This document shows, piece after piece, positions 1-64,000 of a stretch of 64,000 nt of DNA. The first letter of the stretch is position 1. Every line of letters begins with the position of its first letter. Position numbers and translations under genes: made by a program. The stretch covers positions 496,001 through 560,000 of the forward strand of contig MCFH01000032.1 of NCBI GenBank assembly GCA_002104945.1, written 5' to 3'. Under the pieces are notes generated by a model that did not search any database, had not been told where the DNA came from, and saw only the letters and a list, made by a program, of their open reading frames with translations. This DNA comes from Piromyces finnis finn (lineage: Eukaryota; Fungi; Neocallimastigomycota).

Positions 1-246
1 TAATAAATAACATAAATAAATTGATACACTTTTAACATAAATAAAACATTCTTGTAATAAAAAATATTTTAAAACCCTAACACAAACGTTATTTATAGGC
101 TCTTATAATAAACTCGATAAGTATATTCTTCTTTATTTTAATAAATAGTTTCATTATCATTATCTCATTTTAACAATTAGTGTTAAAATGTAGCTAATAA
201 TTTTATTATGTGAAATATTAATGCATATAATAAAATTATTACATTT

Positions 247-901
247 TGTTAAGGAACCAACAAATAATGTTATTCTTGTCATAATTATTGATTATGACCT
301 AATCCATTATTGTTCCTAAATGTATGAAAACTTTACAATATTCTTATTTGTAAATTAATGTATACACTTAAATTATATTTAAAATTATTAATAATTATTT
401 TTATTGAACTTAAATTTTATTTTATTAAATTTAAAAATTAATTTAGTAATAATAATATATTGGAAATTATAGTTTATTGAACTTTTAGTTTAATTTATCA
501 AGTTAATTAATTTTTATTAATTAAATTATAAATAATATTTCTGTAAACTAGTAAAATTCTTTAGTTAAATATATTTAAAGTAAACTTTTAATGTATGTTA
601 ATCAATTTAATAATATGTATAAATATTTATTATAATAGAAATGTAATTTTATTATTAATTTAAAAGTAATTTAAATACTAAAATTAATGTAAGTAATTAA
701 AGACTAATTCTTTTAATTAACACTACTTAATTTTTTACAAAAAGTAAAAAAAGGTGTATATTATAAGAATTAGAGAATATACAGATATTTTTATTTTTAT
801 TTTTATTTTTATTTTTATTTTTATTTTTATTTTTATTTTTATTTTTATTTTTATTTTTATTTTTATTTTTATTTTTATTTTTATTTTTATTTTTATTTTT
901 A

Positions 902-932
<31 letters not shown>

Positions 933-1071
933 TTATAATTTTATATTAATATCTTAATAAAACAATTTTATTAATAAAACAATTTTTCTTATTTCATTTT
1001 AATATTATTTTTGAGTATTAATAAATTTATTAATATTTTATAAATAAAATTAAATTCCTCGAACCGTAACA
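247..1071 (+). repeat. 5' LTR of element A, with (TTTTTA)n expansion at ~787-928
   Basis: Direct repeat of 7299-7989, 42294-43004 and 49509-50219. Confidence 0.95.
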
Positions 1072-1078
1072 TAAAAAT

Positions 1079-1096
1079 TGGTGGAGATATCGGGGA
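1079..1096 (+). other. Primer-binding site complementary to tRNA-Ala 3' end
   Basis: TGGTGGAGATATCGGGGA is the complement of TCCCCGATATCTCCACCA; the implied acceptor stem has U70 (G3:U70 alanine identity element). 7 nt from the LTR end. Confidence 0.85.
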
Positions 1097-1320
1097 AAAT
1101 ATTAATAAAAATTATTAATACATAGGATAAAGTAATATTAAAATATTACTAAAATATTATATAAATTTATTAAAAATTTATTACCCTTCAAAGTTATAGG
1201 TAATATTTATATTACTGTTGAAGCTTTAAGGTATAATATTTTAGTAGAACTGAATTAGTACGCTTTAGAAGCAGTACTTTATTTAAGAATTAGTGGTTAG
1301 GTTTTTAGATCTAGTTTATC

Positions 1321-1477
1321 TTTCACAGTAGGATACTGGAAAGCGCTGAACCTTTCTATTTTGTTAGAGAAATAGAAGTGCCTCGCATAATTGCTACATG
1401 ACACTGGTAATACGGTAAGCTGGGCAATTGTGAACTACTTAAGCACCCTAAATAAGTATTGGAAAATTGCTGTGAAA
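1321..1477 (+). ncRNA. Candidate structured leader domain 1 of family A/C
   Basis: Closing helix TTTCACAGTA(1321-1330)/TGCTGTGAAA(1468-1477) encloses hairpins 1354-1377, 1386-1432 and 1436-1458; locally GC-enriched; also present in C. Confidence 0.6.
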
Positions 1478-1625
1478 TGCTGTTCTACTATACTTATTAT
1501 TGTAATTAAAATTTTTAATAAATTTAATATTATTTTAGTATTTATAATTTTTTTTAAAAAAAAAATATTTTTTTTAATTGAACGATTTTTAAAAATTATT
1601 CTTTTTAAAATATAAATAAATAATT

Positions 1626-1898
1626 CGAAAGTGATCCTTAGCGTGGCAAGTTAAACTGCTGTACGTAATACTTTCGTGTTCAATTATATCTGATAATTGG
1701 GGAAGATAATCAATTATTTTCTTTCCGCTAATTAAGTTAGTGATAATAAAGAATTTAATTACGTTACTTCCCTTTATTAAATTATATTTAATATTAACCA
1801 TCGGGTATATTTGTGGCTTATCATCAAAGAGCTACGAGGGATTTTCACTTAGAATTACACAACCTATAATATTTGGTGGTCTAACATTATATAGGTTG
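1626..1898 (+). ncRNA. Candidate structured leader domain 2 of family A/C
   Basis: Run of hairpins: CGAAAGT/ACTTTCG (1626-1676), CAATTAT/ATAATTG (1681-1699), AATAAAG/CTTTATT, GTGGCT/AGCTAC, CAACCTATA/TATAGGTTG (1860-1898). Confidence 0.55.
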
Positions 1899-2056
1899 GC
1901 CTATATTTATATAAAAAGAAATAAGTTTTTAAATAATAATTAATTAAAAAAAAATATAGATATATATATCTATTCTTTTTGTTGATTCTCTTCGAGTAAT
2001 TTAATATTGCTAATTGAAATATTCTTTTCTTACTGTTTTAAGTTAAACAAGTTATA

Positions 2057-2194
2057 TCAGCATAGACAAGCCTTGTTAACTAATCAACAGAGGTATACTA
2101 GGGGTGGTAGAGAGATCCTGAAGCACGTGACGGAACTTAGATCGTGTGAATAGGGTGACGGCAACATTTACCATTAGACGAAAGACTCTTAGTT
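2057..2194 (+). ncRNA. Conserved leader RNA motif (domain 3), copy in A
   Basis: Alignable to 35305-35438 with compensatory changes in three helices; also at 44029-44164. Confidence 0.75.
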
Positions 2195-2545
2195 AATAGT
2201 CTATTATATATAATTTGGTCGGTAACTTGAATCAGTAATAACAATATTAAAATTCTTGGTAATAAATTGAAAGCAAATAATAATTAAGTTAAATATAAGA
2301 AAAACAGAAAACAAAAGTAATAATTTCATCTTTTCTGACTGAATTAAGATAGTAAGGAGTGATACTAAAAATTTAAATAAATAATTGGTAGTACGTGCTG
2401 TGCTAGATTATTTGTATCTCATTCTGTCAAGTGGTCGATAAAGGAATTTCGAACTTATAATTTTTTTAGACTATCAAAGGGATTTTTGAGTCTATACTGT
2501 GTCATCTTGTACTGCAATAAATTCGGTCAAGGAAAATAAAAGAAA

Positions 2546-3424
2546 ATGAGCAATTCTACTACAAGGATAGATTTCAAGGAATTGAAGAAGGAACTCAAGG
2601 ATATAAAAAAACTTTCCAAAGATAATTTGGACATAAGATCCTGGGCTTCTGAAATAAGTTTATGGATTGAACTTCAAGATATCACTAGTGCCAAGAAAAT
2701 TTACATGGCATGTGTGCTTACTTCTAAGGGTGAACCAAGAAAGGTAATCCAAGAGTTGGAAGATAAAGACAGTGATAGTGAAGATGAATATGAGAGTGAA
2801 AATGAAGAAGAGAATCAGAAAAATGAATCTAATGAAGAAGATTATCCCTCACTTGGGAAAATTATCAATGCCCTTGAAACATTTTATGGATTAAAAGAAG
2901 ATCAAAGTATGTTATTACGGGAACTAAGAAGACTACGTATAAGAAGAAATGAATCAGTTAAAGATTTCAATAGAAGATATAGATCTTTATATTTAAAGTT
3001 GGATAAGAAAAAGAAGAAGCAGATTAGTGTGTTGGATTATGCAGATTCTTTACAAAATAATAAAGAAGCATGGAGAAAAGTATCTTTAAAAGACGATATT
3101 ACGTTAGAAAAGGCCTTCGAGATAGCTGAAAAAGTAGATAGGTTAGCTACTAGAATAGAGAGTGATGGTACTACCTCCACTACAGAAATGACTAAGCGTT
3201 ATACTCATTTTCAACCGTATAAAAGGAAAGTTACATTTACTGAAGCCAAAAAGTCCAATAAAGATGTGGATATGGATAACTTAGTTAAGAAGATGAAAAA
3301 TTTGACGATTAAAGCCTGTTTCTTCTGTAGTGAGCCTGGTCATTATCAACAAAATTGCCCAAAACTTCAAGCTATTATTGAAGGAAATAAGAAACGTTAT
3401 TATGATAATCATTTAAATCATTAA
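2546..3424 (+). CDS. gag: Gag of element A (capsid-like domain plus CCHC zinc knuckle)
   Basis: 292-aa ORF containing CFFCSEPGHYQQNC (CX2CX4HX4C), positioned after the leader and before pol. Confidence 0.92.
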   Translation: MSNSTTRIDFKELKKELKDIKKLSKDNLDIRSWASEISLWIELQDITSAKKIYMACVLTSKGEPRKVIQELEDKDSDSEDEYESENEEENQKNESNEEDYPSLGKIINALETFYGLKEDQSMLLRELRRLRIRRNESVKDFNRRYRSLYLKLDKKKKKQISVLDYADSLQNNKEAWRKVSLKDDITLEKAFEIAEKVDRLATRIESDGTTSTTEMTKRYTHFQPYKRKVTFTEAKKSNKDVDMDNLVKKMKNLTIKACFFCSEPGHYQQNCPKLQAIIEGNKKRYYDNHLNH

Positions 3425-6400
3425 GTGGGAGAAGAAGCACTCCCATCGTCAATAAAATAGCTTCAATTCAGTATCATGCAAACTCAAGTGAAGAAGCGAC
3501 AAATCAGAGCGACTGGTCAGAAAAAGATAATGATGAAGCAACTGAGAGTGACTTTGAAGATGATACTGATATTAATGAACATTTCTTTGTATGCGCTAAT
3601 AAAAGAAAGTTAGATAGAATAAGCAAAGAACAAGATGATAATAAAGATAAACGACTTCACAAAAACTTGAAAAATGATCCTAGACCTATTCTTACACCTG
3701 CTCTTAGGAAACGTAAAGTACAAGAATTAGAAAATATACCAATAGATGTTTCTTCTAAGCAACTGCATCCTTCTATTATTGCTCAACCGAATATCAAAGA
3801 ACAAAAACTAAAAGAAAGAAAACTTCGGGATAAAGAGCGTGCTAATAGTAGTGAACAAAAGGAAGAAGAAAAGAATGAATTGGCAAGTTCTAATGAAGAT
3901 CCTATTATTATCGACTATGATGAAGAAGAAATGTTATCTGCAATTACAGATAAGAAAGGTGCTAAGGTGGTAGTGAAAGATAACACAAGTGAATCAACAA
4001 AATCTACTTCTAATTCAACTCTAAATAAATTAATGAAAGAGCAAAAGAAAGAAAAACCTGCAGAATCGAAGGTTAAGAAAACTGCTAGAAATATTCAAAT
4101 GATAGCAGATACGGAAGAATATAATGTAGTTAAAGATCTTAACGAAACAAAATGCAATATTACTTTTGGTCAATTACTTAACTCGGCTCCAAATTTACGA
4201 ACGCAAGTGTCACAAGGTCTTAAACTGGAAAAGAACGACACAAAAATTGTGGGGGTTCTGGAGAATTTTAATGCTACTTCGGTATTAGTAAATAATGTAG
4301 ATCATTCGTATGTAAGCAAAAGTAAAGAAGTATCAGAAGAAGATATCGCTATGGTAGATGTAACGGTTGATGGGGTACCAGGTAAATTATTAGTTGATTC
4401 CTGTAGCAACTTAAGTATTATAACAAAAAAATATTTAGATAAACTTCCCCATCAATATGAATCTATTGGATTGAGTTGTGGAAGAATACGTTTAGCTACT
4501 AAAAATGATGATTATTCGGAAGGCATAATTATTAGAGTACCGGTCCAGATAAATGATCTTACAATCACTGCTGATTTTAGAGTGGTGGATAAAGAAGACC
4601 CTTTTTATGATATGTTAATTAATTTGAAAACCCAAATGGATAACAACTTATTTATCCACCCCACTTCGCTATAGTCTTTGCAGATTTAACTCAAATGGAT
4701 TTATTGAAGATATTGCTCCAATCAATAACAAATATGATGATGAAGAAAAAATTATGTGTATGATACGTAGAGTTGGTAATGAAGATTTTAAAAGTGATTT
4801 GAAAAATATTGAAGGTTTACCACCTTCAGAATATATTCACAATAAAAATTTTACTGAGACTCTTAATGAAAAGTATCGGGAACAAATTGTTCGGATATTG
4901 GAAGAAAACATTGAAATCATTGCTACTTCGTCTGAAGAACTAACACCTTCGAATTTAACTCCCCATAAGATTAATTTAAAGCCAGGAGCAAAGCCAATAA
5001 AACAAAGATAGTATAGGTTAGCCAAGTTCAAATCTGATATACTTAAGGAAGAATTGTCTAAATTGATTAATAAAAAGCTAATTGAGCCTTCGTACTCGGA
5101 ATGGTCTTCTCCAGTGGTTTTGGTCACGAAGCATAATGGGAAATGGAGAATGTGCGTGGACTATCGAAGAGTTAATGATTTGTCTGAAAAGGATGCCTAT
5201 TCAATTCCTTTTATAGATGAGATATTTGATAGTTTACATGGTGCAACTATATTCACTACTATGGACTTATATTCCGGCTATCATCAAATTCTTATGGATG
5301 AAGAAAGCGTTGAATTGACAAGTTTTACAACTAAGTTTGGTAATTACCAATTCAAGGTTATGCCTTTTGGTCTCACTGGAGCACCCGCTACATTTCAGAG
5401 GGAGATGAATCGAATTCTGTTTCCGTTAATTGGAAAGTGTGTTTATAACTTCATTGATGATATTCTGATCTATTCAAAGAGTATTGAAGAACATATTGAA
5501 CATATAAATCAAGTTTTAGCAATTTTCCGGGAAAACAAACTAAAAATCAATATTGAAAAATGTCATTTTATGCAAACTGAAGTTGACGTATTAGGCCATC
5601 GTGTAACTACAGAAGGTCTTAAACCATTAGATAACAAAATCCAAGCTATAAAAAATTGGAAACCTCCTTCGAATATCCATGAATTAAGATCATTCTTAGG
5701 TTCAATTGGATATTATAGAGATTTTATTCCTAATTATGCTAAACTTACTGCTCCCTTGTGTAAGTTGCTTAGAAAAGGTGTTCCTTTTAAATGGTGTAAT
5801 GAACAACAAGAGAGTTTTATTATATTGAAAGAAAAGTTAATTAATGAGCCTATTCTGAAATTCCCTAATTTTGAGAAAGAATTTATAATCCGAACAGATG
5901 CATCGTATGAAGGAATCGGAGGAGTATTATTACAAAAGGAAGGTACCGATATTGAACATCCAATTCATTATATTAGCCGAAGTCTGACGAAAGCAGAAAA
6001 AAATTATGGAATTACTGACTTGGAAGGGACTGCCTTATTTTACTGCATTACTAAATTAAAGCCTTATATAATGGGAAGTCCATTCAAGACTATCGTCTAT
6101 ACTGATCATAAACCATTAATTGGATTATTTAAAAATAAGGAGCCAAACAATGCAAGACAAACAAGATGGTGTTTAACAGCTAGTATGCTAGGAGTTGATA
6201 TTCGTTATTAACAAGGTAAAAAGAATGTTGTAGCAGATGCACTGTCTCGAATGAGAAATGTCAAAGATAAGGAAGTGTTAGCTACTAAAATTAATAAAGG
6301 TATAGAAGAAACCATGCTATCTAAGGTAATTAAAGAATTTGTTGAAGAAAAGTTCACCAAAATAGATGGGGTGGATTACTTTATTGATGGAAGGAATTAT

Positions 6401-7275
6401 CGAAAACTGATCACGGAAACCAATGAAAAGCTGAAATTGATTTTGGAAGCTCATAACATTGGACATGAAGGATATTATAAAACTTATCAACGTCTGAGAA
6501 AAAACTATTATTGGAACGATATGGTTAATGATATTCGAAGAGTTGTAGCCAAATGTGAAAAATGCCAACTTAATCGCCCTCAACCATATCCAGAACCTAC
6601 GGAAAATCTTCCAACTGAGGTTGAAGCTCCTTTCACACATCTGGGTTTAGATATCATTGGTCCATTAGTAAAAACTCGTAACAATAACCAATATATTATA
6701 GTTGCAGTGGATCATTTCACAAAATGGGTCGAAGCAGAACCCACCGAAAATATCACTTCAAAGGATGTCATAAAATTTTTAATCAATGTTTTCTCTCGAC
6801 ATGGAGTACCACAAGTCATTACAACCGATAACGGTGTCCAATTTACCTCAGATATGACCAAAGTTTTCCTGGACTTATATGATGTTTATGTTAAGTTTGT
6901 TTCAACCTATCATCCAGAAAGTAATGGACTAAGGGTATTAGTCAGTCTTCGGATGAAATCTTACTTGAGAAGTTTATTAATCATTACAGGTGGACGTTGG
7001 AAGCTTGTGAAAATATTAAAAATGCGAATAAATACTGGGCTACTAGAAGGGAAGAAAAACAAAGTATGACTAAGGGCAAAAATATCCATATCGGTGATCT
7101 AGTATTAGTTAGAAATTTTAATCGAACGAAGTTAGAGTCTTATTTCGTTGGGCCACTCAAAGTTGTCAAGAAACAATTCAATACGGTTACTTTAGCTGAT
7201 ATATCCACTGGAATTCAGATGAACCGAAATGTTCATCTTAAGAACATTGTAAAGTTTAACTCTGCTTTTGCGTAA
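3412..7275 (+). pseudogene. pol: Disrupted pol of element A (PR-RT-RNaseH-IN)
   Basis: Compared with C: +1 C insertion near 4660, stops at 5009 and 6209, and a ~196-bp integrase deletion at ~6928 (C 48942-49137). Motifs LVDSCS, FIDD, TDAS and H-H-C-C remain. Confidence 0.95.
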
Positions 7276-7298
7276 GCAAGAGTCTTCGTGGGGGCACT

Positions 7299-7989
7299 TG
7301 TTAAGGAACCAACAAATAATGTTATTCTTGTCATAATTAATGATTATGACCTAATCCATTATTGTTCCTAAATGTATGAAAACTTTACAATATTCTTATT
7401 TGTAAATTAATATATACACTTAAATTATATTTAAAATTATTAATAATTATTTTTATTGAACTTAAATCTTATTTTATTAAACTTAAAAATTAATTTAGTA
7501 ATAATAATATATTGAAAATTATAGTTTATTGAACTTTTAGTTTAATTTATCAAGTTAATGAATTTTTATTAATTAAATTATAAATAATATTTCTGTAAAC
7601 TAGTAAAATTCTTTAGTTAAATATATTTAAAGTAAACTTTTAATGTATGTTAATCAATTTAATAATTTATTATAATAGTAATGTAATTTTATTATTCATT
7701 TAAAAGTAATTTAAATACTAAAATTAATGTAAGTAATTAAAGACTAATTCTTTTAATTAACACTACTTAATTTTTTACAAAAAGTATAAAAAGATGTATA
7801 TTATAAGAATTAGAGAATATACAGATATTTTTATTTTTTTTATTTTATTTTTATAAGTTTATATTTATATCCTAATAAAACAAATTTATTAATAAAACGA
7901 TTTTTCTTATTTCATTTTAATATTATTTTTGAGTATTAATAAATTTATTAATATTTTATAAATAAAATTAAATTCCTCGAACCGTAACA
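7299..7989 (+). repeat. 3' LTR of element A
   Basis: Follows the PPT; direct repeat of 247-1071 with several substitutions and indels. Confidence 0.95.
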
Positions 7990-7993
7990 ACTG

Positions 7994-8252
7994 TGATAAA
8001 ATAGAAAATATTATCTTAATTCTATATTTTACTATAGAAAGTGATAATATTTGTATCTAAAAAAAATAAGAAAATAAAATAAATGATTTTTATACTTGTT
8101 CATTTGCAAGTATTAGTTAATTTTTAAAAATATAAAGTTTATTATATTTAATTATTTTATTATAATATTATTTAATAACTCTCGTTTATAATTATACTTT
8201 AAAATTATCATATTAAAGTATAATTATAAACAAATATAAACTATTTAATTTA

Positions 8253-8283
<31 letters not shown>

Positions 8284-8414
8284 TTAACATTTACAATTTT
8301 TAATTTAATAATTTTATACATGTTAAATATTTTAATTTTTATCTGTATTTAAATTATTGTTATTAATATTTCGATTTTTATTAATTTATAATTTATAAAT
8401 TTAATTATTTATCA
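7994..8414 (-). mobile_element. Solo LTR, family F (TGATA...TATCA), internally deleted
   Basis: Reverse complement of the 15253-15907 unit; both termini present; 4 nt from the end of element A. Confidence 0.8.
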
Positions 8415-8423
8415 ACAAGATAA

Positions 8424-9653
8424 TGTCACAATAACATATATAAAAATTTAAAAAATTTGGACACATGGAAAAAATTAAAAATTTCTTTAAAATTTGAAAA
8501 CTTGAAAAAATTTATTTTTTAAATTTTTATTAAAAAATTTCAAAGTATAAAATTTCTAATCTTTGAAATTATTAAATTTTTTTAAAATTATTAAAATTTT
8601 ATTATTAAAAATTTTATTTTAAATTTATTAACTATTTACAATAATTATATTAATTATTAATTTATAAAAATTAAATATTTTATAATTAGACAATAATTAA
8701 TTAAAATTAAAAAATGTAATAATTAAAATTATTCATGTATAAAAAGAACAAAAATTGACAAAAATTACGAATCTTTAGCGTTAGTAATTTTTTAACTTAA
8801 AGTTAAAAAAATTTATAAACTTCAATAAAACCCAAAACTTTAAAAATTTTAATATTTTTAATAACTTAATATATGCTGATATTAAGTTATTGCTAATATA
8901 AAAATATTATTTAGTTTTCTTTATATAAATATTTGTAAAGATATCAAACGCCTCAACTTGATATCTTTAATGTAACTTAAGCCATAAGTATTATTATTTA
9001 AGTTACACAAATTATATTCAGAAAAAGAAAATGAGACATAATTTATTTATTAATAATTAAAATTTAAAACAAAATAAAGTATTAATTTATTTTTAATGTT
9101 TAACAAGTAAATTAAAATTCTCAATTTAAATCCCTAGTTTTAGTATTGTTTTTTTTTATAGAAATGGATAAATAATATATAAATAATAAATAATTAATAT
9201 ATCAATAATACATGGGCACATATTCAAATTGAATAGTACTTAATTTGAATTGCCAATTGTATTTTACTAAAAATAGTTATAGTTAAAATATTTATTAATA
9301 ATTAAGATTTTAGTGTAGATTTTAAATAATATATAAGAAATAAATAGTTATAATATAATATAAATGTATTTAGGAAAAATATAAATAGAAGATATTTTTC
9401 ATCATTTTATCGATGTAATTGTTATTAATAAATTTCTACTATAATAAAAGATATTTTTAATAAAACAATTTTATTTTTTATTTTAAATTTTGTGTTATTG
9501 TAATAGAATAGATATCCTAATCTATTCTTCTAGTGTCAACATTACAATATTATTAACTTTACGCCTTCAATAGGAAAGCGTATTATATTTGTTAATTAAT
9601 ATAACTAGTGTGCTTACCACACTTTTCTTTAATAAAAAATCGCTTTTTTGACA
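8424..9653. mobile_element. Probable solo LTR X (TGTCA...TGACA)
   Basis: 5-bp terminal inverted repeat; flanks GATAA/GATGA (5-bp TSD with one mismatch). No second copy in the window. Confidence 0.5.
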
Positions 9654-9655
9654 GA

Positions 9656-9780
9656 TGATAAATAATTAAATTTATAAATTATAAATTAATAATAATAATA
9701 ATAACAATAATTAAAATACAGATAAAAATTAAAATATTTAACATGTATAAAATTATTAAATTAAAAATTATAAATGTAAA

Positions 9781-9811
<31 letters not shown>

Positions 9812-10905
9812 TAAATTAAATAGTTTATATTTGTTTATAACTATACTTTAAAATAATAATTTTGTATAAATAGTAATAGAAAATGTTCTTTATAAAAGAT
9901 GTTCCTAATAATCAAGTAAAATTAGATATATCATATTAAATTTAATAAATGGTTACTAATTATCCAAGAGAGAAAAATTAGATATTTATTTTAATAAAAC
10001 AATATTTTTTTATATAACTTCTATGATACATACAAGATGTATTAATTCTTAATTATTTAATAATACGAGAGTTATTAAATAATTTTATAATTTTATAATT
10101 AAATATAATAAACTTTATATTTTTAAAAATTAACTAATACTTGCAAATGAACAAGTATAAAAATCATTTATTTTATTTTCTTATTTTTTTTAGATACAAA
10201 TATTATCACTTGTCAAGAGTTTGAGTGGATTTAGAGTTATAATTAAGTCTACTAGGTTAGGATAGGCTTAATTATATAGTAAATAATAAATTTTTATAAA
10301 TAAAAGAATAATAAATATAGTTTTTTTTAAGAATTATTTTATTTAATTTTTATAATATAAATAAATGATAATTATCAATTTTAAATATTGAATTTACTAT
10401 ATAAAAATGTGTATAATAATCTCACAAAGAACTTCTTAAAGTTGTTCTTTGTTCAACTTATTTATACTTTCATTTTTAATATAACATTGATATTAATAAA
10501 GTATAATAATAATATAATTTAAGTTATACATGTATAATAATATAAATATAAATATTAATAAAATATAATAATAATAATAATATAATTTTCTTTAAATATC
10601 GATATTAATAAGTTGTTAAAAATAATATTAATAATTATTTAAATGAATCTTATTTTACTAATTGGTTTGTTTAATATTAATTAATTTTTACACTATTTAT
10701 CTCCGGATAATAAATAGCCTTCCAATTAATATTTATATTAAATAAACTATTATTAGTAAAATACTATTAAATTAATATTTTAATTAATTTAACTAATAAT
10801 TCAAAATTATGAAGTTTCATGAAATGTCAAATTTCATGAATTGTGATTTTGACATCACTTTCTATAGTAAAATATAGAATTAAGATAATATTTTCTATTG
10901 TATCA
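9656..10905 (+). mobile_element. Solo LTR, family F (copy F0), interrupted by solo LTR M
   Basis: Aligns to 15253-15907 on both sides of the nested insertion. Confidence 0.85.
10211..10854. mobile_element. Nested solo LTR M (TGTCAA...TTGACA)
   Basis: Perfect 5-bp TSD TCACT at 10206-10210 and 10855-10859; 6-bp terminal inverted repeat. Confidence 0.85.
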
Positions 10906-11630
10906 ACAGTGTAATAATTATATTATATTTATTATATAATAATAATTATTAGCTTCAAATTAATAATATAAATTATTATTAAAATGTGAAAATAAAAGTA
11001 AAATTAGAAACTTAACTTAATGAGTGTATTATAAGAAATTATAATAAACAAACACCAAATGTATCAGAATTTTTTGTGTATTTAATAGTTTTTTAATATT
11101 TATTTTATTATTTATTATTTTGTATAAAGTTATTTATTATAATTTATCTTATAATAATAACTCTTGATTTCTCAAATCGAACTCAAGAGTACTATTTATA
11201 TGTTTTATTTTATTAAATTAAAATTTCTAAGAATATTCTAATCTTAACAAAAATCTTTTTAGGAAAAGACTAGAAGAAAAACCTAAAAAGTTATTTGATT
11301 GATATTCTAATCATACCAATCATCATAATATTAAGTAAAACTGTTGATAACGGGTAAAACCTTAATATCCGATTTCCTATTACATACTAATATATAGTTG
11401 TATAATATTATTAATGTAATTAGTATGTGTTTTATCTTTTATAATACAAGTGTATATAAATGAATATATAAATACATAATTAAATAAATTAATTAATCTA
11501 ATATAGTGAATGAATAATTATTAACTAAATAAATATTTATAATATTTAACTTAACAAATAAATATATTAATAAATAAATATATTAATATAATTTAATGGA
11601 TTAATGATTATTAACTAAATAAATTATTTA

Positions 11631-12633
11631 TGTTAGGTTTTGGGGTTTGGTTATGCGGCCAGGTCAGAATGTTATTAATTATATAGTAAATATGTTTTTT
11701 AAGAAATTAAATTTAAATATAAAATGACACTTTAAACTTCCAAATGAAAAATTAATATTTATTTTTTAAAATAACTTTTTATAAAATTCTATTTATTTAT
11801 TAATAATAATATAAATGATAATATATTTAAGAACTATATAATTAAGATTATAACTATAATCTTTACAAAGGATTAAAATCGAATTCAATTCATTCTATTT
11901 TATATTCTTTGTTCAGATTATTAAATTGATAAAAATAAAGTATTACATGTAATATATTAATAATATAATAAGATAATAAGATTGTTTATTTGTTTGTTTG
12001 TTTGTTTTGTCATGACATAAAATAAAATAAACATATGATTAATCATTTAAACACTTGATCCATTAACCTATTTTATAATAATTAGAATTATTTAATTTAT
12101 AAATGTTAACTGTTACACCTAAATGGTTTAGTTCTATTTTTAGTAACAGTCATTTTCATTAATTAAATTAATATAATTAAAATTTCTATTGATATCTTTT
12201 TAATTTTCGTCAAGTCATAAGAAATGTCTATGATCCATACTTGATATCATATTAATTTTAATTTACTTATTAAAATCTTCAAATGATCATATCTTCCTTA
12301 AATGTCCAGTTAGAAGGACCGCGATTATACCAAAATATAGCTCTTCCTTTAAGCTTTCCAACAAACTTAGTTTCACAGCCGTAGTACTTACAGCCATAGC
12401 GATCGTTTTTCGAGAGTTACGCCTTGTTTCGTGTTTGTTTATTTTTAGCTAAGGGTTATAGTGTATTGATATTAAATTTTTGAAATCATAACTCTTTCAC
12501 TGAATCAAAATTTAAAAGGTGACTTTTAAAGGTGTTTTAAAATAATTGTTGGGATTATTTAATTATAATTATTATGTTTAATTAATTATAGATATTATCT
12601 GAATTTGTTTTAAATCCAGTTAATATCTTCACA
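11631..12633 (-). mobile_element. Older solo LTR of chromovirus family D
   Basis: Reverse complement of the D LTR (50275-51407) with an internal deletion and substitutions; TSD ATTTA on both sides. Confidence 0.93.
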
Positions 12634-12688
12634 ATTTATAATATTTAATACTAAGAATAAATAATAAGTATTTATTCTTACAAACAAA

Positions 12689-13816
12689 TGATGCGTTGGT
12701 CACGCCCGGATTCTCCACCAAAATTTTATGATGCGTTGACCGATATATTTTTGAATAGTAAAATGTTTTTAATAAATAATAAATTCTATATTATTATGAT
12801 GAAACAATAAATTTAAAATAAAATAAAATATGTTTTATAATTAACAAATAAATCACTCAAACTCGAAAATAAACTCTTATTATGTTTTAAATTAAATCTT
12901 TATTATATTTTATAATTTATTTATTGTCTATTTATTGTATTTTTATTCTCTATTTATTGTCCGATTTTTATAAAGAAAAATTTTATCTTCCTTTTATACA
13001 TTTTCATTTATTACATGTATCATTATTTTTAACTATTAAATATTATTATTACTATTGTTATTATTTACTAAAATTAAAAGAATAAATTAAAATTATGTCT
13101 TAGTATTATAAAATATTATAGAATATTACTTATTTGATTTTATTATTACTTCAAAATGTTTAAATTTAGAAAAATTATTATAAATTATCATTGACTATCA
13201 TTAAATGTATAATACCTTGAATAAAATAATTAAAATTTAAAATTAAAATAATATTAAAATAAAATTAAAATAAAATTAAAATATTAAAAGTATCAATTAT
13301 TATAAGCACACATTTTATATAGAAACATAAAAGAGTTCTGTATTTTATCTTTAGAATTGTTATTATTGTTCTATTTCCAGGTTTTAAGTTTATCATTTTT
13401 AGTAATAATTACTCAATTAGTTATTTATTAATTTATAAGTTTAAAAGAATTTCTAAAAAATACTTGGATAAAACACTAGAATTAATAATTTGATGTATAC
13501 CATTTTATTTTTAGTTTATTTATTCATTTTTATTTATTTATTATTATTATTTTATTTTAATACATTATTGGATTAAGTCGTTTTATTTTATTTAATAATT
13601 TATTTTATTATTATCACTATTAGGTCGTTTTTACTCAGAGTTTATTATATAATAAAGAGAATATTATTTATTTAAGAAAGGGTTATATCTTCATAAAATT
13701 ATTATTCATTCATTTTTAAGGGTTATTATCAATTATTTTTTTATTATAAGTTACTATGGGTTAAGTCGTGTTTATTCAGTTAGTTTTTATTATGTTTTTA
13801 TGTGAGTAGCGTATTA
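12689..13816 (-). mobile_element. Family H LTR followed by its PBS and a second short LTR terminus (internally deleted element)
   Basis: LTR 12729-13816 matches 17075-19316 and 37906-39111; PBS complement CCCGGATTCTCCACCA at 12705-12720; TSD CAAA at 12685-12688 and 13817-13820. Confidence 0.85.
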
Positions 13817-13820
13817 CAAA

Positions 13821-14441
13821 TGATAAATAATAATTATAAATATATTATACATTTGATATTAGTAGAAAATTTTATTATAAAATAATTATTAAATAATTTT
13901 ATATAGTTTATTATAAAAATAGAATTTACATAAAATCAAATATTTTATAAATTTATATATTTGATTGGGTTAAATTATAAAAATAATTTTTAATATAAAG
14001 AATAATAATATTTTTTAGTAGAAAATAGGAAGACTTAGATTATTAATAATAAATTAAATTTTAATAATAGTTGATATAATTAATTAGTTAATACATAATA
14101 ATATTTAAAAGACAAAAATAAGTTTTTATATAATAAAAATTATTGTTAAAGAGAGTGTAAAAACAATAAATAAAAGAAAATATAAAAACGAAATTAAACT
14201 TGTCTGATTTGTGATTATTGTGTTAATAATAAATAATATTTTATAGAGTAAATCTGGTGTTATTATTCTATATAAATATTATTAAAATAATAAAACTATT
14301 AAAATTATAAAACAAATTAAATATATTAAATAAAACTAGTAGATATTGTTAAAGCTCGTACAATAACTGTCGAGATAAAACAATATAAGATAACAGAAGA
14401 AGTAGTTGAAAAGTTGTAATATAACTACCAATCCGTTATCA
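13821..14441. mobile_element. Probable solo LTR K (TGATAA...TTATCA)
   Basis: 6-bp terminal inverted repeat; flanks CAAA/TAAA; sits between H and I in the array. Confidence 0.6.
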
Positions 14442-14446
14442 TAAAT

Positions 14447-15248
14447 TGATATAATTTGATAATAATCTAAATTTTGAATTTTACTTCAAAAAGTGATTAT
14501 TATATTATATCTTTTGTTATAACTATATAAGTTATATTGATTAAGATTTAAGATCGTTTTTATAAAAATTAATAAAATTGTTTTGTTAAAACACTAAATT
14601 GTTTTATTAGAAACACTTGTTTTTCTAATATTTAAATATTTAAAATTTTATTTATTTAAGTATAAAAGTGATTATTAAAATTATAAAATATTAATCTAAC
14701 TATATAATATTTCTTTATTAATAATAATAATAATGATTAAAATAAGAATATTTACATGTATTTATATTTTCTTTTGAATTTAAACTATTTACATTAAAAC
14801 AATAAAATTAATAACTATTTACAATAAAAGTAATTAGAAATAACAATAAAAGAAATAATTAAAAGTTAAAGAATATAAAAAGTTGTTTATTTTACAATTA
14901 ATTAAAGTAATAATTATTTTTAATGTTTTAATAAAGGTGTTTAATTATATTATTTTATAACATGAATTATTATATTTGTTTACTTTTAAAGTGTAATTTA
15001 CTAACGAAGTTATTAAATATTTATTTTAACAATTAATTTAACAAAAGTTATATATTTTGATCTCGATTAATTAAAGTTTATTATTTTCTTTCAATAATCA
15101 AAATATATGCAGTGTTTAGGATTAATTTTATTTAAGAATTTTGGTAAAGTACTTAATTAAACTATAATTTGTTTTAAGTTACTTTTAGGGTTAACTTAAA
15201 AATCAGGTATAATAATAATTTTATATTTATTAATTTCATTATTTATCA
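14447..15248. mobile_element. Solo LTR, family I (TGATA...TATCA)
   Basis: Reverse-complement paralogue at 39715-40503 with the same boundaries. Confidence 0.8.
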
Positions 15249-15252
15249 GTAA

Positions 15253-15284
15253 TGATAAATAATTAAATTTATAAATTATGAATT

Positions 15285-15330
<46 letters not shown>

Positions 15331-15907
15331 TTAAAACACAGATAGTTAAAAATTAAAATAATTAACTTGTATAAAATTATTAAATTAAAAAATTATAAAT
15401 GTAAACTTTTTGTTTATTTAATTGTTAATTTATTTTTAAATTAAATAATTTATATTTGTTTATAATTATACTTTAAAATAATAATTTTGTATAAATAGTG
15501 ATAGAATTATTTTATTTTAAAAGATGTTCCTAATAATCCATAAAAATTAGATATAGTTATATTAAATTTATATATTATGGTTACTAATTATCCAAGAGAG
15601 AAAAATTAGATATTTATACTTAATAAAACAATATTTATTTTACAACATTTATAATACATACTAGATGTATTAAATTTTAATTATTTAATAATACTAGAGT
15701 TATTAAATAATATGATAATATAATAATTTTATAATTAAATAAAATAACATTTTATATTAAAAACTAACTAACACTTGCAAATGAACAAGTATAAAAATCA
15801 TTTATTCTATTTTTATTTTCCTTATTTTTATTTAAAAATTTTTAGATACAGATATTATCACTTTCTATAGTAAAATATAGAATTAAGATAATATCCTCTT
15901 CGTATCA
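15253..15907 (+). mobile_element. Solo LTR F1
   Basis: TGATA..TATCA termini; TSD GTAA on both sides. Confidence 0.88.
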
Positions 15908-15912
15908 GTAAG

Positions 15913-15945
15913 TGATAAATAATTAAATTTATAAATTATGAATTT

Positions 15946-15994
<49 letters not shown>

Positions 15995-16507
15995 AACACA
16001 GATAGTTAAAAATTAAAATAATTAACATGTATAAAATTATTAAATTAAAAATTATAAATGTAAACTTTTTGTTTATTTAATTGTTTATTTAGTTTTAAAT
16101 TAAATAGTTTATATTTGTTTATAATTATACTTTAAAATAATAATTTTGTATAAATAGTGATAGAATTATTTTATTTTAAAAGATGTTCCTAATAATCCAG
16201 TAAAATTAGATAATAATATTAAATTTTATTAAAATAATAGTTGTGATTATATTTACATACATTCAAGATGTATTAAACCATAACATATATATATTTAATA
16301 ATACAAGAGTTATTAAATATTAAAACTTTATAATTAAATAAAATAATTTTATATTTTAAACTAACAAAGACTTGCAAATGAACAAGTATAAAAATCATTT
16401 ATTCTATTTTTATTTTCTTATTTATTTTTATTTATTAAATTTTAGATACAAATATTATCACTTTCTATATTCATTTATAGAATTAAGATAATATCTTCTT
16501 TGTATCA
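15913..16507 (+). mobile_element. Solo LTR F2
   Basis: Same family as F1; flanks TAAG/TCAG (TSD with one mismatch). Confidence 0.88.
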
Positions 16508-16513
16508 TCAGAA

Positions 16514-17072
16514 TGATAAATAATTAAATTTATAAATTATAAATTAATAATAATAATAATAATAATTAAAATATAGATAAAAATTTAAAATATTTAACAT
16601 GTATAAAATTATTAAATTAAAAATTATAAATGTAAACTTTTTGTTTATTTAATTGTTTATTTCTTTTTAAATTAAATAGTTTATATTTGTTTATAATTAT
16701 ATCTTAAAATAATAATTTTGTATAAATAGTGATAGAATTACTTATTTTTAAAAATGTTCCTAATAATCCGTCAAAATTAGATAATAATATTAAATTTATT
16801 AAAATAATACTTATAATTATATTCACATACATACCGAGATGTATTAATAATAAAATATATATTTAATAATACTAGAGTTATTAAATATCAAAATTTATAA
16901 TTAAATAAACTATATTTTATAAAACTAACTAATACTTGAAAATGAACAAGTATAAAAATCATTTATTTTTATTTTCTTTAAATTTTATTTATTAAATATT
17001 ATTTTTTAGATACAAATATTATCACTTTCTATATTCATTTATAGAATTAAGATAATATTTTTCTTCGTATTA
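16514..17072 (+). mobile_element. Solo LTR F3
   Basis: Same family; terminal CA read as TA; left flank AGAA, right flank AG|AA split by element H. Confidence 0.85.
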
Positions 17073-17074
17073 AG

Positions 17075-19316
17075 TGATGCGTTGACCGATATATTTTTGA
17101 ATAATATAATATTTTTAATAAATAATAAATTCTAATATTTATGATGAAACAATAAATTTAAAATAAAATAAAATATGTTTTATAATTAACAAATAAATCA
17201 CTCAAAAACTCGAAAATAAACTCTTTTTATTATGTTTAAATTATCTCTTTATTATATTTATAATTTATTTATTGTCTATTTATTGTCCGCCCTTTATAAA
17301 GAAGAATTTTATCTTCTTTTTATACATTTTTCATTTATTATATGTATTATTATTTTTAACTATTAAATATTATTACTATTGTGATTATTTATTAAAATTA
17401 AAGAATAAATTAAAATTATGTCTTAATATTATAAAAATGTTATAGAATATTACTTATTTGATTTTCTTATTACTTCAAAATGTTTAAAATTAGAAAAACT
17501 ATTATAAATTATCATTAACTATCATTAAATGTATAATACCTTGAATAAAATAATTAAAATTTAAAATTAAAATAATATTAAAATAAAATTAAAATAAAAA
17601 TTAAAATAAAAATTAAAATAAAATTAATAAAATCAAATATTAAAAGTATCAATTAATATAAACACATTTTATACAGAAACATAAAAGAGTTCTGTATTTT
17701 ATCTTTAAAATTGTTATTATTGTTCTATTTCCAGGCTTTAAATTAATCACTTTTAGTAATAATTACTCAGTTATTTATTTGTTAATTTATATATATAAGT
17801 TTGAAAGAATTTCTAAAGAACACTTGGATAAAACACTAGAATTAATAATTTAATGTATATCATTTTATTTTTTTAGTTTATTTATTCATTTTTATTTACT
17901 TATTATTATTTTATTATTTTAATACATTTTTGGATTGAGTCGTTTTATTTTATTTAATAATTTATTTTATTATTATCTCTATTAAGTCGTTTTTATTCAT
18001 AATTTATTATTTAATAAAGAGAATATTATTTATTTAAAAGAAAGGGTTATATTTCCATAAAATTATTATTTATTCATTTTTAAGGGTTATTATCTTTTAT
18101 TTTTATTATAAGTCGCTATGGGTTAAGTCGTGTGTTAAGTTTTTGGGTTTGGTTATGCGGCCAGGTCAGAATGTTATTAATTATATAGTAAAAATGTTTT
18201 TTAAGAAATTAAATTTAATTATAAAATAACACCTTAAACTCCCAAATGAAAAATGAAAAATTTATATTTACTTTAAAATAACTTTTTATAAATTTTTTAT
18301 TTATTTAATAATAATATAAATGATATTATAAGTAACTATATAATTAAGATTATAACTATAATCTTTACAAAGAATTAAAATCGAATTCAATTCATTCTCT
18401 TTTATATTCTTTGTTCAGATTATTAAATTGATATTAATAAGAATAAAGTATTACATATAATATATTAGTAATATAATTAAATAAGTAATAAGATTGTTTG
18501 TTTGTTTGTTTGTTTGTTTGTCATGACATAAAATAAAATAAACATATGATTAATCATTTAAACAGTTGATCCTAATTAGTAATTATAAAAACTATTCAAT
18601 TAATAATTCATCATTATTAATTGATATTACCATAACATATTTGTTATAACTAAATAATTATTATTTTCAAAATTATTTCTAATAAAACTTGCCGTTAACC
18701 TATTTTATAATAATTAAGATTATTTAATTTATAGGTATTAACTGTTACACCTAAATGGGTCTAGTTCTATTTTTAGTAACAATCGTTATCATTAATTAAA
18801 TTAATATAACTAAAATTCCTATTGATATATTTTTAATTTCATCAAGTCATAAGAAATATTTATGATCCATACTTGATATCATATTGATTTTAATTTACCT
18901 AATAAAATCTTTAAATGATCATAACTTCCTTAAATGATCAGTTAGAAGGACCGCGATTGTACCAAATTGTAGCTTTCTTCCTAAGCTTTCCAATAAACCT
19001 AGTTTCATCACCGTAGCACTTACAGCCGTAGCGATCGTTTTTGGCGAGTTACACCTTATTTCGTACTTGCTTATTTTTGGTTAAGGGTTATAGTATATTG
19101 ATATTAAATTTTTGAAATCATAACCCTTTCACTGAATCAAAATTTAAAAGGTGACTTTTAAAAGTGTTTTAAAATAATTATTGAAATTATTTAATTATAA
19201 TTATTATGTTTAATTAATTATAGATATTATCTGAATTTGTTTTAAATCCAGTTAATATCTTCACATCGTGTTTATTCGGCTAGTTTTTATTACGTTTTTA
19301 TGTGAGTAGCGTATCA
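17075..19316 (-). mobile_element. Solo LTR, family H, 16 nt upstream of tRNA-Ser, interrupted by a D solo LTR
   Basis: TSD TAAG at 17071-17074 and 19317-19320; aligns to 12729-13816 and 37906-39111. Confidence 0.92.
18133..19265 (-). mobile_element. Young solo LTR of chromovirus family D (1133 bp)
   Basis: Same length as, and by eye identical to, the D LTRs; TSD TCGTG at 18128-18132 and 19266-19270. Confidence 0.96.
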
Positions 19317-19332
19317 TAAGAAATTTGTAAAT

Positions 19333-19414
19333 GTCACTTTGGCGGAGTGGTTAACGCGGTGGCCTGCTAAGCCATTTCCCTTTGGGAGCGCAGGTTCGAG
19401 TCCTGCAGGTGACG
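19333..19414 (+). tRNA. tRNA-Ser-GCT: tRNA-Ser(GCT)
   Basis: Acceptor GTCACTT/AGGTGAC, anticodon loop CT-GCT-AA, long variable arm, GGTTCGAGTCC T-arm. Confidence 0.96.
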
Positions 19415-19424
19415 AATAATTATT

Positions 19425-19497
19425 GCGAAGTTGGCGCAGTCGGCAGCGCGTAAGTCTCATAATCTTAAGGTCGTGAGTTCGAACCTCACACTTCGCA
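19425..19497 (+). tRNA. tRNA-Met-CAT: Elongator tRNA-Met(CAT)
   Basis: Acceptor GCGAAGT/ACTTCGC, loop CT-CAT-AA, TTCG T-loop (not the initiator ATCG), followed by a T-run terminator. Confidence 0.96.
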
Positions 19498-21116
19498 AAA
19501 TTTTATTATTTTTATTATGATTTAAATTAAAAACAAATAAAAAATTTTTACTTATTTTATTAGTTTCACCAGTTAAAATAAATATGTAGCTAGACATATT
19601 AATTTCATATCACAAATTTATCTACTAAATGAATATCTTAGGAATTATATGAAATAATTTAATTAAAAGCATAAATGGAAATGCTATAATAAAATTTTAA
19701 TAATTATAAAAGTTTATTATTGTAACCTTTTTTTTTTTTTTCATGGTTCAATACCACATTGTATATTCTACATTCACATATTTTTTTTTCTTCTATAAAA
19801 TACTAAAAAAAGATGTTACTATTATTGTGATGATTTGTTTTAATCTTGCTCTTATTCCACTACATTCCACTACTATAATTATTATTCATGGAATATTATT
19901 GTTTATTATTAATATTTATGTTTATTATTAATATTTATGTTTAAAAAAGATCCAATAATTTTTTTTGAAATGGAAAATTACTCCTTTTATTAAAAGTTAA
20001 TCGACTAAAAAAAACATGCTATACACACCACCATAATTTTTGTAAAAGATATTATTTAAAAAAATAATAAAGAATACTGTTTTTTTTTATATTTCTTTAT
20101 ATATTTAAATGTTGCCTTGTTCATCATCTTGATTTATCTATTTTTTCTTTAACTAAAGAAGAATAATACCATTCTTTACCTATTTTCATTGACTTTTTTT
20201 TTTAAATCTTTAAATTTTAAATATTAATAATTATTGTTCTTATTTAATAATATAAAAAATATTTACAATGTTATATATAATATATTAATTTATATATTAA
20301 TAATATACTGTAATATATTATCTGAATCAACTAATGGTTTATAAACAATAATAAATTTTAATAAATAAATAATTTAAAAGAAAAGAGAAACAAAAAGCAA
20401 AATATCAAAATATCTTTTTTTAAAAGTTTTTTATTATAAAATATAGTCTTTCACATTATCAAAATTTATCATTATATCCTATTATTAAACTTGTAGTATA
20501 AAAAATATAATAATATTGAAGAAAACAAACTAAAAAAAATTTATATATATATATATATATTTAAAAAAAGAAATAAAACAAAACTTTATTAAACACAATT
20601 TAAATATACATGTAAGTACTTTTTATAAAAAGTATATTTTTACATATATCATATATTATTGTCCTTATATATATCTGAATAAATGTGCTTATTTAAAGGA
20701 AGAAATAAAATAATAGATAGTTTGACAATTTGGAATTAATAAACTATTAAATTAGAAATAAAAAATGTAAATTTGAATTCGTGACATAGAAAATTGACAT
20801 TTTGTTTCTGTAAATTAAAAAAAAAAAAGTAATTATAATAGCAGATTACATTCAAAAACATGATATATTGAAATAACAAATAAAAAAAAAGAGGCAAGAT
20901 AAATTTCTCACACTTTAAAAAACTATTGTAACAAGTTTTAAAAAAAAAAAAATTTGAAATAATTTTTTTTTATTACTATTATTATTATTTCATATATGAA
21001 AAATATTCCACATTTTTAATTTTAATTTAAATTTTATTTCTAATTTAAATACTAAAATTATAAAACCATTATTAATTATATTAGAATTAAATAAAAATTA
21101 AAACCAATTTAAGAAA

Positions 21117-22960
21117 ATGATGACTGCTGGTAGTGTTGGTAGTAGAAGTGTGCTGGTAAATAATCGAATTTATATATATACTAATGAAATAATAAAATTT
21201 AAAGAGGAAAAGGATTAAAACTAATGGATATTTTTTTATTAAAAAAATAACTATAATTATAATCATAATAAATGTTTATAGCAACCAAACGTTTAATGAA
21301 GGAATATGCTGAACTTCAAAGTTCTCCAAATTTCCAATACTCAGCTGCTCCTCTTGAAGTACATACGAAAGAAAAAGAAAAATATATTTTATTCAAATAA
21401 TTTAATTTAAAAATGGAATGTAAATAAAATTTATCGCTGGAAAATTGTTATAATAGGATAATATTTTTGATTGGCATTTTACCATCAGAGGTCCACAAGA
21501 TTCAGAATTTGAAAATGGAATGTATGTAATTTCTAATCAAATGATATATACATAAACAAAAAAGTTAAATTTTACAATAATATTAATAATTAAATGGTAA
21601 AATTAATATAAAATATATTATATTATATAAATATATAATATTTATAAATTTTTCAAAGATATCATGGTCGTATTGTATTACTACCACAATATCCATATAA
21701 ACCACCAAGTATTTATTTCTTAACTGTAAGCTTAGAAATAAAATAATTATTATTATAAAAAATATAGGATAAAATAAAATTAATAAATTTAAATATATTA
21801 TTGTTATTAAAATTATATAAATAAATCTATAGCCAAATGATCGTTTTGAACTAGGAAAAAAAATTTGTTTAAGTATTACTGGATATCATCCGACCGGAAA
21901 CTTGGTTACCAGCTTGGGGAAGTAAGTAATTTATGTATCTTAAATAACAATTAATTCTATTGTTTACTAAAGTTTTCTTAAATTTATTTTTGTATATGGA
22001 AATATATATCATTATATTTTAAAATACTATAGTTAGAACAGCTTTAATTGCTTTAATTAGTTTTATGACAACCGAAGGAAAATCAGCTGTTGGTGCTTTG
22101 GATTATACACCAGAAGAAAGAAAAGTAATTATTATTTTATTTATAATCATTTCTAATTTTTATAATAATATTGTTTATTTGTTTATTACAAACTAATATT
22201 TATTAATTTTAATTTACCACCTTACTTCACATTTTTTAATTACTAATAATCAATAACTAAAGTTAATAGATTCTTGCTAAAAAGTAAGTAATATCAATAT
22301 ATTAATAAAACAATAATTGCTTATTAACAATAAACTTTTTAATTGTTTACTTTTATATTTAAATAAAAAGATCTCAAACATGATATTGTGAAAGATGTGG
22401 ATGTAAAAATTGTGAACAAGTATTACCAATTCCACAGAATGGAGAAGAAAATCATGAAGATCATGAAGATCATGATAAATTAGCTGATATGTTAGTTGTT
22501 TCTGGTGATAAAAAAGAAAATGTTGAATCAGAAAGTCAAAAAGATACCACAATTCAAACTGATATAATAATACTTTACCTATACCAAGCAACTCAGAAAA
22601 TGAAAGTAAAAATATTATAAAACCAACAGAATCAGCATTAAATAATACAACACCAACACCACACAACCATCTACTAATTTTAATACAAATAGTGTAGAAA
22701 TAAATTCTTCATTTGTACAGCAAAGAGTACCAACTTCATCTACTTCAGCAAATGTAGAACCTGTAAAACAAACCGCAACAACAGCACCAGCATCAACTTC
22801 GTCTTCTTCTAATCAACCAACAACTACACCAACAACAAATAGTGCACCATCTACAAATAATATTAATAGAACTAATTCACAAGTCAATATGAATCAAAAT
22901 AATATTAATGAAGAAAGATTCAAGTCATTCATTGATACAAAAAAAAAATTTATTCAATAA
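21117..22960 (+). pseudogene. UBC6: Ubiquitin-conjugating enzyme E2 J1 / Ubc6-like pseudogene (multi-exon)
   Basis: GT-AG exons at ~21282-21358, 21457-21521, 21659-21725, 21833-21921, 22033-22124, 22270-22283 and 22371 onward. They encode ATKRLMKEY, DWHFTIRGP, YHGRI, YPYKPP, KICLSITGYHP, IRTALIAL and LDYTPEERK. Lesions: 4-bp CCGA duplication at 21890-21897, TGA at 22381, further frameshifts in the tail, PNGRF changed to PNDRF. Confidence 0.88.
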
Positions 22961-23095
22961 AATCGAAAAATCAAAATATAAATTTTTAAAAAAAAAAAAA
23001 AAAATAAGAGAAAAAATAATAAAAAAAAAAGTTTAAACGAAATCATTATAATGTATAAACTAAAATACTTAAAATAACAACTACAACAACAACAA

Positions 23096-23284
<189 letters not shown>

Positions 23285-25377
23285 TTATAAGAATAAATTA
23301 TATCTCAACCTAAAAGGTAAGAAAGAAAATTTTTTTATCTGTCTATCAAATATATTTAATGACATATTCATGATAAGAAAAAATATGAAAATGAAAATAC
23401 ACAAATGATAACATCAAAGCTATAAAAATAAATATGAAAAAATAGCAATCTACCTCTTTTATAGTCAACTTCTTTTTTAAAATAAAAAAAAAAAAAGATA
23501 ATTTACAATTTATATTCATCAAGTAATTTATTTATTTTATTAATTATTCATTCACTTATTAATGAAAATGATTCAATGAAATATTCAATATATTAAATTT
23601 TAAACAATAATATATTTTTATATATTATTAATAAATTTTAATAATTATATTAAATTTTGTTACAGAAAATTAAAATAACAAAAAAAATTAATTAAAAACA
23701 AAAAAGATTGAAATTTTATTTTATATATAATTTTATATATAATTTTATATATCATTCACATTTATTATGAATCAAATTGAAATATATTAGAAAAATTAAT
23801 ATTGAATTAATCCACATTTCTTTCTGTTTTTTTTTTTTTTATATTGATCTCATCAAAAGTTAAAGAAAAAAAATAATAGTTCACAATTACTATTGTTATA
23901 GGCGAGTAATTTTTATTTTATTATCTACATATATAAATAATATATAAAATAATCTTGGAAAATTCATTATATATTTATATATTCAGTGAAAAAATAGTAT
24001 ATATTTATTAAAAAAAATAATATTATTAATTTATCAATAGTTAAAAGTAATGTATTAAAAAAAAAAAAAGTAAACTATAAAAGCTAAAGTATTAACCATA
24101 TATAATGAAAAAAAAAAAAAAATAGACAGTAAATTTTAAATTGATTCATTTTGTGGTGAATTACATAATTTAGAATATACAATATACATAAAAGTATTAT
24201 ATTGTTTCCAATTTGTTAATATATTTGGTTATATGTTAATACATAATAGGAAAAAAAAATAATAAAAAAATGAAAATATGCTATTTTAAATCAGATTTAA
24301 ATCTAATTTAGAATAAAAACTTTTTTTTATTTTTGTTTATGCAAAGTAAAAATAAAAAAAAAAAAATTAATATAAAAATTTTAAAGTTATTTTAATTAGC
24401 TAAATTTGTATAAATTAATTAAATAATAATAATAAAGCATATATAATTTTTAAATAATATAACCATGTTTTAACCTTAATGAATATAGAATTTTTTTTGT
24501 ATATATATATTGTTTATAAAAAAAAAAAGATAAATTAAAAAGGTGTGCGTGCTAAATTTAAATTTTAAATTTAATGATTGAATTGAATACAAATATATTA
24601 AAATAAAAATAGTTAAAAAAGTTTAGAAATTTTAGCCTGCATTACATTACATTATAAATTTAAAATACAAAAAAAAAAAAAAAAAAGAAAAAAATTTTTA
24701 ACATTGAATTTCTAATAAAATAATCATTAAAAAGCTTCATTTAAATATCAGAACTAAAGAAATAGAGTTAGAATAACAAGTCAGTAGAGCTACTATATTT
24801 ATTATATTATACTAATATTATTTTTAATAGTATATAGAAGGATAGAAGGATAGAGTACTTTATAAAATATTATATAATAAAAGTATAAAATATATAATAT
24901 CATTATATATATATGTATAATATATTATTTATAATAATAATTTTACTATGATGATAAAAGTTTTTAACGTGTTTTTTATTCTATGGATATGGATATTAAT
25001 GACAAAATTTTCCTTTGTCTTTTCTTTTGATTATTATTTTATGGATATGGACATTATTATAAGGAACAACAATTTTTTTTATATGTAATTATTTTATATA
25101 GAAATATTAATTTTTTCCTTTAAAAAAAAATAATGCCAAATTTTTAGAAAAGAAAAGAGGGAATTAATATTAAAAGTATAATATATAAAATGTAAAGAGA
25201 AAAGGAGAAAATATACTTTTAATGGTTTTTTATTATTACTATTGTTGTTATTTTATTTCAGTTTTAGATTTTATTATATAAAAAAAATTAATCATGTTGT
25301 ATTAAAAGGGTAAAAAAATTTATAATTTATTTCTGTCTTTTATCAATTAGAAAACTTTTTTATTTTCTACACTTTAT

Positions 25378-25572
25378 CAAAAAAAAAAAGTTTTCATTGT
25401 CAATTCATTCATAATAAATAATATCTTAGATACTACCATTATAAACAAAAAAAATATATTCTTACTTCTCTTTAGCAAAAAAAAAAGTTTTCATTGTCAA
25501 TTCATTCATAATAAATAATATCTTAGATACTACCATTATAAACAAAAAAAATATATTCTTATTTCTCTTTAG
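25378..25572. repeat. Tandem ~98-bp duplication at the 3' end of the minus-strand gene
   Basis: 25378-25475 is repeated at 25476-25572. Confidence 0.9.
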
Positions 25573-27733
25573 TAGTTTTATTCTTTTCATTTTTACTTCT
25601 ACGATAAGTTTTAATGGTAACTAATTCAGAAATAAATAATATTTTATCATCATTTGATATAACAAAAAAGTAATAAGTATTATTTCTTCCAAGTTTTGAA
25701 TTATACAATAATGTGGTACTATCACCAATAATATAAGGTGAAGAATGAATGAAATTTGCTTTTGACCCAGTTTCAAATACACGTTTAATACGATTTTCAG
25801 AATTATAAGTTTTACTTTCATTACTACTACTATTAGAGTCCTCATTGTTTACTTCACTATCCTTTATTTTTCCCATACTTTTTTTCATGATAGAATAGTA
25901 GGAAATAAGAAGGCCATTTGAACTAAAATATTCTCTATATTTATCAATTTCATTAATACAGTTAATTTCTAAAAGAAAATTTTTACTACTTTGTTCATCT
26001 AATATTACTTCTCGTGCTTTTTTTCTTTTTGGTGTTTCGGCTAGATAAAATAATATAATCATTAATGGTAATGGAAGATATATTAATTTTTGGAATAGCC
26101 TTCTTTTCTTCAATGACACTTTTTAGCGATTGTACATATGATATATTAATATTTGATTGGTATTGGCAATTATAATTATTATATAAATTGATGGTAGATG
26201 GGATGATGGTATTAGAAGTTGAACAATTCATAGTAAGATGAATGACAAATTCATAAAATTTAATTGAGGAAAGGTCAGTTGAAAATTGCTTGGGGAAAGT
26301 GTTTACAATGGAGTTTGAATTCATAAGACTGTTACCACCACCTATCATCGGATTAAATTTATACACTTGATCTGAAAATGTATTATTTTGTGGTGAAGGT
26401 AATGAAGTAACTAGCAAGGAAGTATTTTTATTTATATGTGTATCAAATGATGGTGTATCTAAGGTAGGAGAAGGGAGAAATTGACTTGGTAATATTGATA
26501 TTTGCATACCTGAATTATTTACAGCAGTGGAGACTTGATGCATTACTACAGGAGTATTATTTTTACATTTATCAAAATTTAACATTATGGTATTATTGGA
26601 AGTAATGGTATTAGCGTTGGTATTCGTAATCACTGAAAAACCATTAAGAATATAGCCTGGTATATTATTATCTTTATGTACCTCAGATTCTATGCATGGT
26701 AAATGTTCTGGGTTTGAAAGGGAGGGATTAATGTTTATGTCAGGAATTATTGGGGATTGCATAATAGTATTTTGGGATAACACTTCTGCGGTAGTTTCAT
26801 GAGGAGGAGATGACAGTAAAATATTTTTTGTATTATTCATATTTAATAGTGGAGTTGATGATTGACTTATTATTTTATCCTTATCTGATAAATTATTATA
26901 ATAATAATCTTGAACATTATAAGAATTTAAAAATTCTGGATATTTTTTATCGTATAATTCTTGATGTGTTTGTGATCCATTGTACAAAACAAGTTCCATG
27001 ATAGCAGAAGAATAGGTATTTTCATGTTCAATATCATGGAATTCTACAAAGATATAAATTTTTTTTCTATTAGAATCATTTTTAATTTTGATTTCTTGAT
27101 AATAATTAAAAAAATCACTATTATCCTCGTTTAAATTTGAATTAGGAGACTTATAATTTATAGTAGTAGTAGTAGAATTCAATGGTATTATTTGATATAG
27201 AGGTGGATAACATTCTTCTTGAATAGAATGTTCAAATTTAAAACTTAATTTAACATTTTCAGAATTATCATTTTTTTCCCATCAGCATAAGGGACATTAT
27301 TTGTTCTATCTATATTTTCGATTTTTATATAATGTAATTTTTTAAATTCTTTTCGAATGGTATCGTTAACTTTAAGTTATTTGATTCTATCATCTGTTCT
27401 TATGCAATAATAAAATTTATAGTCCTCTTCATTCAGTGAAAATGTAAACATTTCTTTTTTACTTTCATTATTTATTAAGATTTCTATTGTTTGATTATAG
27501 AGAGCATAATCTTTTACATGTTCGATCGATATTTCAGTTGTTAATAGTCTAAAAAAGGAATATAAAGTTTTCAAATAAAAAGAAAAAATTTTATTTTTAT
27601 TCTCCTTTCTACTTATTTTCTTTTTTTTATTTGTTTGTTTCTTTACTGTTGATGTTGAATAGGTACATTGATTTTTTAATTTTCTTTTTTTCTTATTATT
27701 ATTATTATTTATATAACTTTCTTTTGTATCCAC
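25559..27733 (-). pseudogene. Disrupted gene of unknown function (Ser/Pro/Asn-rich centre, basic patches)
   Basis: Three consecutive ORFs (27733-27377, 27182-25995, 26119-25559) are joined by an in-frame TAA and two apparent frameshifts. Coding-like sequence continues across 27376-27183. No family recognised. Confidence 0.6.
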
Positions 27734-29713
27734 TCTTTTAAATAGAAATCTTGTGCTTTAAAATTTCAATACACTTTTTTTGGTAAAAATATTATAGTTG
27801 AATGACGATACTAATGAATGAATAAAATAACAATTTATTCTATATATATTATATATTATTTGAATAATTTCAATATATATTTTTAATGAAGATAATATAT
27901 ATATTTAATATAAAAGAATACTATACTATTCCAGAGTAAATTAACTTTAATAATTTGAATGATATCTTTTTTTTTTTTGAATTTTATATTTTAAATTATA
28001 AATATTTTAATTTTATTACAAACTGTTATCTCTTTAAAACTTTTTTTTATCATTTTGGATAATATTGACGTATTTCTAATAAAACATTTTAAAAAGTTTT
28101 TTTTTTGTATTAAAGTTAAAAAAAGACAATAATAAATAGGATAATTTCTAATTTTACAAGTATTATTTAATGAAACTAATATTTTTTTAGCAATATATAT
28201 TGAACATATCATGTATATTATAATATTTTTCTATCATATTAATGGTATAATTAGTAAATAGAGTTTTTAAAAATTTTATATAAAAAAAAAAAAGTCAATA
28301 AATTTATATATATATTATTCACTGGTTATAATATATTTGACTATTCTCTTTATTGTAATGAAAACAAAAGTAAATTGCTTTTAAATAATTAATGATATTT
28401 TGTTTTTTAAAATTAATAAAGTTTTATAAATTTTATATTTTATTTAAATAACTAATATATTTCAATTATATTTCCTTTTTTTTTGTGAAACAACTATGAA
28501 AATGTAAATTAATGGTTTGTCAAAAAAATAAAAAAACTTTTCTCCTCCTTCTATTTATATTATGTATTTTACAATTAATTTAATCTATTGATATTTAATA
28601 AATTATTTCCTAAAGGTAAACCTAAGAAATTACACCATCATTAAATAATTAAACCATGGAGTAACCAAAAAAAAAAATTTGATATTACAAATCTATTTTA
28701 TATTTTATAATATTAAGTATACTTAAATTTTGTTACATTTTTTGTATTACCATTATATGGAAATTAAAAAAACTTTATGAAAAGTAATACGATGAAACAT
28801 AAAAAAAATTATTGGAAAAGTAAATTGAAAAAAAAAAAAAGATTAATTCTTAAATCAATATTGAACATACCAAACACTTTTTTTTTTATTATAAATATAT
28901 AGAAAAGTAGAATTTATTTATTTTTGATAAAAAATATTAAATTTAGGTTGGTTTATAACTATTTTATAAATGTATGTAGGTAATGAATATATAAATTATA
29001 AATACTTTGAAAAGTATACTACACATAAATTACTATATATGATTATTTATTAGTATAATATATATTTTCTTATCCACTTTTTATAGTAATGTTTTTAAGT
29101 AATTTTTATAATTTAATTATAATATATTAAAGTATAATGATAATATATTTTATTTTTAATTATTAAATTTGAAAGTTTTTGATGGAAAAATTCATAATAA
29201 TCTGGCTCACACATACCTAAAAACTATAAAAGGTTTGATATATTATTTATATATTATTTATTTATTTATTATTTATTTATTATTTATTATAGAATCATTT
29301 GTTAGAATTTTAGGTTTTTAATATTTACTTTATTATGGTAATTTATTAATATTTCATTACAAAGATTTAATTAACAATTACAAGTTTGTATTTATACTAA
29401 AATTTATGGCTTATGCTCTAATACATACATTATCAATACATTACATTATATTAAATACATTTTACTAATGAATAAAGTTTATAATAAAATTTGAGATTTT
29501 CTAACATTCCCCCTCAAACTTGATTTCATTTTGAAATTCAATGTTTGGAAGTTTGTTTTATAATATATAAAATAAAATAAAATAAAAAAATTTTTTTTTT
29601 TTTTTTTTTTTTTAGGTTTTTTTAATAGAACTTTGTCTGATTATTATTGAATGTATAGATAAGTTTAAGTAAGTATAAAGTGTAATAAAGTAAATAATGT
29701 TTTGTGCAACTTA

Positions 29714-32700
29714 TTATTTTACAAAAATTTTATCTGTAAAATTTCTAATTTTTGTAGAATTTAAATTTTTTGTGAGTGCATTAGCCAGCATATCATTTGT
29801 GTTCTTATATTCTAGCTTTACTCTTTTATTTATAATATTATCCTTGTTGAAGTAGTATTTTATTGAGATATGTTTGAGTTTTGGGTTGGCTTCTCCATTT
29901 TCAATAATTGCTTTGCTTGATTTGTTGTCCGTAAATATTGTAATGATTATTTTTTGGTTGAATAATTCCTTTATTAAGTTTCTCATCCATAAGACCTTTT
30001 TTACACATTCTGAGGTGCTAATGTATTTTGCTTCTGCAGTTGATGTAGCAACTATGGATTTTTTTTCGAAAACCAGCAGATAGGAGAGTTTCCCATAAGT
30101 ATTATATGACCAGATGTTGATTTTCTGTCTTTGGTGTCCCCCGCAAAATCTGCATCTGTATAGGCTGTAATAAAACCTTTTCCGTCGTATTTCAATTTGT
30201 AATGAATTGTGTTGTGTAAATACTTAAGGATAATAAGGACACAATGCCAATCTGATACAGTAGGATTTTCACAAGATCTAGCAGCTTTGTGTACTGCAAA
30301 AGAAATATCCGGTCTGGTGCATTTTGCAAGGTAAATGAGGATCCTAATACACTTTTATATGTTGTGGCGTCAAATTTTTCATCACGCATTTGTGGCTTGT
30401 CGATACAGCATGGAGTGTTACATCGATAAGTGTATTTAATGTTAATGATTCCAAAGTTTTGTAAAAGGTTTTCAATAAAATTTCTTTGCGAAATAAAATA
30501 AGAGTAGCTAGATTTTTCAACAGTTATGCCTAATAAGTAATGGATTTTTCCATAATTTGAAATATTAAATTTGTTTTTGATCTTATTTATTATGGATTCG
30601 ATGATGCTAATGTCGCCACAGATGATCATATCATCAACGTAAATACCAAGAATGCATATTGTATTATTGTTATGAGATTTTTTAAATATACATGGTTCTG
30701 ATTTAAGCTGGTAGAAACCTGAATTAATGAGAAAATTTGAAATGGTAAGATATCATTGTCTTCCGGATTGTCGGAGGCCATATAATGCTTTGTTGAGTAG
30801 CCAATATCCTTTATTGTAGTTATTGTCACCGGGAGGTATTGTGGCGTAGATTTCTTTATCAAGTTTAGCGTTTAGATAAGCGGCTTTAATATCCAGTTGA
30901 TAAATTTCCCATTTAAGTTTAGCAGCAGTAGAGATGATAAACTTTAAACTATCAGAATTTAATGTTGGAGAATAGGTTAAGTCAAAATCGGTCCCGTAAA
31001 CTTGAGTGAAACCTCTGGCTACGAGTCTGGCTTTATATTTGGTGATATTATTATTTTCATCCCTCTTGATGGTGAATATCCATTTTGTGGAAACTAATTT
31101 TCTTTCTTTGGGAATTTCGGGAACAAAAGTCATGATTTTATTAGAATATAAATTGTTAAGTTCTTCATTAATTGCATTGATCCAGTGTGATTTATTGGAA
31201 CACGTAGTGGCTTGTTTGTAATTAAATGGAATATCTTATTCATATGTATATGTAGATTCTTCTAAATTTAAAACCAGTCTTTTGTTATCATTAAACAGTG
31301 GTGAATCATATGGATGTTTTTTAGGGATATTGATGTTTGACTGTTCATTTATGTTACCTGAAATTGTTTTATTATCATTATTTGAAGCATTTGAATCATT
31401 GTCTGAATCCTTGCAGTTAGTTTTATTTTCAAAAGTTGTATTGGCATTTTCATTTGTGGCGTCGTAGTTTTTATTAATATTATTGTTGTTGTTGGGAAAA
31501 TTATTATTACAGTATTCGAATGTGGCGTTATTATTCATGAATCATTAAAATTCTTATCCATTTGTTCATTGGTGTTATCAATCCCAGTATTGAGTCTTTC
31601 AAATATATTGTAGTGGTTGATGTTTGTGTTGTAGTTTGGATGATTGCTAGTGTTATACTGGTTATTGAACGTAAAATTTCCTGGCTCCTCTTCAAGAAAA
31701 ACAGCTTCTCTTACTAAATGAATAGATTAATCACTTGTATCCATAATTATATAACAATTTGTGTCGAATTTTATTCCCAAGAATATGCCTTTTTGTGAAT
31801 TAGTTTCAAATTTAGACGCTTTATTTTGAATCTTGTTGTAGTAGGATACACAGCCAAATACTTTGATTTTATCAATTTTTACTGTTTTATTGTAGAAAAT
31901 TTCATTTGATATTAAATTTGAGATTCCCTTTCTTGGTGTAATGTTATACAGGTGATTTGTATAAATTACAGCATATAACCAGAAATCTAAACTAAGTTTA
32001 GCCCAAAAAATTAAGGTCTTCGCAGAGTTGATAATGGTTTGGTTGAATCTCTCGGCAATACCATTATTCTCAGGATTATACGGTGAGGAAAATATTTTCT
32101 TGATACCGACTTTTCTACAATATTTCTTTATTCTTTTGTTGTTAAATTCACGTCCGTTATCACTTTTGAAAAATTTAATATTATTTTCAAAGTGATTATT
32201 TATGAATTTTAAAATATTTAAAATTATGTTGGTTGCTTCGGCCTTCTCTTTGAGTAAGCAAACCCAGGATTTTCTACTAAATTCATCAATAAATGTGATG
32301 ATATATTTCATATCATCTATTGATGTGGGTTTTATAGGTCCGATGATGTCAGAGTGGATAGTTTCCAGGATATTAGATGCTTTTGGAGTAACTTTATTAT
32401 GGGGTTTTGCCTTCAATTTTGATATCTTGCAATCTAGGCATTAGTCATTTTCCTTAGTTCCGAGTTCCAAATATTTGTTTAAATCTTCCTCGTAGTAGTG
32501 ACCTAGATGACGATGCCATAAGTCTTGGTTAAAAGTTTCAGTGGAGCAAAATTGTTGATTAAGATTATTGAATTTTATCCTAATAATATTATTGCTGTCA
32601 TGTTCGTGTTTACTAATAACTTTGTCTGTATGGTCAGAAAAAATTAAGAGAACCTTACCATTTTGATTCTTTAACTGAGTATTAATACCGGCTATCGTTA

Positions 32701-34124
32701 GTTTTATTCCACTGATAAGATTTTTATTAACTTCATTTAAGAAAAGTACTCTTTCTAAGACTATCTCAGTTCCGTTTATGGCTCCGCGGTAAGTACCATG
32801 GCCCTCAAAAGTACAAGTAGAACCATTTGCACAGCTCATAGTAATTTTTTCGGTAATAAAGTTTTCTAAGATCCCTTTGTTGTTCGTTATATGTTCACTT
32901 GCTCCAGTATCATAAGTCCATACTGATATTGTGTAACCTTCATTTTGGTCATGTGATTTCCGAAAATTACATGAACATATTTCTTCTGTATTTTCTAATG
33001 GAAAAACGTTTTCAAGGGTTAAATCATCAAATATATTTATCGCGTGGTTGACACCTGATTGGTCAGTGTTTATGTTTGCGTAACATTTATTTTCAGGGTT
33101 AGAAATTTTTGGATCATCCATTTTTTCATTACTCTTAAATTCATTTTCAACATTATCTGCAGAAGGTCCAAACATTGTATTGATTTCTTCAAAGCATGGA
33201 GTACTATCCGAGGTTGTCTCGTTCTCAATATTAGAACAATATTTGTCGTCCTTTGATTTTTCTTTGGTTGAGTTTTATAATTTTCGTTAAACTTATTATT
33301 TTTCTTGGTTCTGGTTGAACGGCTGGGGTTATAATAGCAATCCTTGGCCAAGTGTCCCGGAATGTCACAGATAACACAGTATTTGTTTCTGTGATATTGT
33401 TTTATATTTCATCTATTTCCTTTTGAACGTTTTCCTTCTATATCCATGTAGTCATTGTTCGGATTTTTGAAGTTGCTGATGGATGGGTTATTATTTCTTC
33501 TTATGTTTCTAGGGTTAAAATTATTATTTCTTTGGTTGTAGGTTTGGTTATTGTTGTATTCCATTTGGTAGCAAATAACTGTGTATCTATCTTTTATAAT
33601 TTCATATAATGTTTCTGGTGTGTATTAGGAACTCATTAATATTTTATCCTTGAGGATATTTGGTAGAGCGTTGTACATAATTGTTATTTTTTCCATGTTT
33701 GATTTGTTCATTTGTTCATGCATGAGTTTTCGAGTAATTTAAATAATTCCATAATCTCATTTATTACATTCATGGTTTCCTTGAGGTTGGTAGCCTTGAG
33801 AGATCCTAATCTTCTTAACCACTCTCCATGGTTGGAGGTGTCATCCAACTTGCACAAGTTCTTGAGTTTCTCCATCTTCTAATATGCGGACTCACAGTTC
33901 ATAATGTACCTTTTAACAGAGTCGGTACAATTTGTAAAAATGATTATTCCTGCGAGTGTATCATTTGGTTCAAATTTGCTTGGTTCATTGAATGTTTTGT
34001 AGTTACTCTTGATGTAACCACCAAGCTGTTTGGCCTTTAAGTAGCCTTCAATTGTGCAGTACCATATATCAAAGTTAGAACTGCCTTGTAATTTATCTTT
34101 TTCATTTAATATGAATTCAGGCAT
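29714..34124 (-). pseudogene. gag-pol: Copia gag-pol polyprotein, fragmented (gag-PR-IN-RT-RH order)
   Basis: CVICDIPGHLAKDC knuckle, WTYDTGASEH protease, LWHRHLGH and SDNGREF integrase, KARLVARGF and YVDD RT, TDNKS RNase H; many frameshifts and stops. Confidence 0.93.
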
Positions 34125-34165
34125 TTTATTTTATATTTTGTAATGTTCCTTTTTGTGAGCCAGTT

Positions 34166-34179
34166 TGAGACTCTTAATC
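34166..34179 (-). other. Copia PBS complementary to the tRNA-Lys(CTT) anticodon arm
   Basis: Plus strand reads TGAGACTCTTAATC directly abutting the LTR, matching the conserved eukaryotic tRNA-Lys(CTT) anticodon stem-loop (nt 27-40) as recalled. Confidence 0.8.
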
Positions 34180-34559
34180 TGTTAGAATTTTAGGTTTTTA
34201 ATATTTACTTTATTATGGTAATTTATTAATATTTCATTACAAAGATTTAATTAACAATTACAAGTTTGTATTTATACTAAAATTTATGGCTTATGCTCTA
34301 ATACATACATTATCAATATATTACATTATATTAAATACATTTTACTAATGAATAAAGTTTATAATAAAACTTGAGATTTTCTAACATTATTTTCTACATA
34401 TAATATTTATTTATTATTTATTTATTATTTATATATTATTTATTTAATGTTTTTTATTATTAAATTCATATATATATTTGATATGAAATATTAAATAAAA
34501 CTCTAATTATTAATAATATTATTTTATTAATAATTACATAAAATAAATTAAAATAGTCA

Positions 34560-35760
34560 TGTAATAACGTGACTAAAAGCAATTGAGACGTAAATAAATT
34601 CACACGATAAAATAAATTTAAGTGATAACATAAATTTATTTTATTAATTTAAATAATAAAAACATAAAATTATAACATAATTTTATGTTATGTAAATAAT
34701 TTCTTTTATTTATTTTTTTTTTTATAATATTTATATTTTATTATATTTTTATTATACTTTAATATTTTTATACTTTTTATACTAGTTATTATATATTTAT
34801 TAATTAAATAATTTCTTTTATTTATTATTTTTATTTATAATATTTATATTTTATTATATTTTTATTATACTTTAATATTTTTATACTTTTTATACTAGTT
34901 ATTATATATTTATTAATTAAACAAACAAAATATAGTTTATATTTATTAAAAGATATATAAATGTATTATTATTTCTTATAATTAATTCTTTGCTTCTTGT
35001 ATTTTCTAGCCAAAAATTTATTTAATAAAATTAATTTAAACAAAACATTATTTCATAAAGTTTCCCCCTTAAAAAAGGAAATAGAACCGAGTTATATCAT
35101 TTGGTGGAGATATCGGTTCTTTTAGAGGAGGAAGAAGTTATACAATTTTAATAAATTGTATTAGTTATTTACATAACATTTTTATTTCTACTTATAGTTA
35201 TTCATTAACTATATTATAAAAAAAAAATAAAAAATAAATTATTATTATTTAATATTGATAATTGAAGTTTCATTCTTATCAATATTGAATTTAACAAAAT
35301 CGTGTCAGCATAAGCAAGCCTTGCAACTCTCAGAAGGGGTATAGTAAGGGTGGTTTTAAGATCCTGAAGCGTGTGACGGAACTTAGATCACATGAATAGG
35401 GTGACGGAAACATAAATCATCGGATGAAAGACCCTTAGGTGTGAAGCTTATTATACACATTTTGGTCGGAAATTCAATTTGATAATAACAATATTAAATA
35501 TTTAAATTTGAAATTTTAAGAATACGTTAATAAACAAATAATTAACATACTATTAATTAATTAAAAAAAAATTTTTTTTAAACCTTAATTATTAAGAAAT
35601 TGGACTGCACAAAACTTATTGAAGCTCTTGTGAAAGAAGCCAAGGAAAGAAGAATGGCGGAACTAAATAACTTTATGTTACTACAATACCGCCTAATGAC
35701 TCTTCAAGGTATCGTCACCTTGACGGATGAAAACCATGACATAAATTCATATTTATTTAT
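34560..35760 (+). mobile_element. Element B: orphan 5' LTR (34560-35099), tRNA-Ala PBS (35102-35116) and leader; no gag/pol or 3' LTR seen
   Basis: Termini TGTAATAAC/GTTATATCA; PBS TGGTGGAGATATCGG identical to the first 15 nt of the A/C PBS; ~110-bp internal tandem duplication at ~34700-34920. Confidence 0.75.
35305..35438 (+). ncRNA. Conserved leader RNA motif (domain 3), copy in element B
   Basis: Invariant blocks shared with 2057-2194 plus compensatory stem changes. Confidence 0.75.
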
Positions 35761-37725
35761 TATACATTTTATTATATATTAAATATTATATTTTATTATA
35801 ATTTATTATATACTATATCTCTTAAACATTCTATTAAGTATAGGTTATTATATATTTCTATAATAATTTATTATATATAATTATATATCTGTATTATATT
35901 AGATATTTTAAATAATTTATGGAATGAATTGAAAATATATTAAAAAAAGATGTAAAAATAATAAAAGAGAAAGGTTCAAAATATCTATTTTAAAAAGGCC
36001 ATTAAAATATAAGCAAAAAACCAGGTCCAACTTTTTATATTTTAAGTAACATTTAAAAATATTTTTTAAGCTTTTTATTAGTTAAACAAATGGAAATTTT
36101 ATGGAATGACCAATTTTATGGTAAAACAATGACTGAGCCAAAAAAAAAATAACATTTAAAAAAGACAAAAAAAGGTTTACATTTTTATTTCTCTTTTTTT
36201 TAATTTTTCAAAGAAATTGGAGTATTACCCTTAAGGTAGGTATTTCTTTTTTTTTAAGTATTTTTAAACCACACCTTTCTATTTGGTTTCCAAAATGTAA
36301 GTTTATTCTTTTTATTTGAGAATTTTAAATATTTATGTTAAAAAAAATATTTATTTATTTTTAATAACAAAAAAAGAAAAGAAAAGGACAAAGGCAAAAA
36401 AAAGGTGGAAATTGTTAAGAAGTTATAAAATCAAAAAATATATACTTTTTTTCATTTCCCAAAATGAAAATTATTGAAATTTGAATTTTCATTTAATAAA
36501 ACTTGAACCATTTTAAGATAATTAAAAATTTCAAAATTATTAAAAAAATAAAAATTTGGAAATAATTAAAATCTGGAAATTAAAAAATTCAATTTTATAA
36601 TAAAAAAAATAATAAAATAATATATTGCCAAAGTATAAACATAAAAAAATTAATTTCTCATTTCTATAATAAATAAATTTATTTAAAAAATAATGAATTT
36701 ATTTTTATTAGTTATAATATTTTATTAAAAATATAGTTTAATTTTATTATTAATATTAATAGATTATGGTAATTACAAAGAATTAATTAATGAGAAATTG
36801 AATAAATTTATATTATAAAATGTGGCTAGTTATAAAACTAAAAACTATTGCTAATAAATGTTCTTAGAACATGTAAATTACTAATATACTACTAATTATT
36901 ATTAAAACATTATTAAATATTACTAATACATTATTAATTATTTTAAACAGAAAATAAAATTATTTTAACACATATTTAATTTATTCTAAAATATTCTAAC
37001 ATTTATTTATTTATTTATTTATTTATCTTCTATTTAAGGTGTATGTTTACAAAGAAAAAATTAAATTTAAATAAACTATTTAATAGAACATATTACAATA
37101 TATCAATAAATTAAATATATTAAATAAAATATTTCAATTTTCATTCACCAAAAAAAATAAAAATTAAATTGATAACACATTATTGATAAATAAAAAGTGG
37201 GTACATTTTAAAACAATTTCATGGTCTTTTTTTTTTTTTTTGTATAATTAACATTAATTATTATTGAATTAATCCACATTTTCCATAAATTATTATAAAT
37301 TTGAAAGGGCAATTTTATTTAAATTATAAATTATTTATTTATATATTATCTCAATTTAATAAATGTAACATATTATTTTCTATTTAATATTTCTTAAAAA
37401 AGAAAAATAACAAGTTACAATTTATTTTTGTTCCTTTGATTTAAAAAAAAAAAGAAATAAGTATATGTTATTTTTATTTGTTTATATATATATATAATAA
37501 AAAAAATAAAGAATTTATATATGACTTACAATAAATTTACATGAGGTTAATGAAAAAAAAAAATTAAATTGATTATAAAGGAATAATTAATTTAATAATA
37601 TAATTAGTAAAACATTAGTAATATTAGTAAAAATTAATAAATATATTTTATAAATAACCTAATAAAATAAGTAAAAATTTTTTATTTGTTTTTAATTTAA
37701 ATCAAAATAAAAAAATAATAAATTT

Positions 37726-37798
37726 TGCGAAGTGTGAGGTTCGAACTCACGACCTTAAGATTATGAGACTTACGCGCCGCCGACTGCACCAACTTCGC
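37726..37798 (-). tRNA. tRNA-Met-CAT: Elongator tRNA-Met(CAT), second copy with two D-arm substitutions
   Basis: Reverse complement of 19425-19497 except C11T and A21G. Confidence 0.93.
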
Positions 37799-37808
37799 AA
37801 ATATCATT

Positions 37809-37890
37809 CGTCACCTGCAGGACTCGAACCTGCGCTCCCAAAGGGAAATGGCTTAGCAGGCCACCGCGTTAACCACTCCGCCAAAGTGAC
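37809..37890 (-). tRNA. tRNA-Ser-GCT: tRNA-Ser(GCT), second copy
   Basis: Reverse complement of 19333-19414. Confidence 0.96.
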
Positions 37891-37905
37891 GTTCACGTAT
37901 TTCTG

Positions 37906-39111
37906 TGATACGCTACTCATATAAAAACATGATAAAAACTAGCTGAATAAACACGACTTAACCCATAGTAACTTATAATAAAAATAAACAATAATAACCC
38001 TTAAAGATGAATGAATAATAATTTTATGAAAATATAACCCTTTCTTTAAATAAATAATATTATCTTTATTATATAATAAATTCTGAGTAAAAACGACCTA
38101 ATAGTGATAATAATAAAATAAATTATTAAATAAAATAAATTATTAAATAAAATAAATTATTAAATAAAATAAATTATTAAATAAAATAAATTATTAAATA
38201 AAATAAATTATTAAATAAAATAAATTATTAAATAAAATAAATTATTAAATAAAATAAAACGACTTAATCCAATAATGTACTAAAATAATAAAATAATAAT
38301 AAATAAATAAAAATGAATAAATAAACTAAAAATAAAATGATATACATCAAATTATTAATTCTAGTGTTTATCCAAGTGTTCTTTAGAAATTCTCTTAAAC
38401 TTATAAATTAAAAAAATAACTAATTGAGTAATTATTACTAAAATGATAAACTTAAAACCTGGAAATAGAACAATAATAACAATTCCAAAGATAAAATACA
38501 GAACTCTTTTATGTTTCTGTATAAAATGAGTGTTTATAATAATTGATACTTTTAATATTTTAATTTCATTTTAATTTTATTTTAATATTATTTTAATTTT
38601 AAATTTTAATTATTTTATTCAAGGTATTATACATTTAATGATAGTCAATGATAATTTATAATAATTTTTCTAAATTTAAACATTTTGAAGTAATAAGAAA
38701 ATCAAATAAGTAATATTCTATAATATTTTATAATACTAAGACATAATTTTAATTTATTCTTTTAATTTTAATAAATAATAACAATAGTAATAATAACATT
38801 TAATAGTTAAAAATAATAATACATGTAATAAATGAAAATGTATAAAAGGAAGATAAAATTCTTCTTTATAAAGGGCGGACAATAAATAGAGAATAAAAAG
38901 ACCATAAACAGATAATAAATAAATTATAAAATATAATAAAGATTTAATTTAAAACATAATAAGAGTTTATTTTCGAGTTTTGAGTGATTTATTTGTTAAT
39001 TATAAAACATATTTTATTTTATTTTAAATTTATTGTTTCATCATTATAATATAGAATTTATTATTTATTAAAAACATTATATTATTCACAAATATATCGG
39101 TCAACGCATCA
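37906..39111 (+). mobile_element. Solo LTR, family H (H3), 15 nt upstream of tRNA-Ser
   Basis: TGATACGCTAC...CAACGCATCA; contains eight 17-bp tandem units at 38111-38246; flanks TCTG/TTAA do not match. Confidence 0.9.
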
Positions 39112-39115
39112 TTAA

Positions 39116-39527
39116 TGATACGTGACGAACAGAAAATACTACTTTTGGTAGAAATTCCAGGTTAATTCATATAAGGGTTAAGATAATAATAAATTAATAA
39201 TAACTTTAATTAATAATGAAATTAATTAATATGAAATTAATTAAAAAAAAAAATATTTAATATGTACTAATATAAATATAATTAATAATTAAATAATTAA
39301 AATGATGTTCTTGATTTTGTAATTAAGTTCCAAAGATAATAAGATATAATAAAATGAGAAATTTAGTAGTAGTTTAGTAATATTAATAGTGAATAAGTAG
39401 TATATTTATATAGGAAATATAGTTATTTTAAATATGTATTATTAATAATAAATAAATGTAAAAATACTAATTATAATATATTTTAATAAAGATAAATATT
39501 TAATAATAATAAAAGGCTTATTTTGTT

Positions 39528-39562
<35 letters not shown>

Positions 39563-39709
39563 TAAATAATAATAAATAAGTAAATAAATACATAATAACT
39601 ATATCACATAATTATTAATAACTGGAATATATTATTTCAGCAATATTCCTTATTACCACAACCTCAAAATAAATAATAATATTATGATATTTTATTTTAT
39701 AACGTATCA
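39116..39709. mobile_element. Solo LTR J
   Basis: 8-bp terminal inverted repeat TGATACGT/ACGTATCA; TSD TTAA on both sides. Confidence 0.82.
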
Positions 39710-39714
39710 TTAAT

Positions 39715-40503
39715 TGAAAAATAATGAAATTAATAAATATAAAATTATTATTATACCTGATTTTTAAGTTAACCCTAAAAGTAACTTAAAACAAGTTATA
39801 GTTTAATTAAGCACTTTACCAAAATTCTTAAATAAAATTAATCCTAAACACTGCATATATTTTGATTATTGAAAGAAAATAATAAACTTTAATTAATCGA
39901 GATCAAAATATATAACTTTTGTTAAATTAATTGTTAAATTAAATATTTAATAACTTCGTTAGTAAATTACACTTTAAAAGTAAACAAATATAATAATTCA
40001 TGTTATAAAATAATATAATTAAACACTTTTATTAAGATATTAAAAATAATTATTACTTTAATTAATTATAAAATAAACAACTTTTTATATTCTTTAACTT
40101 TTAATTGTTTCTTTTATTGTTATTTTTAATTACTTTTATTACTTTTATTGTAAATAGTTTTTAATTTTATTATTTTAATGTAAATAGTTTAAACTTAGAA
40201 GAAAATATAAATACATGTAAATATTCTTATTTTAATCATTATTGTTATTATTATTAAAGAAATATTATAGTTTAATTGATATTTTTATAATTTTAATAAT
40301 CACTTTTATAATTAAATGAATAAAACTTTAAATAATTAAATATTAGAAAAACGAGTGTTTCTAATAAAACAATTTTATTAATTTATATAAAAACAATTTT
40401 AAATTCTAATCCATATAACTTATATGGTTATAATCAAAGATATAATATAATAATCACTTTTTGAAGTAAAATTCAAAATTAAGATTATTATCAAATTATA
40501 TCA
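39715..40503. mobile_element. Solo LTR, family I, second copy
   Basis: Reverse complement of 14447-15248. Confidence 0.8.
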
Positions 40504-40507
40504 TTTT

Positions 40508-40951
40508 TGATACGGTAAGATATTATCTTAATTCTATAAATGAATATAGAAAGTGATAATATCTGTATCTAAAATTTAACAAATAGAAATAAAGAAAACA
40601 AAATAAATGATTTTTATACTTGTTCATTTGCAAGTCTTTATTAGTTTAAAATATAAAATTATTTTATTTAATTAAAAAATTTTAATATTTAATAACTCTT
40701 GTATTATTAAATATATATAATTATTAAATATATATTATTATTATTTAATACATCTCGTATGTATATTATTATAATTACAATTAAAGAGTTTATTTTAAGT
40801 TTTAAAGAGATTTATTTGTTAATTATAAAACGTATTTTATTTTAAATTTGTTGTTTCATCTAAATCCTAGAATTTATAATTTATTAAAAATATTATATTG
40901 TTCAAAAATATATCGTCCAACGCACCATAAAATTTTAGTGGAGAATCCGGG
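40508..40951. mobile_element. Part of a family F LTR (minus) fused to an old H-family LTR 3' end (~40775-40927) and a mutated tRNA-Ala PBS (40936-40951)
   Basis: TGATACG.. start aligns to the F terminus; ATATCGTCCAACGCACCA-TAAAATTT-TAGTGGAGAATCCGGG matches the H LTR end and PBS at 12705-12745. Confidence 0.7.
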
Positions 40952-42206
40952 CGTGACAAAAGATATGAAAAAGAATAATATCAATAATAATACTAATAAA
41001 TTCTAAAACATTAAGTGTTTATAAAAAAACAGTTTATTTTATATTTTCTATAATAATAATAATATTCAAAAAAAAATAATTATTATATATATAAAAGGAA
41101 ATATATATATAATATTAAACTATAAAAAAATTTAATATTTCTAAAAAGGGTATTTAAGAAATTCAAGACTAAGTGATTAATATTTAGTCATATATACGTT
41201 ACGTACGTTACACCAGGAAGATAATTTCTATAATTCCTATAATTGTTTTCATTCTTATTATTAATAAGGATAACTTAATCCATTCAGTTAGTTTGTTATA
41301 TTTCTGATCTATCCAGGGGTTCAATGTGATAGTAAAAACTAGGAAAAGAATTAATCCTTCTCTTTTCAGCAGTTAATAATAAGATCATAATTTAAATTAA
41401 ATATATAACTTTTATTTCTTAATTAAGAGAATGAATTAATTCACCAGTGCTTATTTGTAGAGGCAACTGTTGGATGAAAAACTTCTTAGCTTAAGGCTAC
41501 CTACATATTAAACGAAAAATTTATTTCAATATTCTTAATAAAAATTTTTTAATTTAAATTATAACAAAAAAAAAAAAATAGTAAGTATATATTGGTTGTT
41601 GTTATATAATAGACAGGGTTCGGAAAATAGCAATAATTAAAACAATTATTATTTAGAGAGTAAGGCAGGTACATACTCAGCAAGAGGGAGTAGGTATACT
41701 AGACAGCCTTTATTTGATTCTCAAGTAAGAGAGTAGAAAGTTCGGCTAAAAATCCTGAGTAAAGAGCAGAACTTTGGAAGCGAAAATTTATCATTTAAAG
41801 GTGGGGGTTTAGTAGAGATCCGAAAGTCTTTATAGTCACTGTACCTCGGATGTCTATAAATAAATAAATAATTGTAACCATATATATAAATTATTGAAAT
41901 TAAATAGAGTAAAATAAAAATAATAATAATAATAATAAATAAAAAATATTCTTCTAAATTCATAATTCCTTAAGTTATTATTCCTTGATCCTTCAAATTG
42001 AGATAATAATTAAATATTAAATTAATAAATGTATATTCTGTAAAGCTTCTATTATTCTTAAATAATAATAATAATAATAAATAATAAATATCTTCAATAA
42101 AACATATTTCTCTAATTTGATTTTATCCAATATTAAATTTCGTTTTAAAGTTTAAATAATTTATATATTATATATAGAGCAAGTCTGCAGAGATCCTGTA
42201 TAAAAA

Positions 42207-42277
42207 TGCATTGACCGGGAATCGAACCCGGGTCTACCGCGTGGCAGGCGGTAATTATACCACTAAACCATCAATGC
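42207..42277 (-). tRNA. tRNA-Gly-GCC: tRNA-Gly(GCC)
   Basis: GCATTGA acceptor, CT-GCC-AC anticodon loop, GGTTCGATTCC T-arm, 71 nt, T5 terminator. Confidence 0.96.
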
Positions 42278-43883
42278 TCTCAATTGTTTGATTTGTTAAG
42301 GAACCAACAAATAATGTTATTCTTGTCATAATTAATGATTATGACCTAATCCATTCATTATTGTTCCTAAATGTATGAAAACTTTACAATATTCTTATTT
42401 GTAAATTAATGTATACACTTAAATTATATTTAAAATTATTAATAATTATTTTTTATTGAACTTAAATTTTATTTTATTAAACTTAAAAATTAATTTAGTA
42501 ATAATAATATATTGAAAATTATAGTTTATTGAACTTTTAGTTTAATTTATCAAGTTAATGAATTTTTATTAATTAAAATTATGAATAATATTTCTGTAAA
42601 ATAGTAAAATTTTTTAGTTAAATATATTTAAAGTAAACTTTTAATGTATGTTAATCAATTTAATAATATGTATAAATATTCATTATAATAGTAATGTAAT
42701 TTTATTATTCATTTAAAAGTAATTTAAATACTAAAATTAATGTAAATAATTAAAGACTAATTCTTTTAATTAACACTACTTAATTTTTTACAAAAAGTAT
42801 AAAAAGGTGTATATTATAAGAATTAGAAAATATACAGATATTTTTATTTTTATTTTTATTTTATTTTATAATTTTATATTAATATCTTAATAAAACAATT
42901 TTATTAATAAAACAATTTTTCTTATTTCATTTTAATATTATTTTTGAGTATTAATAAATTTATTAATATTTTATAAATAAAAGTAAATTCCTCGAACCGT
43001 AACATAAAAATTGGTGGAGATATCGGGGAATAATATTAATAAAAATTATTAATACATAGGATAAAGTAATATTAAAATATTACTAAAATATTATATAAAT
43101 TTCTTAAAAATTTATTACCCTTCAAAGTTATAGGTAATATTTATATTACTGTTGAAGCTTTAAGGTATAATATTTTAGTAGAACTGAATTAGTACGCTTT
43201 AGAAGCAGTACTTATTTAGGAATTAGTGGTTAAGTTTTTAGGTCTAGTTTATCTTTCACAGTAGGATACTGGAAAGCGCTGAACCTTTCTATTTTGCTAG
43301 AGAAATAGAAGTGCCTCGCATAATTGCTACATGACACTGGTAATACGGTAAGCTGGGCAATTGTGAACTACTTAAGCACCCTAAATAAGTATTGGAAAAT
43401 TGCTGTGAAATGCTGTTCTACTATACTTATTATTGTAATTCAAATTTTTAATAAATTAAATATTATTTTAGTATTTATAATTTTTTTAAAAAAAAAAAAA
43501 AAAATATTTTTTTTTTTAATTGAACGATTTTTAAAAATTATTCTTTTTAAAATATAAATAAATAATTCGAAAGTGACCCTTAGCGTGGCAAGTTAAACTG
43601 CTGTACGTAATACTTTGGTGTTCAATTATATCTGATAATTGGGGAAGATAATCAATTATTTTCTTTCCGCTAATTAAGTTAGTGATAATAAAGAAATTAA
43701 TTACGTTACTTCCTTTTATTAAATTATATTTAATATTAACCATCGGGTATATTTGTGGCTTATCATCAAAGAGCTACGAGGGATTTTCACTTAGAATTAC
43801 ACAACCTATAATACTTGATGGTTTAACATTATATAGGTTGGCCTATATTTTTATAAAAAGAAATAAGTTTTTAAATAATAATT

Positions 43884-43930
<47 letters not shown>

Positions 43931-44028
43931 GATATATATATCTATTCTTTTTGTTGATTCTCTTCGAGTAATTTAATATTGCTAATTGAAATATTCTTTT
44001 CTTACTGTTTTAAGTTAAACAAGTTATA

Positions 44029-44164
44029 TCAGCATAGACAAGCCTTATTAACTAATCAACAGAGGTATACTAGGGGTGGTAGAAAGATCCTGAAGCACGT
44101 GACGGAACTTAGATCGTGTGAATAAGGTGACGGCAACATTTACCATTGGACGAAAGACTCTTAG
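44029..44164 (+). ncRNA. Conserved leader RNA motif (domain 3), copy in C
   Basis: Near-identical to 2057-2194. Confidence 0.75.
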
Positions 44165-44560
44165 TTAATAGTCTATTATATATAATTTGGTCGGTAACTT
44201 GAATCAGTAATAACAATATTAAATTAAAATTCTTGCTAGTAAATTGAAAACAAATAATAATTAACTATAAGAAAAACAGAAAACAAAAGTAATAATTTCA
44301 TCTTTTCTGACTGAACTAAGATAGTAAGGAGTGATACTAAAAATTTAAATAAATAATTGGTAGTACGTGCTGTGCTAGATTATTTGTATCTCATTCTGTC
44401 AAGTGGTCGATAAAGGAATTTCGAGCTTGGTTACAACTAATAAGTGGTCGATAAAGGAATTTCGAACTTATAATTTTTTTTTAGACTATCAAAGGTATTT
44501 TTGAGTCTATACTGTGTCATCTTGTACTGCAATAAATTCGGTCAAGGAAAATACAAGAAA

Positions 44561-45442
44561 ATGAGCAATTCTACTACAAGGATAGATTTCAAGGAGTTGA
44601 AGAAGGAACTCAAGGATATAGAAAAACTTTCCAAAGATAATTTGGACATAAGATCCTGGGCTTCTGAAATAAGTTTATGGATTGAACTTCAAGATATCAC
44701 TAGTGCCAAGAAAATTTACATGGCATGTGTGCTTACTTCTAAGGGTGAACCAAGAAAGGTAATCCAAGAGTTGGAAGATAAAGACAGTGATAGTGAAGAT
44801 GAATATGAAAGTGAAAATGAAGAAGAGAATCAGAAAAATGAATCTAATGAAGAAGATTATCCCTCACTTGGGAAAATTATCAATGCCCTTGAAACATTTT
44901 ATGGGTTAAAAGAAGATCAAAGTATGTTATTACGGGAACTAAGAAGACTACGTATAAGAAGAAATGAATCAGTTAAAGATTTCAATAGAAGATATAGATC
45001 TTTATATTTAAAGTTGGATAAGAAAAAGAAGAAGCAGATTAGTGTGTTAGATTATGCAGATTCTTTACAAAATAATAAAGAAGCATGGAGAAAAGTATCT
45101 TTAAAAGATGATATCACTCTAGAAAAGGCCTTTAAGATAGCTGAGAAGGTAGATAGGTTATCTACTAGAATAGATAATGATGGTAATCTACCAACGACTA
45201 CTGCAATAACCAAAAGTTATAATAATTTTCAACCATACAAGAGAAAAGTTTCTTTTACTGAAGCCAAAAAGCCTAATAAAGATGATGAAATGAATAACCT
45301 AGTCAAGAAAATGAAAAATTTAACTATTAAAGCTTGTTTCTTCTGTAGTGAACCTGGTCATTATCAACAAAATTGCCCAAAACTTCAAGCCATTATTGAA
45401 GGAAACAAGAAGCGTTATTATGATAATCATTTAAATCATTAA
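44561..45442 (+). CDS. gag: Gag of element C
   Basis: ATG at 44561, equivalent to 2546 in A; CCHC knuckle. Confidence 0.94.
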   Translation: MSNSTTRIDFKELKKELKDIEKLSKDNLDIRSWASEISLWIELQDITSAKKIYMACVLTSKGEPRKVIQELEDKDSDSEDEYESENEEENQKNESNEEDYPSLGKIINALETFYGLKEDQSMLLRELRRLRIRRNESVKDFNRRYRSLYLKLDKKKKKQISVLDYADSLQNNKEAWRKVSLKDDITLEKAFKIAEKVDRLSTRIDNDGNLPTTTAITKSYNNFQPYKRKVSFTEAKKPNKDDEMNNLVKKMKNLTIKACFFCSEPGHYQQNCPKLQAIIEGNKKRYYDNHLNH

Positions 45443-45482
45443 GTGGGAGAAGAAGCACTCCCATCGTCAATAAAATAGCTTC
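45430..45482 (+). other. -1 programmed ribosomal frameshift site (T TTA AAT plus H-type pseudoknot)
   Basis: In-frame heptamer at 45430-45436; S1 GTGGGAG/CTCCCAT, S2 GAAGC/GCTTC; identical in A at 3412-3464. Confidence 0.85.
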
Positions 45483-48400
45483 AGCTCAGTATCAGTCAAT
45501 GCCAAGTGAAGAAACAACAAGCCAGAGTGATTGGTCGAAAGAAGAATATGATGAAGAAATCGAAAGTGACTTTGAAGATACTGATATTAATGAACAGTTC
45601 TTTGTATGTGCTAATAAAAGGAAGTTGGATAAAATAAGCAAAGAACAAGATGGTAATAAAGAAAAACGACTTCACAAAAACTTGAAAAATGATCCTAGAC
45701 CTATTCTTACACCTGCTCTTAGGAAACGTAAAGCACAAGAATTAGAAAATATACCAATAGATGTTTCTCCTAAGCAACTGCATCCTTCTATTATTGCTCA
45801 ACCGAATATCAGAGAACAAAAACTAAAAGAAAGAAAACTTCGGGATAAAGAGCGTGCTAGTAGTAGTGAACAAAAGGAAGAAGAAAAGAATGAATTGGCA
45901 AGTTCTAATGAAGATCCTATTATTATCGACTATGATGAAGAAGAAATGTTGTCTGCAATTACAGATAAGAAAGGTGCTAAGGTGGTAGAGAAAGATAACA
46001 CAAGTGAATCAACCAAATCTACTTCTAATTCAACTCTAAATAAATTAATGAAAGAGCAAAAGAAAGAAAAACCTGCAGAATCGAAGGTTAAGAAAACTGC
46101 TAGAAATATTCAAATGATAGCAGATACGGAAGAATATAATGTAGTTAAAGATCTTAACGAAACAAAATGCAATATTACTTTTGGTCAATTACTTAACTCG
46201 GCTCCAAAGTTACGAACGCAAGTGTCACAAGGTCTTAAACTGGAAAAGAACAACACAAAAATTGTGGGAGCTCTGGAGAATTTTAATGCTACTTCGGTAT
46301 TAGTAAATAATGTAGATCATTCGTATGTAAGCAAAAGTAAAGAAGTATCAGAAGAAGATATCGCTATGGTAGATGCAACGGTTGATGGGGTACCAGGTAA
46401 ATTATTAGTTGATTCCTGTAGCAACTTAAGTATTATAACAAAAAAATATTTAGATAAACTTCCCCATCAATATGAATCTATTGGATTGAGTTGTGGAAGA
46501 ATACGTTTAGCTACTAAAAATGATGACTATTCGGAAGGCATAATTATTAGAGTACCGGTCCAGATAAATGATCTTACAATCACTGCTGATTTTAGAGTGG
46601 TGGATAAAGAAGACCCCTTTTATGATATGTTAATTAATTTGAAAACCCAAATGGATAACAACTTATTTATCCACCCACTTCGCTATAGTCTTTGCAGATT
46701 TAATTCAAATGGATTTATTGAAGATATTGCTCCAATTAATAACAAATATGATGATGAAGAAAAGATTATGTGTATGATACGTAGAGTCGGTGATGAAGAT
46801 TTTAAAAGTGATTTGAAAAATATTGAAGGTTTACCACCTTCAGAATATATTCACAATAAAAATTTTACTGAGACTCTTAATGAAAAGTATCGAGAACAAA
46901 TTGTTCGGATATTGGAAGAGAATATTGAAATTATTGCTACTTCTTCTGAAGAACTAACACCTTCGAATTTAACTCCCCATAAGATTAATTTAAAGCCAGG
47001 AGCAAAGCCAATTAAACAAAGATCATATAGGTTAGCCAAGTTCAAATCTGATATACTTAAGGAAGAATTGTCTAAATTGATTAATAAAAAGCTAATTGAG
47101 CCATCGTACTCGGAATGGTCTTCTCCGGTGGTTTTGGTCCCGAAGCATAATGGGAAATGGAGAATGTGCGTGGACTATCGAAGAGTTAATGATTTGTCTG
47201 AAAAGGATGCCTATTCAATTCCTTTTATAGATGAGATATTTGATAGTTTACATGGTGCAACTATATTCACTACTATGGACTTATATTCCGGCTATCATCA
47301 AATCCTTATGGATGAAGAAAGCGTTGAATTGACAAGTTTTACAACTAAGTTTGGAAATTACCAATTCAAGGTTATGCCTTTTGGTCTCACTGGAGCACCC
47401 GCTACATTTCAGAGGGAGATGAATCGGATTCTGTTTCCGTTAATTGGAAAGTGTGTTTATAACTTCATTGATGATATTCTGATCTATTCAAAGAGTATTG
47501 AAGAACATATTGAACATATAAATCAAGTTTTAGCAATTTTCCGGGAAAACAAACTAAAAATCAATATTGAAAAATGTCATTTTATGCAAACTGAAGTTGA
47601 CGTGTTAGGCCATCGTTTAACTACAGAAGGTCTTAAACCATTAGATAACAAAATCCAAGCTATAAAAAATTGGAAACCTCCTTCGAATATCCATGAATTA
47701 AGATCATTCCTAGGTTCAATTGGATATTATAGAGATTTTATTCCTAATTATGCTAAACTTACTGCTCCCTTGTGTAAGCTGCTTAGAAAAGGTGTTCCTT
47801 TCAAATGGTGTAATGAACAACAAGAGAGTTTTATTATATTGAAAGAAAAGTTAATTAATGCGCCTATTCTGAAATTCCCTGATTTTGAGAAAGAATTTAT
47901 AATCCGAACAGATGCATCGTATGAAGGAATCGGAGGAGTATTATTACAAAAGGAAGGCACAGATATTGAACATCCAATTCATTATATTAGCCGAAGTCTG
48001 ACGAAAGCAGAAAAAAATTATGGAATTACTGACTTGGAAGGGACTGCCTTATTTTACTGCATTACTAAATTAAAGCCTTATATAATGGGAAGTCCATTCA
48101 AGACTATCGTCTATACTGATCATAAACCATTAATTGGATTATTTAAAAATAAGGAGCCAAACAATGCAAGACAAACAAGATGGTGTTTAACAGCTAGTAT
48201 GCTAGGAGTTGATATTCGTTATGAACAAGGTAAAAAGAATGTTGTAGCAGATGCACTGTCTCGAATGAGAAATGACAAAGATAAGGAAGTGTTAGCTACT
48301 AAAATTAATAAAGGTATAGAAGAAACCATGCTATCTAAGGTAATTAAAGAATTTGTTGAAGAAAAGTTCACCAAAATAGATGGGGTGGATTACTTTATTG

Positions 48401-49485
48401 ATGGAAGGAATTATCGAAAACTGATCACGGAAACCAATGAAAAGCTGAAATTGATTTTGGAAGCTCATAACATTGGACATGAAGGATATTATAAAACTTA
48501 TCAACGTCTGAGAAAAAGCTATTATTGGAACGACATGGTTAATGATATTCGAAGAGTTGTAGCCAAATGTGAAAAATGCCAACTTAATCGCCCTCAACCA
48601 TATCCAGAACCTACGGAAAATCTTCCAACTGAGGTTGAAGCTCCTTTCACTCATCTGGGTTTAGATATCATTGGTCCATTGGTAAAAACTCGTAACAATA
48701 ACCAATATATTATAGTTGCAGTGGATCATTTCACAAAATGGGTCGAAGCAGAACCCACCGAAAATATCACTTCAAAGGATGTCATAAAATTTTTAATCAA
48801 TGTTTTCTCTCGGCATGGAGTACCACAAGTCATTACAACCGATAACGGTGTCCAATTTACCTCAGATATGACCAAAGTTTTCCTGGACTTATATGATGTC
48901 TATGTCAAGTTTGTCTCAACTTATCATCCTGAAAGTAATGGTTTGACTGAAAATAGAAACAAAGAAATTGGAAAGCTTCTAAGACTGCTTGGAAAAGAAA
49001 ACAAGGATTGGGATGAAATTTTGCCTTCTGCTCTTTGGGCGCTCAGAACTACTAAAAATACTGTCACAAACCATTCTAGTTTTGAATTGGTTTATGGAAG
49101 AGAAGATCAGCAACCCTTTGATATTGCCGCCAGACCTACTAAGGGTATTAATCAGTCTTCGGATGAAATCTTACTTGAGAAGTTTATTAATCATTACAGG
49201 TGGACGTTGGAAGCTTGTGAAAATATTAAAAATGCGAATAAATACTGGGCTACTAGAAGGGAAGAAAAACAAAGTATGACTAAGGGCAAAAATATCCATA
49301 TCGGTGATCTAGTATTAGTTAGAAATTTTAATCGAACGAAGTTAGAGCCTTATTTCGTTGGACCACTCAAAGTTGTCAAGAAACAATTCAATACTGTTAC
49401 TTTAGCTGATATATCCACTGGAATTCAGATGAACCGAAATGTTCATCTTAAGAATATTGTAAAGTTTAACTCTGCTTTTGCGTAA
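45430..49485 (+). CDS. pol: Pol of element C (PR-RT-RNaseH-IN, GPY/F-type C-terminus, no chromodomain), entered by -1 frameshift
   Basis: Frame is open from 45427; motifs LVDSCSNLS, FIDD, TDAS, HHCC, DDE and FVGPLKV. Confidence 0.96.
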   Translation, partial: FKSLSGRRSTPIVNKIASAQYQSMPSEETTSQSDWSKEEYDEEIESDFEDTDINEQFFVCANKRKLDKISKEQDGNKEKRLHKNLKNDPRPILTPALRKRKAQELENIPIDVSPKQLHPSIIAQPNIREQKLKERKLRDKERASSSEQKEEEKNELASSNEDPIIIDYDEEEMLSAITDKKGAKVVEKDNTSESTKSTSNSTLNKLMKEQKKEKPAESKVKKTARNIQMIADTEEYNVVKDLNETKCNITFGQLLNSAPKLRTQVSQGLKLEKNNTKIVGALENFNATSVLVNNVDHSYVSKSKEVSEEDIAMVDATVDGVPGKLLVDSCSNLSIITKKYLDKLPHQYESIGLSCGRIRLATKNDDYSEGIIIRVPVQINDLTITADFRVVDKEDPFYDMLINLKTQMDNNLFIHPLRYSLCRFNSNGFIEDIAPINNKYDDEEKIMCMIRRVGDEDFKSDLKNIEGLPPSEYIHNKNFTETLNEKYREQIVRILEENIEIIATSSEELTPSNLTPHKINLKPGAKPIKQRSYRLAKFKSDILKEELSKLINKKLIEPSYSEWSSPVVLVPKHNGKWRMCVDYRRVNDLSEKDAYSIPFIDEIFDSLHGATIFTTMDLYSGYHQILMDEESVELTSFTTKFGNYQFKVMPFGLTGAPATFQREMNRILFPLIGKCVYNFIDDILIYSKSIEEHIEHINQVLAIFRENKLKINIEKCHFMQTEVDVLGHRLTTEGLKPLDNKIQAIKNWKPPSNIHELRSFLGSIGYYRDFIPNYAKLTAPLCKLLRKGVPFKWCNEQQESFIILKEKLINAPILKFPDFEKEFIIRTDASYEGIGGVLLQKEGTDIEHPIHYISRSLTKAEKNYGITDLEGTALFYCITKLKPYIMGSPFKTIVYTDHKPLIGLFKNKEPNNARQTRWCLTASMLGVDIRYEQGKKNVVADALSRMRNDKDKEVLATKINKGIEETMLSKVIKEFVEEKFTKIDGVDYFIDGRNYRKLITETNEKLKLILEAHNIGHEGYYKTYQRLRKSYYWNDMVNDIRRVVAKCEKCQLNRPQPYPEPTENLPTEVEAPFTHLGLDIIGPLVKTRNNNQYIIVAVDHFTKWVEAEPTENITSKDVIKFLINVFSRHGVPQVITTDNGVQFTSDMTKVFLDLYDVYVKFVSTYHPESNGLTENRNKEIGKLLRLLGKENKDWDEILPSALWALRTTKNTVTNHSSFELVYGREDQQPFDIAARPTKGINQSSDEILLEKFINHYRWTLEACENIKNANKYWATRREEKQSMTKGKNIHIGDLVLVRNFNRTKLEPYFVGPLKVVKKQFNTVTLADISTGIQMNRNVHLKNIVKFNSAFA

Positions 49486-51407
49486 GCAAGAGTCTTCGTG
49501 GGGGCACTTGTTAAGGAACCAACAAATAATGTTATTCTTGTCATAATTAATGATTATGACCTAATCCATTCATTATTGTTCCTAAATGTATGAAAACTTT
49601 ACAATATTCTTATTTGTAAATTAATGTATACACTTAAATTATATTTAAAATTATTAATAATTATTTTTTATTGAACTTAAATTTTATTTTATTAAACTTA
49701 AAAATTAATTTAGTAATAATAATATATTGAAAATTATAGTTTATTGAACTTTTAGTTTAATTTATCAAGTTAATGAATTTTTATTAATTAAAATTATGAA
49801 TAATATTTCTGTAAAATAGTAAAATTTTTTAGTTAAATATATTTAAAGTAAACTTTTAATGTATGTTAATCAATTTAATAATATGTATAAATATTCATTA
49901 TAATAGTAATGTAATTTTATTATTCATTTAAAAGTAATTTAAATACTAAAATTAATGTAAATAATTAAAGACTAATTCTTTTAATTAACACTACTTAATT
50001 TTTTACAAAAAGTATAAAAAGGTGTATATTATAAGAATTAGAAAATATACAGATATTTTTATTTTTATTTTTATTTTATTTTATAATTTTATATTAATAT
50101 CTTAATAAAACAATTTTATTAATAAAACAATTTTTCTTATTTCATTTTAATATTATTTTTGAGTATTAATAAATTTATTAATATTTTATAAATAAAAGTA
50201 AATTCCTCGAACCGTAACAGATTTGTTAAGGAATGAACATAAATAGTTGAATTAGCTAGAATTTTAGGAATTAATGTGAAGATATTAACTGGATTTAAAA
50301 CAAATTCAGATAATATCTATAATTAATTAAACATAATAATTATAATTAAATAATTTCAATAATTATTTTAAAACACTTTTAAAAGTCACCTTTTAAATTT
50401 TGATTCAGTGAAAGGGTTATGATTTCAAAAATTTAATATCAATATACTATAACCCTTAACCAAAAATAAGCAAGTACGAAATAAGGTGTAACTCGCCAAA
50501 AACGATCGCTACGGCTGTAAGTGCTACGGTGATGAAACTAGGTTTATTGGAAAGCTTAGGAAGAAAGCTACAATTTGGTACAATCGCGGTCCTTCTAACT
50601 GATCATTTAAGGAAGTTATGATCATTTAAAGATTTTATTAGGTAAATTAAAATCAATATGATATCAAGTATGGATCATAAATATTTCTTATGACTTGATG
50701 AAATTAAAAATATATCAATAGGAATTTTAGTTATATTAATTTAATTAATGATAACGATTGTTACTAAAAATAGAACTAGACCCATTTAGGTGTAACAGTT
50801 AATACCTATAAATTAAATAATCTTAATTATTATAAAATAGGTTAACGGCAAGTTTTATTAGAAATAATTTTGAAAATAATAATTATTTAGTTATAACAAA
50901 TATGTTATGGTAATATCAATTAATAATGATGAATTATTAATTGAATAGTTTTTATAATTACTAATTAGGATCAACTGTTTAAATGATTAATCATATGTTT
51001 ATTTTATTTTATGTCATGACAAACAAACAAACAAACAAACAAACAATCTTATTACTTATTTAATTATATTACTAATATATTATATGTAATACTTTATTCT
51101 TATTAATATCAATTTAATAATCTGAACAAAGAATATAAAAGAGAATGAATTGAATTCGATTTTAATTCTTTGTAAAGATTATAGTTATAATCTTAATTAT
51201 ATAGTTACTTATAATATCATTTATATTATTATTAAATAAATAAAAAATTTATAAAAAGTTATTTTAAAGTAAATATAAATTTTTCATTTTTCATTTGGGA
51301 GTTTAAGGTGTTATTTTATAATTAAATTTAATTTCTTAAAAAACATTTTTACTATATAATTAATAACATTCTGACCTGGCCGCATAACCAAACCCAAAAA
51401 CTTAACA

Positions 51408-51418
51408 ATAATCTTTAC
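51408..51418 (+). other. Self-priming PBS of element D
   Basis: ATAATCTTTAC is the exact complement of GTAAAGATTAT at 51172-51182 in the LTR, about 32 nt downstream of TATAAAA (51134-51140). No TGG tRNA-type PBS. Confidence 0.85.
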
Positions 51419-51442
51419 CCGCTGTTTAGTGGCTACTTTAGA

Positions 51443-52468
51443 ATGTTCACTCCGGTTCCTAATTTCCCAGACGAGGTAAACCAACTAAGAGAGGATGCTA
51501 CTCAGACTGCCAAGGATATCATTGAGGGTATCAATGAAAATTTGGTTTTCCGTGAAGATTTTCAAAATTTTTCCAATGATGTGAATAATCGTTTAAATGA
51601 AATCATGAGTGTATTAACCAATATGAATAATAATCAAACTGCTCAGAATGAAGATGAACAACCATTGTTACATACCAATTATGATAGGATAGCTACTCCA
51701 AGACCTACTGTCTTTAGAGATGATGAATCTACTTCAACAAGGTTTGATTTGGATCATGATGTTATCATGAGAGGCCGTTTTGCTACTCCAATCACTCAAG
51801 TGCCAGATCCAGGTATGTTCTCCGGTAAGACTAGTGATACCGATTTGTTTTGTCAATTATGTGAAGATACTTTCAAAACTCTACCAAATCGAACTTTACC
51901 AGAAGAAACAAAAATTAATTTTGTACAATCCCGTCTTCGTGATGCTGCTAGAAATTGGTATCTTGCCAAGTACAAGGATAATATTTATCCATCTACCATG
52001 CAAGAATTGTTGGATGGACTAAGAATTGCTTTCTCAAATGTTGCTAGTTACAAGATAGCTAAAATCAAAATAATGCGTTTAAAACAACAATATGGTAAAA
52101 TAAATGATTATATCGAGGAATTCCGCTCTCTTTCACAACAATTTAAATGGAATGAAGAAGCATTATCTTTAATTTTTTATAATGGTTTACATCCCAAATA
52201 TCAGGAAGAAATTGAAAAGATGGAGGTATTTCCAACCACCATGGAGTCCATTATAACTAGATGTATTTTGATCGAAAGTTCTCTTTCTACAAAGAATAAG
52301 ATTAACCAGTCTTCCAACTCTAAATCTAACAAGAAAAGAAATTCACATTTCAACCACCACAGATCATACAACAACAACAACAACAATAACAACAATAACT
52401 TCCAAAAATATAATAATAATTACAATAACAACAATTATAAAGCTCAAAAAATTAGTTCAAAAAACTAA
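51443..52468 (+). CDS. gag: Gag of element D (Ty3 capsid type, no zinc knuckle, Asn-rich tail)
   Basis: 341-aa ORF with PGMFSG and retrotransposon gag-like helices. Confidence 0.92.
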   Translation: MFTPVPNFPDEVNQLREDATQTAKDIIEGINENLVFREDFQNFSNDVNNRLNEIMSVLTNMNNNQTAQNEDEQPLLHTNYDRIATPRPTVFRDDESTSTRFDLDHDVIMRGRFATPITQVPDPGMFSGKTSDTDLFCQLCEDTFKTLPNRTLPEETKINFVQSRLRDAARNWYLAKYKDNIYPSTMQELLDGLRIAFSNVASYKIAKIKIMRLKQQYGKINDYIEEFRSLSQQFKWNEEALSLIFYNGLHPKYQEEIEKMEVFPTTMESIITRCILIESSLSTKNKINQSSNSKSNKKRNSHFNHHRSYNNNNNNNNNNFQKYNNNYNNNNYKAQKISSKN

Positions 52469-55400
52469 ATAAAGGACTTCCATTGAAGTCCCATCACCAC
52501 TCGAATACAAAAATATTAAACTACACTTTTCCCACTATCAACAAAGATAATACATTACCTTCAACGTTTTTTACTTTTAATACATATGTATTATCCAATA
52601 ATGGAGGTACAAATAATGTACATAATAAAATTGCATGTACATCACTATTAGATAGTGGATCTTATTGTAATTTTATGTCGTACAAACTATTACGTACATT
52701 ACAATTACATCCTCATAAAATTAATAATGTTATCACTGTACAAGGTATCAGTGGTACTTCAATTGAACTTGATGAATATATCAACCTAAACTTTCAGTTA
52801 AAACTATTTATCAACAATAAATTCCATTTCATCAATTTCAAAGAAAAATTTTTACTAGCGGATTATATTCCGACAGATTTATTATTTGGAAATATATTCA
52901 TGTCCAAATATGAAATTCATTATAATTATAATAAAAATTATTTATATTCAAATTTAAAATATGATTTTAACAGAAAGAAATTCAATATGAAGCATGCTAC
53001 TAAATTTTTAAAATTAGAACAATTCATTTCTTATAATAGAAATGACATAAATGTTACACCTACCACTTCTACAGGTGTAAATAACACAAAAAATAAAAAT
53101 AAAAATTATTCCACCAATTTTTATAATTTAAAAAATAAAATTCATAATTTTTATTTCAGATCTAAAACCTTTAGTAAGAAGAAAAATGGTCGATTTCACA
53201 AATTTAACCCTAAACGTTCCAAATTTTTTAGAAAAGTTATATTAAATAAAAATAATTATGATAGATATAATTATAATTATTTAATTCATACTTTTTTGTC
53301 CGAAAAACCAGAAGAAGTAAGCAATTTAGAAGAACATACTATTGAGGATATTCCAAAACCCTATCGAGATTTGGCAAAAGTTTTCAGCAAACAAGAAGCT
53401 GATAAACTACCATCACATAGAATTACAGATTGTAAAATAGTACTAGAAAAAGATGCTACTCTTCACTATGGTCCCATCTATCCCTTATCAGAAGAAGAAT
53501 CAAAAGTTTTAGAAGAGTATATCAAGGAAAATTTAGAAAAAGGCTTTATTAGACCATCCGAATCACCTGCAGGATATCCAGTGGTATTTCAGAAAAAGAA
53601 AGATGGTACTCTTAGAGTTTGTATTGATTATAAAAAACTCAATTCTGTAACGATACGTAACTCCTACCCAATACCACTTATTACCGACATTATAGAACGT
53701 GTCAAAGGTGCAAAGTATTTCACCAAGCTCGACTTACGCTCTGCTTATAATTTAGTTAGAATAAGAAATGATGATGAATATAAAACTGCTTTTCGCACAA
53801 AGTTTGGTCACTATGAATATTTAGTGATGCCATTTGGTTTACGTAACGCTCCTGCTACTTTTCAGGCATTTATAAATTCTGTTCTCAGACCTTTCTTGGA
53901 AAAATCTGTTATTCTCTATTTGGATGATATTCTTATATTTTCAAAAACCTTAGAAGAACACCACCAACATGTACGTGAAGTTCTTTCTAAACTATTAGAA
54001 AATAATTTATATGCTAAACTTCCTAAATGTGAATTTGACAAACCACAAGTTGAATTCTTAGGATATGTTATTTCAGGTTCAGGAATTGCTACCGACCCAA
54101 AAAAGATAGAGTCAATCAAAAATTGGCCTATTCCTACTACAGTTAAGGATGTACAAAGATTTTTAGGTCTTTGTAACTACTATAGACGCTTTGTAATGAA
54201 TTTTGCAGACTTGGCTAAACCCCTCCACAACCTAACAAAAAAGAATGCAAAGTTCAAATGGTCCACAGAATGTGAATCCTCATTTAACATTTTAAAAACG
54301 CGTTTAACTTCAGCACCTATTTTATCACATCCTGATCCTCAAAAACAATATATTTTAGAATGTGATGCAAGTAATGTTGCTATCGGTTCTATACTTTCTC
54401 AATATGATTCAGAAAATCGTCTACATCCTGTTGCTTACTACTCCAGAAGTCTAAGTAGTTCTGAAGTTAATTATTCTATAACAGATAAAGAACTATTAGC
54501 CATTAAGGATTCTTTCTCTACTTGGAGGCACCTTCTTCTTGGTGCTAAATATAAAATAAAAGTTTACACTGATCATAGAAATTTACTTTATACTCTTGGA
54601 GGAAAGGTAGGTAATCAAAGACAACATCGTTGGCACCTTTTCTTTCATGAATACGACTTTGAACTTATATACAGACAAGGTCGTAAGAATGGTAAACCTG
54701 ATTGTCTATCTCGCAGACCTGACTACATGGATAGGACTTATGAAGAAAAGCCAGAATATATTTTAGACTCAAAAAATGTAAAACTAATACCAAGTTTCAT
54801 TGGTATTATGAGTAACTTCTTGGAACAAGTTATTCAATACTTAAAGGACGACGAAACTGCTAAGGATATTATGCTATATTTCAGCCCACATAATGACCAA
54901 AAGGCTTATAGACCATTTAGGAAAATGAACAAGTTTGAATTAAAAAATAATCTTATTTTATATAATAACTTAGTTTATATCCCTGAGAAACTACGTTTAG
55001 ATGTTCTTATGAAATATCATGAACAACCCTCTGCTGGACATCTTGGTATAAAAAGGACTTTAGAATTGATAACTCGAAATTTTTGGTGGCCTAAAATTAA
55101 GGATGATGTCACTAAATTTGTTAATTCTTGTGAGACATGCACAAGAAATAAAGTAACTAGACATCGGAAATATGGAAAATTACAACCTTTAGATACTCCA
55201 GAACGTCCATGGAAATCTATAGAAATTGACTTTCTTTGTGGCCTTCCTGAGTCTAAAGGGTACACCGTAATTATGGTAGTGGTTGACCGCTTTTCTAAAA
55301 TGATTCACTTAGTGCCGTTTAAACAAGTTCCAAACGCAGCACAAACTGCAAAAGCTTTTTTGAACAATGTATATCGTTTACATGGTCTCCCTTATGACCT

Positions 55401-56280
55401 ATATACTGATAGAGGCTCACAATTTACAAGTGATGTTTGGCTCGAATTTTTGGATTTATTATATATTCATCCAAGAATAGCTACTACTGACCACCATGAA
55501 ACTGTTGGACAGGTCGAGAGGTCAAATTCTTTTATTGAACAGTATCTTAGATGTTATTCCAAGTCTTTCTATCATGACGACTGGGTTGATTGGCTTCCAC
55601 TTGCAGAATTCGCCTATAACAACGCTGTTAATGAATCAACCAAAGAAACACCATTCTTCATTAATTATGGTTTCCACCCTCCGATGGATGAAATGACCCT
55701 ATTACCACAATGTAATATTAATCATAAACTAGTTCAAAACGTTAATGATGCATTCAACCACATAAAAGAAGTGTTACTACGCTCCAAAGAGTTGTATAAA
55801 AGAAGAGTGGATAAAAGTCGTTTAGAAGCTCCAAAATTTAAAATTGATGATTTAGTTTGGATTCAAGCCCCACCTTCTCTAAATATTGAAAATAGTTCCA
55901 AATTAGCTCCTTGTAAATATGGTCCATATAAAATAACTCAAGTTTTGAGAAATAACAATTATGAAATCGATATCAAAAAATCACCTTTTCCCAAACACTA
56001 TCCAATATTTCATGTATCTGAGTTGGAACCTTATAGATCAACTCCAAAAGAATTTTTAAATAGAACTGCGGATCCAGAATCAATAAAAGATATAGTGGAA
56101 ATATCTGGATTCCGTACAAATTATAAACAACAACGATATGAATATAAAATTCGATACAAATACCGTTCCGCTTATAATTGGGTACCAGCAAGTGAAGTAG
56201 AAGACAATCCACGTAATCAATACATTTATCAAAAATATTTAAAAAGTGGACGACATTATGCTTCTATAGCATATAATTAA
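52459..56280 (+). CDS. pol: Pol of element D (PR-RT-RNaseH-IN-chromodomain-like), entered by -1 frameshift
   Basis: LLDSGS, YLDD, CDAS, HHCC and DDE motifs; C-terminal YEYKIRYKY..NWVP degenerate chromodomain; slippery A AAA AAC at 52459-52465. Confidence 0.95.
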   Translation, partial: KKLNKGLPLKSHHHSNTKILNYTFPTINKDNTLPSTFFTFNTYVLSNNGGTNNVHNKIACTSLLDSGSYCNFMSYKLLRTLQLHPHKINNVITVQGISGTSIELDEYINLNFQLKLFINNKFHFINFKEKFLLADYIPTDLLFGNIFMSKYEIHYNYNKNYLYSNLKYDFNRKKFNMKHATKFLKLEQFISYNRNDINVTPTTSTGVNNTKNKNKNYSTNFYNLKNKIHNFYFRSKTFSKKKNGRFHKFNPKRSKFFRKVILNKNNYDRYNYNYLIHTFLSEKPEEVSNLEEHTIEDIPKPYRDLAKVFSKQEADKLPSHRITDCKIVLEKDATLHYGPIYPLSEEESKVLEEYIKENLEKGFIRPSESPAGYPVVFQKKKDGTLRVCIDYKKLNSVTIRNSYPIPLITDIIERVKGAKYFTKLDLRSAYNLVRIRNDDEYKTAFRTKFGHYEYLVMPFGLRNAPATFQAFINSVLRPFLEKSVILYLDDILIFSKTLEEHHQHVREVLSKLLENNLYAKLPKCEFDKPQVEFLGYVISGSGIATDPKKIESIKNWPIPTTVKDVQRFLGLCNYYRRFVMNFADLAKPLHNLTKKNAKFKWSTECESSFNILKTRLTSAPILSHPDPQKQYILECDASNVAIGSILSQYDSENRLHPVAYYSRSLSSSEVNYSITDKELLAIKDSFSTWRHLLLGAKYKIKVYTDHRNLLYTLGGKVGNQRQHRWHLFFHEYDFELIYRQGRKNGKPDCLSRRPDYMDRTYEEKPEYILDSKNVKLIPSFIGIMSNFLEQVIQYLKDDETAKDIMLYFSPHNDQKAYRPFRKMNKFELKNNLILYNNLVYIPEKLRLDVLMKYHEQPSAGHLGIKRTLELITRNFWWPKIKDDVTKFVNSCETCTRNKVTRHRKYGKLQPLDTPERPWKSIEIDFLCGLPESKGYTVIMVVVDRFSKMIHLVPFKQVPNAAQTAKAFLNNVYRLHGLPYDLYTDRGSQFTSDVWLEFLDLLYIHPRIATTDHHETVGQVERSNSFIEQYLRCYSKSFYHDDWVDWLPLAEFAYNNAVNESTKETPFFINYGFHPPMDEMTLLPQCNINHKLVQNVNDAFNHIKEVLLRSKELYKRRVDKSRLEAPKFKIDDLVWIQAPPSLNIENSSKLAPCKYGPYKITQVLRNNNYEIDIKKSPFPKHYPIFHVSELEPYRSTPKEFLNRTADPESIKDIVEISGFRTNYKQQRYEYKIRYKYRSAYNWVPASEVEDNPRNQYIYQKYLKSGRHYASIAYN

Positions 56281-58631
56281 TTAAAATAATATTAATAAGT
56301 CAATAATTCTCTAAAAATAACTTTTACACCATTTACAAAATATTTTTATAACAACTAAATTTCGAAATTTAACTCATCACAAAATTTTGAAATTTCAACA
56401 TTTCAAAAATTTTTACACCGAATATTTTTCAATTATCATATTAAAACTTTATTATTTTTTATTTTTATTTTCATATTCAAAATCTGCAGTATCAATTTTA
56501 TTATTAAAATTTTACCTACAAGAAAATTTTTCAAAAAGTGAAATTTCAAAAATCTCACAATGGCCAAGTGACCTTTTGAAATTATTACTTCCTCTCGAAA
56601 AAATTTTTTTAAAATCAAAAATTTTTACTTTTCGCTCCAGTTCATAGAATTCGTCTGGAATACGAATTCCTAGGGAGGGCGTTGTGAAGATATTAACTGG
56701 ATTTAAAACAAATTCAGATAATATCTATAATTAATTAAACATAATAATTATAATTAAATAATTTCAATAATTATTTTAAAACACTTTTAAAAGTCACCTT
56801 TTAAATTTTGATTCAGTGAAAGGGTTATGATTTCAAAAATTTAATATCAATATACTATAACCCTTAACCAAAAATAAGCAAGTACGAAATAAGGTGTAAC
56901 TCGCCAAAAACGATCGCTACGGCTGTAAGTGCTACGGTGATGAAACTAGGTTTATTGGAAAGCTTAGGAAGAAAGCTACAATTTGGTACAATCGCGGTCC
57001 TTCTAACTGATCATTTAAGGAAGTTATGATCATTTAAAGATTTTATTAGGTAAATTAAAATCAATATGATATCAAGTATGGATCATAAATATTTCTTATG
57101 ACTTGATGAAATTAAAAATATATCAATAGGAATTTTAGTTATATTAATTTAATTAATGATAACGATTGTTACTAAAAATAGAACTAGACCCATTTAGGTG
57201 TAACAGTTAATACCTATAAATTAAATAATCTTAATTATTATAAAATAGGTTAACGGCAAGTTTTATTAGAAATAATTTTGAAAATAATAATTATTTAGTT
57301 ATAACAAATATGTTATGGTAATATCAATTAATAATGATGAATTATTAATTGAATAGTTTTTATAATTACTAATTAGGATCAACTGTTTAAATGATTAATC
57401 ATATGTTTATTTTATTTTATGTCATGACAAACAAACAAACAAACAAACAAACAATCTTATTACTTATTTAATTATATTACTAATATATTATATGTAATAC
57501 TTTATTCTTATTAATATCAATTTAATAATCTGAACAAAGAATATAAAAGAGAATGAATTGAATTCGATTTTAATTCTTTGTAAAGATTATAGTTATAATC
57601 TTAATTATATAGTTACTTATAATATCATTTATATTATTATTAAATAAATAAAAAATTTATAAAAAGTTATTTTAAAGTAAATATAAATTTTTCATTTTTC
57701 ATTTGGGAGTTTAAGGTGTTATTTTATAATTAAATTTAATTTCTTAAAAAACATTTTTACTATATAATTAATAACATTCTGACCTGGCCGCATAACCAAA
57801 CCCAAAAACTTAACAATTAACCTTCAACTATTTATATTCCTTACTAGTGTTTAACTCTATTTTTAAAATATAAAAATTATAATATATAATTTTTATACAT
57901 TTTTCTAGTAATTATTAATATTTTTATTATATAGTTATATTATTTGTATATAGTTATTTAAGACCTTTATTATTAGTATTAGTATAATTACTTATAATAT
58001 TTTATACTTATAAATTTTATAAAATTTTATTATTAAAATAGTTATAGGTATTTTATTATTATTTAAGGTTTATTTTATTAATTAACTTTATTGTATAATA
58101 TTTTATAATTTGAAATTATGACATAGAATTTAATTATAATTTTTACTAAAAGAGGCAACTGTTACACACAAAACAGAAGATACCTCGACAGAAAAATTAT
58201 TATTTATGTCTAAAAAAGGGCATAATTAATTGAATAATATAATTTTATTATATGTCATAATTAAATATATAATATATGATATGCAAAAATGTTACACATA
58301 TCATAAATTAAAATTTTATTAATTATAAATTAAAAATTTTTCTATTCAAATATTAAGAGATTATTCATAATATATATTAAGGATTTAATTAATATATGTT
58401 ACAGTGAATGATCCATATATTATAAATGAAATCAATTTAAATCCTTAGCTATCCAAAACCATTAAATTTCAAATAATGGATAGTTGGAAAAAGTACGAGG
58501 ATTTTTGAGAAAATTTTTAAAAATTGAAAAATCAAAAATAAATTAAATGAATAAAAATTAAAATTAAATAAATTTTTATTTTTATAACTATTCAAGTGTT
58601 TTGTGATATCTTATTTGAACCGTAGCAGATT

Positions 58632-59182
58632 TGATACGTTACCTCTATAAAAATAAGAAATTAGCATAAATTCTAGGTAAAAAGTAATTTAGGTTAGAAA
58701 ATAGTAATAATATAATATTGTAGAATAAATTATTAATGTACATTAATGTACATAGTCAATAATAGTAATAATAATTCTAATAATATAGCGGAGTTATAGG
58801 AAAAATGATATAAAAATAGTATAAAAAGAACAAAGAGAAAAAAAAAAAAAGGAATAATTAGTTTGGAAGAATATTTTGGAAGAGAATTATTTAAAGGAGT
58901 TAAATAATTCTATTAGGTTATATTATTTGTTCTTAAATATAAATTATTCTTATTCTTTTAATTGTAAAAAACCTTTCATTCATTAATTATAAATAAAGAT
59001 TGAAGATATAACAAAAATATTATATAAATTACATGTTTCTTTCTTTCTATTTTACTTATTAAAAGTATTGAAATTGTTATTATTAATTTCCTTTATTAGA
59101 ATATATTATTTTATAATTCCCTATTTGCTTTGTCCTAAAATAAATAAATTATTTTGTGGTACTTTATGAAAATATTGTATCA
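58632..59182. mobile_element. Solo LTR E
   Basis: TGATAC/GTATCA terminal inverted repeat; flanks GATT/GAT(T). Confidence 0.78.
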
Positions 59183-59185
59183 GAT

Positions 59186-59940
<755 letters not shown>

Positions 59941-59944
59941 GATT

Positions 59945-60400
59945 TGATAAAGAATGAAATTTATAAATAATGAATTAATAGAATAGCTGATTTTAAAATT
60001 ATATAAACTTAATATAAATTAAAATAATAGTAAATAATCAAAATAATATAAAATATAAATGTTTAATTAAATTTTAAAAATGTAAAATAGAAACAACTTT
60101 TGTTTATAAACAAACTTAAATGTAATTATTTATTATAAATAGAAATAGAAAATATTATTTTTAAAGATTGTTACTAATTAGCCAGGAAAATTAGAATATT
60201 TTAAAATTATAATAAATTAATATATTTTTTTTTTATAATACATAGCGAGATGTATTATACATTTATTTTTGTAAAGAAATGTGTCTTTAACAATAAAACA
60301 AATTATAATATTTACTAAATAACTTAGTAATATTAACACTTTAAAATATTCTGTAAATTATTAATTTATAAAAATATCATTAAAAACACATAGAATTTAA
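59945..60400 (+). mobile_element. Diverged F-like LTR G (right boundary uncertain)
   Basis: TGATAAA start after GATT; collinear blocks such as TTGTTACTAATTAGCCAGGAAAATTAGA resemble family F. Confidence 0.55.
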
Positions 60401-60707
60401 CTTAATAAGTTAGTGTTTAATAATATAATTATTTATTAATAAAATCTCGATTCTTTAAAATATTTGGGAAAATTCACTCGTATTTATACTAAAAATTTTT
60501 TAAATTAATTTATAAAATTTTTTCAACTTAAAATTCTTAACCAATCAATAATCTTCATATAAAATAAAATTTAAAAATAAAATAAAATAAAATAAAATTA
60601 TAATTTTTTTAAAATAGTATCTATGAGGTCTCGAACTAGTGTCATTCAGAACCAAAGTCTTAGCTACTAACCACTAAGACAATTTAGTTATTTCTAGTAT
60701 TCGTTAC

Positions 60708-63700
60708 ATGGTCCTCCTCCAGGATTCGGATACCAGACGAATCTAGAATTTTAATATTTAAATATATGTTTTTCTTTTTTAATAAACTAAACTAAGGAGT
60801 GAATTTTCTTAATTATAAAAATACATTTAATATAATAAAATACATTTTTTTTTTAATATTACTAAAGTTAAAAATAAAATATTGATAAATTTGATATTAA
60901 TAAATTGTTTAATAATAAAATTGATATTGATAATGATATTAATAAGTTTTGATAATAATAATAATTGTGATTTTAATATTAATAATAAATATAATTTGAA
61001 TTTTTTAACTATTTTTTATTTCTTTCTATTAAATTTTTTAAGTAGCCCCTTGCAATTTAGATTTTCTTCAGGCTCCCACGAAGCTTCATTGATTGAATAC
61101 CCTTTCCATTTAATCAGGTATTGTATTTTTCCGTAATGTCTTCTTTTATCCAGAATTTCTTCAACTTCGTATTCTTCTTCATTGTCAACGGTAATAGGTG
61201 GCGGTGGTGGTTGAGATCTTCCAAATTTATCTTCGACATATTTCTCAAGATTGGATACATGAATAACTGGATGAATCTTAATAGATTTTGGGAGACTTAA
61301 TTTAAATGTAACATTTGATATTTTTTCCAAGATTTTGTATGGGCCGAGTTTTCTTGGCTTAAATTTTTTATTTCCTTTGTGGATAATTAAAGAACTATCC
61401 AGCCAAACTTTGTCACCAACTTTAAAATTCGGAGCTTCTTTTCTACGTTTGTCAGCATGCTTCTTCTGGGTTTCCATGGCAGATTTTAAATTTTCTTTTA
61501 AGGTATTAATTAAAGTTTTAAAATCTCTTGTAAACTCTTCTGCTCTTGGGACTTTAGATAAGTCTGGAATAACTGGTGAATATTTTGGATGAAAGCCGTA
61601 ATTCAAAAAGAATGGAGAAAATTTGGATGATTCTTGGACCACGTTGTTATAACTAAATTCTGCAAGACTAAGAAAACTTTTCCAATTTGAACCTTTATAA
61701 TTTGAGAAACATCTTAAATATTGTTCTATAACGGAGTTCACCCTCTCCGTCTGACCGTTTGATTGATGATGAAATGGAGTAGACAACTTAAGTTCAATGC
61801 CAAGGGAGGAACAGATGGATTGGAAGAATTTAGAGGTAAATTGAGAACCTCTATCCGAGACAATAGATTCAGGTAGGCCATGAAGACGGAAAATATTATC
61901 AATAAAGGCTGTGGCTGTTTCGGCGGCGGAAGGAATACTTTTGAACGGAATGAGATGAACCATTTTTGTAAGACGATCAACAACAACAAGAATGCAAGTG
62001 AAACCAGAAGATGAAGGCAAATCTGTAATGAAATCCATTGAAATGGATGACCAAGGACGCTCAGCAATATCAAGAGGATTCAGAAGACCATAAGGTTTAT
62101 GACGAAAGGTTTTTGAACGACAACAAACTTCACAAGAACGAACGTAGTCTTTAACATCAGAAGAAATAGAAGGCCACCAGAAGTCTCTAGCAATAAGAGA
62201 AGATGTTTTCTTTATTCCGAAATGACCAGCTGAAGGAGAGTCGTGACAGAGTTTAAGAATTGAAAGACGACAATTTGGAGGAACATAGATTCTGTCAGTA
62301 AAAAGGAGAAAACTATTGCTTAAGGAAAATTTGTCAATTTGAGGGTGAGGTATTGGAGGTTTCCTACAATCAAGATATTCACAGATTTTATTGTAAAAGT
62401 CATCATTTATATATTCGGAAAGAAAAGAATCACTAATGGACGAAACAGAAGTCACAATGGCACAAAAGTTTTCAGGGCGAAGAACATTAAAAGGAACATC
62501 AGAAGAGGAATTCGAATTGATAGCATAATCAGGACGACGAGATAGAGCATCAGGCTTACCGTTAGAAGAACCAGAACGATAAATAATAACAAAGTTAAAT
62601 TCAGAGAGAAACAAAGCCCAGCGAACAAGACGTTGAGACATTTTTTCAGGTTTCTTTTGATAGAGTAAATTTCGATGATCCGAGTAAATCTTAAAAGTAG
62701 AAGAAGAGCCTTTAAGTAGATGACGCCATGTTTCAAGAGCAGCAACGATAGCTAAGAGCTCTTTATCATATATTGGATAATTACGTTCAGGACCAGTAAG
62801 AGAGCGAGAAAAGAAAGCAACTGGATGGGTCATATTATCAATTGGAGAGACTTGCGAGAGAATAGCACCAATGGCAAAGTTACTTGAATCAGTTTCGACT
62901 ATGAATGGAAGTTCACGATTAGGAAATATAAGAACAGGAGCAGAAACAAATAAGGACTTGAGTGAATCGAAAGCATCTTGAGCTTCTTTAGACCATACAA
63001 ATTTAACATTTTTCTTCAAAAGTTTATGCAAAGGATGAGCGATCTTTGCAAAATTTGGAATAAATCGACGGTAGTAGTTCGCAAGACCAAGAAAAGATTG
63101 AACCTCTTTAACATTAGATGGAGTAGGCCAGTTTAAAATAGAAGAAACTTTATTTGGGTCCATGTGAATACCATCAGTAGAAATCCTATGACCAAGGAAA
63201 TCAATAAAAGAAACAAAAAACTCGCATTTTTCCAATTTAGCATAGAGCCCAGCATCCCTCAGGAGTTTCAAAACAGTTTTGACATGAGAAATATGAGATT
63301 TATAATCCGAGGAAAAAATAATAATATCATCTATGTAAGAGAAAGCGAATTTACCAAGAACGTCTTCAAGAACATCATTAATGAAATGTTGAAAAACAGC
63401 AGGTGCATTTTTCAACCCAAAAGGCATCACACAGTATTCAAAATGACCTAACTTGCAAGTAAAAGCGGTTTTATATTCATCACCACTTTTAATCCTGACC
63501 AAGTTATAGGCAGAACGAAGATCCAATTTTGAGAAAATCTTCCCTTTTCCAAGATGTTCAAGCATATCTTGTATAAGAGGAAGGGGATAAGAATCACGAA
63601 TAGTTATGGAGTTTAATTGGCGATAGTCAACACACATACGAAGTTGACCGTTTTTCTTAGGTACAAACAGAATAGGAGCTCCCGCAGGCGATTTTGATTT

Positions 63701-64000
63701 TCTAATAAATCCTTTCTTGAGATTTTCTTTTATATATTCTTCTAAAGCAATTGATTCGGTTTCTGTTAGAGGATAAATCGGTCCATAAAACAATTTTGAA
63801 TTTTCTTTGAGTTTTATTTCACAATCGTATGGACGGTGTGGAGGAAGTTTTTCAGCATTAGATTCATTGAAGACATCAGCAAAGTCAGAGAGAACATCCG
63901 GAAGTATAATAGAAGAATTGGGTTCTGATTTAGAGTTTGAATCGGATTTGAGAATAGAATTGGAATGAATATTAGAATCAGAAAAAGAAGTCAAAACAGA
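60708..64000 (-). mobile_element. Chromovirus N, internal 3' part; its 3' LTR begins at 60708 and runs leftward (end not resolved); 5' part lies outside the window
   Basis: PPT complement TCCTCCTCC at 60712-60720 next to the minus-strand TGTAACG LTR start. Confidence 0.9.
61016..63994 (-). CDS. pol: Pol of chromovirus N (RT-RNaseH-IN-canonical chromodomain), 5'-truncated by the window
   Basis: YIDD, TDSS, HHCC and DDE motifs; [26 protein letters not shown] chromodomain. Confidence 0.96.

Follow-up and report, generated by a model that had tools for sequence, protein, structure and literature searches.

The window analysed here comprises 64,000 nt of the Piromyces finnis genome. Elements A, B and C, all read on the forward strand, are the LTR retrotransposons that carry the leader sequence described below. 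Element A is bounded by a 5' LTR at 247–1071, which begins with TG and ends with CA, and a 3' LTR at 7299–7989, both delimited by self-comparison of the window and by reading. Its primer binding site (PBS; TGGTGGAGATATCGGGG, 1079–1095) follows 7 nt past the LTR and matches the complement of the 3' end of tRNA-Ala(UGC) plus CCA at 17 of 17 nt; the corresponding tRNA gene is present in multiple copies in the genome. The gag gene at 2546–3424 encodes a zinc knuckle, and the Pfam domains of Pol follow in the order RVT_1, RT_RNaseH, Integrase_H2C2 and rve, which is the Ty3/gypsy (Metaviridae) order. Domain order, TG...CA LTRs and PBS together identify the host elements as Ty3/gypsy. Element C belongs to the same family (96% identical to A); its 5' LTR (42294–43004) and 3' LTR (49508–50219) are 100% identical, and its PBS lies at 43012–43028. 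Element B is truncated past the beginning of gag and has a PBS at 35102–35116, whose 15 nt are identical to the PBS of A.

The surroundings of these elements are crowded. A tRNA-Gly(GCC) gene on the opposite strand adjoins element C (42207–42300): the 5' LTR begins 16 nt upstream of the gene's 5' end, an insertion that corresponds to Ty3-like targeting of Pol III genes. Pairs of tRNA-Ser and tRNA-Met genes occur in two inverted copies (19332–19498 and 37725–37891) amid stacked elements. About 55 nt past the 3' LTR of C begins another Ty3/gypsy element, D (50275–57817), with 1135-bp LTRs that are 100% identical, a Pol with a Tf2-type SH3 domain and a leader of only about 30 nt, which does not contain the sequence studied here. 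At the gathering threshold, Rfam returned five tRNAs only in the whole window.

The original prediction had described a conserved RNA motif of about 135 nt at 2057–2194 in A, with further copies in C (44029–44164) and B (35305–35438). Direct reading located all three copies at these positions, together with every sequence block listed as common to A and B and both occurrences of GTGACGG-n-AAC within the motif. The two longest of the blocks, GATCCTGAAGC and TGACGGAACTTAGATC, occur three times each in the window against an expectation of 0.17–0.20, a count that none of 100 shuffles reached. The length of the unit had to be revised, however: blastn extends the similarity to 1999–2251 versus 35247–35498 at 76% identity, giving a domain of about 255 nt that forms a long closed stem, with the described motif at its apex. 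We refer to this leader domain as domain X. The whole closed domain spans 1999–2252 in A, 43971–44224 in C and 35247–35499 in B, and is matched by covariance model R1 with 277, 283.8 and 273.2 bits, respectively.

Domain X was found in four subfamilies, A (including copy C), A2, B and E. The tRNA-Ala(UGC) PBS is carried by A, A2 and B, and the distance from PBS to X varies from about 920–960 nt in A over about 545 nt in A2 to about 120–150 nt in B. Since the PBS sits upstream of the motif in A and B, X belongs to the leader between PBS and gag and never to the LTR. In agreement, window comparison and covariance-model search never placed X in an LTR, including the 3' LTR of A. Just upstream of X lies an A-run of 9 nt in copy A (1940–1949) and about 48 nt in copy C (43890–43927), and in a family E copy (L073) A19 runs flank X on both sides.

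Fold and covariation of domain X

We aligned 12 sequences from the four subfamilies, all from one genome, and predicted a consensus fold with RNAalifold. The fold contains 72 pairs with a covariation term of -9.2 kcal/mol, and 98.4% of pair cells are paired, compared with 35–43% when the 3' partners are slid by 1–3 columns. Changes on both sides that keep the pair are found at 23 of the 72 pairs, and none of 500 shuffles scored as high in covariation as the observed alignment; this covariation stems wholly from three to four lineages in one genome. Single-sequence folds are likewise more stable than those of dinucleotide shuffles, with minimum free energies of -61.1 kcal/mol for A (z -3.3) and -62.9 kcal/mol for B (z -3.8). 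The covariation that had been seen by comparing three copies thus stayed strong in the larger alignment, and the compensatory helices named at the outset were recovered: CACGTGA/TCGTGTG as helix 13, GGTGGTAG/TTACCATT as helix 11 and AGAG/CTCT as helices 8–9.

The closing stem consists of the outer helix, four more AU-rich long-range helices and helix 7, together about 45 bp. In the outer helix (helix 1) the 5' arm ATTTAATATTG at 1999–2009 pairs with 2242–2252, and 9 of its 11 pairs never vary. The 5' arms of the long-range helices 3–7 (2030–2080) pair with 3' arms at 2192–2238, with changes on both sides in 17 of 35 pairs; the 3' arms include the unpaired, near-invariant TTGGTCGG at 2215–2222. 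Between 2103 and 2175 follow the apical helices 11 (2103–2110/2168–2175), 12 (2117–2119/2153–2155) and 13 (2124–2131/2140–2148), together with the two GUGACGG-n-AAC repeats.

The core at 2088–2194 differs in composition from its surroundings, with 30% G and 46% GC compared to 12% G and 22% GC in the window, and a purine content of 61%. Its invariant residues are mostly located in internal loops and junctions (GGUAUA-UAGGG, GAUCCUGAAGC, GGAACUUAG, GAAUAGGGUGACGG and GAAAGAC). GNCGG motifs are found three times in X, twice as GUGACGG and once as UUGGUCGG, the latter in the 3' arm. Three B-type copies (L035, L036 and L037, at G000:C222:243936, C152:682196 and C152:613409) share a deletion of 25–29 nt between the GUGACGG repeats, by which hairpin 13 is lost and one hybrid repeat is kept. 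These variants have apparently still spread, and one GUGACGG repeat may therefore suffice.

All measures of strand asymmetry favor the sense strand. It is more stable than the antisense strand by 5.6–18.8 kcal/mol in 12 of 12 sequences, the alifold energy is -47.3 for sense versus -33.6 for antisense, and the alignment holds 70 G·U cells versus 9 A·C cells, so that only the sense strand folds well. We are highly confident that X is a real and selected sense-strand RNA structure. A search for pseudoknots in X gave one weak alternative only, in which the invariant AAUAGG would pair with the 3' arm of helix 6.

We also compared X of A and B, including flanking sequence, and a second leader domain (Y, see below), with the covariance models of Rfam 15, which cover among others hammerhead, HDV-like, twister, pistol and hatchet ribozymes, RNase P/MRP, SRP and tRNA. 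At E≤10 only weak snoRNA-like and other matches of 10–22 bits appeared, far below the gathering scores. A tRNA-like origin found no tRNA model match, and a literature search returned no paper describing X. The proposal of a novel retroelement RNA is thereby borne out: X matches no Rfam family, covaries strongly, folds on the sense strand and is borne by LTR elements. It is a new RNA family of the retroelement leader cis-element type, and what is unusual about it is the apparent modular transfer between lineages.

Distribution of domain X among retroelements

Searching the P. finnis genome (56,455,805 bases in 232 contigs) by DNA similarity, sequence patterns and a covariance model of the core revealed about 51 copies of X; the core model R2, with 148 positions, gave 51 genome matches. 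One of these is a divergent copy at G000:C176:370441-370608 (59.8 bits, E 1.2e-7) that is unlike all others. All 50 copies that were read lie inside Ty3/gypsy elements. They fall into the subfamilies A, A2 (92% identical to A), B and E, and, where gag is present, each variant precedes the gag gene belonging to its own family; the truncated copies L031, L035, L061 and L064 show no gag match downstream of X. The pattern of the outer helix was matched at 42 genome positions, and each of these belongs to an X copy within an A, A2, B or E element. Two loci considered as recombinants (L023/L060, gag 56% identical) turned out to be a degraded A copy. Between A and A2 the domain is better conserved than its surroundings, with 91.7% identity in X versus 82% across the stretch containing it.

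How closely the host elements are related depends on the pair considered. The original prediction had placed the motif in unrelated LTR families and had found that the LTR of B and the rest of its leader do not align with A and C. This is too strong for B: elements A/C and B are distant relatives that have the 15-nt PBS and a similar LTR end (GAACCG...CA) in common, and the Gag of B is 33% identical to that of A. For A and E, which are very distant, the description is closer to the mark. The Pol proteins of E and A are 32–33% identical over about 670 residues, compared to 53–58% between E and the D/F-type Pol, and Gag similarity is undetectable apart from a match at the CCHC zinc knuckle. Family E also lacks the tRNA-Ala PBS. 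Domain X itself is 83–84% identical between A and E, and 75–76% between A and B.

A sister lineage of E, termed E2, is present in the window on the reverse strand at 61016–63994 and continues into L091. Its Pol and Gag are 89% and 59% identical to those of E; its leader lacks X. For the coordinate comparison of E with E2, two E segments were joined without the nested element described below. The likeness of X in A and E, the distance between their Pol and Gag proteins and the lack of X in E2 together make X appear to be a laterally exchanged leader module. Judged from these comparisons, lateral exchange between Ty3/gypsy lineages is probable, and it explains the presence of X in several families better than conservation from a common ancestor. 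The direction of transfer is suggested by a midpoint root and the missing X in E2. Six E copies have gag genes 99.4–100% identical to each other, and an E LTR pair is 99% identical; the chimeric leader hence works in a recently active element.

One E copy (L073/L077/L078, G000:C192:173001-202999) harbors a complete nested element between its gag and pol, in which one gag-pol ORF of about 1534 aa is enclosed by 620-bp LTRs that agree at 99%; a further LTR pair lies directly upstream of this E copy. Upstream of X we noticed a second conserved leader module, M2 (about 1504–1911 in A), which is found in A, E and E2 at 65–68% identity and is missing from A2 and B. By eye, M2 was also seen in a relative from outside the genome (L082, about 530–830). 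It may be another structured RNA.

Homologues of Gag were found only in Neocallimastigomycota (Piromyces sp. E2, Neocallimastix, Anaeromyces and Orpinomyces) and in environmental contigs. The covariance-model search proposed with the original prediction, which detected X across the P. finnis genome, gave no X with either R1 or R2 in the leaders of 12 gag-homologue loci from Piromyces sp. E2, two Neocallimastix genomes and metagenome contigs. The exact core pattern had no match in a metagenome contig collection. As far as seen, X is specific to this genome among the sources searched.

In two Neocallimastix genomes (L080, L081) and one metagenome family (L086–L088) the stretch between PBS and gag, behind the same tRNA-Ala PBS, is occupied by a different domain, Y. 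With 250–320 nt, an AU-rich long-range closing stem and a GC-richer core, Y folds at z -4.2, and 20 of its 76 pairs show compensatory changes between two lineages. It resembles X in position, in the AU-rich long-range stem and in the short motifs GGTATAC, TGAAGCG, GACGGnnCTnAGAnCG and GAATAGGG. Homology of the two domains is unsupported, as blastn, Smith-Waterman alignment against dinucleotide shuffles and the X covariance models gave no link. Since Y holds the leader position of X elsewhere, a structured domain at this place may be general in the lineage.

Relatives from other sources also have a hairpin in common with family A, UAGACUnUCAAAgGGAUUUUUGAGUCUA, located just 5' of gag in 1–4 tandem copies (2467–2494 and 2428–2460 in the window, 775–845 in L086 and 1110–1290 in L082). 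Families B and E lack it. This hairpin is an alternative candidate for a Gag-binding signal.

Candidate functions of domain X

X would act in cis as a structured domain of the sense transcript, the genomic RNA and mRNA of its Ty3/gypsy element. In the mechanism that we propose, the G-rich and partly unpaired apical core with its GNCGG motifs would be raised on about 45 bp of AU-rich long-range helices. Exposed in this way, the core would be bound by the zinc knuckle (NC) of Gag, and X would be a packaging or dimerisation signal at the top of a long stem, comparable to the pregenomic leader of caulimoviruses. The domain behaves as a portable module, located between PBS and gag in A/A2 and B, and family E most probably shares it by recombination, either through template switching of co-packaged RNAs or through ectopic DNA exchange.

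The packaging signals (Psi) of HIV-1, MLV and MMTV lie between PBS and the gag AUG and combine long-range pairing with exposed unpaired purine- or G-rich motifs. X fits this location, being in the PBS–gag stretch of the genomic RNA with the LTR free of it, and it resembles Psi in its long-range pairing and in exposed G-rich motifs that a zinc-knuckle NC could bind. Unlike Psi, it lacks a conserved palindromic kissing loop and an upstream splice donor known to be used, and it is common to elements with unrelated Gag. When we looked for a palindromic loop suited to dimer initiation, no conserved one was found in X; GUAUAC occurs in A only and GAUC is missing from E. A further parallel is offered by CaMV and RTBV, in which a purine-rich packaging signal atop a large leader stem-loop binds the coat protein (PMC5902531). 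Their leaders and X have in common the long 5' leader of a Ty3/gypsy-related reverse-transcribing element, the elongated stem-loop closed over a long range and the purine-rich apex; X differs from them in that its PBS lies upstream of the structure, not downstream, that no short uORF precedes the stem base and that no sequence similarity is found. The caulimovirus hairpin is also larger, with about 600 nt compared to about 255 nt for X.

In Ty1 and Ty3, boxes in the leader complementary to arms of the primer tRNA extend the interaction with it. X shares with these boxes the location near a tRNA PBS in the leader of fungal LTR elements. It differs in that the PBS alone pairs 17 nt of tRNA-Ala, and complementarity of X to this tRNA is at the level of shuffles in A and B: in a crude test the duplex energy was no better than that of shuffled sequences (11/40 for A, 21/40 for B) and beat them only for E, which itself lacks the tRNA-Ala PBS. 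By eye, family A alone shows 9 nt that are identical to the D-arm of tRNA-Ala. The conserved TTGGTCGG was considered as a second PBS and rejected; it lies 0.36–1.1 kb away from the LTR, and its conservation is limited to 8 nt.

The distribution of X also bears on the packaging role. Because the Gag proteins of A and E share only the CCHC knuckle, a Gag-specific signal common to both is not obviously expected, and the separate hairpin 5' of gag in the A lineage, conserved across species, is an equally good candidate for packaging. A role in translation control or the recruitment of a host factor is almost as plausible, since X serves elements with unrelated Gag. In one form of this idea X would recruit a host factor for ribosome entry, nuclear export or exonuclease protection, independent of the proteins of the element and hence able to pass horizontally; we regard this as a minority possibility. 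For translation control in particular, X would be an internal ribosome entry or landing structure or a shunted obstacle, bringing ribosomes to the gag AUG after a leader of 0.5–1.5 kb. No ATG occurs between X and the gag start codon in A, and the same holds from the 3' end of X or Y in 8 of 8 leaders, for which 2.1–9.1 would be expected from mononucleotide shuffles. The fold, with -57 to -67 kcal/mol, stands in the path of scanning ribosomes, the use of X with unrelated Gag proteins would fit a partner in the host machinery, and in the related Caulimoviridae ribosomes are known to be shunted past a hairpin of the leader (PMC5902531). ATG is depleted over the whole leader, however (2 versus 17.6 expected upstream of X in A; 0 and 1 found in B and E), which fits plain cap-dependent scanning as well as ribosome entry ahead of gag, and an IRES is therefore not required. 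The defining feature of a shunt, a short uORF whose end lies a few nt ahead of the base of the stem, is missing in A, B and E; no ATG lies within about 500 nt upstream of X in A, in the whole 128-nt stretch between PBS and X in B or within about 450 nt in E. Translation control seems rather unlikely. We hold it less probable still that X binds a host factor for export, stability or protection of the unspliced RNA, in the manner of a constitutive transport element (CTE) or an exonuclease-resistant RNA. The CTE of MPMV is an extended stem with conserved purine-rich internal loops, a repeated motif and a host factor as partner. X resembles it in the extended stem, the large purine-rich internal loops of invariant sequence and the repeated short motif, and a putative host-factor partner would explain the portability of X among lineages whose Gag and Pol are unrelated. 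X is located 5' of gag and not in the 3' UTR, though, its direct repeats occupy dissimilar places in the fold, whereas MPMV has symmetric loops, and it matches no Rfam family.

Contigs from public P. finnis runs were consulted for a transcript. Four runs hold the X region as contigs, including 5.6-kb contigs of another copy (94–98% identical over the compared part) that extend from 1946–1959 through X and gag into pol. One run contig skips 130 nt (1502–1631) with GT..AG ends, suggesting an RNA origin and a possible spliceosomal intron in the leader. In two runs the probable-RNA contigs start at 1946–1959, just 5' of X, with about sevenfold the depth of the upstream leader, which would suit a protected RNA or, alternatively, a gag-pol transcript initiated internally, with X at its 5' end and a function in the DNA or promoter just upstream. 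Contigs do not reveal RNA ends, the contig break coincides with the A-run, the length of which varies between copies, and a third run shows no depth step, so we do not claim an RNA 5' end here. A- and TATA-rich sequence upstream of X in A, B and E would agree with such a subgenomic transcript, but AT-rich runs are everywhere in this genome, the contigs also cover the upstream leader, and compensatory changes and sense-strand G·U pairs argue for selection on RNA pairing and not on duplex DNA; we consider it improbable. That X is a functionless relic of a palindromic insertion, MITE-like or foldback, is more improbable still. The perfect 11-bp terminal inverted repeat, the long imperfect arms and the presence or absence of X as a block between E and E2 recall such an insertion; no stand-alone copies exist among the genome hits, however, with 42 of 42 places of the outer inverted repeat within the four LTR subfamilies, and the 23 compensatory pairs, the strand-asymmetric fold and the better conservation of X than of the flanking leader between A and A2 speak against such a relic. 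Least of all do we expect a self-cleaving ribozyme, an option raised by the original prediction to which nothing in the data points. Covarying helices do frame invariant unpaired nucleotides as in ribozymes, but no match to a known class was obtained at E≤10, the assembled contigs show neither joints nor loose ends within X, and cleavage in the leader would separate R-U5-PBS from gag-pol and destroy the template for replication.

A platform for binding of Gag/NC and packaging thus ranks as the most likely function that we infer for X, followed by translation control. By analogy with the systems described above, we propose the packaging role tentatively. For the account as a whole, a portable and laterally exchanged sense-strand structure with a function in packaging or dimerisation, we estimate a probability of about 0.4.

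Much work has been done on the cis-acting RNA structures of retroviruses, Ty1/Ty3 and caulimoviruses, and next to nothing is known of those in the abundant Ty3/gypsy elements of early-diverging fungi. The present analysis yields a new leader RNA with a covariation-backed model of about 255 nt, for which natural variants are at hand in the deletion variant and in a sister lineage without X. The X elements supply concrete constructs for work on Gag binding, translation and structure probing. Anaerobic fungi are difficult to engineer; were the partner of X a host factor, they would gain a portable RNA tool as well. The comparisons also give evidence that a leader module can pass from one retroelement lineage to a very distant one and remain functional in a family of recent activity; should the host-factor reading be true, X would represent a mobile cis-regulatory RNA cassette circulating among the retrotransposons of one genome.
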